From an uncultured Gemmatimonadaceae bacterium (GTDB lineage: Bacteria > Gemmatimonadota > Gemmatimonadetes > Gemmatimonadales > Gemmatimonadaceae): a stretch of DNA of 64,000 nucleotides. The translations under genes and the position numbers were made by a program. The notes under the pieces were generated by a model, which saw nothing but the letters and a program-made list of their open reading frames with translations, had not been told where the DNA came from and made no database searches. This document shows positions 1 to 64,000 of this stretch, one piece after another. Location: assembly GCA_963751275.1 (NCBI GenBank), contig CAVVTZ010000006.1, positions 12,365 to 76,364 of the forward strand, given 5' to 3'. The first letter of the stretch is position 1. Each line of letters begins with the position of its first letter.

Positions 1-475
1 TGGAGCGGCGGTACCAGATCGTCAGCTGCCACAGCGCGAGCACGTAGCCCGCGAACGCGACGATGAACGCCGAGTGGAAGATGAGCTTCGCGTTGCCGCC
101 CGGGCCCACGAGCGTGCCCGCGATGTGCGCCGCGAAGAGGCTCACCACCAGCTGATAGATGAACCACTTCCCCAGCAGGGCCCCATGTTCTCCATCATGC
201 CCTTGTAGAGCGTCATGATCACCACCGGTCCTCGATCGGCCTTCGCCTTGAACTCCGGCGTCTTCAGCTCGGCCATGTCCTTCGGGACGCGGGATCATGT
301 AGTCGCCGGGCGGCAGGTTGAACGGACGCAGCGCGTCCATGATCTGGTCCTGGTTCGGCACCAGCGGGTAGTCGCCCTTGTGCCACGGCAACACCATGTG
401 GATGAGCGAGCTCGCGATGAACGCGAAAAGGGTGCCCACGAGGATCGGGAGCCACAACGACAGGAGCGGGGTCAT
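1..475 (-). CDS. Conserved hypothetical membrane protein (runs off the window start; frameshifted)
   Basis: Manual translation from ATG 475 gives MTPLLSLWLPILVGTLFAFIASSLIHMVLPWHKGDY...; hydrophobic reading continues after frame changes near 285 and 180. Confidence 0.65.
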   Translation of the reverse strand, partial: MTPLLSLWLPILVGTLFAFIASSLIHMVLPWHKGDYPLVPNQDQIMDALRPFNLPPGDYMIPRPEGHGRAEDAGVQGEGRSRTGGDHDALQGHDGEHGALLGKWFIYQLVVSLFAAHIAGTLVGPGGNAKLIFHSAFIVAFAGYVLALWQLTIWYRRS

Positions 476-601
476 CAGATACCTCGGTCGTTAGTCGTAC
501 GCGTTTGGAACGGCGGCGTGATCCGTGGGCATCGGGCGCTCTTCGGGCCGGGCACGAATTCGCTGATACTATAGTAGAGGTCCCGCCCCGTCAAACGCGC
601 G

Positions 602-1057
602 CTATCGCGTTCGCTTCGCGCGCGCGGCGCGCACGTGCGCGACGTACTTGTCCATTGGGATGGCGGCGATCGCTTGCATGATCGACGGGAGATCGAGGTC
701 CTCGAGTCGCTTGAAGCGCACGCACCCCTTGCCCATGTCAAGGCGCTTGCCCGCCTTCTTGAATCCCGCCTGCAGGGCTTCGAGCGTCGGCTCGTGGCCA
801 TAGACGCTCATGAGGTGGAGCGAGATCTTGAGCCTCTGCCCGTCGAGCGCGGCGTAGAGCAGCGGCTGGCCATTGTACGTTTCCGCGCACACCGAGAGCG
901 GCACGGCCCAGGTGATCATGCCGTGGCCCATCATCTCCCGATAACCCCCAGGAATCGCTTTGTTGACGAGCGCGCGCATCGCGCTGACCACCGTACGGCG
1001 GTCGGCGGGGAGGGACTTGAGATAGGCGGCGGGCGTTGTCGCGGAGCCGGATGCCAT
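602..1057 (-). CDS. DUF1801/YdhG-like protein
   Basis: 151-aa ORF with YLKSLPADRR, YNGQPL and LDMGKGCVRFK, motifs typical of the family. Confidence 0.8.
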   Translation of the reverse strand: MASGSATTPAAYLKSLPADRRTVVSAMRALVNKAIPGGYREMMGHGMITWAVPLSVCAETYNGQPLLYAALDGQRLKISLHLMSVYGHEPTLEALQAGFKKAGKRLDMGKGCVRFKRLEDLDLPSIMQAIAAIPMDKYVAHVRAARAKRTR

Positions 1058-1093
1058 TGACTGCCGAGGGGAAACGGGAAACGGGAAACGGGA

Positions 1094-1501
1094 CTACTGC
1101 TTCGAGAAGCTATCCCGCACGTCCGCTCGCATCAAATACCAGATCATCAAGCCGCCGATCGGGAGGCCGATCAATGTGCGGAGATCGTGGCGGACGATCG
1201 CGTTCATCGAATCGCCGGCGAGGTTCGCGACCAGGATCGCGATCGCCAATCGCCTGCCCCACTCGGCGCCGCGCCACAGGCCGGCGGCGGCGAGCGCACA
1301 GGCGCAGGACACGGACGCCATCACGAGCGGGCCGAATGCGCCCATCGCCGCGAGATCATCGCGCGTGGAGGGCTTGAGGCTCCACATCGCGTTCCACCGC
1401 TCTCCGGGCGTGAGCAGCGCGATGCACGTGACGCCCGCGATCAGTGCGCCGGCGGCGAAGAAGAGCGTCAGCGCGACAATGCCAGCGCGGCGCGAGCTCA
1501 G
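1094..1501 (-). CDS. Small multi-TM membrane protein (start uncertain)
   Basis: C-terminal 136 codons of ORF 1094..2350, about 4 hydrophobic segments; begins overlapping the acyltransferase stop at 1498-1500. Confidence 0.55.
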   Translation of the reverse strand: MSSRRAGIVALTLFFAAGALIAGVTCIALLTPGERWNAMWSLKPSTRDDLAAMGAFGPLVMASVSCACALAAAGLWRGAEWGRRLAIAILVANLAGDSMNAIVRHDLRTLIGLPIGGLMIWYLMRADVRDSFSKQ

Positions 1502-2802
1502 CGCACGTCTCCCAATGCAGCCGCCACTTCGCCGGCGAGCTGCCGGCGGCGCGCGGTCAGCCGGCCAATGCGTATCCCCATGGAACGCGCGCAGCCAGAG
1601 GGCGCGCGCCCACTCCATGACGCCGGAAGCGAGCTCGCCGTAGCGCAGCGCCACGTAGCCCGTCACCGCCGCCAGCGCGAAGAAGGGCACGATCCACACG
1701 GCGCCGCATAGCACGCCCACCACGATCGATTCCACGATCCACGCGCCCCCCACGAACAGGATTCCCGAGAGCAGCTTCACGGTGCCCAGCACGTCATCGC
1801 TCTCCGCGTTCCGCTCGGCGACCAGCCCGGCGAGGCGATAGGGGACCCAGCCCAGCACTGCTCCAATGTCGGCGAAGGGCAGCAGCACGATCAGTCGCAC
1901 GAGCGCCCACAGGAACGTCGTGAGACGCACCGGCTCCAGCTCGAGCGACCACGGGTCGCGCACGCCCATGCGGCGCAGCATGCGCGCGTAGTCGCGCGCG
2001 CGTCTCGCGATCCGGTCCACGCGCGCCGGGTCGCTCGCGCTCATCCGCTGGTACGCGTCGGCCAGACGGCGCGCCCGGCGATTGCGCGCGACCGGATCCA
2101 GCGCATCGCCGTCGGAGGCCGTCCACACGGCCACGAGCGCGACGCCGTCGAGCAGCTCGCGCGATTCGGCCTGCAGCACCACCTCGTCGAGCTTCCTGCG
2201 GATCACCTGCGTGAGATCGTGCACGGCCGCGCGCTCGTCGCGCGCGTAGTCCGCGAGGAGCGGCGCCACCGCGATCGGCTCGCCGGCCACGAGCAGCACG
2301 GACGAGCGGAAGGTCACCTTGTCCTCGAAATGAAGCCCCACGGGCACCACGGTGAGGCCGAATGCGACTCCGCTTCCGCCGAGAGCGCGATGCGCGCCGC
2401 GCCGGTCTTGAGCGCACGCAGCGCGGGATCCGAATGCGACGCGCCCTCGGGAAAGAGCGCGATCGCGCCGCCGCGCGCGAGCTCGGCGCGGCAGAGGGCG
2501 AAGCTCTCCTCGTTGCGCGACACATCGCCCGCCCGGTCACCCGACTCGTGCGCGCGATAAACAGGAATGGTGCCGAAGGCGCGCATGGCGGCGCGGCCGA
2601 GCGGATTGTCGAAGAGGGTGCTCTTGGCGAGGAAGCGCACGGGGCGCCCCGTAGCCACGCGCACCACGATGGGATCGAGCAGGCCGTTGGGATGATTGAG
2701 CGCGAGGACGACGGGCCCCGCGGCGGGAAAGCGATCGGCGTGCTCGACGACGCGCACGGGATAGTAGAGGCGGACGAGGGCCTCGAAGAGGGCGGAGATC
2801 AC
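1498..2802 (-). CDS. PlsC-family (lysophospholipid) acyltransferase with C-terminal TM region, frameshifted
   Basis: NHPNGLLD (HX4D), RFLAK and FPEG motifs; continues in ORF 1094..2350 after a shift near 2355; a second shift near 1565 gives ...LGDVR-stop. Confidence 0.8.
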
Positions 2803-2809
2803 GGGTCTA

Positions 2810-2925
2810 AACTACGCGGGAAGCGGGAAGCGGGAAGCGCCGCGGGATGCGAGAACAGCGCGTGGGACTCCCCAGGCTCTTCTCGCACATCGCGGCGCTT
2901 CCCGCTTCCCGCTTCCCGCGTAGTT
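2810..2925. repeat. Palindrome built from GGGAAGC heptamers; possible terminator of the oxidase operon
   Basis: aactacgcgggaagcgggaagcgggaagcgccgcg ... cgcggcgcttcccgcttcccgcttcccgcgtagtt, directly after the last operon stop; a related GGGAAAC x3 lies at about 1069-1093. Confidence 0.85.
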
Positions 2926-3061
2926 AGTTCGCCGTTCTATCCCGCCGCCGCCAGGCGAGCCAGGTGATCACGCTCACCACAAGGAACGCCGGCACCGCGA
3001 GGATCCACATCCCGCTCATCATGCCGTCCAGGAACTCGGCCATCGGGCCGCCCATGATCAT
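2924..3061 (-). CDS. 45-aa single-TM protein closing the oxidase operon
   Basis: ATGA overlap with the subunit IV stop; MIMGGPMAEFLDGMMSGMWILAVPAFLVVSVITWLAWRRRDRTAN. Confidence 0.6.
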   Translation of the reverse strand: MIMGGPMAEFLDGMMSGMWILAVPAFLVVSVITWLAWRRRDRTAN

Positions 3062-3381
3062 GGCGCGGGCGTGGCGGCGCGCAGGTGCAGGAGGCGGAAG
3101 GCGTCGGGCCAGATCTGGTTCATCATCAGCAGCGCGAAGATCAGATAGGGGATGAGCGCCAGGAAGAGCGCGCGGCGCTCCCACTTCATGTGCATGAAGT
3201 ACATGAGCCCCAGCCCCGCCTCGATGAGCGCCAGCACCAGCAGCGCCAGGAAGAGCGTGAGGGTGGGCAGGCCGCGGTAGGTGAGCACCACCTCCACCGC
3301 GACGATGAGCAGCAGCCCCAACCAGACGATCACGTAGAACTTCATCCCCGGCTCGGGGCGGGACTGCGTGTTGGCGGTCAT
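3058..3381 (-). CDS. ctaF: Haem-copper oxidase subunit IV (CtaF/CyoD-like)
   Basis: 3 TM helices, YFMHMKWE motif, position in the cox operon. Confidence 0.85.
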   Translation of the reverse strand: MTANTQSRPEPGMKFYVIVWLGLLLIVAVEVVLTYRGLPTLTLFLALLVLALIEAGLGLMYFMHMKWERRALFLALIPYLIFALLMMNQIWPDAFRLLHLRAATPAP

Positions 3382-3391
3382 GGCGCGGCCT

Positions 3392-4021
3392 CTACTTGGC
3401 GTTCATCAGGTAGACGAGCGGGAAGACGAACATCCACACCAGATCGACGAAATGCCAATACAGGCTCGTGGTCTCGATGTGTCCCGGCTTGAGGCGGCCG
3501 CGCCGGAACATGAGCGCGACCACCGTGAGCGCGACGACGCCCGAGATCACGTGCAGGAGATGCAGCCCCGTGATCCCGAAGAAGGTGGCGCCGAAGAGCA
3601 CCGATCCGCCCTCGGGATTCTTCGATGGGCTCCACCCTTCGCCGAACATGCTGAACCACTCGCGGATATGGAGCGTCGCGAAGACCACGCCGAGCAGCAC
3701 CGTGGCGCCCATCCATTTCACCGTGGCCGGGCGGTCCTCCCGCTTCGCCGCCGCCACCGCCGCGATCATCGTGAGGCTGCTCGTGAGCAGCACGAAGGTC
3801 ATCACGAGGCCGTTCACGATCGAGGGGAAGAAGGCGAAGGGACGCGTCCAGTCGGGGCTGCCCACGCGCAGATAGCCGTACGCGAAGAGGAGCGCGCCGA
3901 AGGTGGCCGCATCCGCGATGATGAACAGCCACATCACGAACTTCTTGGACTCGATCGCGAACGGAGATGGTTCCATCGCCGCCCCATGTCCCCCGCTCGT
4001 CGTCACAGCAGAATCGGCCAC
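3392..4021 (-). CDS. ctaE: Cytochrome c oxidase subunit III
   Basis: MWLFI, LLTSS, TGLHLLHV and LYWHFVDLVW motifs. Confidence 0.92.
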   Translation of the reverse strand: MADSAVTTSGGHGAAMEPSPFAIESKKFVMWLFIIADAATFGALLFAYGYLRVGSPDWTRPFAFFPSIVNGLVMTFVLLTSSLTMIAAVAAAKREDRPATVKWMGATVLLGVVFATLHIREWFSMFGEGWSPSKNPEGGSVLFGATFFGITGLHLLHVISGVVALTVVALMFRRGRLKPGHIETTSLYWHFVDLVWMFVFPLVYLMNAK

Positions 4022-4040
4022 GTCGCCTCCCGACGGCTGA

Positions 4041-4604
4041 TCACACCCGCATCCAGAGGATCAAGAGCAGATAGAGCCAGAGCGCCAGCATGAAGTGCCA
4101 ATAGAGCGCCGCGGCGGCGAGCGCATTGAGCGGATCCGCCCCGCCGGCGCGCGACACGCGCACCGACACGTACGAGAGCGCGATGAGCCCGCCGATCACG
4201 TGCAGCGCGTGCAGCACGGTGAACAGGTAGAAGAACGCGCTGCTGGGCGCCGTGGCGAGATACAGACCCTGCGCCACGAGCGCGCGCCACGCCACGAACT
4301 GGCCGGCGAGGAAGAGCAGCCCCAGTCCGAGCGTCGCGTACAGCAGGCTGCGTCCCGCCGGCGACCCGAGATCGCCCGCGAGCCGCCGCCGGCTCAGTTC
4401 CAGCGTGCCGCTGCTCACCAGGAGCACGAGCGTGTTGACGAGCAGGATCGATGGCAGCTGGAAGCGCACCCAGTCGGTGGCGCCGCCCTGGCGGATGACC
4501 AGCGCGCTCGTGAGCGCGGCGAAGAACATCGCGATCGCGAGGATCCCGACCAGCACGCCGGTGCGCGCCGGCGATTCGTAGCGGGCCGCGGTGGGTGCCG
4601 TCAC
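4041..4604 (-). CDS. Second cytochrome c oxidase subunit III-family protein
   Basis: NTLVLLVSS, LHALHV and LYWHFM motifs; GTG start abuts the coxA stop. Confidence 0.88.
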   Translation of the reverse strand: MTAPTAARYESPARTGVLVGILAIAMFFAALTSALVIRQGGATDWVRFQLPSILLVNTLVLLVSSGTLELSRRRLAGDLGSPAGRSLLYATLGLGLLFLAGQFVAWRALVAQGLYLATAPSSAFFYLFTVLHALHVIGGLIALSYVSVRVSRAGGADPLNALAAAALYWHFMLALWLYLLLILWMRV

Positions 4605-6372
<1,768 letters not shown>

Positions 6373-6387
6373 GCGATCCTCGGCGGC

Positions 6388-7188
6388 TCATTGATTGGCC
6401 TGCGACTTCAGCCATTCCTCGTATTTGTCCTGGGTCATCACTTCGATGTACGCGCGCATGTTGTAGTGCCCGAGCCCGCAGAGCTGCGTGCACACGATCT
6501 CGTGCTTGCCGATCTGCGTCGCGGTGAAATGCAGCGGGATGACGATGCCGGGCACGAAGTCCTGCTGGATGCGCAGTTCGGGCACGAAGAAGGAGTGCCC
6601 CACATCCTTGGAGTGCATGCTGAGCGAGATCTCCCGGTTCACCGGCACCACGAGCGATGCGGAGACGATGTCGTCGCGCGCCGCGGTGTCATTGGCCGGA
6701 TCGAGGCCGAAGTAGTTGTTGTCGGCCTCGGAGATCTTGTCGGGGTGGAGGACGCCGAATTTCCCGTCGGGCCCCGGATAGCGGAAATAGAACGCGAACT
6801 GCCCGGCCTGCGCGTCGATCTGCAGCGCGCCGGCGCCGGCCGGCGCGATGTAGATGGACGCCCATACCTTGGAGCCGACGAGCGTGAGCACCAGCACCTC
6901 GATGCCCACGAGCACGACGGCGAAGATCACCATCGGCCGCGCGCCGCCGGGGAAGATCTTGACCTTCCGTCCATCGCCCCGGTCGGCGAATCGCCAGACG
7001 AAGGTCGCCAGCGCGAACTGCGACACCACGAACAGCACGCCCGACGCGATCATCGTCTCCATCAACTGGTGGTCGATCCCGGCGCCGAGCACCGAAATGT
7101 CGGGCGGGAGCCACCAAATGCGGCTCACGAAGATCGCGGCCGACACGATCGTGATGATCGTGAGGGCGATCGAGAAGAACTTTCCCAC
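6388..7188 (-). CDS. ctaC: Cytochrome c oxidase subunit II (CuA), no fused cytochrome c
   Basis: DVGHSFFVP and CTQLCGLGHYNM CuA motifs; N-terminal TM helices. Confidence 0.93.
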   Translation of the reverse strand: MGKFFSIALTIITIVSAAIFVSRIWWLPPDISVLGAGIDHQLMETMIASGVLFVVSQFALATFVWRFADRGDGRKVKIFPGGARPMVIFAVVLVGIEVLVLTLVGSKVWASIYIAPAGAGALQIDAQAGQFAFYFRYPGPDGKFGVLHPDKISEADNNYFGLDPANDTAARDDIVSASLVVPVNREISLSMHSKDVGHSFFVPELRIQQDFVPGIVIPLHFTATQIGKHEIVCTQLCGLGHYNMRAYIEVMTQDKYEEWLKSQANQ

Positions 7189-7205
7189 GGCGGTCGCCTC
7201 CCCGG

Positions 7206-7970
7206 CTAGTACGGCGTGGCGGTGAAGACGAGATTGACCTTCTGCGTTTCGTTACCCGTAATGGTGACGTCTGCAGTCTTGGTGCCGAACTTCTCCTGCC
7301 ACGCGGTGACGGTGTACTTGCCCGGCGGGAGTCCCGCGAGGCTGAAGGCGCCGTCGGGTCCCGTGACCGCCGAGTGCGAGGTGTTCAGCACCGCGAAGTA
7401 GCCGTGCATCCACGGATGGATGTTGCACTTCACGGGAATGAACTCCGCCTTCTCGTAGGTGACGTCGATCGGCGGCGAGCCCGGCGGCTGCGACTTGTTC
7501 CACTCCGGATTCAGCTTGGGCATCGGGTGGATGTTGTGGGACGTCTGGTCATCGTTCGCGATCTCGAGCTTCTGCCCCGCCTCCATGACCGCGACATGCG
7601 GCAGGTACTGACAGCCCTTCTGCGTGTACTTCGCCGGCGTGGCGGGCGGCGCGGTGTGCGTGTCGCCGGCGGAGATGTAGACCACCACATCGCCCAGCGT
7701 ATTGCCGGGCCCGGTGACGACGAACTCGGTCATCGCGGGTGGATTATGCTCCTTGGCGCAGCTCGGCTCCTTCGCCATGTCGATGGGCTTCATCTTCGGC
7801 GGGGTACCGGTGTACGTGATGATGCCGCTAATGGTGCCGCCGGCGGCGGGTGCGGGCGCCGCGCCGCCGAGGAGCAAGACCAGCGCGGTCGCCGCGCCGG
7901 CGAGCGCGACGGCCGTGGCCGCCGCGCCCGCCGGGAACGCCGGCTTCAGTCGTGAGGGTCGATCCATCAT
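7206..7970 (-). CDS. Secreted cupredoxin-motif protein with carboxypeptidase-regulatory-like domain
   Basis: ATG at 7970 overlaps the upstream TGA; signal peptide; HNIH and CNIHPWM; C-terminal GAFSLAGLPPGKYTVTAW. Confidence 0.8.
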   Translation of the reverse strand: MMDRPSRLKPAFPAGAAATAVALAGAATALVLLLGGAAPAPAAGGTISGIITYTGTPPKMKPIDMAKEPSCAKEHNPPAMTEFVVTGPGNTLGDVVVYISAGDTHTAPPATPAKYTQKGCQYLPHVAVMEAGQKLEIANDDQTSHNIHPMPKLNPEWNKSQPPGSPPIDVTYEKAEFIPVKCNIHPWMHGYFAVLNTSHSAVTGPDGAFSLAGLPPGKYTVTAWQEKFGTKTADVTITGNETQKVNLVFTATPY

Positions 7971-8815
7971 TGTGTGCCTCCATCCGGCCCAATGGGCTTG
8001 AGTGTGTTGGGATGTTCGCTGACGTACTGCTTGTACAGCGCCGACTCCTGCGTGACCAGCAGGGGCTGCAGGGTGCGCAGGAAGTGCACGAGGTCCCACG
8101 CCTCATCCGGCTTGAGATTGTCGGCGAAGGACGGCATCGGCGTGCCATCGAGTCCGGTCATGAAGTCGCGGTAGATGTCCGCGTTCGTCGTGCCGCACTT
8201 GAAGCGCTCGCCGGTGGAGAAATTGTACGGACGGATCGGGTTGTCCTTGCTGTCGGTGAGGGTGGACGCCGACGGGCCGTCGCCGTGGCCCGTGGGGCCA
8301 TGGCATTTCCAGCATTCGAGCTTCTGGTACAGCGCGCGCCCTCGGAGCACGCTCTCCGTCGTGATCGGCGTCTCCGGCGGGATCTCAATGGGCTTCGCCG
8401 GCTGCGCGCTCGCCCACTTGTTGGAGAACGTCTTGATGTACGCCACCAGGTTCACGCGCGTCTGCTCCGTGAGCGGGAGCCAGGACGGCATGTTGGTGAA
8501 GACGAAGCCGCGCGTGACGGAGTTGTACAGATCCTGGTCCGTCGGCAGCGAGCCCGACAGTGTGGAGCGGCACTTGAACACGGCCTCCGTGAAGTCGCGG
8601 GGCTTGGGGTCGATGTACGGCGCGTTCTCACCGTTGCCATCGCCATCCACGCCGTGACATCCGATGCAGAAACGCTGATACGACTTGTGTCCATCTTCCA
8701 CGCTGCCGGTGCGCCCGTCGACGACGACCGGCTGCTGCGCGCGCAGCGAGGCGGCGCCCCAGAGGAGCATGCTCGTTCCGGCGGCGACCGCGATCCTGCT
8801 CGTGTAGGATTTCAT
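7967..8815 (-). CDS. Periplasmic dihaem cytochrome c
   Basis: Signal peptide; CIGCH and CWKCH, each followed by a candidate axial Met (NMPSW, PMPSF); two similar halves. Confidence 0.92.
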   Translation of the reverse strand: MKSYTSRIAVAAGTSMLLWGAASLRAQQPVVVDGRTGSVEDGHKSYQRFCIGCHGVDGDGNGENAPYIDPKPRDFTEAVFKCRSTLSGSLPTDQDLYNSVTRGFVFTNMPSWLPLTEQTRVNLVAYIKTFSNKWASAQPAKPIEIPPETPITTESVLRGRALYQKLECWKCHGPTGHGDGPSASTLTDSKDNPIRPYNFSTGERFKCGTTNADIYRDFMTGLDGTPMPSFADNLKPDEAWDLVHFLRTLQPLLVTQESALYKQYVSEHPNTLKPIGPDGGTQ

Positions 8816-8825
8816 CGGTGGCCTC

Positions 8826-10359
8826 CTAGAAAGCGAAGTCGAGCGCGAGCAGCACGCTGCTGCTATTCACAATGGCGGTCGGGTTGAGCGGCGGCGCACC
8901 CACGCCATCGCCACTCAACGGGACGCCGCCCACGGTCCTGCTCAGCGAATACTCAACATGGAAGGCCAGTCCGTCCCGGCTGAACATGAAGGGATACGAC
9001 CGGAGTCCGATGACGTACTGATCCGTGTTGCCGTAGTTGCTCGCATTGTCCGGATCGGACTGCTGCGTCATGTGCACCTGTTCATAGCGGCCGATGATGA
9101 TGAACTGCGAGTTCGGGATATAGTGCACTTCGAGCAGCGCACCGTTCCATTCGGCGTTCTTCGCGCCGGACGGCACCGCATCGGTGCCCGCCAGCCCGAG
9201 TCCGAGATACACGTTGTCGGACGCGTGCATGAATTGCGGAAGGAATTCGAAGTTCCCGAACCAGAGCTGCGCCGTGGCGCCGATCCGGTAGAAGCTCTTG
9301 TTCATCGAGCCGGTGCCGCCGATCACTTCGCCACCGGACGTCTGGCTGAGCGTCGGATACTGGCCGAGGACGCCGAAGAGGCCGACGCGCTGCGGTCCGA
9401 GCGATTTCGACTGCCAGCCCTTGCTCAGCGTGAAGACGCCGTCGAGCCCTTGCCCGGTGCCGGGGGGAAGGCCGGGCGTGCCGTCGGCGTCGCTGACGAA
9501 CGCGACGGTGTAGCGCATCCAGCTGCTCGCGTCGTGCCCCATCAACTCGATGCCGAGCTGGTTGTCGCCCATGCCGAAGGGATTGGAGTCCCCAATGGGC
9601 ACGAAGTGGTACTGCGAGTAGAAGGAGCCGTTGTTCGAGAGTGTCTCGATGCGCTTCTCCGACAGGAGATTGTCGAGCTCGAACTTGCCCATCTTGATGT
9701 TGACCCAGCTGCTGCCGACGTTGTCGAAACGCACGAACGCCGTCTCGATGCCCATCGTGCCGTCGGGATCGAGCGTCGGCACGAGGCCGAAGGTGATGTT
9801 CTTGTAGAGGGTGCCGAGCATCAGGAAGTCGATGCCCGAGAGATCGAAGCCGGCCTGCGTGATCGTCTTGGAGACGCAGCAGGTGAGTCGGATCACCCGG
9901 CGTCGCGTCCACCGGCTGGTTGGTGGTGGTCTCGATGTGGTACTGCGGCGTGGTGCGCAGCGAGATCGGCCAGTACGACGGATTCTGCCAGATCGGAGAA
10001 TCCTTCTCGTTGCCGAGCTGGTAGCCGCGGTCCTTGAAGGCCTGGCCGAACGGATTGAGCTCGGGCCACGTGGTGTGGCAGGCGGAACAGGGGAGATCGT
10101 ACTTCCGCGCGAAGGCCGGGATCCGCTTCTTCGCGAAGTTGGCGAAGGTCTCGCGGCCGGTGGTGGTGGCGGGTGCCGCGCTATTGAGCGAGGCGGTGTA
10201 GGCCTTATACGCCGCGTTCAGATCGGGCGACGGCGCCGGGGCGTCGGTCATCGCGGATGAACTTAGAAAGATCGCCGCGGGGAACAGCAGTGGCCCGAAG
10301 ATCGCGACAGTCCATCGCCGCCCGCGTACACCCGGCCGTACGGGTAGCAGATTCGCCAT
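8826..10359 (-). CDS. Cyc2-like outer-membrane cytochrome c-porin fusion (frameshift near 9880)
   Basis: N-part IPAFARKYDLPCSACHTTWPELNPFGQAFKDRGY; C-part of alternating amphipathic strands ending LALDFAF; GAGGAGG RBS; about 510 aa joined. Confidence 0.82.
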
Positions 10360-10447
10360 ATGTCCTCCTCTAGGAGATCACCGCGTATCGTGCGCATCGC
10401 CGCGAGACGCGATCGTTCAACGGTCTCGCAACAATTCGGTCGCGCTA

Positions 10448-10476
10448 TTTGTAGGGAGAATTGCCGATGCTGTCAA
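10448..10476 (-). promoter_or_regulatory. Putative sigma70 promoter of the cytochrome-porin/oxidase operon
   Basis: Minus strand TTGACA-N17-TACAAA, about 90 nt upstream of the ATG at 10359. Confidence 0.55.
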
Positions 10477-10584
10477 TGAGGAATCCGAACATTTCACCGC
10501 TGCAATGTTCGCGCGGAGATTGGAAATCGCTTATCGAGCGCCCGGAGTGGCGGTCGGCGTGCCATGAGCGGGATCGCGACGATC

Positions 10585-11359
10585 TCATCGGTAGATCTTC
10601 CAGGCCACCTCGCGCGGCAACAGCACGCGCGCCCGGAGATCGTAGCGCGACTCCGCCCACGCGATGAGTTTCGGCAGCGTCTCGGCTTGCACGGCGGGCG
10701 GAACGTTCCAGGTGTACGAGCACTTGCCGGTGACGATGCGCGAGAGGAATTCGCCGAGCGTCATGCTGAAATCGCCGGGGAAGCGGCGCTCGGCGGTCCG
10801 CTTGAATCCGATCTTCGCGAGTTCCGATCCCACCTGTTCCTCGGTGCGCGCACCCGGATGGAAGGGATCGACGACGCCCGCCGCTTCGAAGAGTGCGCGC
10901 GCCTTCTCGCGCATCTCGAGCCACGCTTCGTCGGGGGCGCCGTTCCCCCATTCGTGCAGCAGCGGCGCGCCGGGCTTGAGCACGCGGCGGATCTCGGCGA
11001 GCACGTCGCGCCAGTCGGGCATCACGTAGAGCACGCGCGCGATGAGCACGCCGTCGAAGCTCGCATTCGGGAACGGGAGCGGCGATCCGGCCCCGCGCAC
11101 GACCGTAACGGGCAACGCGCCCGCTTTCTCGCGCAACACCTGCAACATCCCGTCCGCGGGCTCGAGCGCGGTGACGTGGAAGCCGAGCGTGGCGAAGGGG
11201 ATCGCGACACGCCCGGTACCCGCGCCTACTTCGAGGAGCTCGCTGCCGGCTTTGAGTCCCGCGGCGCCGGCGAGCTCGTTGGCATGCGTGGCAGCTAATT
11301 CGCCGTGCCGCGTGTCGTACGACGAAGCCGCGGGCGAAAAATCGACGCGGAACCGGCAT
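10585..11359 (-). CDS. Class I SAM-dependent methyltransferase (start approximate)
   Basis: LLEVGAGTG motif I, LPFPNASFD, RVLKPG; the ATG at 11359 is out of frame, so a 5' frameshift is probable. Confidence 0.85.
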
Positions 11360-11402
11360 TGTCGAAGTGGTCCGCGAGTCCCGCGCCCCGCGCCCCGCGC
11401 CG

Positions 11403-11885
11403 TTACTTCGCTCCGATCGGCGCGCCGTCGTTCCGAATGTCCACGGCGCAGCGCCACTGACCGTCCGCATCGAGACGCCAGATGGTGACGCCGCGGCCGG
11501 CGAAGGTGGCGGTCTTGCCGTCGCCGCCTTTCATGGTGACGGTCTGCACGGAGGTCATGTAGGCGGTCTTGCCGTCGGGGGAGAAGACGGGATTCTCCGA
11601 TTTCCAATTGATGCTGAAGCCCGGCAATTTCAGGGCGCTCTCGACGTAGGCGCGGATCGCGGCCTTGCCGACGTACGACGGCTGGCCGGGGGGAACGACG
11701 ATGGCATCATCGCTCCAATAGGAGACGATGGAGTCGATATTCTTTCCCGCGAAGGCAGTGGCGGCCCAGATGGAGTCGCGGGCGAGGAGTTTTGCGCCGA
11801 GGGCGGCGGTGTCGATCGGCGCGGGGGCGGGCGCGGTGCAGGCGGCGAGGGCGAATACGATCGTGGCGAGGAGTGAGGATCTCAT
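11403..11885 (-). CDS. NTF2-like (DUF4440/SnoaL-like) lipoprotein
   Basis: Lipobox LAAC; YWSDDAIVVPPG; VTIWR...DGQWRC. Confidence 0.82.
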   Translation of the reverse strand: MRSSLLATIVFALAACTAPAPAPIDTAALGAKLLARDSIWAATAFAGKNIDSIVSYWSDDAIVVPPGQPSYVGKAAIRAYVESALKLPGFSINWKSENPVFSPDGKTAYMTSVQTVTMKGGDGKTATFAGRGVTIWRLDADGQWRCAVDIRNDGAPIGAK

Positions 11886-11939
11886 GGAAGGCCTTAGGTG
11901 GGAGAGTACAAGGACGAGAGAGATGCAGTAGACAGTAAA

Positions 11940-12096
11940 CAGTGATCCAGAACGGCACGGCAGTCTACAGTCGACAGTCTACAGCCCACAGAAAACAGAT
12001 CACGAACGGCGTGAGGATCATCGAGGCACTCGTCCAACAGTTTTCTGTGGACTGTAGACTGTCGACTGTAGACTGCCGTGCCGTTCTGGATCACTG
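11940..12096. repeat. Long inverted repeat containing CAGTC(T/G)A heptamers
   Basis: 57-bp arms at 11940-11996 and 12040-12096, one mismatch. Confidence 0.92.
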
Positions 12097-12150
12097 GTCA
12101 CTGTTGACTGCAGCGTTACCGCCACTGGTGATGATGTTCGCAGTTCGCCT

Positions 12151-14737
12151 TCAAGGTTTCACCACCCGACTCATCCACGAATCCCCATGATACTCCCTCT
12201 GCAGCAATGTCGCCCGCTTGAGATCCTGCGACACCGTGACATCCGCCGCGCGCACGGGAATATTGCCCACCAACTTCATATCGCCCGGCCCGCTCGCTTT
12301 GTACAGCGCGATCGTCTCCGCCGTGGGCCAGACATGCAGGAGGAAGCCGCCGCCCTCGAGCGCCGACACGTCCACGCCCTCCGAGAACGCACCGCCCCAG
12401 CGCACCGGCGTGCCTCCGTCCACGGACACGACGGCGACGCCGAGCGTATCGAAGGTGCCGTTGTTCCAGCCCGCGATGGCGATGTGTGAGCCGTCGGCGC
12501 TCGCGCGGAGGTCGCTCACCTGGCCGAACCATGACGGCGGCTTGATCTCCTTGGTCGCGCCGCCGCGCAGGATCATCAGGCGGTCGGACGTCGCGGGGAT
12601 ATAGGCCCAACCGTCGGGGAGCGCGATCACGGCACGGTAGATCGAATCGGGCAGGTCCACCGAGCGCAGCACGGCGCCGCTGCGGACGTCGGTGAGCGCC
12701 ACGTGCGAACCGGTGGCGTTCTGCGTGCGCACGAGCAGCGTGACGGAGTCCGCCCAATTCCACGCGACCGGCGTTCCCTGCGTGCTCACGGGCTGCTCGG
12801 ATCCGCCGTCGAATGGCATGACCGACAGCCGCCGCTCCAATGCGCCCGTGCTCGACGGCAGGACGCGCATCACGAGGATGCGCGCACCGTTCGGCGCGAT
12901 GAGCGGGTACACGGTGTTCGAGGACTTCACGAAGCGCTTCGGCTCGGCGAGGCGGCCCTTGAGCAGGTCCGCGACGTCCAGCGCCCACGCGGAGCTCTCG
13001 GTGCTGCCTTCGTCGATCACCATCGATCCGCCGTCGGCGGTGACGGTGAAGTTATTGAAGCGCCCCGCGTACAGCGTATCCTGCCGCTCGGCGAGACGCC
13101 CGTTGGACGGATCGAGTCCCACGCGCACGATCGATTCGAACCCCTGCCCCGCGCGCGTGAGCCAGAGCGCGCCGTTGCTGAGCACGCCGGGACAGGTGCA
13201 CGAATTGAGCACCTTGTCCGCCACCTTGCCGCTGCGGTCGATCACCTGCCAGAGCCCGTGCCCGCGCTGCACGATGAGCGCGCACGATCCAATTGCCGTC
13301 GGGGGAGACGCTGAGTCCCGTGATGCCGGTGCCGAGTCCCGCGACCTTGATGCTGTCGTGCACGATGCCGCTGAGCGACGTGATGCGCACGAAGTGGATG
13401 GAGTCGACGTTGGCGGATGGCGGGGTGATGAGCAGCGAGTCGCCGCCCGCCCAGAAGGTGGCGGTGCCGGGCGTGAGGAACACCGGCGGTCCGCCGAGCG
13501 CGGAGACCAGGTAGGCGCCGAAGCGACCGTTGATCGTGCCGGTGAAGATGAGCCCGCGGCGGTCGCGGCTCCACTCGAGCGCGCTCACGGCGGTGGCCTT
13601 GTCGAGGATCCGGTGCGTGCTCGTGCCACCGACATCCTGCACGTCCAGCGCGTACGTGCACGCGGCCGCGCTGCAGTTCTGCGTCATGATGGCGAGCTGC
13701 TTGCCATCGGACGAGATGGCGGAGCCCAGCGTGTTCCCCGAGAAGGTGAGCTGGGTGCGGTCGCGCAGGGCGAAGTTCGCGCCGTGGCGGCCGAACTTGC
13801 CGGTGGCGATGAGCGCGGCGATCGCGACGACCAGCGCGACCGCGGCGGCGCCGATCGCGATCGTGAGGTTCCGGCCGCGCGGGCTCGGCGCCGGCTCGAC
13901 GACGGGCTTGAGCTCGAGGGCGCGCGCGAACTCGCCGGCACTGGGGAAGCGGTCGGCGGGAGTCTTGTCGAGCGCCTTCGCGACGGCGGCGTCCACCGTG
14001 ACCGGAATCGATTCGCGCACGACGCGCAGATGCGTCGGGCGTTCCATCATGAGCTTCGCGATCATCGCCTGCGCGCTGGGGCCGGTGACGGGCGGCTCGC
14101 CGGCGAGCATCTCGTAGAGCACGGCGGCGAGCGAATAGACGTCGCTGCGCGCGTCGAGCGTGCGGTCGCCGGTGGCCTGCTCGGGGGACATGTACTGCGG
14201 CGTGCCCAGGGAGAGGCCCGTTTCGGTGAGGCGGTTGCCGCCGGCTTCCTTCACCGCGAGCGCGATGCCGAAGTCGGCGAGCATCGCCTCCCCTTCCTGC
14301 AGCAGGATGTTCTCGGGCTTGATGTCGCGGTGGACGACACCGTGGCGGTGCGCGTAGTCGAGCGCGCTGGCGATCTGCTTGGTGATCATGATCGCTTCGT
14401 CGAGGCCGAGCTGCTTGTCGCGCTTCAGTTTGTCGCGGAGGCTCTCCCCGCGCACGTACGGCAATACATAGTAGAAGAACGAATCCGCGACGCCCGAATC
14501 GATGAGCGTGAGGATATGCGGATGATCGAGCCGCGCGGTGATCTTGATCTCGGCGAGGAAGCGGTCGGAGCCGAGGACGGCGCCGAGTTCCGGGCGGAGG
14601 ATCTTGAGCGCGACCTCGCGTTCGTGCTTGAGGTCGAAGGCGAGGTAGACCGTGGCCATGCCGCCGGAACCGAGCTCGCGTTCGAGGCGATAGCGATCGG
14701 CCAGGGCGGATTGGAGGCGCGGCGGGGCGTCGAGCAT
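12151..14737 (-). CDS. Ser/Thr protein kinase with TM helix and TolB-like beta-propeller region (frameshift near 13280)
   Basis: LGSGGMATVY, VALK, HRDIKPEN, DFG, GTPQYMSPEQ; continues in ORF 12151..13272. Confidence 0.92.
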
Positions 14738-14826
14738 CGGGCTCCGATAGGGGGTTATGGGCAGAGCAAAGTTAGCCGACCCACACAGAACTTGCGAGCC
14801 ATTCACGACTGAAGGCGTACGTCGCA

Positions 14827-15065
14827 ACCCGAACGCCGTGAGGCGTGAGGCGTACGTCGAACCGACTGGACGGCGTGAGGCGAAACCCGAAGGCCGTGAG
14901 TCGAGACCCGAAGGCCGTGACTCGCAACCCGAACACCGTCCGTAGGGGACTCACGGCCCTCAGGTCGCGACTCACGTAGTCCGGGTCTCGCCTCACGGGG
15001 CTCGGGTTTCGCCTCACGCCGTACAGTCCGTTCGACGTACGCCTCGCGCCTCACGGTGTTCGGGT
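14827..15065. repeat. Palindrome built from about 21-bp units (cgtgaggcgaaacccgaaggc-like)
   Basis: Arm 14827-14890 is complementary to 15002-15065 with a few mismatches; 21-bp period inside. Confidence 0.85.
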
Positions 15066-15101
15066 GACCAATGACGGTGTTCGGGGTTGGTGCGACAACG
15101 C

Positions 15102-15161
15102 TTGACAGTGCGCTCGTGAGTCGGTAGTATACCTAGCCAGCTATACCTAACTACGTGGGTA
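15102..15161 (+). promoter_or_regulatory. sigma70 promoter of padR with probable operator
   Basis: TTGACA (15102)-N17-TAGTAT (15125), then TATACCTA twice and the palindrome TACCTA-N6-TGGGTA (15144-15161). Confidence 0.75.
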
Positions 15162-15169
15162 ATGATTTC

Positions 15170-15505
15170 ATGGCCAAGCCGAAGAATGACATCCTGCAGG
15201 GCACCCTCGCCCTGATCGTCCTCAAGACCCTCGCCTCGCGCGGGCCGATGCATGGCTACGCCATCACGCAGCTCATCCAGGAGCGGTCGGCCGAACTGTT
15301 GCGGGTGGAGGAAGGGTCGCTCTACCCCGCCCTCCGGCGCATGGAGGAGGATGGGTGGGTGAAGGGCAAATGGGGGATCACCGACAAGAACCGCAATGCG
15401 CGTTTCTACGCCATCACGGCGGCGGGGCGCAAGCAGCTCGCCGAGGAAGAAGAGAGCTGGCAGCGGCTCACCGCCGGCGTCGCGCGCGTCCTGCGCTTCG
15501 CCTAA
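15170..15505 (+). CDS. PadR-family transcriptional regulator (acidobacterial type)
   Basis: ILQGTL, MHGYAI, VEEGSLYPAL, ARFYAITAAG. Confidence 0.93.
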   Translation: MAKPKNDILQGTLALIVLKTLASRGPMHGYAITQLIQERSAELLRVEEGSLYPALRRMEEDGWVKGKWGITDKNRNARFYAITAAGRKQLAEEEESWQRLTAGVARVLRFA

Positions 15506-15528
15506 GCCCTCGTCACGGAGCACCGGCC

Positions 15529-18217
15529 ATGTCCTGGTTCAGCCGCATCACCAACGCCCTGCGCGATGAGCGCCTCTCCAAGGAACTCGAGCGCGAGCAG
15601 CGGTTCCATCTCGCCGAGCGCACGGACGCACTCATCGCGCTCGGCATGACGCCGGACGAAGCCGCCCACGAGGCGCGCAAGCAGTTCGGCAATCGCATGG
15701 GGCTCAAGGAGCGCGCGCGCGATGCGAGCGTGATCGGGTGGCTCGACTCCCTGCTCGCTGACGTGCGCTATGCGCTGCGGGGTCTCCTCGCCACGCCCGC
15801 CTTCACCGCGGTCGCCGTGCTCTCGCTGGCGCTGGGCATCGGGGCGAATAGCGCGATCTTCACGCTGGCGAACGCCCTCGTGTTCAAGGTGCTGCCGGTG
15901 CGCGACCCCGAGCAGATCCTCGCCGTCATCAAGAGCGAACCCGGCGACAACGATTTCACGAACCCGATCTGGGAGCAGATCCGCGACCGGAAGGACCTGC
16001 TTTGCGGGATCGTTCGCGTACGGCACCGACGAATTCAACCTCGCGAACGGTGGCGAACAGCGCAGCGTGCCGGGCGCCTGGGTGAGCGGCGATTTCTTCT
16101 CCGTGCTCGGCGTGCGTGCGGTGGCCGGCCGGCCATTGCTGGTGAGCGACGACGTGCGGGGGTGTGCGCCGATGGCGGTCGTGAGCGCCGGCTTCGCGAA
16201 GCGTGAGTACGGAAGCGCGGAAGCCGCGCTCGGACGGAGCATTTCGCTGAATGGTCACCCCTTCTCGATCGTCGGCGCGATCGACCCTGAATTCTTCGGC
16301 ATCGACGTCGGACGCACCGTGGACATTTACGCGCCTCTCTGCGGACAGAGCATCCTCTACGGCGCCGCGAAACTCGACCAACGTAGCAGCTGGTATTTGA
16401 ATGTTGGCGGCCGTCCGCCTGCGGGCGTGAGCCTCGCGCAGATGCAAGCGCGCCTCGCCGCGGCGTCACCAGCGATCCTCGCGGCGACGGTTCCTCTGAA
16501 CTGGTCGGCATCCGGGCGGGCGGGGTACTTCAGAGACGAAGCTGAACGTCATCCCGGCCGCGACGGGCTATTCCGGAAACGCGCGACCGGTACCGGGCCG
16601 CCCTCTTCACGCTCATGGCGGTGGTTGGCGTGGTACTCCTGATCGCGTGCGCCAACATTGCGAACCTGCTCCTGGCGCGCGCCGCAGCGCGCGAGCGCGA
16701 GATCGCGATCCGCCTCGCGATCGGTGCTGGACGCGGACGCGTCGTGCGGCAACTGCTCACCGAGAGCCTGGTGCTCGCGTTCCTGGGTGCCGGGATCGGG
16801 CTGCTGTTCGCCCGAGTGGGCGAGCGGCCTGTTGGTGGCGTTCATGTCGTCGAGCCGGCGGCCACTCTGGCTCGACCTCTCGCTCGATTGGCGTGTGCTC
16901 GGGTTCACGATCGGCGCGCCGCGGTGACCGCCGTGCTCTTCGGCCTCGTGCCGGCGTGGCGCGCGACGCGCGTCGATCCACAGGCGGCGCTTAAGGCGGG
17001 CGGGCGAGGGATGGTGGGCGGGGATTCGCGGCACCGACTGGGCAAGGCACTCGTGGTCGCCCAAGTCGCGCTCTCGCTCACACTCGTCGCGGCGGCCGGC
17101 CTGCTGGTGAACAGCTTCCGTCGGCTCACGCTCTTCGATCCGGGCTTCCGGCGCGATGGTGTGCTGATCGCGAGCGTCGATCTCACGAACACGGGACTCA
17201 AGGACAATGCGCTCGAGCAGGCCAAGACCGAAATGCTCCGCCGCGCACGCGCGATTCCCGGCGTCACCAATGCAAGCACCGCACTTCTTACACCGATCGG
17301 GAACATGGCGTGGAATGAGTTCATTGTCGTACCGGGAGTCTCTCCTCGCACACAGAATGACTCACTCGTCTATTTCAATCAGGTGAGCGACGGGTATTTC
17401 GCGACGCTCCGCAGCGCGCTCGTCGCCGGTCGTGATGTGACGGTGGAGGATGTCGCGCAGAAACGGCGCGTCGCCGTGGTGAACGAGACGATGGCGAAGC
17501 GCTGGTACGGCGCATGCGAGCGCGATCGGGCGCACGTTCCAGCTGACGACATTCGGGCGATACCTTGACGCCCCCGATCGAGGTGGTCGGCGTGGTGCGC
17601 GACGCGAAGTATCAGCGACTCGATGAAGACGACGCTCGCCACGGCCTATGTGCCGTCGAGCCAGGGTGATGCGAATGGGCCTCGGATCCAGCTCGTGATG
17701 CGCGGCACAGGCGACCCGAAGGCGCTGATCCCCGCCGTGCGAAAGTTCGCGGCCGCCGTGAGATCCGAAGGTCTCACTCGATTTCACGACGCTGGAGGCG
17801 CAGGTCGATGAGTCGCTCGCGCGACCAAGGCTGCTGGCGTCGCTGTCGGGGTTCATGGGCGCGCTGGCGTTACTGCTGGCGGTGGTCGGGTTGTACGGCA
17901 TGATGTCGTATGACGTAAATCGCCGGCGCAATGAGATCGGGATCCGGAAGGCGCTCGGCGCGGCGGATTCAGCGTTGTGGCGCATGGTCGTACGCGAGGC
18001 GTCGAGATTGATCTTCCTCGGCGTGGTGATCGGCGCGCTCATCGCGTTCGCGAGCACGCGGCTCATGAATGCATTCCTTTTCGGGCTGACGGCGACGGAT
18101 CCGGCGACATTCGTGATGGCGGCGGTGGTGCTCGGGGCGGCGGGGATGATCGCGGCGTTCCTGCCGGCGTGGAGGGCGAGTCGGATGTCGCCTATGGCAG
18201 CGTTGCGCGAGGAATGA
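15529..18217 (+). CDS. Duplicated MacB/FtsX-type orphan ABC permease (ADOP), several frameshifts
   Basis: LALGIGANSAIF, LLIACANIANLLLAR, EIAIRLAIGA, EIGIRKALGA, ending PMAALREE; follows padR. Confidence 0.9.
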
Positions 18218-18267
18218 GCCTTTAACTGCCCATCAGCACCAGACCGGGGAGGTTGCAGCTAACAGCA

Positions 18268-18443
18268 AACAGTCACGAGTGACTGCCAGTCTACAGTCAA
18301 CAGTCAACAGCTCACAGAAGTCAGTTCCACTCGCGCCTTGAGCGCCCGGCGCTGAGTCGGCGCAGAGAACTGCGATGCCGCTGGGGGCGTTCTCTGTGAG
18401 CTGTTGACTGTTGACTGTAGACTGGCAGTCACTCGTGACTGTT
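18268..18443. repeat. Perfect 51-bp inverted repeat with CAGTC(A/T)A heptamers between convergent genes
   Basis: 18268-18318 is the exact reverse complement of 18393-18443. Confidence 0.93.
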
Positions 18444-18487
18444 GGCGGTTGACTGCAGCCTGCACGGTCTGGTGATGAAGTGAGCCG

Positions 18488-19258
18488 TCACTCCCAGCGA
18501 AACACTTTCGACGCAATGGCAACACACACAAAGAACCCAACCACCAACGCCCCCACATCCCCCGCATGCGCGATCCATCCTTCCCCATTCCATATCCCAC
18601 TCATCAACGACACCCCATACGTGAGCGGCAGACAATACGCTACGCCCTTCAACCAACCCGGGAACGCCGCGATCGGCGCGAACAGACCCGAGATCGCGAT
18701 CATGGGATACAACACGATCGCCCCGATCGGCTGCGCAAAGCGCGCGGTGGGCACCAAGCTCGCGATGAGGAATCCGATCGCGAGAATGCTCCACGTGCTC
18801 AGGAGCACCGCGATCCCGAAGCTGACATAGGGGACATCCACGTTCGGCGGCAGATAGCGGCGGCCGGCGAGGATCATCAAGCACATCGTCACCGCCGTCA
18901 GCAGCAATTTCACCACCACGTGGGCGGTGAGGATCGTCGCGGGGCGCAGCGGCGTGGCGCGGAGGCGCTTCAGGATGCCACCCTCGCGGTAGATCGAGAT
19001 GATCGTCACCAGCGAAAGCACGGCGTTGATGGCGATGATGACCGCCACGAACACCGGCAGCCCGTTCCGCACGAAGCCCGTCACCGGCGCCTCGTTCGCC
19101 GTCGAGATCGCGTTCACCTTCGGCACCACCCGGCTCAGCACCACGTACGCGGCCACGGGCACGGCGATGCCGCCGATCGCGCCGAGCGGTTCGCGCAGAA
19201 AGATCTTGATCTCGAGCCACGTGAGGCGCGGCAGTCCGCGCAGGATATCGAGTCGCAT
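18488..19258 (-). CDS. ABC-2 type exporter permease
   Basis: YREGGILKRLRATPL, SGLFAPI, LPLTY; about 6 TM. Confidence 0.88.
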   Translation of the reverse strand: MRLDILRGLPRLTWLEIKIFLREPLGAIGGIAVPVAAYVVLSRVVPKVNAISTANEAPVTGFVRNGLPVFVAVIIAINAVLSLVTIISIYREGGILKRLRATPLRPATILTAHVVVKLLLTAVTMCLMILAGRRYLPPNVDVPYVSFGIAVLLSTWSILAIGFLIASLVPTARFAQPIGAIVLYPMIAISGLFAPIAAFPGWLKGVAYCLPLTYGVSLMSGIWNGEGWIAHAGDVGALVVGFFVCVAIASKVFRWE

Positions 19259-20181
19259 CAATCCTTGATCGAGTGGCCGGTGAGCTTGAGGAACACGTCC
19301 TCGAGATTCGGCAGCTCGGTGCGGAATTCCGACACGCGCATCCCGTTCTCCGAGATGCACTGGATGACATCGGTCACGAGATCGTTCCCCACGCCGCGCA
19401 CGGTATAGTTCGAGCCGCGCACGACCACCGACTCCACGCCGCGCACCGCGCGGAGCCGGTCGGCGGCCCCGGCGTATTCCGTCGTGAGCACCACCGAGCG
19501 CTCGGGGCAATGGCGGTCCACGAGATGCGCCGGCGTATCCACATCGATGATCCGCCCCTTCTCGAGGATGGCCACCCGGTCGCACAATCGCTCGGCTTCC
19601 TCCATGAGATGCGTCGTGAGGAACACCGTCTTGCCGCGCTCGCGGATGCCGCGCACGAGCTGCCAGATCGCGCGCCGCGCCTGCGGATCGAGCCCGGTGG
19701 TGAGTTCGTCGAGGAAGACGACCTCCGGATCGTTCACCAGCGCGAGCGCGATGAACAACCGCTGCTTCTGTCCGCCGGACAGTGTCATGAACCAGGCGTC
19801 GCGTTTGTCCTCGAGGCCGAGTTGCTCGAGCAGCTTCTCGCCGGCCGATGCGGGTTTGCGATAGAGCGCGGCCCACAGATGCACCGCCTCCCACACCTTG
19901 ATGCGCTTCTGCAGCTGCGCCTGCTGCAATTGCACGCCCACGCGCTCCTGCAGCGCGTACACATCGCGCACCGGATCGAGCCCGAGCACGGAGACCGTGC
20001 CGCCCTCGAAGCGTTTGAGCCCTTCGACGCACTCCATGGTGGTGGTCTTCCCCGCCCCATTCGGCCCGATCAGCCCGAAGATCTCGCCATCATTGACGGT
20101 GAAGGACACGTCGTTGACGGCGAGGAAGCTTCCGTAGCGCTTTGTGAGGCCCGTGACACTCACTACCGGCGCAGATGGCAT
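19258..20181 (-). CDS. ABC transporter ATP-binding protein (DrrA-like)
   Basis: GPNGAGKTT, LSGGQ, FLDE, TTH. Confidence 0.95.
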   Translation of the reverse strand: MPSAPVVSVTGLTKRYGSFLAVNDVSFTVNDGEIFGLIGPNGAGKTTTMECVEGLKRFEGGTVSVLGLDPVRDVYALQERVGVQLQQAQLQKRIKVWEAVHLWAALYRKPASAGEKLLEQLGLEDKRDAWFMTLSGGQKQRLFIALALVNDPEVVFLDELTTGLDPQARRAIWQLVRGIRERGKTVFLTTHLMEEAERLCDRVAILEKGRIIDVDTPAHLVDRHCPERSVVLTTEYAGAADRLRAVRGVESVVVRGSNYTVRGVGNDLVTDVIQCISENGMRVSEFRTELPNLEDVFLKLTGHSIKD

Positions 20182-20223
20182 TCAGAGAACATACTACAGA
20201 CTCGACTGACGGCTGTCGGCTTC

Positions 20224-20334
20224 GACTGCGAACGCATACGGCGACGTCGACTGGCGGCTGCGGCGTCGCTGCTACTGCGCGAGTCGTTGCAAGCGACAGT
20301 CGACAGTCGACAGTCGACGTCTGCAGTTCGCAGT
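20224..20334. repeat. Degenerate palindrome with CAGTCGA heptamers
   Basis: actgcgaac...gacgtcgactg pairs with cagtcgacgtc...gttcgcagt; (cagtcga) x3. Confidence 0.65.
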
Positions 20335-21600
20335 TACGGCGCTCCCGGCGAGAACGCCATCCCCCACGGCAGCGACAGCGACGACGAGACGCTGCTGATC
20401 TTCACGGCCGGCGTCGGGGAGCCGGTGGCCGCCAGCTGCGACGCCGTGTAGCGGACGATCGAGGCGCCTTCGTTGGCGGCCACCCACAGCGCGCCGCTGT
20501 CGTCGAAGGCGAGTCCGATCGGAACGTTCAGCGCGGCGCCCGTGATGATGACGGCGGGCACGGGCGCGCCGATCGCGTTCAGGTCGCTCGCGTGAAATTC
20601 CACGAGGGAATCGGCGATCGACGCCACCCACAAGTTCCCGTTCGCATCGAACGCGGCGGCGAGCGGGCCGGAGAGTCCCTGCGATCCGGTGACGGCCGCG
20701 TACGGCGTCGGCTGCCCAGAGACCGCGAGCTGCGCAGGCGAGAATCCGGCCACCGAATTCCCGTGGTAGTTCACCACCCAGAGGTCGCCGAGCTGGTCGA
20801 AGGCCAGGTCGAAGGGACGGTCGATCGAGCCGAGTGCGGCCGAGATCGTGACCACCGGCGTGAACGTACCGCCGGTGGCGGCCTGCGCGGCGCTGAACTC
20901 GAAGATCTTGTGCACCGCCTGGTCCGCGATCCAGAGATCGCCCGCGGCATCGATCGCGATCGCGGTCGGAGCTTGGATCGTCATACTGATGAGGAGTCGC
21001 GACGGCGTTGGATTGCCGGTGGACGTGACCTGCGACGCGGCGAAGTAGCGCAGCGTGTCGCTGCCGTTCACCATCCGAGATGCCGCCCATCGCATCCACG
21101 GCGAGATCGGTGGCGTTCTTGACGGTGCTCGAGCTGATGCCATTCCCCACGGTGATCGCCGGCGTGCGGCGAGCCGGTGGCCGCGAGCTGCGCCGAGGAG
21201 AATCCGCTGATCCGATTCGCCGTCTGAGCGGCTACCCAGAGAACGCCGGCGCTCGCCCAGGCACTGGTGTACGTCACCGTCGCCGACGCGGTGGCGCCGG
21301 ACGTGACCGCCGCCGGGCTGCCCGTGACGGCGCCCGCGTAGCCGGTGCCGACGATCGGATCGGCCGTCGTGCCGGGCTGCGCATGGATCGCGTACGTGCC
21401 GGTGTCGAGTCCCGAGATCGTTTGCGACGATGTGATCGTGCTGCGATATCCGTTGGGCCCGAGCACGGTGACGCGGCCCGTGACGCCGCCGGGCGCGGAG
21501 ATCGTGATCGCGAGCGAGCCGGAAGCACCACCGCCGGGGCTGGTGCTGGAGGTGCACGCGGCGAGCGAGCGAGGATGGCTCCGAGGTAGATGGGTTTCAT
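20334..21600 (-). CDS. NHL-repeat/beta-propeller lipoprotein, copy 1 (frameshifted)
   Basis: Repeated AFDxxGxLWV units; lipobox LAAC across a frameshift; paralogous to 24610..25905. Confidence 0.8.
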
Positions 21601-21737
21601 AGAGGAGCGACGAACTACTCGGAGGGCGAGCAACGGCAAACTTCAGACTTCAGACTCTAGACTTAGACTTGGAATACGAACGGCGTGCGTGCAGTCTAAC
21701 GTCTCAGTCTAACGTCTCAGTCTGCAGTACCGACTCC

Positions 21738-22640
21738 ATGCCCGAACTCCCGGACGTCGAGCTCTATGTCGAAGCACTCAGGGCGCGAGTAATGGGCACC
21801 ACGCTGACGCGGGTGCGCATCGCGAATCCCTTCGTGCTGCGCTCCGTCGATCCCCCGATCAACGACGCCGAGGGGCGCGTCGTGACCGGCGTGTCGCGGC
21901 TCGGGAAGCGGATCGTGATCGCGCTCGAGGGAGAACGCTTCCTCATCATCCATCTCATGATCGCGGGGCGCCTGCGGTGGCGCGCGAGCGGCACGAAGGT
22001 CCCGAAGAAGCGCGGGCTCGCGGCGTTCGAATTCCCGAGCGGGATGCTGCTCTTCACCGAGGAAGGATCGCAGCGGCGCGCGGCGCTCTGGTACGTGCGC
22101 GGTACGGCCGACCTCGCGGCGCACGATCCGGGCGGGATCGAGCCGCTCACCGCGACGCTCGCATCGTTCACCGCGGCGCTCACGCGCGAACGGCACACGC
22201 TCAAGCGCACGCTCACCGATCCGCACATCTTCGCGGGGATCGGCAATGCGTATTCCGACGAGATCCTGCACGCGGCACGATTGTCGCCGCTGCAACTCAG
22301 CACGAACCTCGATGCGAGCGAGATCGCGCGACTCTACGCCGCGACGCAGCGTACGCTCACGGAATGGACCGACCGCCTGCGCGCGGAGCTCGCCGGCGCA
22401 TTCCCCGAGAAGGTCACGGCGTTCCGCGAAGGGATGGCCGTGCACGGCCGCTACCGCCTGCCCTGCCCCGTGTGCGGTTCTCCGGTACAGCGCATCCGCT
22501 ACGCCGAGAACGAGGTGAACTACTGCGCCAAGTGCCAGACCGGCGGCCGCGTGCTCGCGGACCGCGGGCTGTCGCGGCTGCTGAAAGAGGACTGGCCGAG
22601 GTCGCTCGATCAGTGGGAGGAAAGACTCGGAACGACCTAA
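21738..22640 (+). CDS. Fpg/Nei-family DNA glycosylase
   Basis: N-terminal MPELPDVE, H2TH GIGNAYSDEIL, zinc finger CPVC...CAKC. Confidence 0.93.
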   Translation: MPELPDVELYVEALRARVMGTTLTRVRIANPFVLRSVDPPINDAEGRVVTGVSRLGKRIVIALEGERFLIIHLMIAGRLRWRASGTKVPKKRGLAAFEFPSGMLLFTEEGSQRRAALWYVRGTADLAAHDPGGIEPLTATLASFTAALTRERHTLKRTLTDPHIFAGIGNAYSDEILHAARLSPLQLSTNLDASEIARLYAATQRTLTEWTDRLRAELAGAFPEKVTAFREGMAVHGRYRLPCPVCGSPVQRIRYAENEVNYCAKCQTGGRVLADRGLSRLLKEDWPRSLDQWEERLGTT

Positions 22641-22745
22641 CGGCAGACTGTCGGCTGGCGGCTGTCGCCTGACGACCTGACGCCAGACTGTCGGCTGGCG
22701 GCTGTCGCTACGAACGCAGGCGACAGCCGCCAGCCGACAGTCTGC
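22632..22745. repeat. 40-bp tandem duplication plus one inverted copy
   Basis: acgacct(a/g)acg(g/c)cagactgtcggctggcggctgtcgc at 22632 and 22672; reverse complement at about 22718-22745. Confidence 0.85.
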
Positions 22746-22768
22746 ATTTGATGTTATAGTTATCCCCT

Positions 22769-23233
22769 ATGAAAACACTCATTATCGCGCTTGCCGCGCT
22801 CATGGGACTCCAGCAGTCGCCCCCGCCCAACGCCTGCGTGACCCTTCCACCCGCCGACATCGCCGCGGTCCTCGGCGCCGGGTGGGCCCAGACGCCGAGC
22901 ACCATGGCGACCCACATGCCGGACCTCGAGAGTTGCTCGTACACCAAGGGCGTCGGACAGATGGTCGCGTTCTCCATCCTTCGGCCCGCGGCCGGGAACG
23001 CGAAGAAGGATGTCGCGACCCGGCAGAAGAACGTGGCGGTGAAGCACAAGGTGACCGCGCTCCCGGATGTGTGCGAGGGCGGATTCTCCTACGCGACCAC
23101 GGCGACCGTCACCACGCTCGTGGCGGCGCAGGGCAAATGGGAGGTGCAGATCAACGTGATCATCGCGAACAAGCCGGACACCGCGTCCGAGCGGGCGCTG
23201 GCCGTGGCGGCGTGTGCGAGGCTGGCGTCGTGA
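22769..23233 (+). CDS. Secreted hypothetical protein
   Basis: Signal peptide MKTLIIALAALMG; four Cys; GC-rich third codon positions. Confidence 0.75.
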   Translation: MKTLIIALAALMGLQQSPPPNACVTLPPADIAAVLGAGWAQTPSTMATHMPDLESCSYTKGVGQMVAFSILRPAAGNAKKDVATRQKNVAVKHKVTALPDVCEGGFSYATTATVTTLVAAQGKWEVQINVIIANKPDTASERALAVAACARLAS

Positions 23234-24304
23234 ACGCGCGGGCGATCGTCTCGATCCTCGGCGTCGCTGCCTGCTCGGCGGCGCTGGGACGCGCAGGCGC
23301 CGGCGGTCGGTCACGAAGGCGACTACGTCGCCACCGATTTCCATTTCCGGTCGGGCGAGGTGCTGCCGAAGATGACCCTGCACTACATGACGTTCGGCAC
23401 GCCGCGGCACAATGCGAAGGGGATCGTCGACAATGCGGTGATGATCCTGCACGGGACCACGGGGTCCGGCAGGCAGTTCACGGGCCCGCAATTCGCGGGC
23501 GTGCTCTATGGGCCGGGGCAGCTGCTCGACACGTCGCGCTATTACGTGATCCTGCCCGACGGCATCGGCCACGGGAAGTCGAGCAAGCCCAGTGATGGGA
23601 TGCACGCGAAGTTCCCGCACTATGACTATGACGACATGGTGGCCGCGCAGCATTTGCTGCTGACCGAGGGGCTCAAGGTGGATCACTTGCGGTTGATCAT
23701 GGGCACGTCGATGGGCTGCATGCACGCGTGGGTGTGGGGGGAGACGTATCCCGATTTCATGGACGCACTGATGCCGCTCGCGTGCAACGTGGTGCAGATC
23801 GCGGGACGCAACCGCGTGGTGCGCGAGATGGCGATCGAAGCGATCGTGGAGGATCCGGCGTGGAAGGGCGGCGAGTATACCGGGCCGGTGCCGGGGATGA
23901 AGACGGCGATCGACATGCTGATGATCATGGGCAGCGCGCCGCTCTATTGGCAGAAGCAGTATCCGACGCGCGCGGCGGCGGATTCGTTCTACAATGCGTA
24001 CGTCGCGGCGCGGATCAACACACTGGACCCGAACGATTTCGTGTACGCCTTCCAGGCGTCGCGGAACTACGATCCGTCGCCGAACCTGGAGAAGGTGCGC
24101 GTGCCCGTGATGCAGGTGAACTCCGCGGATGACTTCATCAATCCGCCGGAGCTGGGATTGATGGACGTGATGATCAAGCGCGTGCCGAAGGGGAAGTTCG
24201 TCCTGCTGCCGGTGAGCGATGCCACACGCGGGCATGGGACGCACACGCTGCCGGCGATATGGAAACAGTACCTCGAGGAATTGCTTAGGGCATCGTCACG
24301 GTAA
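23230..24304 (+). CDS. Alpha/beta hydrolase, homoserine O-acetyltransferase (MetX)-like, with signal peptide (5' frameshift)
   Basis: ILHGTTG, GTSMG nucleophile elbow, SADDFINP, GHGTH; GTGA overlap at 23230. Confidence 0.85.
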
Positions 24305-24607
24305 GTGGCTGGGCGCGAGTCGCCCGAGCGGCCACAACTGCTTTTGACAGGATGAACATGATGGGCATGATGACTGCATGAGCGTGCAGTCATCATGACC
24401 ATCACGTTCATCCCGTCAAAAGTAGCGCTGCAACTCGGGCGACCCGGGACTCACGGTAAGTGGCTGGGCGCGGGTCGCCCGAGTGGCCACAACTGCTTTT
24501 GACAGGATGAACATGATGGGCACGACGACTGCACGAGCCGTGCAGTCATCATGACCATCACGTTCATCCTGTCAAAAGCAGTTGTGCCAACTTGGGCGAC
24601 CCAGGAC
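24296..24607. repeat. Tandem duplication of about 155 bp; each unit is a hairpin of GATG(A/G)(A/G)CAT-like 9-mers
   Basis: Units start tcacggtaagtggctgggcgcg at 24296 and 24451; each has ttttgacaggatgaacatgatgg...ccatcacgttcatcc(c/t)gtcaaaa. Confidence 0.92.
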
Positions 24608-24609
24608 CC

Positions 24610-25905
24610 CTATCTGACCGGCAACGTGGGTGAACCCGGCGAGAAGGCCATCCCCTGCGGCAGCGCGAGCGATCCGGCGTGCGCGGAGATCGTGACCGCC
24701 GGCGTCGGCGAGCCAGTTGATGCAAGCTGATTCGCGTTGTATTTCACGAGCGTATTCGCGAACCAGTTCGATGCCCAGAGCGCGCCGCTGTTGTCGAAGG
24801 CGAGCGCGACCGGCGCGCTGAGCGTCGCGCCGGTGATGATCACGGCGGGCACCGGGGCGCCGATGGTGGTGAGATCGCTGGCGTTGAATTTCACGATCGT
24901 GTCGGTGAGCGTGGACACCCAGAGATTCCCCTGCGCATCGAAGGCGAGGCCCAGGCAATCGCTCGTGCCCTTCGACCCGGCGATCGCCGCGTACGGCACC
25001 GGATCGCCGCCGGCGGCGAGCTGCGCCGCGGAGTACCCGACAATGGTGCTGTCACCGAAGTTCGTCACCCAGAGATTGCCGTGTGCGTCGAAGGCTGCCT
25101 GCCACGGCATCGAGAGCGTGCCGAAGATCTTGTTGACGATCACGGCGGGCGTCTGCGTGCCGCCGGCCGCGAGCTGTGCGGGCGTGAATTCGTTGAGCGT
25201 GGTGTAGTTCCGGTCGACCACCCACAGATCGCCGGCGTCATCGAACGCGAGTGCCTGCGCGGCGAGCAAGGCGGAGCTGGTGATGACCCGCGCCGGCGCC
25301 GCGTTCGTGGTGCTGGCGATCTGCGCCGCGGTGAAATACTTGATCGTCTCGCGATCCTCGACGACCCAAATGCCGCCGACGCTGTCGACGGCCACCGCGG
25401 TGGGCTGCGGCACGGTGCTGGTGGAGCCGCCGTTGCCGACGAGTACCGCCGGAGCCGGCGCGCCGGTAGCGGCGAGGTTCGCCGAGCTGAAGCCGGCGAT
25501 CACCTTGCCGGAGGGACTCGCGACCCAGAGCACGCCAGAACTGGCGCGCGGCGATGTGTAGGTGACCGTCGCCGTGGCCGTGACGCCGTTCGTGACGGAC
25601 GCGGGATTCCCGGTGACGGCGCCATTGTAGGCGACGCTGACGATCGCATCATTCGTCACGCCGGGCCCCGCGCTGATCTTGTACGTGCCGACCGGCAGCG
25701 CGGTGAGGGTCTGCGTGGCGGAGATGGTCTGCGCCGAGCTATCCGGCCCCGTGATGGTCACGCTCGGCGTGACGCCGGCGGGCGCCGTGATCGTGACCGT
25801 GAGCGAACCGGTGGGACCGGCGTTGGTCGAATCGCCCGAACTGCAAGCGATGACAAGGAAAGCAGCGCCGGCAAGGCGCCCGAGCGAGCGAATCGTGTGC
25901 CGCAT
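24610..25905 (-). CDS. NHL-repeat/beta-propeller lipoprotein, copy 2
   Basis: GGAGGA RBS; MRHTIRSLGRLAGAAFLVIAC lipobox; repeated AFDxxGxLWV. Confidence 0.85.
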   Translation of the reverse strand: MRHTIRSLGRLAGAAFLVIACSSGDSTNAGPTGSLTVTITAPAGVTPSVTITGPDSSAQTISATQTLTALPVGTYKISAGPGVTNDAIVSVAYNGAVTGNPASVTNGVTATATVTYTSPRASSGVLWVASPSGKVIAGFSSANLAATGAPAPAVLVGNGGSTSTVPQPTAVAVDSVGGIWVVEDRETIKYFTAAQIASTTNAAPARVITSSALLAAQALAFDDAGDLWVVDRNYTTLNEFTPAQLAAGGTQTPAVIVNKIFGTLSMPWQAAFDAHGNLWVTNFGDSTIVGYSAAQLAAGGDPVPYAAIAGSKGTSDCLGLAFDAQGNLWVSTLTDTIVKFNASDLTTIGAPVPAVIITGATLSAPVALAFDNSGALWASNWFANTLVKYNANQLASTGSPTPAVTISAHAGSLALPQGMAFSPGSPTLPVR

Positions 25906-26218
25906 CGTATGGCTCCTCCAGGCTACCGGAGCGACGAGCGGCGCCGAGACCGTCACCACGCAAACGACAACGACTTCCACGAATGCCGGCGAAATGCGGA
26001 TCAGCGAATCGCTCCTCCTGCATATGGTGCCACGCGCCGGCGTCGGCGCTGTGTCCTTGTTGTTGACAACACAACACGACCTGACGTCAGCGCAGGGCGC
26101 CCCGTACGCCACCCTGAACGATCCGCGTGATCCGCCGCATTCCGCGTGATCCGCGTGCAAGCCGTTGTCGTTAGGCCAAGAAATGCGTGTCTGGCGTCTG
26201 GCGTCTAGTACGGCACCA

Positions 26219-26749
26219 TCAACAAATGCCGGTCGGGGCCTTTCCGGTCGCGCGCCAGGCATCGAGGAACTTGCCGCTCCAGTTCCCTTCCTCGCTGCCG
26301 TCGGGCTTCGAGATCATCCAGTCGATGATCTCCCCCTGCGGCACGGTGTACGGCTGCCGGAGCTGGTAGCCCTTCACGATGGTGATCTGGTTCCAGATGC
26401 GCCCGTACACATCGGTCTTGCCGATGCTGTCTACCGCGACGAACACCTGCTCGAACTTCCCCGTGCTGTCGTGCAGCACGGTCACGACGAACAACGATTG
26501 ACCCTCGGGCAGTCCCGCCTTGAATCGCTGGGCCGCGCCGGGAAATGCCGCGCGCGCCTTGGTGACGCAGGGCGCGAGCATCTTTCCCATCGCCGAGACG
26601 CTCCCCGCCGTCGCTCCGACCGGTTCGTCCGTGGGCGCATTGTCGGCGAGCGCCGGCTCCGGCACCACCGCCGGCGCCGGCGCCGGCTTGGCGGTCGTGC
26701 ACGCGGCGGCGATCGCGAGCAGCGGTACGAGCAGGACGGACCGGTACAT
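26219..26749 (-). CDS. DUF2314/YegJ-like lipoprotein
   Basis: Lipobox AAAC; EQVFV, GRIWN, IIDWM, EGNWS. Confidence 0.7.
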   Translation of the reverse strand: MYRSVLLVPLLAIAAACTTAKPAPAPAVVPEPALADNAPTDEPVGATAGSVSAMGKMLAPCVTKARAAFPGAAQRFKAGLPEGQSLFVVTVLHDSTGKFEQVFVAVDSIGKTDVYGRIWNQITIVKGYQLRQPYTVPQGEIIDWMISKPDGSEEGNWSGKFLDAWRATGKAPTGIC

Positions 26750-26825
26750 CCGATGCCTCCGTTTCGAGTGCCGAGCGCCGACCGGCGAAAGCCGAGCGGC
26801 GAGTCGGTGGGATACATTACCTCCC

Positions 26826-28026
26826 ATGCCCGACCTCTCGCCAAATGTCATGTATGTCCTGCTCATCTTCGGGATCTTCATCGTCTCGCGGTATCTCGAG
26901 CGATTCCGGATCCCGAGCGCGATCACCTGCGTGGCGATCGGCGTGGCGCTGGGCATCGGCGCCGGCGCGTTCACCAACGCGGCCACGGTCAAGATCTTCG
27001 CCGTGCTCGGCATCGTGTCGCTCTTCCTGTTCGCCGGGATGGAGGTCGATCTCGAGGAATTGAGACGGGGACGCGCGATCCTCGCGCAACATCTCGTGAT
27101 CCGCGCGGGGGTGATCGCCGGCGCGACGATGCTCATCCAGCGCTTCCTCGGCCTCGACCTGCGCGCGGCGGTGCTCGTCGCGCTGGCGCTGCTCACGCCG
27201 TCCACGGGATTCATCCTCTCGTCGCTCGCGTCGCTCGACCTGAGCGATGCCGAGCGGTTCTGGATCAAGTCGAAGGCGATCGCGACCGAGATCGTCGCGC
27301 TCGCGGCGCTGTTCATCGCGCTGCAATCCACGTCGCCGGAAACGCTCGGACTGTCGGTCGTGGCGCTGCTGCTCATGATCCTGCTGCTGCCGGTGATCTT
27401 CAAGAATGTTCGCGCGCGCGATCCTGCCATATGCGCCGAACACCGAGTTCGCCTTCCTGGTGATCGTCGCGCTCTTGTGCGCCTCGCTCACGAAGAAGCT
27501 GGGCGTGTACTATCTGGTGGGCGCGTTCGTGGTGGGCGTCACGGAACAGCGCCTGCGGTCGGAGCTGCCGGCGCTCGCCACCGATGGGCTGATGCGCGCG
27601 GTGGAGCTGTTCGCGTCGTTCTTCATTCCGTTCTATTTCCTGGAGGCCGGGCTCACGCTGACGCGGGAGAATTTCTCGCCGGCGGCGTTCGAGCTCGCCG
27701 GGATCTTCATCGTCTGCGCGCTCCCCGCGCAGATGGTGATCGTGGCGCTGCACCGGCGGATCGCGCTCAAGGAGCCGCTGCGCGCCGGGTTCAAGGTGGG
27801 CGCGTCGCTGCTGCCAACGCTCGTCTTCTCGATGGTGCTCGCGGGGATCCTGCGGGACCGCTTCGCGGCGACGCCGGCGTTGGTCGGTGCGATCATCATC
27901 TACGCGCTGGTCAACACGTTGCTCCCGGGGATCTTCCTGCGCACGCCGGTGCCGGACTACGATTCACCGGTGGTGCCGCGGCAGACCGTCGAGATGTCAG
28001 TGCGGGAACACGACGCAGTGCGATAG
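26826..28026 (+). CDS. Cation:proton antiporter, CPA2-like (frameshift near 27405)
   Basis: LGIVSLFLFAGMEVD, LVGAFVVG, FFIPFYF; many TM helices. Confidence 0.85.
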
Positions 28027-28048
28027 CCAGGGCAACTGCCGATCCGAT

Positions 28049-30709
28049 CTACTTCTGCGCCCTCGCCTTGAGTTCCTCGAACCAATGCTCGGTGACCACG
28101 AGCAGGCCCGACTCCCCCGCCGTCGTCTCGCGCATCATCAGGAAGTGTTTGTCGTCGGGCGATACCGAGTAGAGCGGCACCGGACCGGCGGAGACGAACG
28201 GCGTGAGCGAAAAGAGGACGTGTTGTTCGCCCACCGAGAACGTCGGCTCGGTGCTGATCGAGGCCGCCACGAGGTCGCCGTGATTGTTGCGGAAGAATAA
28301 TTCCTTCCCGGTGTGGGACCAGAGCGGCGCCGTGCCGCCGGCGGTGGACACCTGCCACCGCGCCGACGACACGTTCGGGAATGGCCGCACATACGTCTCG
28401 AACACCCCCGACTCATCCGACGAGTACGCGAGCCATTTCCCGTCGGGGGAAACAGCGGGCAATGTCTCGCGCGCCGGCGAATTCACGAGCGGCACCAGTG
28501 CAGTGTCGCCTGGATGGACGCCGTAGATGTCCCCGTTACCCGTCTCGCCGAAGACGCGCCGCGCGATCAGCCACTTGCCATCCGGCGACATGAGAACCTG
28601 GCCGAAGGCGATCTTCGGCGGCAGCAAGCGCGTCGCCGCGCCAATGCCATCCGCGCGTTTCACGGTGGGTACGCCACCGCCATCGCCCCGGTCGGCCAGG
28701 AAAAGGACGTCCGTGCCGTTGGGCATCCAGGATGGGCGCACGAACGCCGTATCGCCGAAGGTGATCCGGGAGAACGGCCCGCCATTCAACTGTTTCACCC
28801 AGATGTCCGACTTGGCACCGCGAGAAAGCTCCACGGCGATCGACTTGCCGTTCGGCGAGAGCGAGAGCGCATTGATCGTGCCCTCCATCTTCCAGGTGGA
28901 GTCCGCGCGGCTCGGGAGGCCTTCGCGCGTCACCCAGACCACCTCACGATCGGACGCCTGGCTCGCCGTCTGATACACCAGCGTGCCCGTCGATGAGATC
29001 CCCACCGCCGCCGCGTACGGACTCGGCTCGAGCCCCTCATAGAGCGCGACCGGCGGACCCGTCAGCTCCATCTTTCCCGGATCGAAGGGGATGATCAGCA
29101 GTTTTCCATCGCCGGTGATCACAACCAGATGGCCGCTTGGCGAGTAGCGCGCGTATACGCCGCGGATGAGCGGGCGCGCCTTTCCCGTCGGCAGGGGCTG
29201 CACCATGATATCGAAATCCAGCGGACTCTGTCCTTCGCGCCGAACGCGGAAGAGCAGTCCCTTCGCACCAGGCAGAACGAACGGCCATTCCGCGCCGAGG
29301 ATCTTCTCGCCCGCGGGAAATACGTAGACGTGCTCCGACTTCCCGCCCGTTGCGCGGATCCGGTCGATCCCCGAATCCACTTCGAAATAGACGTAACCGT
29401 CGCTGCCCCAATCGGCGGCCGTGGCGTTCGCACTGTCGGTGAGCGAGAGCGGCGAGCCGCCCTCGAGCGGCAGGATGCGGATCGTCTTCCCGTCCTTGAC
29501 GAATCCGAGCTGGCGGCCGTCGGGGGAGAAGAACGGACTCACGGCGCCCTCCGTTCCCGCGATGGGGGTCGGGCGGATCTGATCGGCTTCCTTGATCCAG
29601 AGCCGCGTCGTCCCCTCGCCGCGGCCGGTGTAGACAATGCGCTTTCCATCGGGCGAGATGGCGACGCGCCCGCCGAGCGCGCCGGCACTCACGGCCTCAG
29701 CGGGCCGCAGGAAGACTGCGTAGCGATTCGTGAACGGGTGCGGCGAGGGACGGAACCATCCCCAGGCCGCGAGCGCGGCGAGCAGGACGATCGCGGCGGC
29801 AGCAAAGAGCCGCGGCTTCTTCGACGCCGGCGCCGCGGCGGTCGCGAACCCGGTGCCCGACGTCATGCTCGCGGTGACGGGTTCGCTCAGCGCTTTCACG
29901 AACGCGTCGGCGGTCGGGAATCGGTCGGCGGGAAGTTTTGCGAGCGCGCGGTGCACGGCGAGCTCGACATTGAGCGGCACCGAGCGGCGTCGCGCGGTGA
30001 TGCGCTCGGGCTCCTTCGTGACGACGGCCGCGATCACCGCCTGCACCGTGGGCCCCGTGTGCGGCGGCTCGCCGACGAGCATCTCGTACAGCAGACATCC
30101 GAGCGAATAGACATCCGCGCGCGCATCGAGCGTGCGCTCGCCGGTTGCCTGCTCGGGGCTCATGTAGCCGGGCGTGCCCAGCGAGAGTCCCGTCTCGGTC
30201 ATGCGATTGCCGCCGGCGTGCGTCACCGCGAGCGCGATGCCGAAGTCGGCGACGAGCGCCTGCCCGTCCTGCAGCAGCACGTTCTCGGGCTTGATGTCGC
30301 GGTGGATCACGCCGTGGCGATGCGCGAAGTCCAGCGCGCCGCCGATCTCCTTCGCGAGGCGCACGGCGTCGTCCACCGGGAGTTGATGCTCGCGCTTGAG
30401 CCGGTCGCGGAGCGATTCGCCCTCGACGTAGGGCATCACGTAGAAGAGGAAGCCGTCCGCCTGCCCCGAATCGAACAGCGGCAGGATGTGCGAATGCTGC
30501 AACGCCGCCGTGGTCTTGATCTCCGCGAGGAACCGGTCGGCGCCAATGACGGCGGCGAGCTCGGGGCGCAGCACCTTGAGCGCGACCTTGCGATCGTGCT
30601 TCAGGTCGTGCGCGAGATACACCGTGGCCATGCCGCCGGCGCCCAATTCGCGCTCGAGACGGTACCGGTCGGCGAGCGCGGCGATGAGACGTTCGGGTGC
30701 GTCGGGCAA
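28049..30709 (-). CDS. Ser/Thr protein kinase with TM helix and TolB-like (PD40) propeller
   Basis: Full kinase motif set and repeated SPDGK units; TTG start at 30709 with GAGGT RBS. Confidence 0.93.
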   Translation of the reverse strand: MPDAPERLIAALADRYRLERELGAGGMATVYLAHDLKHDRKVALKVLRPELAAVIGADRFLAEIKTTAALQHSHILPLFDSGQADGFLFYVMPYVEGESLRDRLKREHQLPVDDAVRLAKEIGGALDFAHRHGVIHRDIKPENVLLQDGQALVADFGIALAVTHAGGNRMTETGLSLGTPGYMSPEQATGERTLDARADVYSLGCLLYEMLVGEPPHTGPTVQAVIAAVVTKEPERITARRRSVPLNVELAVHRALAKLPADRFPTADAFVKALSEPVTASMTSGTGFATAAAPASKKPRLFAAAAIVLLAALAAWGWFRPSPHPFTNRYAVFLRPAEAVSAGALGGRVAISPDGKRIVYTGRGEGTTRLWIKEADQIRPTPIAGTEGAVSPFFSPDGRQLGFVKDGKTIRILPLEGGSPLSLTDSANATAADWGSDGYVYFEVDSGIDRIRATGGKSEHVYVFPAGEKILGAEWPFVLPGAKGLLFRVRREGQSPLDFDIMVQPLPTGKARPLIRGVYARYSPSGHLVVITGDGKLLIIPFDPGKMELTGPPVALYEGLEPSPYAAAVGISSTGTLVYQTASQASDREVVWVTREGLPSRADSTWKMEGTINALSLSPNGKSIAVELSRGAKSDIWVKQLNGGPFSRITFGDTAFVRPSWMPNGTDVLFLADRGDGGGVPTVKRADGIGAATRLLPPKIAFGQVLMSPDGKWLIARRVFGETGNGDIYGVHPGDTALVPLVNSPARETLPAVSPDGKWLAYSSDESGVFETYVRPFPNVSSARWQVSTAGGTAPLWSHTGKELFFRNNHGDLVAASISTEPTFSVGEQHVLFSLTPFVSAGPVPLYSVSPDDKHFLMMRETTAGESGLLVVTEHWFEELKARAQK

Positions 30710-30803
30710 TGGACCTCGAAAGACAGATGGGCAGACTTGGACGCTGGACAACGGCGGGGAAGTTACGAGGGGGAGAGCGAGTCCGCGAGGGCGATCAGCG
30801 TGG

Positions 30804-30989
30804 GGCGCGTGTGGGCACTAGTACCTCTGTAAGGGCGCGTCTGGTAGGCAGCGTGTGGTACTGCGCTGCGGGAGTAGCTGCGGCCACCTTCCTCCCACTC
30901 CCCAGACGCGCCCCCTCACTCCCGCCATGCCGTACCACACGCTGCCTACCACACGCGCCCTCACAGCGGTACTAGTGCCCACACGCGCC
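30804..30989. repeat. MITE/REP-like palindromic element, copy 1
   Basis: Arms ggcgcgtgtgggcactagtac... / ...gtactagtgcccacacgcgcc; homologous to copies at 41667 and 44543. Confidence 0.88.
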
Positions 30990-31083
30990 GTTACAGGGAA
31001 CGAAGTGTGCCTTGCCATTGGACCGGATTCGCGTTACTCAGGGTGAGACCGCCGCAGCAGACCACCCGCCCCGGAGGCCCCTG

Positions 31084-33297
31084 ATGCCGTCAGCTCAGCA
31101 GACGCTCATCGCCGTCCCCCTCGCCGTCATCGCCACCGCCGCCGCGACCTGGGCCATCGAGCCCGCCGCGACGCTCACCGCGGCGCCACCCGGCGAACTC
31201 AGCGGGTGGGTGGATCTGCACACGCACCCCATGGTCAATCTCGCGTTCAGCGGGAAGCTCGTGTACGGCGGCGTCGATGTCGGCTCGCTCATGCCGGCCG
31301 GACGTGCATTGCAATCACAACGTGCGCGCGTCGAGCTGGCAGGAGGCGCTCAGCGATGACCGCGCTGACGCGAGCGGGCCGAACCTGTTCGACAACGGGT
31401 GCGGCGACGAGATCCGGAAGGCCGTGATCCAGGCGTTGCAGTCGGCGAACGATGCGCTCTCGACGCCGGACCACGCGCGCGGCGCCGACGACTTCGCGAG
31501 CTGGCCCGCGTGGAACGACATCACGCACCAGAAGATGTGGGTGGACTGGATCCGCCGCGCGCATGACGGCGGCCAGCGCGTGATGGTCGCGCTCGCCGTG
31601 AACAACAAGACGCTGGCCGATGCCCTCGCGGGGCCGGGCGATTTCGCGACGGATGACAAGTCGTCCACGGATCTGCAGATCACGGAGATGAAGGCCTTCG
31701 TCGGCCGGCACAACGACTTCATGGAAGTCGCGTACAGCCCCGCCGACCTGCACCGCATCGTCTCCGCGAACAAGCTCGCGGTGATCATCGGCGTGGAGGT
31801 GGACAACTTCGGGAACTTCAACACGGATCCCGGCGTGAACGAGCAAAAGGTGAGCGACGAGATCGACCGCCTCTACGGCGAGGGCGTGCGCTACATCTTC
31901 CCGATCCACGTGCTCGACAACGTATTCGGCGGCACGGCCGTCTACACCGGCGGGTTCAACCTCTCGAATTACCGCGAAGAGGGGCACTTCTGGGATCTCA
32001 CGTGCTCGCACAACGGCGAGCAGATCACCTACAAGTACACGGCGGACGGATTCGACGTCGCGGTGGCGGCGGTGAAGGCGATCAAGCTGGGCATGGACAT
32101 CGCGCGCAATCCGCCCACGCCGCCCACCTGCCCCGCCGGCACGGGTCACGTGAACACGCGCGGGCTCACGGCGCTCGGCACGTACGCGATCAACACGATC
32201 ATGAAGAAGGGAATGCTCATCGACATCGACCACATGTCGCGGCTTAGCGCCGACTCCAGCGATCAAGCTCGCGGAGGCGGTGCCGGAGGGCGGCTATCCC
32301 CTGATCTCCGGGCACAACGGCATGCGCGGACGCATGGGCCAGAATTCCGAGAACGCGCGCACATCGGCGCAGTTCGAGCAAGATCGTCGCGCTGCATGGG
32401 ATGTTCGGCCTCGGCACCGCGCACCAGAATGCCTACCAGTGGATCGGCAACTATGCGGCCGCGGTGTACGTGACGCGAACGCCGGGCGCCGTGGCGATGG
32501 GGACGGACCTGAACGGACTGGTCGTGGCGCCGGGCCCGCGCGCCGGCTCGCACGTCGCGTACAGCTCGAGCAATCCGATGAGCAGCCTGGGCGGAAAGCA
32601 GTGGAATTACAACACGGACGGCGTGGCGCACTACGGCATGCTCGCGGACTTCCTGCAGGACGCGCGCTCGGCGCCGGGCGGCAACGACATGATCAACAAC
32701 TATCTGATGCACAGCGCCGAGTATTTCTATCAGATGTGGCTGCGCGCGGAGACGCAGATGAACAACGTGGGCAAGTCGCCGACCGTTGCGATGGCGCAGC
32801 GGGTTCCGGTGGCGGTGGTGGCGGCGGGACCGATCGCGCAGCAGAACGCCGGAGCGGTCAAGACCAACGCGCCGACGATGAACAAGCAGGTGGTGGCGCA
32901 GCCGGTGAACAAGGGCGCGGTGGCGGTGAATGCGCCGCCGACGGCGGCGGCGTCCGCCGCGACGATGAAGGCCGCGCCGGTGGGTGTCGTGGCCGCAGGC
33001 GCGACGGCCAAGCCGCAGCTCAAGCTGCGGATCTCGCAGGGGCCGGGCACGTCACAGGGGACGTGGTACGTGATCGTGACCGCCGTCGATTCCGTGACGG
33101 GCGCGATGCACGCCGGGACGATCCAGATCAATGGCGTGAAGGGAACGACGGGACAGCGCGTCCAGTTCAAGGAGTGCACGACTACCACCGCCGCGAATCC
33201 GAACCAACCGCCACGGATCAGCCCGGCGAAGTGTCAGGGGGCGGTGGCGGTGGCGAGCTATCCGACTGCCGCTTTCTTCGCGGGACCGGGGAACTGA
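31084..33297 (+). CDS. Secreted membrane-dipeptidase (M19)-like amidohydrolase, frameshifted
   Basis: DLHTHP, IGVEVD, PIHVLDN, IDIDHMS, ISGH, GTDLNG; low-complexity linker and small C-terminal domain. Confidence 0.78.
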
Positions 33298-33319
33298 CTA
33301 CCGACGACAAGGGCAACGA

Positions 33320-33434
33320 CCGGGAACCGATTACCGGGAACCGGTGAGGCATGACAACGACATGGTATACGACTGTGCGGAGTCGTAGACCATGTGTTGT
33401 CATGCCACACCGGTTCCCGGTAATCGGTTCCCGG
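33320..33434. repeat. Long hairpin between convergent genes; possible bidirectional terminator
   Basis: ccgggaaccgattaccgggaaccggtg ... caccggttcccggtaatcggttcccgg, with pairing continuing inward. Confidence 0.88.
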
Positions 33435-33454
33435 CTTGCAGTTATCTCCAGCGC

Positions 33455-36400
33455 TCAGGGCTCGTCGGGATCCTCGTCGTCCGCCTCTTCGCGAACATTG
33501 CCGGATGGTTTCGCGGCACCCTTCGCGGATCCGCTCTTATCCGCCGGGCACATCGCGGCCGTCACTCCCGCCGCGGCCGGGATCGCCTTCCCGCCGTCCT
33601 TCGCGATCGCGGCGTTCAGCGTCGTCAGATCCGCGCCGTTCAAGTTCTTCCACCGCGCGATCGTGCCATTCAAGTCGTGGCAACTCGCCGTGAATCCCTG
33701 CCCCATCGCTTCGGTCGGCGCGAGATCGCCGTTCTCCTGCGCACCGTACTGTCCTTCGAGTTGCGAGTGCACCGAGAAGAATGTCGGCGCGGGGCGCGCG
33801 GTGGGGCGCCCGAAGAAGCGGCGCCCGCCTTCGGCGTTCCCGCCAATGCTGTCGACGCGCAAACGGAACGCGGCGATCATCTTCGCGACATCCGATCGTC
33901 GAGTCGGTCCCCTTCGCCGAATCGAGCGCGGCGCGCATCGCGGCGGCCTGCTGATAGCCGTCCCACGCGACCTGCATCGCACCCATCGTCTTCCTGATCA
34001 GCGCGTACTGCGCGGTCAGGTCCGCGGTGGTCGCGGGAGAGCGCGGATCGTTCGTGACGGCCAGCGTCTGCGTGTACACCGTGCCGTTCACGGTGAGTTT
34101 GATCGTGTAGGTGCCCGGCGGGACGAGCGTGCCCAGCGGCGACGCCGGCGTCAGTCCGGGATTCGCGTTGATCTCAAAGGTATGCGTGAACGCATTGGGC
34201 GCGTCCGTGCGCAGATCCCAGTTCGTGCGGTTCGTGCCTTCTTCCGCCGGCATCGGCTTCGGCGTCTCGATCCAGAAATTCGGCTCCGGCGGCTGCGCCG
34301 CTTCCTTCACCGGCGCGATGGGCGCGCTCGAGAGATGGCGCACCACTGCGCCGGACGCATCGAGCACATCCAGCGTGATCACGCCGTCCGGCTTCGACGC
34401 GAGCCAGTAATAGATGATCGCCCCGTCGGGCGGATTCAGCGCGTGCGGCACTTCCGGTGGGAACGGCGTATTGTAGCCGACGTTCCGCCGCACCCGCACG
34501 GCCGGGTCGGGCTTGAACAGATGCACCGGCTCCGCGGCGATGGCCGGCGTCATCTGCCGCAGCACCGCCGCATCATCCAGGATCCAGATGCCGCGGCCGT
34601 ACGAGCCGACGATGAGATCGTTCCCCGCGAAGGTGATGTCGCGGTAGGAGGTGAGCGGCAGATTGAGTTGCAGCGACTGCCATTCGTCGCCGTCGCTGAA
34701 CGAGACGTACACGCCGCTCTCCGTGCCCGCGTAGAGCAGCCCCGCCTTCTTCGGATCGGCGCGGACGACGCGCACCGCGCTCCCGCCCGGCGCATTCGTG
34801 GCCAAGCCGTTGGTGATGGCCGTCCACGTCTTGCCGAAGTCGCGCGTGCGGAAGACGTACGGCGCGTAGTCGCCATAGCGGAGCACGTTCACCGCGGCGT
34901 ACGCGGTGCCCGCGTCGGCCGGCGACAGGCTGAGTCCCTCGACGAGCGCGCGCGTGGCGTACGGCAGGTTCGGGATCGACGCATCGGTCCACGTCTTGCC
35001 GTTGTCGCGCGTGAGCTTGATCAAGCCGTTGTTCGTGCCCACCCAGATCGTCCCCTTCGCCACCGCCGACGCGGCGATCACTTCGATCGCGCCCGGCGGT
35101 GGCGCGTTCATCGGCGGGATCACGGAATCCGGCGGCGGAGTGACGCCGGCGGGATACGTGAGGTCGGGGCTGATCTGCTTCCAGTGCCCGCCGCCGTCGG
35201 TGGTGGTGAACACGAATTGGAAACCGGTGATCAGTTCGTGCTGGTCCCACGGCGCCCACACCAGCGGCTGCGAGGACGTGGTGCGCAGCCGCACCGCGCT
35301 GTTCGCGGCCGGGCTCACGGAGATCCACTGCTCGCTCGGATAGCTGATCTTGTTGATGCCGTTGCCGCTCGCATACACGATCTTCGGGTTCAGCGGATCG
35401 GGGATGACGGTGCCCCACTCCCAGCCGTTCACCGGATCCCAGTCGAGGGGCGTGATCGCGCCGAGGTTGCCGCGGCTGCGCGTGCGGATCGCGCCGGCGT
35501 CCTGCTGCGTGGCGTACACCCAGTAGCCGAACGAATTGTCGGTGGAGATGTGGTAGACCTGCTCGTTGTTCTGATTGTACCAGGAGCTCCACGTGGCGCC
35601 GCCGTCGAGCGAGACGATCGCGCCCTGGTCGTAGCCGAGCAGAATGCGTTTGCCGTTCGTGGGATCGATCCAGTTCGCCTGCGGATCGTCGCCGCCGGGC
35701 GCACCTTTGAATCCGGTGAACGTGGCGCCGCCGTCGGTGGACTTGTACGACGCGGTGTTGAAGGTGTAGACGACGTCGGGGTCCTTGGGATCCACGAAGA
35801 GCCCGCAGTTGTAGCCGCCCTGGCCGTTGCGGATGCGGCGGTCCGACGGGTCCATCTGCTTCCACGACGCGCCGCCGTCGTCCGAGCGGTAGAGGCCGTC
35901 GTTCGTGATGAGATAGACGCGCTGCGCGTTGGTGTTCATCGCGACCGCGATGGCGGTGCGTCCGCTCCAGCGCGGGAGCCCGCCGCCGGTGATCTCCGTC
36001 CAGGTGACGCCGCCGTCGATCGACTTGTAGAGTGCGCTGCCGGTGGGCGAGCCCGGTGGAGCCGGCGGGGTCATGGGCGAGACGCCGTTCGGCGGCAGCG
36101 GCGGGAAGTAATGCTTCACCGTGGTGGCGAAGACGACGTCGGGGCGGTCATACGCGCTCGCGAGGGCCTGCACGCCGGTGGAGTCGTTCACGAAGAGCGT
36201 GCGCGTCCACGTCGCGCCGCCATCGGCGGTGCGGTACACGCCGCGCGTGTCGCTCTTGGCGTGGAGATTCCCCTGGGTGGCGACCAGCACCGTGCCGGCG
36301 TCGCGCGGATCGACGAGGATCGCGGGGATCTGCTTCGTGGAGTGGAGCCCCATGTGCGTCCAGGTGCGTCCCGCGTCGATCGACTTGTAGATGCCGTTCC

Positions 36401-36746
36401 CTTCGTTGATCGTGCCGCCGGTGACCTGATCGCCGGTGCCGACCCAGACGACGTTCGGATCGGACGGGGCGACGGCGACCGAGCCAATGGAGGAGACGCC
36501 CGGGACGCCGTCGAACACCGGATACCACACTTCGCCGGCACTCGTGGTCTTCCACACGCCGCCCGCCGGCGTGCCCACATAGAAGGTGCCCGCCTCACCG
36601 ATCGCGCCCGATGCGGCGGAGATCCGGCCGCCACGGAAAGGGCCAATGCTGCGCCAGACAAGACCGTGGAGCATGTCGATGGGGACCGGCGCGGCGGCGA
36701 TCACGGCGACGGCGGCGAGGGCGAAGAGCGAACGAAGCTTGGTCAT
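33455..36746 (-). CDS. VPS10/BNR (Asp-box) repeat secreted glycosyl-hydrolase-like protein (frameshift near 33890)
   Basis: WRSIGPFRGGR and many S/T-x-D-G-G-x-T-W Asp-boxes; signal peptide from ATG 36746. Confidence 0.88.
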
Positions 36747-36777
36747 ACCGACTCCGAGTAAGGGCGAGAATAGAACC

Positions 36778-36955
36778 GCTGACGGCGAGACTGACACCGC
36801 TGACGGCGAATATGGCACCGCTCTAACGGCGCCTGTGATCGTTGACGTGTGGCACCAGCGCCCACACGCGCGTTCGCAGTTGCCACACGTCAACGATCAC
36901 AGGCGCTGTCAGCGTTGTCACTCTCGCCGCCAGTGGTGTTACACTCGCCGTCAGC
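36778..36955. repeat. Palindrome with 21-bp periodic outer arms and a perfect 26-bp inner stem
   Basis: gcgcctgtgatcgttgacgtgtggca (36829-36854) pairs with tgccacacgtcaacgatcacaggcgc (36881-36906). Confidence 0.88.
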
Positions 36956-37043
36956 CTTCCCTACGGCGAAAGTGGGCCGTGCGTTGCATCCCTATCATTC
37001 GAGGGCCATCTTAGTCCCTCCCCAACCTAACAGCGCAGGCACC

Positions 37044-37841
37044 ATGTCGAAGGCCGCAACGAGAGCCACCATCGGACTCAACGGGCAGCCCCTGCCCATC
37101 CTCCCCCCCGACCGCGATGCGCGCGTCTGGGCGCGGCTCGTGCGTGTGATGTTCTATACGCCGGGCTTCATGGCCATCCTGCTCATCAAGACCGGGGAGC
37201 CCGCGGGTTTCGGCATCTCGGTCGAGCTGCTCATGCTCTCGAGCGCGTCGGCGATCGTGGCCGGCCTGTTCATCGGCACGCAGTCCGCGGCGGGCGGCGC
37301 GACGGCGTCGTCGCGCGTCGGCAATTGGAGCGGCGCTCTCGTGCTCGAATTGCTGAGCGCGGTGCCCTTCCTCTGTGCCCTGCCCTCGCTCTTCCACGAA
37401 CTGGCGACGAGCAATCTGCTGCACGCCGCCGCGCCCAGCGCCATCGACACCAGCCTCGGCGCGTCCGAACTGCTGCCGCTGGTGGCGGTGCTGCCCTTCG
37501 TGCTCTACCAGCTGAGCGGCTTCGGCACGATGAGCTATGTGCTGCCGAAAGCGGTGGACTGGCTGGTCAACATGTCGATCGTCCTGCTGATCGTCACGAG
37601 CTACTATTTCAACCGCACGGCCGACTACGCGAACGAGCGCCACGCGGTGGGGCTGCTCGTGATGATCATGGCGCTCACGGTGATCTACGGGGTGCTCAAG
37701 CTGCGGACGCTGCAGGCGGCGTATGATCTGAACGCGCCGCCCGAGCCGGAGCCGAAGAAGAAGGACAAGAAGGACAAGAAGGACAAGAAGCACAAACATC
37801 ATCATGACGATGAAGAGCCCGAGGTCTCACCGGCAGCCTGA
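37044..37841 (+). CDS. Hypothetical multi-TM protein with Lys/Asp/His-rich tail
   Basis: Several hydrophobic segments; ends KKKDKKDKKDKKHKHHHDDEE. Confidence 0.72.
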   Translation: MSKAATRATIGLNGQPLPILPPDRDARVWARLVRVMFYTPGFMAILLIKTGEPAGFGISVELLMLSSASAIVAGLFIGTQSAAGGATASSRVGNWSGALVLELLSAVPFLCALPSLFHELATSNLLHAAAPSAIDTSLGASELLPLVAVLPFVLYQLSGFGTMSYVLPKAVDWLVNMSIVLLIVTSYYFNRTADYANERHAVGLLVMIMALTVIYGVLKLRTLQAAYDLNAPPEPEPKKKDKKDKKDKKHKHHHDDEEPEVSPAA

Positions 37842-37856
37842 CGATATCCGAGCGAA

Positions 37857-37944
37857 CTGCATTTGACAGGATGAACATGATGGACATGATGAACGCGCAC
37901 GCGTGCGTTCATCATGTCCATCATGTTCATCCTGTCAAATGCAG
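37857..37944. repeat. Near-perfect 9-mer hairpin, same family as 24296-24607
   Basis: ctgcatttgacaggatgaacatgatggacatgatgaacgc ... gcgttcatcatgtccatcatgttcatcctgtcaaatgcag. Confidence 0.92.
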
Positions 37945-38532
37945 CTAGTTGAGTGGATATCCGAGCGCCCTTATCTGCTCGCCGCTCATCTGGATGATGT
38001 CGACTTTGACCGTCACCGGCACATTCGGCTCATTCGTCTTCGTGTTCTGCGGCAGCGCGGTGAATGCCTCCACCACATCCATCCCCTTGATCACCTGGCC
38101 ATACACGGTGTAGTGATCGTCCAGCCGCTTGAGGCCGTTCTTGTTGGTCACGATGTAGAACTGGCAGATCGCCGAGAGTTGCCCGGGATTGTCGTCACGC
38201 CCCGCGGCGAATGACCCGTACACGTGGCGGATGCTGTCGCGGAATTCGGGCGCGAGCAGATACGTCGTGTCGTGGAAGCCCGCGGGCGTGTCGGGGCAGC
38301 CGCCTTGCGCCACGAAATTCGGCACCACACGATTGAAGGTGAGTGTGTCGAAGTAGTGCGCGTTCGCGAGCTTGATGAAGCCCGCCTTGTGGTGCGGCGT
38401 CGTGTCGAAGAGCAGTACGAGGATCTCGCCCTGCGGTGTTCGGATGCGGGCGACGTCGTGCGTCTTGGCTCCGACCGCGGCCGTCAAGACCAGCGGCAGC
38501 GCGAGCAGGGAGAGCGAGAGGATCCGGCGCAT
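37945..38532 (-). CDS. Cyclophilin-type peptidyl-prolyl isomerase, secreted
   Basis: TFNRVVPNFVAQGG, QFYIV, YTVYGQVIKGMDVV; signal peptide. Confidence 0.92.
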   Translation of the reverse strand: MRRILSLSLLALPLVLTAAVGAKTHDVARIRTPQGEILVLLFDTTPHHKAGFIKLANAHYFDTLTFNRVVPNFVAQGGCPDTPAGFHDTTYLLAPEFRDSIRHVYGSFAAGRDDNPGQLSAICQFYIVTNKNGLKRLDDHYTVYGQVIKGMDVVEAFTALPQNTKTNEPNVPVTVKVDIIQMSGEQIRALGYPLN

Positions 38533-38608
38533 GCCCGCGAATTATGCGCCGATCCGCGCCCCCCGCAAGTCGCTTGACCCGCCCCGCCCGGAGCGATTGA
38601 TTTTCGTC

Positions 38609-40007
38609 GTGTCCAACGATCAGCTCATCGACCGCCTGGCCGGGCTGCGCGTGCTGCAAGGCGTGCCGCGCGAGGAACTCGCGTGGCTCGCGGCGCACGG
38701 CGAACTCTTGAGTTTCCAGAAGGGGGAGGTCCTGTCGCCGCTCACCAGGCCGCCGCTCGGGCTCTACCTCATCCTGTCCGGCCATCTCGTCCATCGATGT
38801 GGACCGGGGCTCCGGACCGCAGCGGATCCTTGAGTGGCACGAGGGCGGCGTGACGGGACTCCTGCCGTACTCGCGCATGGGCAAGCCGCCGGGCGAGACG
38901 CGGCTCCTGATGGACAGCGAATTCCTCCTGATCCTCAGCGAGCAATTCCCCGAGTTGATCCGCGAGTGCTATCACGTCACGGCGGCCTGCGTGCACGTGA
39001 TGCTCGACCGCGCGCGGGCGTTCAACACGAGCGACATGCACGAGGAGAAGATGGCGTCGCTCGGCAAGCTCGCGGCGGGCCTCGCGCACGAGCTCAACAA
39101 TCCGGCGTCGGCGGTGGCGCGCAGCGCCGAGGGACTCGGCGAGCGGCTGCAGGACGTCGAGAACGCGTCACGCGCGCTGGGAGCGCTGCGCCTCAGCGAC
39201 GCACAGCTCAAGGCGCTCGATCGCGCGCGCGAGCTGTGCCTCGCCGCCGGGGGCGCCACCTTCGGGACGTCGCCGCTCGCGCAGGCCGACCGCGAGGACG
39301 CGATCACCGACTGGCTCGAACGCCGCAACGCGAACGTGACGTCGGCGTACTCACTGGCCGGATCGTCGGTGACGATCGACGCGCTGGATGAGCTCGCCGA
39401 GCAGCTGGACGGCGAGGCGCTCGAGACCGCGCTGCGATGGCTCGTCGCGGGCTGCACGAGCTACCAGCTCGCGAGGGAGATCGAGATGGCCGCGAGCCGG
39501 ATCTACACTCTCGTGGCGGCCGTGAAGGGCTTCACGTACATGGACCAGGCGACGATGCCCAAGCCGGTGGACGTGGCGAAGGGGCTCACCGATACGCTCG
39601 CCGTGCTCAACGCGAAGGCGCGCGGGCGGAATGTGGCGGTCACCGTGGAGGTCGAGCCGGAGCTGCCGCGCGTGCCGGGCTACGGCGGCGAACTGAACCA
39701 GGTGTGGGCGAACCTCGTGGACAATGCGCTGGATGTCGCGAAGACCGGCGTCGCGATCTCGGCGGCCCGCGAGGGACGCAACGTGATCGTGCGCGTGACC
39801 GATGACGGCCCCGGGATCCCCGATGAGCTCCGCGCGCGGATCTTCGACCCGTTCTTCACGACCAAGCCCGTGGGCAAGGGCACCGGCCTCGGCCTCGACA
39901 TCGCGCGCCGCCTCGTTCGCCGTCATCACGGCGACATCGCCGTCGCATCGCACCCCGGACGCACGGAGTTCACCGTGACGCTGCCGCTGGGCGCGGAGGG
40001 CGCGTGA
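38609..40007 (+). CDS. Histidine kinase with N-terminal cyclic-nucleotide-binding-like domain (frameshift near 38795)
   Basis: AHELNNP H-box, [27 protein letters not shown]-terminal FQKGEVL...LYLILSG. Confidence 0.9.
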
Positions 40008-40008
40008 G

Positions 40009-41670
40009 ATGACGAAGCCCGTGATCCTCACCGTGGACGATGACGCCGAAGTGCTCGCGGCGATCGAGCGCGACCTGCGCACGCACTATCGCGAGGACTA
40101 TCGGATCCTGAAGGCGCACTCCGGCGCGGAAGCGCTGGACATGGCGCGCGAACTGAAGCAGCGCGGCACCGCGGTCGCGCTCTTCCTGGTGGACCAGCGG
40201 ATGCCCGGCATGACCGGCGTCGAGCTGCTGCGCGAGGCGAAGAAGCTGCATCCCGAGGCGCGCAAGGTGCTGCTCACCGCCTATGCGGACACGACGGCGG
40301 CGATCGAGAGCATCAACGACGTGGGACTCGATCACTATCTGATGAAGCCGTGGTCGCCGCCGGCGGACCGGCTCTATCCGATCCTCGACGAGCTGCTCTC
40401 CGAGTGGACCGCGCACGTGCGGCTCCCCTTCGACGGCCTGCGCGTGCTGGGCGCGCGCTGGTCGCGCCCGTGCTATGCCACGAAGGAGTTCCTCTCGCGC
40501 AATCACGTGCCGTACCAGTGGGTGGACATCGACTCGGACGCGCCGATGCGCGAACTGGCGGTCTCGATCACCGGCGATGTGACCAAGCTGCCGGTGGTGC
40601 TGTTCGCGGACGGCAGCCAGCTGGTGCAGCCGTCGAACATCGAGCTGGCGAAGAAGGCCGGCTTGCGAACGCAGGCGGACAAACCGTTCTACGATCTGAT
40701 CATCATCGGCGGCGGGCCGGCCGGTCTCGCGAACGCGGTGTACGGCGCGAGCGAAGGACTCCGCACGCTGCTCATCGAGCAGAGCGCGCCCGGCGGACAG
40801 GCCGGCACGAGTTCCCGAATCGAGAATTACCTCGGCTTCCCCTCGGGGATATCCGGCGCCGACCTCGCGCAGCGCGCGGCGACGCAGGCGCTCCGCTTCG
40901 GCGCCGAGATCCTCACGGCGCAGGAAGTGGTGAGCGTGCGGCGCGAGGATCCCTACCGGATCGTGAAGCTCGCGGACGGCAGCGAGGTGTCGGGCTACGC
41001 GGTGCTGCTCTCCACCGGCATGTCAGGGAAGAAGTTCGACGTGCCGGGCATCGAGCCGCTGGTGGGCGCCGGAGTGTACTACGGCGCGGCGATGACGGAG
41101 GCCGCGACCTACCGTGGGCAGGATGTGTGCATCATCGGCGGCGCGAACTCCGCCGGACAGGGCGCCCTGTTCTTCTCGCGGCACGCGCGCAAGGTGGTGA
41201 TGATCGTGCGCGCCGCGAGCCTCGAGAAGTCGATGTCGCAGTATCTCGTCGCGCGCATCAAGGCGACGGAGAACATCGAAGTGCTGGCGAACGCCGAGGT
41301 GATCTCGGCGCACGGCAGCGGGCGCCTGGAGCACGTGGTCACGCGGAACGCCGCGACGGGCGCCGAGGCGCCGATGGACACCGCGGCGATGTTCATCTTC
41401 GTGGGCGTGGCGCCGCGCACGGAGATGCTCGCCGGCTTCGTCGAGCGTGACGAGGCGGGGTTCATCGTGACGGGGCCCGACCTGAAGCGCGTGAACGGCA
41501 AACCCGCGGGATGGACGCTCGAGCGGGACCCATTCGTGTTCGAGACGAATGTGCCGGGAGTGTTCGCGGCGGGCGACGTACGATTCGGCGCCAACCGGCG
41601 GGTGGCGGCGGCGGTTGGCGAGGGTTCCGCGGCCATCTACACGATCCACCGGTATCTCGACACCGTGTAA
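40009..41670 (+). CDS. Receiver domain - glutaredoxin-like - thioredoxin-reductase-like flavoprotein fusion
   Basis: VDDD, DQRMP, LTAY and KPW receiver residues; GGGPAG FAD motif; GGANSA; FAAGDV. Confidence 0.9.
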   Translation: MTKPVILTVDDDAEVLAAIERDLRTHYREDYRILKAHSGAEALDMARELKQRGTAVALFLVDQRMPGMTGVELLREAKKLHPEARKVLLTAYADTTAAIESINDVGLDHYLMKPWSPPADRLYPILDELLSEWTAHVRLPFDGLRVLGARWSRPCYATKEFLSRNHVPYQWVDIDSDAPMRELAVSITGDVTKLPVVLFADGSQLVQPSNIELAKKAGLRTQADKPFYDLIIIGGGPAGLANAVYGASEGLRTLLIEQSAPGGQAGTSSRIENYLGFPSGISGADLAQRAATQALRFGAEILTAQEVVSVRREDPYRIVKLADGSEVSGYAVLLSTGMSGKKFDVPGIEPLVGAGVYYGAAMTEAATYRGQDVCIIGGANSAGQGALFFSRHARKVVMIVRAASLEKSMSQYLVARIKATENIEVLANAEVISAHGSGRLEHVVTRNAATGAEAPMDTAAMFIFVGVAPRTEMLAGFVERDEAGFIVTGPDLKRVNGKPAGWTLERDPFVFETNVPGVFAAGDVRFGANRRVAAAVGEGSAAIYTIHRYLDTV

Positions 41671-41861
41671 CTGCGCGTGTGGGTACTAGTACAGCTGAAA
41701 CCGCGCGTCTGGGAGGCAGCGTGTGGTACGGCTCGGCGTGAGTAGCTGCGGCCACTCCCTCCTACTTCCCACACGCGCCCCGTCACTCACGCTGTGCAGT
41801 ACTACACGCTGCCTACCAGACGCGCCGCTATAGCGGTACTAGGCCCTTCACGCGCACTTAC
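41667..41861. repeat. MITE/REP-like palindromic element, copy 2
   Basis: Same arms and core as 30804-30989; ends coincide with the TAA stops of both convergent genes. Confidence 0.88.
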
Positions 41862-44492
41862 AGTCCAAACCAGTAAGTAGCCTTGATCTCGAACGTATTC
41901 ATCGGGTGCACCGAGAACATGGAATTCACGTCCGACCCCGGTGCGAATCCCGAGTACGCCTGATCGTAGTTGTACACCGTTCGTCCGTGCGTCCACACGA
42001 TGAACAGCGTCGATCCCCTCCGGTATTCCCATCGCAGCACGGTGTTCACGTTCAGCTGCTGGTAGTCGAAGTTGTAGCACGACACCGTGACCGTCGTGCA
42101 GGTGCCGACGTCGGGGTTGTCCTCGGGGATCGGCGTGTACGGCACGTACTCCTTGCTGTACTCCGGCGAGCGCGGGTCGCCCACTTTTCGCCAATTCTCG
42201 TAGCGGCCGTCGCTCAGATACGGCTGGGCGTAGAACTGCAGCGTCAGCCTTGGCGTGAACGTCGCGTCAATGCGCACGATCGCGCTGGCCGTGTTCTGGT
42301 GGAGCGTCGCAATGGTGTAGATCGACTCGGCGGCCGGCGTGTAGTGGATGTAATTCGCGAGCCAGTTCACGTAGTCCACGTCCAGCGCGTACGTGAGCGC
42401 CAGCGACACCGCCAGGCTCGACGACACGTGGTACAGCACGCTCGCCGACGCGTTGTAGCCGTGCGAGAGCCCGCCCGAGCCGTCGTACAGCGAGAAGGTG
42501 ACGGCCGGCACCGCGTTCAGGCGCGGATCACCCTCGACACCGACGAAGCCATCGTTGAACTGGTGACCGAACAGTGCGGGCCCGCCGCGCGCCTTCCGAT
42601 CGTCGTACGCCGTGAGGAAGCGGTTCAACTCGAACGCGCCGTGCAGCCACCAGCTGTTCAGGAATTGCACGTCGGCGCTGAAATACGCCACGTTGTTGTT
42701 CATGTACGCGCTCGAGAGTCCCTGCGTCGTCCAGCCGTTGGTCTCGCCAATGTCGAGATACATCTGCCGGTAGAACGATCCCTGCTGCGTGATGTCGGTG
42801 GAGATGACGTTGTTCCACGTCATGATGCCGGCCTCGGCGAGGTAGCCGAGGTCGTTGATCTCGAGGCCGGGACTCACGCGCCCGAAGTTCGTGTTGAAGC
42901 GCAGGATGCCGCCGCCGATCTTGCCGAAGCTGATCTTCTCGGCGTCGCCGGTGAGCGAGGTGCGCGTGGTGTCGTACGCGAGACCGCTGCCGGGCCGCTG
43001 GTAGTAGTGCGTGCTGTTCGCCTGCGTGAGCGCCATCGCCTGCGGCGAGCCCGACACGTAGCTGCTCACCACCGAGCCGGAGAGCTGGTATTCCCGCGAG
43101 GCGAACTGCGTGGTGAAGTGCACGCCGCCCACGTAGGCCGCATCGCGCAGCGTGTCGATCGTGAACGCATCGAGCCGACGGTTCGTCGCCGTGACCATCG
43201 CGCCGATCTGGGTCTGGCCATCGCGGAATTCCTGGATCACCTGCGTGGCGAAGTAGTTGGCGGGCGGCTCGGAGGTACTCTGCGCGGGGTCATCGTTCAC
43301 TTCCTTCGCGGTGAGCGCATCGAGTACGCCAATGGAGAGGCCGCCGTCCGTGCGGCCGGTGAGCTTCGCCGCGCCGTAGATGGACGTGACCGCCGGCGAG
43401 CCGGCGCCGCCGTCGGTGAGCTGCGGCTGGCGGCCGATGCGGCGCGAATAGAAGAGCCCGCTGCACGAGCCCATGTTGCAGTTCATGTCGAAGCGGAAGA
43501 TCCCCGTTCCCTCGAGGAAGAAGGGGCGGCGCTCCGGGAGGAAGGTCTCGAAGTTCGAGAGGTTGAGCACCGCGGGGTCCGACTCCACCTGCCCGAAGTC
43601 CGGGTTCACGGTGCCATCGAGCGTGAGATTGCTGGAGACGCCCCACTTGATGTCGCCGCCCACCGCATACTGTTGCTGCCGCCCGTAGCTGCTGTCCGCA
43701 TGCGGGAAGGTGATGCTCTTCGCCACGGCATATGGCACGATCTCGAGATGATTCGCGTTGCCGAGACCGTCGATGCCGGAGAGATCGCCGAACTGCGACG
43801 CGATGCCCGTCTGGCTCATGCGATACACGGGCCAACTGTCCTTCTCGTTCAGCGCGCGCGATCTCGCGCGCGATCGCGAACCCCATCGTCACCTGTGGCT
43901 TCTTCGTGAAGCGCAGCTGATCGAAAGGGATCCGGAACTCGGCGGTCCATCCGAGCGAGTCCACGTGCGTGACGGCATCCCAGATGCCGTCCCAGGAGTC
44001 GTCCTCTTCCCCGTCGTTGAGCGTGTAGATGTCGCGCTTCACACCGCGCGGATTGACGGCGAACTCGTAGCCGGTGCGCCTATCGTGATAGGAGTCGATG
44101 AGGATCTTGATCCAGTCCGACTGCGACTTCTGGTCGCGCCGGCCGAGCAGCCCGACGATGCTGTCGGGGTGCGGGTCGTACATGCGGACGAACACATACA
44201 GGTACCGCTCGTCGTACGCGACCTTCGCGAGCGTGCGGAAGGAGGCGGGGCCGTCCTCCACCGGATAGTACTGGCGGAAGAGTTCGATCGTCTGCGCCCG
44301 TTCCCAGATGGGATCGTTGTCGAGGCCGTCGAGCACGGGCGCGAAGGGCGTGCGGGTCGCGACGGCCTCATGGGCGCTCGCGACGGATGGCTCCGGCGCG
44401 GCGGAGGGAATTTCGACGGTAGTCTGCGGCGCCTGCGCCTCGACCGCGAACGAGAATATGAAGAGCAGAACGATCGCGGAGCGACGGCGCAT
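41858..44492 (-). CDS. CBM9-like plus DUF5916-like outer-membrane protein (frameshift near 43850)
   Basis: APVLDG.D.DPIW, GWTAEFRIPF, TVNPDFGQVESD, FLPERRPFFLEG; ends IKATYWFGL. Confidence 0.85.
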
Positions 44493-44542
44493 TGGCTTGA
44501 ATGTAGTGCTGAGGAGCGGCGCGTCTAGCGACTAACACCGCT

Positions 44543-44744
44543 TGAACGGCGTACTACCTGGGGCCTAGTACCGCTGGAGCGGCGCGTCTAGTTGGCAGCG
44601 TGTAGTACAGCATGGCGGGAGTGACGGCGCGACTGTGGGAAGTAGGAGGAAGGCGGCCGCAGCCACTCCCGCCGCGCAGTACTACACGCTGCCTACCAGA
44701 CGCGCCGTTACAGCGGTACTAGGCCCTAGGTGGTGCGCCGTTCA
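44543..44744. repeat. MITE/REP-like palindromic element, copy 3 (core inverted)
   Basis: gggcctagtaccgctg...gcagcgtgtagtac / gtactacacgctgc...cagcggtactaggccc; right end contains the pgm stop. Confidence 0.88.
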
Positions 44745-46385
44745 CAGCAGCCCCTTGACGATCGCGTGCGCCTCCGAAACGACCGTCGCGAGGTGCGATT
44801 CTCCTCGGAAGCTTTCGGCGTAGATCTTGTAAATGTCCTCCGTCCCCGATGGCCGCGCCGCGAACCAGGCGGAGGCGGCGCTCACTTTCACGCCGCCGAT
44901 CGGCGCGCCGTTGCCAGGCGCCGTCGTGATGATATGCTCCACCTTTTCCCCCGCGAGCGTCGTGCACGCCACTTCCTGCGCGGTCACGGCGCCGAGGCGC
45001 TTCCGCTGCGCCGCGGTGGCGGGCGCCTCCACGCGGTCGTAGCGCGGATCGCCCAGTTCGCGCGCGAGCAATGCGTACAGCTCGCCCGGGTCGCGGCCCG
45101 CGTTCGCGGCGATCTCGGCGGCGAGCAGCGCGGCGACGATGCCGTCCTTGTCGGTGGTCCACACCGTGCCGTCGCGGCGGAGGAAGGTCGCCCCGGCGCT
45201 CTCCTCGCCCGCGAAGCCGAGCGATCCGTTGGCGAGACCTTCGACGAACCACTTGAAGCCCACCGGCACCTCGTAGAGGCGCCGTCCGCGCTTGGCCGCG
45301 ATGCGATCGATCGTCGAGCTGCTCACCACGCGTCTTCCCCACCCCGGCGTCGCGCTGCCAGTTCGGCCGCTGCGCGAACGAGATGATCGATCGCCACGGT
45401 GAGAAAATGATTCGGCGGCAGCAGGCCCGCGCCCGGCGTCACGATGCCGTGACGGTCCGCATCGGTGTCGCAGGCCGACGACGAGATCGTACGAGTCCTT
45501 GAGCGCGATGGCGCGCTGCATCGCGTAGGCCGACGATGGGTCCATCCGGATGCGACCGTCCCAGTCCAGCGTCATGAAGGCGAACCGTTCGTCTACGATC
45601 GTATTCACCACCGTGCAGTCCAGCCCGTACCGCTCCGCGATCGCGGGCCAGTAGTGCACGCTGGCGCCGCCGAGCGGATCGACGCCCAGCCGGATGCCGG
45701 CGTCGCGCACCGCATCGAGGTCGATCACGTGTTCGAGGTCGTTCACGTAGGCGGTGCGATAGTCGTGCCGGTGCGTGGTGGCGGCGCGTTGCGCCTTCGC
45801 GAGCGGCACGCGCTGCACCCCCTTGAGCGCCTCGACGAGATACTGATTCGCGCGCGCCTCGATCCACGCGGTGATGGTCGTGTCCGCCGGCCCGCCGCTG
45901 GGCGGATCGTACTTGAAGCCGCCATCCTCCGGCGGATTGTGCGACGGCGTCACGACGATCCCATCGGCGAAGCCGGCGCCGCGGCCGCGATTGAACGCGA
46001 TGATCGCATGCGATACCGCGGGCGTCGGCGTGAAGGCATCATCCGTCGCCAGCATCACGTCCACTGCGTTCGCCGCGAGCACCTCGAGCGCCGTGGCCGC
46101 CGCCGGCGCGGAGAGCGCGTGCGTGTCCACGCCAAGGAAGAGCGGCCCGCCAATGCCGCGATGGCGCCGATAGTCGCAGATCGCCTGCGTGATCGCGAGG
46201 ATGTGCCATTCATTGAACGAGCGCGCGAACGCCGTGCCCCGGTGCCCCGACGTGCCGAACGTCACGCGCTCCGCCGGCACGGCCGGATCGGGGATCTCCG
46301 CGAAGTACGCCGTCACGAGCTTCGCGACGTCCACGAGCTTCGCCGCGGGCGCGCGCTGTCCCGCCAGAGCGCTGACGCCGGTCAC
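44742..46385 (-). CDS. pgm: Phosphoglucomutase (local compensating frameshifts at about 45330-45475)
   Basis: FGTSGHRG, TPSHNPP, GEESAG, ARPSGTEDIYKIYAES; the DTDADR metal loop lies in the shifted frame. Confidence 0.93.
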   Translation of the reverse strand: MTGVSALAGQRAPAAKLVDVAKLVTAYFAEIPDPAVPAERVTFGTSGHRGTAFARSFNEWHILAITQAICDYRRHRGIGGPLFLGVDTHALSAPAAATALEVLAANAVDVMLATDDAFTPTPAVSHAIIAFNRGRGAGFADGIVVTPSHNPPEDGGFKYDPPSGGPADTTITAWIEARANQYLVEALKGVQRVPLAKAQRAATTHRHDYRTAYVNDLEHVIDLDAVRDAGIRLGVDPLGGASVHYWPAIAERYGLDCTVVNTIVDERFAFMTLDWDGRIRMDPSSAYAMQRAIALKDSYDLVVGLRHRCGPSRHRDAGRGPAAAESFSHRGDRSSRSRSGRTGSATPGWGRRVVSSSTIDRIAAKRGRRLYEVPVGFKWFVEGLANGSLGFAGEESAGATFLRRDGTVWTTDKDGIVAALLAAEIAANAGRDPGELYALLARELGDPRYDRVEAPATAAQRKRLGAVTAQEVACTTLAGEKVEHIITTAPGNGAPIGGVKVSAASAWFAARPSGTEDIYKIYAESFRGESHLATVVSEAHAIVKGLL

Positions 46386-49300
46386 GGCTTGGGCGCGCCC
46401 GAGCCGAGCACCGCGCGCACGCAATGCACGCCCTCGTCCTTCACGAGCGCGATCCCCGCCGCGCGGTCCACCGGCGCGCCGTCGAGCTCAAGGGTGCAAA
46501 TGCCGCGCGACGAGCCGTGCGGATTCTCCACCGCGATCTCGTAGCGCGCGGCACCCCAGAGCAGCGTCATCGAATACGCCGGCCACGCGCTCGGGATGCA
46601 CGGGTCGATCATCAGCCGCCCGCTCCGCACGCGCAGGCCGAGCATCCACTCGATGCCCGCGCGATAGAGCCAGCCGGCGGACCCGGTGTACCAGCTCCAG
46701 CCGCCGCGCCCCGAGTGCGGCGCGGCGTACACGTCGCCAGGCACGACGTACGGTTCGATGCGGTACCGCTCCACCTCCTGCGCGTTCGTCGTGCGCTTGA
46801 TGGGATTGAGCATCGCCATCAGCTCGGCGGCCTTGTCCCCGTTCCCCAGCTCGGCGAACGCGATCACCGACCATGCGGCGGCGTGGCAATATTCCCCGCC
46901 ATTCTCGCGCACACCCGGCACGTAGCCCTTGATGTAACCGGGCTCGAGCGCCGTGCGGTCGAATGGCGGCGCCAGCAGCAGGATCAGTTCTTCCTTCCGG
47001 TCCACCAGCCGCTCGTCCAGCGACTGCATCGCCAGCCGCGCGCGCTCGCGCGGCGCCGCGCCGGAGATCACGGACCACGACTGCGCGATCGAGTCGATCG
47101 CGCACGCATCGGCGCCGTTCGTGCCGAGCGGCGTGCCGTCGTCGAAGTAGGCGCGGCGGTACCACGTGCCGTCCCATCCCGCGCCTTCCACCGCCGACAT
47201 GAGGGCCGTCGTCGCCCCATTCCACGCCGCGGCGCGCGCCGTCTCTCCGCGCGCCAGCGCGACCGGAGTGAACTTCGCGAGCACATCGAGCAGGAACCAC
47301 GCCATCCACACGCTCTCCCCCGTTCCCCCGGCGCCCACGCGGCTCATGCCGTCGTTCCAGTCGCCCGTGCCCATGAGCGGCAGACCGTGACTGCCCACCT
47401 TGAGGCTCCGGTCGATCGCGCGCGCGCAATGCTCGAACAGCGTCGCCTGCTCCCCCGAGACCCGCGGTTCGAAGTAGGACTCCGACTGTCCGGAAGTGAG
47501 CAGCGGCCCCTCGATGAAGGGCACCTTCTCGTCGAGGATCGCATGGTCGCCGGTCACGCCCATGTAATGGTCGGTCACGTAGGGCATCCAGAGCAGATCG
47601 TCCACGATGCGCGTGCGCACGCCGCGTCCGGTGGGCTCGTGCCACCAGTGCTGCACGTCGCCCTCCACGAACTGCCGCGACGCCGCGCGCAGGATCTGCG
47701 CGCGCGTCAGGTCCGGCCGCCCCACCGCGAGCGCCATCACGTCCTGCAGCTGGTCGCGGAATCCGTACGCGCCGCTCGCCTGGTAGAACGCCGTGCGCGC
47801 CCAGACGCGGCTCGCGAGCGTCTGGTACAGCAGCCACTGGTTGAGCATCACGTCGAGCGCGCGGTCGGGCGTCTTCACCTCGACGGTCTTGAGCAGCTGC
47901 TGCCAGGCGTCCATCACCTGCTGCAGCCGCGCGTCGAGATCCTCGGATCTCCACCGCTCCACCAGCTCCCGCGCGCGCGCGTCGTTCCCGGCCTGCCCGA
48001 GGAAGAGGACCACCGTCGCGGTGGCCCCCGGCGCGATGTCCACCGCGGTCTGCAACGCGCCGCACGGATCGTACGTGGCGCCGGTGCGGCCCGAGAGCTT
48101 CTCCCGACGCGTGAGTGCGAGCGGGCGCGCCGGCGAGCCGTTGCGGCCCAGGAATTCCGTGCGATCGCCGGTGTGCGATGATTGCGCGCCGCGGAGATCG
48201 GCGAAGGCGACGCGCCCGCCGAAGTCCGTGCTCCACGTATTGCGCGCGAACATCGCGCCGCTCGCCGCATCGATCTCGGTGCTCACGAAGGGCGTGCTGC
48301 CGCCGCGCGAACTGCCCAGCACCCACTCGACGTACGCCGTCACCGAGAGCCGCCGCGCGCGCCCCGAGTGGTTCGTGAGCGTCAGCCGCGCGACCTTCAC
48401 CGGATCGTCGACCGGAACGAACTGCAGCAGCTCGAGCGAAATGCCGTGCGCGTCGTACTGGTGACGCGTGTAGCCGTGCCCGTGCCGCACGACGTACTCA
48501 CCGTTCGGCTCGCGCACCGGCAGCGGCGTCGCGCTCCACACGTCGCCCGAGTCGTCATCGCGCACGTAGAACATGTCGCTCGGCGGATCGGACACCGGGT
48601 CGTTCGACCACGCCGTGAGCTGGTTCGCCTGGCTGTTCCCCCACCAGGTGCAGCCCGACCCCGACTCGGAGACGAGCCCGCCGAACTCCGCGTTCGCGAG
48701 CACGTTGATCCACGGCGCGGGGGTCCATTCGCCGGGCTTGAGCGCGACGACATACTCGCGCCCGCCGGCGGCGAATCCACCCATGCCGTTCGGGAATTCG
48801 AGGTCCAGCGCGGGGGCGGGCGCGCGCGGCGCGGCAGGGATCTCCGGCGCTCCTTCCTCGACCGGCGCGAGCGCCGCCAGCGCGCGCGCCGAACTCACCG
48901 GCGCGCCGTCCGCGCGGTAGCCGCGCTGCACCTGCTCCGCGAGCGTGCCGCGCCGGCTCGACAGCTCCACGCGCGCCACGCTCTCGAGCAGGTCCCGCTG
49001 CACCGCGGTCAGCTGGTCGGAGCGCATCGTGTAGATGCGTCCCTCGACCGCCGCGGCGTCGGGGCGCGACGTCGAGAGGCTCGTGCGCACCAGCATCTCG
49101 AGCAGCGTCTGCAAGTCCTGCAGGTACGACGGCGCACGGTCGTTCAGGATCACGAGGTCCACCGCGAGCCGCTTCAGACGCCAGTACGCGTGCGCGCGCA
49201 GCAGCTGCCGCACGATGCCGACATCGTCGGGGTCGTCGATCTTCACGAGCACGATCGGCAGATCGCCCGAGATGCTGTGCACCCAGAGCGAGGCGACCGA

Positions 49301-52300
49301 TCCGGTGCGGCGCGCGAGGACCGCGGCCGACGCGCTCAGCGCACGGTCGGCGTAGAGGATCGATCCCGCGAGCGTCTGGAAGAGATGCGGCTTCCGCCGC
49401 ATCGATCCCCAGGTGATGGAGCTGCACCTGCGCCTGCGTCCAGGCGAGCGTGGCCGCGCGCTCGAAGGTCGTGACGTCGTGATACTTGTCGGCGAGATCC
49501 AGCGCCTCGCTCCGCGTCGCCGAGACGAGCGTGGAGAAGGCGACGTGCACGGTTTTCCCCGGGCGGATGCGCACGCGCCGGCGCAGGCTCACCACCGGAT
49601 CGAGCACCGCGCCCACGGTGTTCGACAGGTCGCGCCCCTCCGTTTCCGCGAGCGCCGACCGCGCGCGATGCCCGCGGCCGAGGAACTGCGCGCGGTCGGT
49701 CTCCCATTGGAGATCGCCCACCGTCTCGCCCTCCACCGCCATCACGTGCGCGAGCCAGATCTCGCGCTCCTCCGGCGATCGCGGCCGGCGGGCCGCGAGC
49801 AGGGTGTCGAGCTCCGGCACGACCTCGGTCTGGATGAACAGGTTGGAGAACGCCGGGTGCGCGTTGTCCGACGCCGCCGGCGCGAGCACGATCTCCGCGT
49901 ACGACGTGACGTCGATCTCGCGCGCGCGCGCGCCGGTGTTCGTGATCGAGACCCGCCGCACCTCGGCGTTGTCCTCGCTCGACACGATCACTTCGAGGCG
50001 CGTCGCGATCGCGCCGTCGCGCCGCGTGAACTCGGCGCGGTCCTCGGTGAAGGACACGTCGTACGTCTCGGGCGCCGCCCCGGTGGGCTGGAAGCCCGCC
50101 GACCACCGCTCGCCGCTCGCGGCATCGCGCAGGAAGATGAACGAGCCCATGTCGTCGCTCGTCACGTCGGGACGCCACCGCGTGACCGCGAGATCGCGCC
50201 AGCGGCTGTAGCCGGAGCCGGCGGCGGTGATCATCACCGCGTAGCGCCCGTTCGAGAGGAGCTGCGTGCGCGGCGCCGCGGTCTGCGGCGTGTTGAAGTG
50301 CCGCGTGCGCGGCGACACCAGTTCGCGCACATCCGCCACCGACAGCGCCGCATCCACGCGCGGACGCGCCACCGGCACGTCGCGCGGCGTGCGCTCCTGC
50401 AGCAGCAACTCGGTGGCCCGCACCATCGGCTCGGCGTGGAACCGGTCCTGCATCACGCCGCCGTGCACCGCGTTCCCGATCGCGACGATCGTCATCCCGT
50501 GATGGTGCGCCATGTACGCGCGCACGACCTCGCGCGAGACGCCTTCCGGGAGCCGCGCCGGCGTGTAGTCGATCGACTCGTAGAAGCCGTACGCGCCGTC
50601 GGCGCCCTGCCGCGCGATCGCCTCGAGATTGCGCCGCGCCGCGACGGGGTCGAAGATCGCGGCGAGCGCGCTGGCGTACGGCGCGATCACGATGTCCTCG
50701 GCGAGCCCGCGGCGCAGGCCGAGCCCCGGGATGCCGAAGGTGGAATACTGGAAACTCATCGTGACGTCGCGCGCGAAGTACGCCGACTCCGAGATCCCCC
50801 ACGGTACGCCGCGCTCCCCGCCGTACTCGATCTGCCGCTGCACCACCAGGCGGCACGTCTGCTCGAGCAGGCTGCCCATCGGCGTGCGCATGATCAGCGC
50901 GGGCATGAGGTATTCGAACATCGAGCCCGCCCACGACATGAGCACCGAGTCGCGGTGCATCGGCGTGAGCAGCCGGCCGAGGCGGAACCAGTGGCGCGCC
51001 GGCACATCGCCCTTGGCGATGGCGACGAAGCTCAGCAGCCGCGCCTCGGAGGCGAGCATGTCGTAGCGGCTGTCGTCCAGCGCCCGGTCGGTCATCCGGT
51101 AACCGATGGAGAAGAGCATCCGCGACGGATCGAAGAGGAAGCCGAAGTCCATTGCCGCGACCAGGGCGCGCGCCGCGGCCGCCATTTCCGTGAGGCGCGC
51201 GGCGACGGCCATCGCCGCGGCAGCGGAGCGTTCGAGCGACGTGGCGAGCGCGTCGATGCTCCGCAGCCGCGCGGCATCCGCGTCGCCGCCGGCCACCAGC
51301 AGCTCGCGCGCCGCGGCGAGATCCGCGAGGGCCTCCCCGCACTTGCCGGGCAACTCGGCCAGCGTGGTCCCGGGGGTGAAGCGCGCCATGATCGGCACGG
51401 CCGCCTCGTCCAGGCGCAGCCGGCACCAGGGCATGAGATCGTCGAGGTCGCGATCGTGCGTCTCGACGGCGGCGCGCAGCGCGGCGGCGCGCGCCGTCAC
51501 GGTGATCGGCGACGTGTCCGCATCCGCCGGCGCGAGATCGCGCGCGCGGTCCGACACCGCGCGCGCCGCGGCATCCAGCTCGGTGAGCCGCGCCGCGCGC
51601 GCGAAGATCGTCGCGGGCTCGTCGGCGACGATCGTGCGCACCACGTCGAGCGCGTCCTCGAGGCGGTCCGCCGACTCGGCCGCGCCCGCGGCGTCATCGC
51701 GGGCCGCCGCGGCGTCGGCGGCGAGCAGCACCGCATCGGCGATGCCGGCGTGGATCACGCGCGTGCGCGAGCCGTCCCGCAGCATCCCCTCGCACGCGTT
51801 CGCGAGCGTGATGAGCGATCCCGCGAGATTGCCGCTGTCCACCGACGAGACGTAGCGCGGCTCGAGCGGCCGGCCGTCCGTCGTATCGTACCAGTTGTAG
51901 AGATGGCCGCGATGTTTCTCCAGCGCCTGCATCTCGGCGAGCGTGGCATCCAGGCGGTCGATCGCGTCGAGCGTGCCGAGCCAGCCGAAATCCCGCGCCG
52001 ACAGCGTCGCGAGCAGGTACAGCCCGATGTTCGTGGGCGACGTCCGGTGCGCCACCTGCGGATGCGGCGTCTCCTGGAAATTGTCCGGCGGCAGCGCGTG
52101 GCTCCCCTCGGTCACGAACGTCGCGAAGTAATCCCACGTGCGCCGGGCGATCAGCCGCAGCGCCAGCGCATCGGCGGCCGACAGCGGGCCGCTCGCGTTC
52201 TCCACGGCCGGCCGGCTGAGCCACCACGCCACGGCCGGACCGCAGAGCCAGAGCACGAGGAAGGGCGCGGCGAGCGGCATCGATTCCGGGCGGACGAGCA

Positions 52301-55149
52301 TCACGGCCGCCGCCGCCGCCAGAGTGATGGCCACCGAGCCCGCCATCCGGCGATAGAAGTTCACGAGGTCCCGCGGTGCGCGCGCCGCCGCGTGGCCGGA
52401 GGTGCGCCATTCGAGCAGGCGCTTGTGCGTCACGGCGAGGCGCCAGAGCGTACGCGCGATCGCGTGCGCCATCACCCAGGCGCTGTTCGCGATGGTCGTG
52501 AGCACGAGACTGATCTGGTCGGTCGCGTCGCCGAAGTCGCGCATCACCGCGCGGATGTGGCTGCGCTTGGAGATCCCCGCCATCCGCGGCCAGATGCCGC
52601 TCACCGCGGGGATGAGCGGCGGCACGGCGGCCACCACGAGCACGAAGAGCGTCCAGACCGCGGGCATCGCGCCGCCGAGCAGCCACGCGGCCAGCAGCGT
52701 GAGGAAGGCCGCCGGCATGCTCATCGTGCGGCGGAGGTTGTCGATCATCTTCCAGCGATGGATCGCCGGAAAATGCTCGCGCAGGATCCATGGCAGCAGC
52801 TGCCAGTCGCCGCGCGCCCACCGGTATTGGCGCGACGCGGCGGACAGATAGTTCGCGGGCGCGCTCTCGAAGAGTTCGACATCGGTGACGAGACCGGCGC
52901 GCGCGAACAAGCCCTCGAACAGATCGTGACTGAGCAGCGTGTTGTCGGGAACGCGGCCCGCCATGGCGGCCTCGAACGCGTCCACATCGTAGATCCCCTT
53001 CCCCGTGTACGATCCTTCGGCGAAGAGATCCTGGTACACGTCGGACACCGCCGCCGCGTAGGGATCGATCCCCGAAGCGCCCGACGTCATCCGCTGGAAC
53101 CGGGATCCGCCGCGTCCCGGCAGGGGCGCCGTCACGCGCGGCTGCAGCACCGCGTAGCCCTCCACCACGCGGCGAGTGGCGTCATCCAGCCGCGGGCGGT
53201 TGAGCGGATGGCGCATCGTGCCAACGAGGCGCGCCACCGCGCCGAGCGGGATGCGTGTGTCCGCGTCCAGCGTGATGACGTAGCGGACGCTGCCGGGCAG
53301 CGGGGCGTCGGGCGGGAGAAAAGTCGTGTCCGTCGCGCCACGCAGCAGCCGGTTGAGCTCGTGGAGCTTGCCGCGCTTCCGCTCCCACGCGATGAACGCG
53401 TTCTCGCTCGGGTTCCAGAGGCGCCGCCGGTGCACGAAGAAGAAGCGCATGCCGCCGCTGGGCGGTGCGCCGTGCCGCGCGTTCAGCTGCGCGATGCCGG
53501 CGCTCGCCGCGGCGAGAATCGCGTCGTCGCCGTCCATCTCCGCCTTGGGTGCGTCGCTGAAATCCGAGATCAGCGCGAAGTGCACATGGCCCTCGGGATT
53601 CGCGAGGTAGTGCACCTCCAGGCGTTCGATCTGCTCTTCCACGTCGCGCACCGACGTGAACAGCGTGGGCACCGCCACGAGCGTGCGGCACTCGGCGGGC
53701 ACGCCCGACTTCCACTGGAGCCGCGGCAGCAGCGCCGGCAGGATGACCGTCGTGACGAAGCGATTGAGGATCGCGAGCGCGAGATCCGACGCGGGGACGA
53801 GCGCGAGGGCGCCCATCACGATCAGCCCGGTCGCGGTGAGCCCGGTGGCGGCCGCGAGACCGAGCGGCGCGGCAAGGATCGCGAGCGTGAGCAGCGCGAG
53901 CGTGCCCAGGTAGCCCGGCGTGGCCGCGGCGCGGAACGCGCGCCCAAGTCGGAGACGGAGTGGCGCGCGGAAGTGGACCTGCTGCTCGAATGCGCGCCGG
54001 CCCCCGCCAATGAGATAGTAGCCGGGGTCGGCGCGCCGCGGATCGGCGGGCGGCGGCATCGCGCGCGCGTGCGCGGCCGCCTCGAGCGCCGCGCGCGCGA
54101 TCTCGAGCTCCGTGTGCCGGGATCCGCGCGCGAGACTCTCGATCGCGTGGCGGTAGCTGTCGCGGCTGTTGAAGTCCATCTCGGCGAAGTCGCTCGCGTC
54201 GCACAGCGCCTCGTCCACGAGGCTCACGCTCTCGAAGAACGCCGTCCAGTCGAGCGCGGACATGAGCCGCATGCTGACGATGATGTTCCGCACCGTGACC
54301 GTCATTGCCGCCTGGCGGCGGTGCTCCACCAGCGCGATCTCGTCGGCGGTGGTCCCCTGCGCGGCGAGGCGCTCGTTCAGCCAGACGAGCGCGGGCGTGA
54401 CCGCCGGATCGCGGTCGCGCAGCCGCTGCACCAGCTCCACGGCGAACGCCGTGACGAGCCGCGGGCTCTCGTCGCGCGACATGACCTCGGCCACCGAGGT
54501 GACGCCGCGCGCGCTGAGGCCGAGCAGTTCATCGGCCAGCGCGTCGGCCTGCATGCCGCGCCTCGCGCGACCGCGCGATGGCGTCGGCCACGCGGCGGAG
54601 ATTCTCGACGAGCACCACGCGCAGCGAGATCGTGACCGCCCAGAGCTCGCCGATCGTGAGCGGCTGCACTTTCTGGTAGGCGCGCACGAAGCGGCGCAGC
54701 AGTTCCGGATCGAAGCGGCTGTCGGTGTGCGCGACGAAGGCCCACGCGATGCCGTAGACGCGCGGATAGCCGGCGAGCGGGCCGTCGGCGAGCGCGGGGA
54801 GTTCCTTGTAGAAGCTGGGCGGCAGGTCGGCGCGGATCTCGCGCAGCTGCTCATCGACGACGAAGAAGTTGTCGAGCAGCCACTCCGCGGCCGGCGTGAT
54901 CCAGCGCTCCTCGCGGATCGCCTCGGCGAGCAGGCGATTGACGCGGCGGAGCACGCGGCCGTTCTCGTCCACCCGCGGCAGCAGCGGCTGCCGCGGCTCC
55001 GTTCCCGACGTGACGATCTGTGCCGCGGCCAGCGATTCAGCGTGCTGCTCGAGACGCTCGGCACTGAAGAGCTCAGAGCGGATCGGTTCGTCGAGCGGGG
55101 GAAGCGACGGAAAGAAAAGCGGGATGGACGGGACGCGCACGAGCGACAC
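46382..55149 (-). CDS. ndvB: Cyclic beta-1,2-glucan synthase (Cgs/NdvB) with C-terminal GH94 region; frameshifts near 54550 and 49390
   Basis: EWLLDNF, WERKRGKL, TLDAD, LLSHDLFEG, RWARGDWQ, RTSPTNIG, SEARL, GFRDQLQD, GDWNDG, RENGG; about 2900 aa joined. Confidence 0.92.
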
Positions 55150-55235
55150 TCCATTTACGAGCTGCTCCGTTGAAGACTAGCGACGGCGGAGAGGTCGTGG
55201 CACCCCTCCGCCGCGGGCGAATCTCGAACCGCGTC

Positions 55236-55371
55236 TTGGTCCCCGAACTCCGCCATTCGCCATTGACGTGTGGTACGAGCGACGACGTTGCTGGTAGATG
55301 TTACGGCAACGCCAAGTACGCCCGAGCCGTTACCACACGTCAATGGCCAATGGCGGAGTTCGGGGGACCAA
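55236..55371. repeat. Long hairpin upstream of cgs
   Basis: ttggtccccgaactccgccatt..cattgacgtgtggta / taccacacgtcaatg..aatggcggagttcgggggaccaa. Confidence 0.88.
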
Positions 55372-55379
55372 ATACGCAG

Positions 55380-55859
55380 TTATGTCAGTAGTCCGTCGAG
55401 CGCCGCGTAACTCTCATTCATGCCGTTCTCCATGCCCGAGTCCAGCATGCCGTTGCGGTCCTCGGGGGTGAGGAAGAGCGAGACGCACACGAGCCGGGTG
55501 CGGTCGCCGCCCAGATCGAGGAAGTCCGAGGTCTGGAGCGCGACGTGCGTCGGCATGCCGTCCCATTCGAACGTCTGCACGAGACGCTCGGGCGCGCGGA
55601 TCTCGCCGAATCGCCCCTCGAAACCGTGCGCGCCATCCGGCGCGTGCTCCACGAAGCGCCAGTGCCCGCCGTTCTTGAGATCGAACTTCTCCACCACGAC
55701 ATGGTTTCCCCGCCCCCACCACTGCGCGATCAGGTGCGGTTCCGTCATCGCCTGCCAAACGCGCTCGCGCGGCGCGTTGAAATCCCGCTCGACGCGCACC
55801 GTGCGATCGGTGGGCGTGCTGAGTTCTGCCTTCATGGTCGCGGACATAACAGCCTCCAT
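55380..55859 (-). CDS. SRPBCC (AHSA1-like) protein
   Basis: RDFNAPRERVWQAMTEP, RLVQTFEW, SGMENGMNESYAALD. Confidence 0.9.
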   Translation of the reverse strand: MEAVMSATMKAELSTPTDRTVRVERDFNAPRERVWQAMTEPHLIAQWWGRGNHVVVEKFDLKNGGHWRFVEHAPDGAHGFEGRFGEIRAPERLVQTFEWDGMPTHVALQTSDFLDLGGDRTRLVCVSLFLTPEDRNGMLDSGMENGMNESYAALDGLLT

Positions 55860-55907
55860 GTGGATCCGAGAACTGTTATACCCCCGAACGCCGATTCGTC
55901 CCCGCGT

Positions 55908-56798
55908 TCAGCGGTCGAGTTCCTGAGCGAGCGGCGCGATCGACGCCCGCGCCCCGCTGGATGCCCCGGTCAGCAGTTCAGCCCACATCGCGCTCCAGAT
56001 CGCGCGGAGCCGCTCGAGCTCGGCCTCGGTCACCGGACCCGAGGCCCGCCCGGCGCGGAATGCATCGACCGCGCGCGCCGCGCCCATCACGACACCGCGA
56101 ATGAAGGCGCTGTCCCGCGCGGACCGGCCGGTCCCGGCCTCGATCAACGCCGTGAAGTATCCTGCGCTCCCCGTCGCGAGCGACATCGCGCGGCCCGCCG
56201 ACGCATCCACATCCGCCGGCGCCGCGAGACCCGCGCGCGCGAATGGCAACGCCCAGTTGTCGGCCACCCATGGGCCGGCCGGATTGTCGAGCCACACCCA
56301 GGCGTGCAGCATCGCGAGGCGCGCGCCGGCCATCCCTCCATGCGACTCGGACATGGGACCAGTCACGCGCGCCTCTTCCTCCATCGTGGAGTGATGGCCG
56401 TGCCACGCCTCGGTCGATGGAAAATCCGGCGGCTCTTCGCCGGCGAGCAGCGGCAGCGCGTACGCGACGCCGACGAGCGTCGGGTGGCCGTCGATCGTTG
56501 CGTATTCGAGCACGGCCGGATGCGCCGCGTCGAAATCGCGCGCGAACACGCGCACCATGCTGATCCAGTGCTCGCCCATCCCGGGGAAATCCGGCCCCAT
56601 GATCGCGTATCCATCGGCGATGGCTGCGCGTTGGTCCCGATACTTCACCGTGCTGCTCCTCGCGACCGCGAGGAAACGGGAAAGGCTGTCCGCGCCGTGG
56701 CCGGAAGGGCGCGTCTCCTGCGCGACCGTGCGGCTTCCGAACGTGACGAACGCGAGGATCGCCGACACGGGCAGCGCCCGGACCGCCCGCGCGATCAT
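55908..56798 (-). CDS. Secreted hypothetical protein with His-containing motifs
   Basis: Signal peptide; GMGEHW, WHGHH, MLHAWVW.DNP. Confidence 0.72.
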   Translation of the reverse strand: MIARAVRALPVSAILAFVTFGSRTVAQETRPSGHGADSLSRFLAVARSSTVKYRDQRAAIADGYAIMGPDFPGMGEHWISMVRVFARDFDAAHPAVLEYATIDGHPTLVGVAYALPLLAGEEPPDFPSTEAWHGHHSTMEEEARVTGPMSESHGGMAGARLAMLHAWVWLDNPAGPWVADNWALPFARAGLAAPADVDASAGRAMSLATGSAGYFTALIEAGTGRSARDSAFIRGVVMGAARAVDAFRAGRASGPVTEAELERLRAIWSAMWAELLTGASSGARASIAPLAQELDR

Positions 56799-57199
56799 GG
56801 TTCGGCGACCACGATCTCGTTCTGGTGATGCGCGGCGAGCAACTGCGCTTCGATCGCCGGGCTGAGGCCCTGGGGGAAACGGCTCAGCTTCGCGAGCGCG
56901 GCGCGGGTCTGGGTGCTAGGGGACCTGCCGCCCTTGATGGTCTCGGAGACATCGTCGAATGAGGCGTACGAGATCACCGAGTACGGTATGAGCACGACCT
57001 GGCCCTGATTCAGCACCACGATGCCGGTGTCACGCATGGCGAGCAACTCCGCATCCATGGTGCCGTGTGCCAACTCGATGGTGGCCGACACACCCGCCGG
57101 TTGCTGCGCGGGCCCGAAGCTCTGCGTGCTCGGCCCGAAGTGGCAGCCTGACAGCGTGAGCGCCGCGACCGCGGCCGCGAGAAGTCTGTTCCCGGGCAT
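56795..57199 (-). CDS. Hypothetical lipoprotein
   Basis: MPGNRLLAAAVAALTLSGC lipobox; overlapping start/stop codons with both neighbours. Confidence 0.72.
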   Translation of the reverse strand: MPGNRLLAAAVAALTLSGCHFGPSTQSFGPAQQPAGVSATIELAHGTMDAELLAMRDTGIVVLNQGQVVLIPYSVISYASFDDVSETIKGGRSPSTQTRAALAKLSRFPQGLSPAIEAQLLAAHHQNEIVVAEP

Positions 57200-58821
57200 T
57201 AGCGCACCGGGATGAAGGACGTGAAGCGCTCTTCCGCGGTCGATCCGCGCGTGGCGCCCCACTGGTGCATCTCCAGCACGAGCGAGCTGTCGCCCGGCAG
57301 ATAGGGGATGGGCGACGGATTCCCGCGGATCCAGGATCCGAGGATCCATTCCGTATAGTATCCCTGCGCGCCGAGCAGGAAGGTCCGCGGCATGCCGTTC
57401 CCGGCGCCTACATCGAAGTGCAGCGTGAATCGCTGACCGGGCGTCGTCATCACGTAGCTCGCATCGGCGTCGCTCAGATTGCGGAGCGCCGCGCTGTCGG
57501 GGTGATCGCGGGCATCCAGGACGACCGTCGGCTCGATGATGCGCGGGGTGGGATGCCGCACGCGGGACGCGATGGTGATGCTCCGGATGCGCCAGTGATC
57601 GGCGACGAACCAGAGGCGCGCGTGCAGCGTGTCGCCGCGCGGCGCCGGCACGACGGCCGCGACGCGGCGGAAGACGAGCGGCCCGCCGTCGGGGATGTAC
57701 GCGGCCTCCGTGTACCCCGTGTCGCCGGCGACCGCGACGTGCAATCCCATGCGCCGGCCGTACCAGCGGCCGAGCTCCACGGCGTAACCGATCGTGCTCA
57801 AGTCGCTCGCCTCCCAATCGACCCCCCGCGCGCCCTGCTGCGCGAGCATCCGGTCGCGCAGCAACATGGTGGTCAGCGGGCTGCTCTTCAGGTCGAAGAC
57901 GATCGCGACGCTGTCCGAGGGGAATCCGCCCGCGGGCGCCGGCACGGTGAGGTCGATGAAGTCGTTCAAGTCGGACGAACTCGCTCCGGTGAGCAGCCGC
58001 TCATCGGAACGGTAGACGACGCCGGCGGCGAGCATCGCCCGCACGTCGCGACCGGAGCGATCGCGCATCGCGCTCGCCGCGACCGGCGCGCGCACCGCGA
58101 TCGGCGCGTCCGCGCCATCGGGGACCACGGTCTCGTCGGCGTCGTGCCGCACTTCCAGCAGCGACAGTTGATTGATGTAGTGCGTCTCCAGCATCTCGTC
58201 GCGCACCTCGAGCGACACCGTGCCCGTGGCGTCGGGCTGCGCGCGGAGCACGTGCACGTCGCGGCGCTCGAAGAGCGGCGCAATGCTCAACGAGAAGAGC
58301 TCCGCTTCGAGAGTGAGGGATCCCGCGCTGTCGGAATACACGGTGGGGCAGGATGAACAATTGCTCGTGCACTGCGCGCGCTGCGACGTCCCGGCCCCCG
58401 CCGCCACGGCGATCCCGCCGAGCACCACCCCCGTCGCCAGGGTGGAGACGATGATCGTCGGCCCCCAATGCGTCTCGCCGTGGAAACTCTCCATCGCCGC
58501 GACGCTGTCGAGCGACACGGCATTCACGTATGCGGAATCCGCGAGCGACAGCCCGTAGCGCACGCCCACGCCGCTCACCGCGCCGCCATAGATCGTCAGG
58601 CCGCCGCGGAACATGACGGTCGAGCCGTTGGTGAGATGGACCTTCACCGGCGTCGTGACGTGCACCGGCGCGGGGGCCGGCGTCCTGGCGACCTCGGTGG
58701 TCTGCACGCCGCGGAAGATGAAGCACGCCGCGATGCCGGGCAGCGTGAGCATCATCGCCGCGGTCACGGCCCGCGTCCGGAGCGAGGAGTGGCGGGTCCA
58801 CCCGAAGCCTGCGTCTCTCAC
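57199..58821 (-). CDS. Hypothetical lipoprotein with SCP motif (start uncertain)
   Basis: 540-aa ORF; IAAC lipobox, internal hydrophobic helix, CTSNCSSCPTVY, ETHYIN, GYYTEW. Confidence 0.75.
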   Translation of the reverse strand: MRDAGFGWTRHSSLRTRAVTAAMMLTLPGIAACFIFRGVQTTEVARTPAPAPVHVTTPVKVHLTNGSTVMFRGGLTIYGGAVSGVGVRYGLSLADSAYVNAVSLDSVAAMESFHGETHWGPTIIVSTLATGVVLGGIAVAAGAGTSQRAQCTSNCSSCPTVYSDSAGSLTLEAELFSLSIAPLFERRDVHVLRAQPDATGTVSLEVRDEMLETHYINQLSLLEVRHDADETVVPDGADAPIAVRAPVAASAMRDRSGRDVRAMLAAGVVYRSDERLLTGASSSDLNDFIDLTVPAPAGGFPSDSVAIVFDLKSSPLTTMLLRDRMLAQQGARGVDWEASDLSTIGYAVELGRWYGRRMGLHVAVAGDTGYTEAAYIPDGGPLVFRRVAAVVPAPRGDTLHARLWFVADHWRIRSITIASRVRHPTPRIIEPTVVLDARDHPDSAALRNLSDADASYVMTTPGQRFTLHFDVGAGNGMPRTFLLGAQGYYTEWILGSWIRGNPSPIPYLPGDSSLVLEMHQWGATRGSTAEERFTSFIPVR

Positions 58822-59006
58822 AAGGCCCTCTCTGAGAACGGTGACGGCACGCGGCGCACCCGGTCTTGTGCAAGATCCGGGCGCCGGTAGGTTCGAGACG
58901 GGGCGTTGGCCCCCGGGCGTGCCGGCGCGACCGCCGCATTGCTCAGAGCTATCTCACACCCGGAGTGCCCGCCAGTGGCAGCGGGGCAGGATGAGGAGGG
59001 CGAGTC

Positions 59007-59396
59007 ATGCCGGAAGCGATGCCGTCCTCGCGGCGAGCGAAACTGGCCGCGACGATCGAGGCGATGGTCTCCCCACTGCGTCATCCGACGCCCGGACATT
59101 GGGTGCGTGACTCGATGGCGCGCTTCGCGGCGCTCATGGAGACCAATGTCTCGATCCTCGCATCCAACATCATCGATGACCGGGCAACCATCAGCAGCGA
59201 CGACCGGCTGGCGGAGGGGATGAGTTCCTGGAGCCTCTTCGAGCGCGGCCGGCTGCATTTCACGGAGACCGAGATGGAGGAGAATCTCACCGTGATCCGG
59301 CCGAACACGGTCACGAGCGTGTACACCTCGCTGATTGGCGGCGCGTACTCCCGCTCCGCGTTCTTCAAAGAGGTGCTGGAGCCGGCCGGGCGGTGA
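59007..59396 (+). CDS. Hypothetical protein
   Basis: GAGGAGG RBS upstream; GC-rich third positions; no recognisable motif. Confidence 0.45.
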   Translation: MPEAMPSSRRAKLAATIEAMVSPLRHPTPGHWVRDSMARFAALMETNVSILASNIIDDRATISSDDRLAEGMSSWSLFERGRLHFTETEMEENLTVIRPNTVTSVYTSLIGGAYSRSAFFKEVLEPAGR

Positions 59397-59550
59397 TCCG
59401 CACGGCTCTCCCGGCGCCGCGCGTGCGGTGTCCGGTGTCCGGCCCGGCACGACCGCCGCACGGGCGCTGTCTTGCGCTGGTAGCGCAGCCGCGGTGCAGA
59501 GCGCGATGAGAGCGGCGAGGAGGCGCATCAAGGATCGTCGGTGAGCAGTG

Positions 59551-59979
59551 CTATGGAATACTCGGGATCCGCGCGGCATCGATCGGTGCCTCGCAGGTGA
59601 CCGTGACATTCACAAATGCGTTGAAGTTCTTGTCCGCGGTGTACGCCACGGGGGCGGGCGGCGTGCATCCGGCGGGGACCGACGGAAACGTGACGGTCCC
59701 GGTGGCCACTAGCACCGTGAGAACGGCGTACGCGCCGTTCGCAGACGTGGTGTCCGCAAGCGTGGGGTACCCGGTCGGTGTGACGTTCACAGCGACGTTC
59801 GCGAGCGGCCCGCCCAAACTGCTGCTCACGACCCCCGACACGGTGGCGAGGAATGGACCGGTGAACCCACCAATGCTCCCGCCGCAATCGCCGAAGACGA
59901 CCGCGCTGGCGACGAGTGCCGTCGCGCGAATGACGCGTCGAACGAGGAGAGCGGCAACGGATCGAGACATCTCGGGCAT
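59551..59979 (-). CDS. Small secreted protein or lipoprotein, carboxypeptidase-regulatory-like fold
   Basis: VSGVV..SLGGPLANVAV...TSANGAY; RBS upstream of ATG 59979. Confidence 0.65.
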   Translation of the reverse strand: MPEMSRSVAALLVRRVIRATALVASAVVFGDCGGSIGGFTGPFLATVSGVVSSSLGGPLANVAVNVTPTGYPTLADTTSANGAYAVLTVLVATGTVTFPSVPAGCTPPAPVAYTADKNFNAFVNVTVTCEAPIDAARIPSIP

Positions 59980-60022
59980 CGTTCTTCCTCTCGGAGGGAG
60001 GGGCGAGCGTGCGGTGCGACGA

Positions 60023-60277
60023 TCAGAACTGCAGCCCGACGCTGAGACCGGGTCCCTTCGCGATCGCGTCCCAGCACGGCGCGAGCGTGAGCGAGATCCG
60101 CTTGTCGGACCGCGGCACCGTCCTCGGCAGCACGCTGATCGAAACGTGGCGCGGCTCGACCGCGGCTGCGGGGCGCGATGCCGCGAGGCTCGCACGCGCA
60201 GGTTGGCTCGCCTGCCCCGAGAGGCGCGAAGCGCACAGCGTGAGGAGAACCGGGATCATGATAGCGCGCATGGCCAT
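60023..60277 (-). CDS. Small secreted protein
   Basis: AGAGGA RBS; signal-like N-terminus; ends LSVGLQF. Confidence 0.5.
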   Translation of the reverse strand: MAMRAIMIPVLLTLCASRLSGQASQPARASLAASRPAAAVEPRHVSISVLPRTVPRSDKRISLTLAPCWDAIAKGPGLSVGLQF

Positions 60278-60627
60278 TTCCTCTGTTGGAAGGGCGGACG
60301 CAGCAGGTTCGCCGCGCGCATACGCTACCGGGTGGCACTCAACCGCACCTCAATTCGGCAAACCGACTGCCCGGCCGCTTGGGGCGAACGCCCCATCCCC
60401 GCCGACTTCGCGCGCAAGACCATTGGGAGACCCCAGCCGGCGCGCCGGGCATCGCCACTCCACGCGCCTTCATTAGACCTTCCTCACGATTGCCGGAGAC
60501 GCGCAATGATCCACTCCACGCGAGGTCTTCAATAGCCTTGCGTCTCACCCACGGCGGGCGTACGCTAGGGCGCGGCCGCGCTGGAACCGCGCCGCTGGAG
60601 TCGCGCCCCTCTCTCATTCCGGGCACC

Positions 60628-62799
60628 ATGCTGCGCCTGAAGACGTTCGGAGCGCTGGCCATCCTGCGGAATGGCGAACTGGCCGAGGATGTCCGCATCC
60701 AGCGCCGCCATCTCGCGCTGCTCGTCGTACTCGCCGCGGACGGCGGCGGCGTCACGCGCGACCGTCTGCTCGCACTGTTCTGGCCTGACCGCGAACCGGA
60801 GAAGGCGCGCCATTCACTCGACGAGGCGCTGAGCAGGCCGCGCCGGGCCATCGGGCGGGAAGTCATTCTCGAGGGCCAGGCGTCGCTCGTGCTCAACCGC
60901 GCGCTGCTCGGCAGCGACATCGCCGACTTCCGCGAGGCAATGGACCGCGGCGACTACGAAGCCGCGGTCGCGGCGTACACGGGCCCCTTCCTCGACGCCG
61001 TGTACGTGGACGGGGCGCCCGACTTCGAGCAGTGGACGCACGCGCGGCGAACCGCGTTCGCCAAGGAATATGAATCCGCGCTGTTCAAGCTCATGCAGGC
61101 CGCGATCGCCGCGGGCGACTATCCGCGCGCGGTGATGCTCGCGAAGCGCGCCGCGGACGGCAATCCCCTGTCCGGCCTGGTCACGGTCGCTCTCATGATG
61201 GCCCTTTGCTACGCCGGCGATCAGACGGCGGCACTCGACGCCTACCGCGTCCACGCCACGCTGGTGCGCGAGGAGCTCGACGCCGAGCCCAATCCTGACG
61301 TGATCGCGTACGCCGAAGAAGTACGTGCGGGGCGCGTGCGGCCTCCGGCGAACGCGGCCGCTGGCGCGCCCCCGCCGCCGGCTCCCCGCTCCGCTCCCGC
61401 GGCGGAACGGCCCACGGACCCCGGTCCGTCGGTGGCCGTGCTGCCCTTCGTGAGCATCAGCACCGAGGCGGGCGACGACTACTTCAGCGATGGGATGACC
61501 GAAGCGATCATCAATGCGCTTGCGCGCGTCCCCGGCCTGCGCGTGTGCGCCCGCACTACGACTTCGCAGTTCAAGAACAAGGCGGTGGATGTGGTCGAAG
61601 TCGGGCGCCGTCTCGGCGTGCGCGCCGTGGTCGAGGGCACCGTCATCCGCGACCACGACAAGGTGCGCGTCTCTGCGAAACTCATCGCCGTCGAGGATGG
61701 TTCGCAGACCTGGCTCGGCCAGTACGAACGCGCGCTCGACAACGTGTTCGCCATCCACGATGAGATCGCGCAGCGGATCGCCCAAACGCTGCGGGTGACG
61801 GTCATGGGCAAGGGCCCGGCGCCGCGCCCGTCCGTGGTGACCGCGGCGTATGAGCGCTTCCTGCACGGCCGCCACTTCCGCAGCAAGCGGAGCCCGGACG
61901 GCCTGCGGCGCGCGATCAAGTTCTACCGCGAGGCCGTCGCCATCGCGCCGGAATACGCCGAGGCGTATGCGGCGGAGGCGGACACGTACGCGGCGGCGCT
62001 CGCATATGGGGCGGTGCCGCCGCAGGAGGCGATGCAGCGTATCCGCGCCGTCGCGGCGCGCGCGATCGCGATCGATCCGAATCTCGCCGAGCCGTACGCG
62101 GCGCTCGGCGCCGTGGCCGCACTGTGCGACTGGGACTGGGAGGGAGCGGAGCGCCTCTTCGAGCGCTCGCTCGCGCTCGACCCGCAGTACCAGACCGCGC
62201 ACATGTGGCGCGCGAATTATTGCTACGTGCCGCTCGGCCGCTTGGACGAAGGGCTCGCCGCGCTCCAGCGCGCGCGACGACTCGACTTCGTCTCCCCGGT
62301 GCTCAACTGCTCGATCGGCATGACGCAATTCTTCGCGCGCCGGTTCGACGACGCAGCGGAGCAGTTCCGCAGCGCTCTGGAGCTGGACCCGGGATTCCTG
62401 TACGCGAACTATTTCCTGGGCCGCACCGAGATACAGCGGGAGCACTTCGCCGCGGCGATCGATGCGCTCGAACGGACGGTCGTGCTGAGCGATGGCGCCG
62501 GCGTCGCGCGCTCGGCGCTCGGCTACGCGCATGCGCGCGCGGGCGATGCGGAGGAAGCGCTCGCGATCGCCGCGCGTCTCGAGAGGCCGTCCGCCACGGA
62601 GTATGTGTCCGCCTTCGAGCCGGCGTTCGTGCACCTCGGGCTCGGCAACGATGACGCGGCGATCGCGGGCTTCGAGCGTGCATGCGAGGAGCGATCCCCC
62701 TTCGCGATCTGGCTGGGTGTGCAGCCAGAAGCGGCCCACCTGCGCGGGAACGCGCGCTTCGACGCGGTGCTCCGCCGGATGGGGCTGGAGCGCACGTGA
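60628..62799 (+). CDS. SARP/BTAD-type transcriptional regulator with TolB-like and TPR domains
   Basis: MLRLKTFGAL, TRDRLLALFWPD, YTGPFLD, SVAVLPF...YFSDGMTE, TPR-like repeats. Confidence 0.88.
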   Translation: MLRLKTFGALAILRNGELAEDVRIQRRHLALLVVLAADGGGVTRDRLLALFWPDREPEKARHSLDEALSRPRRAIGREVILEGQASLVLNRALLGSDIADFREAMDRGDYEAAVAAYTGPFLDAVYVDGAPDFEQWTHARRTAFAKEYESALFKLMQAAIAAGDYPRAVMLAKRAADGNPLSGLVTVALMMALCYAGDQTAALDAYRVHATLVREELDAEPNPDVIAYAEEVRAGRVRPPANAAAGAPPPPAPRSAPAAERPTDPGPSVAVLPFVSISTEAGDDYFSDGMTEAIINALARVPGLRVCARTTTSQFKNKAVDVVEVGRRLGVRAVVEGTVIRDHDKVRVSAKLIAVEDGSQTWLGQYERALDNVFAIHDEIAQRIAQTLRVTVMGKGPAPRPSVVTAAYERFLHGRHFRSKRSPDGLRRAIKFYREAVAIAPEYAEAYAAEADTYAAALAYGAVPPQEAMQRIRAVAARAIAIDPNLAEPYAALGAVAALCDWDWEGAERLFERSLALDPQYQTAHMWRANYCYVPLGRLDEGLAALQRARRLDFVSPVLNCSIGMTQFFARRFDDAAEQFRSALELDPGFLYANYFLGRTEIQREHFAAAIDALERTVVLSDGAGVARSALGYAHARAGDAEEALAIAARLERPSATEYVSAFEPAFVHLGLGNDDAAIAGFERACEERSPFAIWLGVQPEAAHLRGNARFDAVLRRMGLERT

Positions 62800-64000
62800 C
62801 CAAGAAGCCGGCGGGCGGCGACAGCGAGTTCGCCGAACGGTACGAGATCGGCCGCGAACTCGGCACCGGCGGCACGGCCGTCGTCTATCTCGCGAACGAC
62901 AAGAAGCTGGGGCGGCAGGTGGCCATCAAGCTGCTGCTGCGCGGCATCGCCTCGGCGGTGAGCGCTGATCGATTCCTGCGTGAGGTGCGCGTTGCGGCAC
63001 AACTCGTGCACCCGCACATCGTGCAACTGTTCGACGCGGGCTCCGAGGATGGACTCCCGTACTACAGCATGCCCTACATCGCCGGCGAGACGCTGCGCAC
63101 GCGGCTGGCGCGCGAGACGCAATTGTCGGTGAGCGACGCGTTGCACATCACGCGCGAGGTGGCGGACGCGCTGAACTATGCGCATGCCGCCGGGCTGGTG
63201 CATCGCGACATCAAGCCCGACAACATCCTGCTCGCCGATGGGCATGCGATGGTCGCCGACTTCGGGATCGCCAAGGCGATCCAGGCGGCCACGGGTGGCG
63301 ACACGGCGGAAGCGATCACCGCCACGAACGTCGCGATCGGCACGCCGCATTACATGAGCCCGGAGCAGCAGATGGGCGATGATCAGCTCGACGGCCGGAG
63401 CGATCTGTACAGTCTGGCGACCGTGCTCTATGAGAATGCTGGCCGGCACGCCGCCGTTCACGGGGAAGAACGCGCAGGAGATCTTCGCGAAGCGCTTCAT
63501 GGAGGATCCCGCACCGCTCTCGGCCGTGCGGGAGGATGTGCCCGACGCCGTCGAGCGCGCGGTCATGCGCGCGCTCCGGCGCGAACCGGCGGAACGCTTC
63601 GCGAGCGTGCGCGACTTCGCGGACGCGCTGGCCGGCGGCGCATCCGCCGGCCCCGTCTCCAACGGGAGCAAGGACGAGCTGCCATCGATCGCGGTGCTCC
63701 CGTTCGAGAACATCCCGCCGGATCCGGAGAACGAATATTTCTCGGAGGGCATGGCCGAGGGCGTGAGAGCCGCGCTCGGGCGCTTGCGGCGGCTCAACGT
63801 CGTGGCCCGGACGTCCGTGCTCGCGCTGAGGGATCAGCACGCCGACGTGCGCGAGATCGGCCGGCGACTCAAGGTGAAGTGGATCGTCGAGGGCACGGTC
63901 AGCCGGAGGAACGGACACCTGCGCATCGCCGTGAGCCTCGTGAAGACGAGCGATGGGTTCGCGGACTGGAGCGACGTGTTCGACCGGGCGACGGCGGATG
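62796..64000 (+). CDS. Ser/Thr protein kinase with TolB-like domain (partial; frameshift near 63435)
   Basis: GTGA overlap; manual translation gives LGTGGTAVVY, VAIK, HRDIKPDN, DFG, GTPHYMSPEQ, then SIAVLPF...YFSEG. Confidence 0.9.
   Translation, partial: MTKKPAGGDSEFAERYEIGRELGTGGTAVVYLANDKKLGRQVAIKLLLRGIASAVSADRFLREVRVAAQLVHPHIVQLFDAGSEDGLPYYSMPYIAGETLRTRLARETQLSVSDALHITREVADALNYAHAAGLVHRDIKPDNILLADGHAMVADFGIAKAIQAATGGDTAEAITATNVAIGTPHYMSPEQQMGDDQLDGRSDLYSLATVLYENAGRHAAVHGEERAGDLREALHGGSRTALGRAGGCARRRRARGHARAPARTGGTLRERARLRGRAGRRRIRRPRLQREQGRAAIDRGAPVREHPAGSGERIFLGGHGRGRESRARALAAAQRRGPDVRARAEGSARRRARDRPATQGEVDRRGHGQPEERTPAHRREPREDERWVRGLERRVRPGDGG

Follow-up and report, generated by a model that had tools for sequence, protein, structure and literature searches.

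A nine-gene operon of Gemmatimonadota predicted to connect a Cyc2-family cytochrome-porin with an A1 oxidase lacking the K-channel lysine

In this study, we describe a minus-strand unit of nine genes (10359-2924) in a 64,000-nucleotide stretch of DNA from an uncultured Gemmatimonadaceae bacterium, hereafter called the window. The unit encodes a Cyc2-family cytochrome-porin (gene A), a dihaem cytochrome c (gene B), a type-1 copper protein (gene C), an A1 haem-copper oxidase (subunits II, I, III, III' and IV) and a small transmembrane protein, and it is probably an electron wire running from outside the cell to O2, whatever the donor. By analogy, dissolved (possibly organically complexed) Fe(II) may be the single most likely donor to such a dedicated, accessory wire, a proposal to which we give close to an even chance. 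The cluster itself is not new, clusters of this kind being described in the accessible text of a 2020 preprint.

Gene order, flanking signals and spread

A preliminary description of this DNA had reported nine co-oriented, close-packed genes, and all nine were found on the minus strand, separated by gaps of 0-19 nt or joined by 4-nt overlaps. Downstream of the genes treated below lie two copies of coxIII (4604-4041 and 4021-3392; both PF00510), the positions of which are conserved in relatives, coxIV (3381-3058; PF03626) and a gene for a 45-aa single-TM protein (3061-2924). A homologue of the latter follows coxIV in 12 of 20 relatives' regions; no family match was found for it, and it is probably a small oxidase-associated subunit. 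An acyltransferase gene lies beyond this ORF, downstream of the operon. Directly past the last gene is a 50-bp inverted repeat (2810..2925, strand unassigned), a terminator or REP-like element that may lie outside the system; a terminator scan returned two terminator-like sites, not above the level of shuffled sequences.

The single promoter proposed earlier was borne out in part. A putative sigma-70 promoter on the minus strand (10448..10476) has a perfect -35 TTGACA (10476-10471) and a 17-nt spacer, and TTGAC[AT] was present upstream of gene A in 37/60 non-redundant relatives (a count made without a shuffle control), but the -10 is weak and a consensus scanner returned 0 promoter-like sites in 2700-10700. 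No FNR/CRP-like box common to the upstream regions of gene A was detected, the matches being scattered (4/60).

A survey of synteny, which had been suggested as a check, found the order conserved in GTDB loci, relatives' regions and metagenome loci. Of 19 GTDB loci, 13 have the order A-B-C-II-I-III-III'-IV in full, five are truncated where the contig ends and one goes no further than a broken coxII, indicating an arrangement beyond chance. Among the best 80 of 586 metagenome loci, gene B followed gene A in all 48 with 1.2 kb downstream, and CoxI followed gene A in 20 of the 23 with 5.5 kb downstream. Orthologs of the porin, the dihaem protein and CoxII occurred in an identical set of 28 of the 301 sampled phylum genomes, related genomes included so that kin are not independent, and no genome had one without the others. 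Occurrence of the operon within genera was patchy. The closest named homologues were from Gemmatimonadota, in agreement with the host type first proposed, and the operon type was also found on Acidobacteriota-like contigs. A plasmid search gave just 8 haem-domain matches, each below 50% identity. Cyc2-like N-termini as such were present in 124/301 phylum genomes, many of them solitary, in organisms without a known capacity for iron oxidation.

The cytochrome-porin and its predicted periplasmic partners

Gene A (10359-8826, minus strand) encodes a protein of about 510 aa in which a monohaem cytochrome c is joined to a beta-barrel porin, and is split by one extra base near 9887. Its N-terminus carries a CxxCH in the context PAFARKY...CSACH...PEL, and the beta-rich C-terminal part lies in a different frame. 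The Cyc2 signature PxFARKY, CxxCH, PxL, as defined in PMC8406198, spans 10057..10122 on the minus strand. That paper characterises Cyc2 by PXFAR[Q/K][T/Y] before a single CXXCH, and the window has IPAFARKY followed by CSACH, with one CxxCH in each intact relative; by PXL four residues past CXXCH, here PEL, with the Pro invariant in 60/60; by at least 365 aa with a signal peptide, the intact relatives having mostly 430-525 aa and a signal peptide recognised by eye; and by a 16-strand OprO/OprP-like porin. In a model of the porin of relative P0002 (72% identical, pLDDT 75), 16 long strands were counted manually, and its Foldseek matches included 4RJX, 4RJW and 2O4V. At the leading position of the longer Cyc2 consensus, an Ala, the window has Arg and the family consensus retains Ala. 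Taken together, the intact relatives, the barrel model and the published features agree with the earlier proposal that the first gene is a single cytochrome-porin.

Searches of Pfam, NCBIfam and PDB sequences gave no match to gene A; a Cyc2-like protein of Caballeronia was likewise without a Pfam match. In a quick tree, which carried long-branch warnings, held no labelled Cyc2 reference and included one row (L138) shortened by a contig end, the A proteins formed a long-branch clade of their own, apart from FARQT-type rows including that of Caballeronia.

Gene B (8815-7967, minus strand; PF00034/PF13442) encodes a periplasmic dihaem class I cytochrome c with two CxxCH and two invariant Met. Its best PDB match, by a wide margin, was 6H5L chain B, which we take to be the anammox dihaem cytochrome Kustc0457, covering both haem domains at E 5.3e-57, and the 10 PDB matches at E<=0.01 in the sequence search included no c4 cytochrome. 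A complex model of the A and B proteins of an intact relative (L012) scored 0.72, and the best of 3 controls scored 0.00; the score mark is reached by 116/157 solved complexes and 2/215 mismatched pairs, a rough guide here because our own alignments were used. At least 88% of contacts agreed between runs, with partner pLDDT of at least 85. At the modelled interface, residues 8-14 and 24-28 of A (CxxCH at 12-16) lie against residues 12-18 and 68-84 of B (haem 1, Met74). Because the A profile has no match among PDB sequences, it is unlikely that the model recalls a like complex. The model thus supports gene B as the predicted partner of A, with the haem motif facing haem 1, and through this porin-dihaem contact it favours the outer-membrane-to-O2 conduit put forward in the preliminary description.

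Gene C (7970-7206, minus strand) encodes an amicyanin/plastocyanin-like type-1 copper domain inside a transthyretin-like (carboxypeptidase-regulatory) sandwich. The ligands H145, C182, H185 and M188 are invariant in 25/25 aligned copies, and the fold resembles those of amicyanin (Z 10.9, rmsd 2.8, 85 aligned) and plastocyanin (Z 11.1, rmsd 1.8, 82 aligned). AcoP (7Z3F) ranked 49th, below amicyanin and plastocyanin, sharing the common cupredoxin fold only. With its cupredoxin fold and His, Cys, His and Met, gene C has the features of a type-1 (blue) copper protein and is predicted to bind copper.

The oxidase and its frameshifts

CoxII (7188-6388, minus strand; PF00116) contains the CuA motif and has Phe where the Trp that we take to be the usual electron-entry residue stands. 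The housekeeping-type Glu at the K-channel entrance, labelled E78 after the accessible text of the 2020 preprint, is missing in 10/10 aligned operon CoxII and present in 3/3 housekeeping CoxII. CoxI (6372-4605, minus strand; PF00115) is of the A1 type: six His ligands, the cross-link Tyr, the D-channel Asp/Asn/Glu and the CuA motif were all found in the oxidase, and the A1 motif GHPEVY occurs in the window and in all readable copies. The K-channel residues T351/K354/S357 are replaced by A/V/L. This Lys was absent from operon-type CoxI in 18/18, 43/43 and 119/119 readable of 120 sequences, which are overlapping sets of related proteins, and present in 4/4 housekeeping CoxI. As all 27 operon-bearing relatives had at least two COX1 matches each, the operon oxidase is an extra one. 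Loss of K354 in rus-operon oxidases, there listed as A2, is given in Table 3 of PMC8239418 and also in the accessible text of the preprint, of which PMC8239418 is the journal version; in the latter the word cyc2 is absent from the main text and Gemmatimonadetes rows that keep K354 are listed. A literature search on the K-pathway lysine and pumping in the A. ferrooxidans oxidase found no paper.

A supporting role for A, B and C, in which they would supply or protect the oxidase through Cu or haem uptake and delivery, with C as a Cu chaperone, or would remove O2 or Fe(II) in the envelope without useful energy, appears improbable. Neither ctaA/ctaB nor any other assembly gene was found in the cluster, in the window or in relatives' regions (ctaA of the window's genome sits on contig C7), so that dedicated helpers are conceivable. 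Laboratory mutants of the K channel in A-type oxidases have almost no activity, and a K-less enzyme may therefore turn over slowly. Against such a role, C has a full, invariant set of type-1 ligands in an amicyanin-like fold, the A haem is covalent (CxxCH) and modelled against the B haem, A-B-C is found also without the oxidase, and the oxidase ligands are all retained.

A frameshift had been noted in the first gene; one extra base does split gene A, but coxI is more broken, with seven single-base insertions near 5703, 5663, 5599, 5166, 5015, 4909 and 4815. A frameshift-aware alignment of coxI revealed no in-frame stop and 83% identity to the intact L012 CoxI across the breaks, and in contig L138 (86% identical) the base at 9887 is absent and the frame open. 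The extra bases in both genes look like assembly errors. That the operon is instead decaying through real frameshifts in the window's genome, whatever its role in relatives, is highly improbable, even though coxI has seven insertions in 1.77 kb where control genes average 0.75 per kb, the search of sequencing runs did not recover the source reads (no run contained half the words) and the break in gene A is spanned by no near-identical contig. All eight events are +1 and leave both reading and identity as described, and 42/117 control genes chosen from same-genus relatives are also frameshifted in this assembly, clustering up to 13 per gene; the coxA of the other oxidase and the cytochrome b gene are split too. 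Base 5168 is also missing from a 335-bp contig that has 3 mismatches, just as the base at 9887 is from L138. A codon-model frameshift count was set aside, as it mixed gene overlaps with errors, and a tblastn count (27/121 genes) was replaced, as it merges compensating shifts. No RNA run carrying the operon sequence was present among the sequencing runs searched.

Proposed electron path and relation to known systems

In the path that we propose, the donor would enter the barrel of A and reduce the one c haem plugging its periplasmic mouth, the architecture being that of the model and the donor being suggested by the three Cyc2-family proteins tested to date, which oxidise Fe(II) (PMC8406198). 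The A haem would then reduce haem 1 of B docked at the periplasmic face, a step that the complex model supports, and haem 2 of B would reduce CuA of CoxII, directly or via the type-1 Cu of C, as gene order and cofactors suggest. The A1 oxidase would reduce O2 with protons taken up through the D channel, a likely consequence of the observed absence of the K-channel lysine. The gain would be proton-motive force, with carbon coming from organics (lithoheterotrophy). RuBisCO and CdhC were not found in the window's genome (83% complete), and a strong RuBisCO match occurred in just 1 of 27 operon bearers (weak in four more), which argues against an autotrophic pull; a search for ATP citrate lyase matched no control genome and is hence uninformative. 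Also counted against this path are the Cyc2-like N-termini that often stand alone, the A-B(-C) sets sometimes without the oxidase and the seven insertions in coxI.

The same inward wire may possibly serve a donor other than iron, such as Mn(II), a humic or quinone shuttle in its reduced form, or some other small reductant able to pass into the pore, although we hold this to be somewhat doubtful. All the wiring evidence is blind to the donor, the hosts look heterotrophic, the A proteins form their long-branch clade apart from FARQT-type proteins in the quick tree, and Cyc2 has been discussed for the Mn-oxidising Manganitrophaceae. The barrel has eight invariant Arg alongside eight invariant Asp/Glu outside the final strand, so that from its residues a cation donor would not be clearly indicated, a point against Fe(II). 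On the other side stand the Fe(II) oxidation by the three tested proteins and the argument, in the accessible text of PMC8406198, that a narrow barrel with one haem suits dissolved Fe2+; the same paper regards the function of Cluster 3 as the most uncertain.

Outward or two-way transfer by A-B-C, exporting electrons to Fe(III), humics or other cells with the oxidase as a co-regulated alternative sink, is very improbable. It would accord with A-B(-C) standing without an oxidase in 3/23 long loci, with the midpoint of one Cyc2 (-130 mV) and with the second Cyc2-like gene of the window's genome, which follows a Rieske/cytochrome b complex. Against export, the operon has no quinol oxidase gene for outward feeding, gene A is tightly linked to the oxidase in 28/28 phylum genomes having it, and high potentials are the rule for His/Met haems and type-1 Cu. 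The second Cyc2-like gene with its bc complex was also considered as the operon's uphill partner, a role that the survey of relatives did not support; it was found in 4/60 relatives, none of them among the 5/60 with the operon.

The inward wire resembles in layout the Acidithiobacillus rus operon, given in the accessible part of PMC10654088 as cyc2-cyc1-cup-coxBACD-rus-ctaT-ctaB-ctaA. Common to both are the order porin-cytochrome, dihaem c, copper protein, coxB, coxA, coxC, coxD, with an extra coxC in the window, and the loss of K354 from CoxI and E78 from CoxII. Unlike the rus operon, the window unit lacks rus, ctaT, ctaB and ctaA, ends in coxIV and the 45-aa ORF, and has two coxC copies and an A1 rather than an A2 oxidase; its dihaem protein is not c4-like by sequence search, its two-domain cupredoxin is nearer amicyanin than AcoP, and its Cyc2 is of the FARKY type. 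No orthology is apparent between gene B, gene C and the oxidase parts on the one side and Cyc1, AcoP/Cup and the rus CoxBACD on the other, so that the earlier label of rus-operon-like holds for order and cofactor logic and is otherwise an analogy, the unit having no rusticyanin gene.

From its FARKY haem motif, shared with Leptospirillum Cyt572 of Cyc2 Cluster 3 (PMC13741234, accessible part), gene A may be likened to a Cyt572-like Cyc2, a comparison confined to the motif. Gene B matched the NCBIfam cytochrome 579 model, named as Leptospirillum Cyt579 is, weakly (E 5.7e-13, far under the cut-off). Leptospirillum differs in being an acidophilic autotroph with a cbb3 oxidase, according to the same part of PMC13741234, and the accessible part of PMC10654088 links Cyc572 to Acidobacteria/Nitrospira homologues. 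In anammox bacteria, kustc0457, for the best PDB match of gene B, adjoins the type-1 cupredoxin gene Kustc0456 (PMC12053348), but Kustc0457 pairs with a nitrite-reducing octahaem HAO (PMC8042395), as far as the accessible parts of these papers go.

The expectation that annotation would miss the system did not hold, since relatives carry the gene intact and the 2020 preprint, in its accessible text, reports such clusters in Gemmatimonadetes MAGs as rus-operon variants in which other cytochromes c replace Cyc1. Like the window operon, these have COX3 in two copies and mostly lack ctaA, and from the wording we infer that they are its exact family. That text derives them from the ancestors of acidophilic iron oxidisers by gene transfer, whereas the window parts look independently recruited, and its mention of K-channel loss concerns acidophile A2 oxidases and their relatives rather than the Gemmatimonadetes clusters. 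The supplement text of PMC7029218 and PMC8406198, figures excepted, names no Gemmatimonadota Cyc2, and no paper was found on Cluster 3 cyc2 with a cytochrome c oxidase gene cluster in Acidobacteria.

A wider reading, which we offer as speculative, is that common soil heterotrophs (Gemmatimonadota, Acidobacteriota) independently combined a Cyt572-type Cyc2, a dihaem of the anammox type, a fusion protein resembling amicyanin and an A1 oxidase into a chain that is the functional twin of the rus one, losing the K channel convergently with the acidophile rus oxidases. If so, K-channel loss would be an adaptation to extracellular electrons, not to acid or a mark of antiquity, and lithoheterotrophy on Fe(II) at circumneutral pH would be widespread in soils. 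The operon bears on the role of Cluster 3-type Cyc2 in hosts for which iron oxidation is not known, a question raised in PMC8406198, and, as a self-contained outer-membrane-to-O2 cassette, lends itself to expression and testing in one piece. Being a natural A1 oxidase with no K-channel lysine, its oxidase bears likewise on proton uptake in A-type oxidases and on the claim, in the accessible text of the preprint, that K-less oxidases are ancestral. In a few relatives, a distant cupredoxin was observed downstream of the operon.

Operon layout and reading frames

The nine co-oriented genes of the preliminary description were borne out in position, running on the minus strand from 10359 to 2924; neighbouring genes lie 0-19 nt apart or overlap by 4 nt. 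They encode A (Cyc2-family cytochrome-porin), B (dihaem cytochrome c), C (type-1 copper protein), CoxII, CoxI, CoxIII, CoxIII', CoxIV and a small transmembrane protein. Pfam recognised B as a dihaem cytochrome and the oxidase subunits II, I, III, III' and IV; gene C matched carboxypeptidase-regulatory-like models only, and gene A had no Pfam match. As for the single putative promoter proposed earlier, a -35 box perfectly matching the consensus is present at 10476-10471 (minus strand), but no promoter was called there by a consensus scanner; in a non-redundant set of 60 relatives, 37 have TTGAC[AT] ahead of A. Long REP-like intergenic inverted repeats, with arms of 50 and 73 bp and short units of 6-7 bp, were also noted at 2810-2925 and 11924-12112.

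Frameshift-aware alignment to intact relatives traced the split first gene, as previously described, to one extra base in A, and revealed seven extra bases in coxI. All eight events are +1, there are no in-frame stops, and CoxI identity is kept at 83%. The density of events in A and coxI exceeds the assembly mean of 0.75 per kb (84 events in 112.6 kb). A public contig of 335 bp, matching with 3 mismatches, lacks base 5168, and a relative's locus with 86% DNA identity and the same upstream gene (L138) lacks the base at 9887, its A being open across that point. Control genes from same-genus genomes were broken in this assembly (G000) in 42 of 117 cases, with clusters of up to 13. On these alignments, the operon frameshifts are likely assembly errors; a search for the source reads turned up none. 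Single-base indels affect about one-third of the genes tested in G000 overall (42/117), and the same caution is due for other findings in it that are based on split genes.

The cytochrome-porin and its probable relay partners

Of 8,000 candidates scored, 3,199 are homologous to the barrel part of A; of these, the intact ones are fused to a haem motif and the named ones are mostly from Gemmatimonadales; this fusion in intact relatives upholds the earlier assignment of an outer-membrane cytochrome-porin. In the structure model of an intact relative (P0002), the haem domain is small and helical and about 16 strands are seen; structure comparison matches the model to OprO/OprP and other porins. 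A has the features asked for by the Cyc2 screen described in PMC8406198, and shares with Leptospirillum Cyt572 the FARKY motif (PMC13741234). A quick tree built from 45 rows placed 23 operon-type A proteins in one group (SH-aLRT 99), separate from FARQT-type proteins, among them one from Caballeronia; Burkholderiales homologues have been tied to A. ferrooxidans Cyc2 (PMC10654088). Because of the shared motif and this separation, A likely belongs to Cluster 3, the Cyt572-type group. Several further Cyc2-like subfamilies exist in Gemmatimonadota (L118-L137, L053), the FARQT-type standing alone and the FARKY-type accompanied by a monohaem cytochrome; at L053 two Cyc2-like genes adjoin a porin-multihaem cluster.

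A PDB sequence search identified 6H5L chain B, which we take to be anammox Kustc0457, as the closest solved structure to B (E 5.3e-57; next 4.5e-07). Kustc0457, also a dihaem protein, is described as pairing with a nitrite-reducing HAO (PMC8042395), and a type-1 cupredoxin gene adjoins its gene (PMC12053348). The type-1 copper motif noticed previously in C proved to be a full His-Cys-His-Met set in an amicyanin/plastocyanin-like domain, itself set into a transthyretin-like sandwich.

When A and B of a relative (L012), both intact, were modelled as a complex, the score was 0.72 against 0.00 for the best control, on a scale whose mark was reached by 116/157 solved complexes and 2/215 mismatched pairs, a calibration that is rough for this pair. 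Contact agreement was at least 88% and partner pLDDT at least 85, with the CxxCH region and short barrel turns of A facing haem 1 of B. The model supports binding of A to B. Distant B homologues (36-48% identity) were also seen in about 80 further genomes of the phylum sample. Most lie in open frames 500-900 aa long, which indicates that fusions reuse the domain pair of B.

The oxidase, the possible electron donor and the rus operon

CoxI is of the A1 type and keeps every ligand and D-channel residue, but at T351, K354 and S357 (Paracoccus numbering of PMC8239418 Table 3, sites placed by alignment) it carries A, V and L. The K-channel lysine was absent from 18/18, 43/43 and 119/119 readable operon-type CoxI proteins, in overlapping and related sets, whereas it was kept in all four housekeeping CoxI proteins, that of G000 included. 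E78 was absent from 10/10 aligned operon CoxII. The same K-channel loss is described for the A2-type oxidases of rus operons (PMC8239418; preprint 10.1101/2020.03.01.968255); no earlier report of it in the Gemmatimonadota cluster was found in the two papers that a literature search brought up.

The likeness to the Acidithiobacillus rus operon proposed earlier stands in part. The operon would work in the same way and shares the K-channel loss, but it lacks a rusticyanin gene and assembly genes, and its oxidase is A1 rather than A2. The preprint notes variant rus clusters, in which COX3 is duplicated and the cytochromes c are different ones, in Gemmatimonadetes and other soil MAGs (10.1101/2020.03.01.968255), 'cyc2' is absent from the main text of the journal version (PMC8239418), and Cyc2 is mentioned for marine Gemmatimonadota MAGs (PMC11316326). 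The operon is a new copy of an already noted cluster; this analysis adds strict co-distribution, a modelled interface between porin and dihaem, the identification of the relay proteins, and the finding that the K channel is missing.

The cofactors and gene linkage of the chain were shown. On the simplest reading, a donor would pass an electron to the haem of A, from which it would move to haem 1 of B across the modelled contact, then to haem 2 and the copper of C, and finally through CuA to O2; we infer the order of B and C, and likewise the donor. An inward wire from the outside to O2, whatever its donor, is quite probable. That such a wire draws on Fe(II), a deduced donor, is a tentative reading with nearly even chances: the function of Cluster 3 is acknowledged as uncertain (PMC8406198), Cyc2-like genes occur in 124/301 phylum genomes (all genomes with a weak match included; the unpublished genome G012 is counted among the 124 and in phylum denominators, and supports nothing else here), and A-B-C modules free of oxidase exist, all of which count against Fe(II). 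The same wire fed by a donor other than Fe(II) is less likely than the Fe(II) version.

Distribution, hosts and other possible electron-transfer loci

Full-length A, B at >60% identity and operon-type CoxII were found in the same 28 of 301 genomes sampled from the phylum, scattered patchily within genera; a search of five same-genus genomes (63-89% complete) did not find the A barrel. A survey of synteny, as proposed earlier, found the order complete in 13/19 GTDB loci and 16/20 fetched regions (sets may overlap), and the incomplete loci were ended by a region or contig boundary, except L026. Metagenomes gave 586 loci, and in the best 80 of them B followed A in 48/48 and CoxI followed in 20/23 of those long enough to tell. 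The operon is a real, conserved system.

Lower-GC copies are probably from Acidobacteriota, because Ca. Acidoferrum and Acidobacteriia are among the named sources of homologues to their CoxI and their nearest Atlas clusters are consistent with that phylum. A-B(-C) modules without oxidase genes were seen on lower-GC metagenome contigs (L167, L196, L211; also L164, L190, L217). L026, labelled Ca. Limnocylindrales (Chloroflexota), holds A-B-C and a broken coxII; its A falls among the lower-GC copies, so the locus may have been transferred or the contig mis-binned.

A second haem-copper oxidase was present in 27/27 operon-bearing relatives, and a strong RuBisCO match in 1/27. G000 (83% complete) carries ctaA, ccm genes, caa3 and cbb3 oxidases and a hydrogenase, and RuBisCO and CdhC were not found in it. 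The whole chain would serve a heterotroph as an accessory route to energy.

G000 also contains a second, distant Cyc2-like cytochrome-porin, likewise frameshifted (contig C7, 467750-471470; L039:1754-5469), downstream of a Rieske, cytochrome b and cytochrome c unit and upstream of a monohaem cytochrome c. Besides this cytochrome b, no further cytochrome b/b6 and no NrfD were found in G000. The unit also occurs in two other genomes (G017, G275), and the second barrel in 4/60 relatives, none of which has the window operon. On contig C9 (L041:458-18001), a ccm operon is followed by 8-, 17- and 16-haem cytochromes with a barrel-like ORF, then by a NiFe hydrogenase with maturation genes, a possible second extracellular electron-transfer locus. 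On C7 (L040:4393-11803), a large multihaem cytochrome with about 40 CxxCH motifs over two frames precedes a 556-aa ORF with a terminal Phe, and may represent a porin-cytochrome complex.
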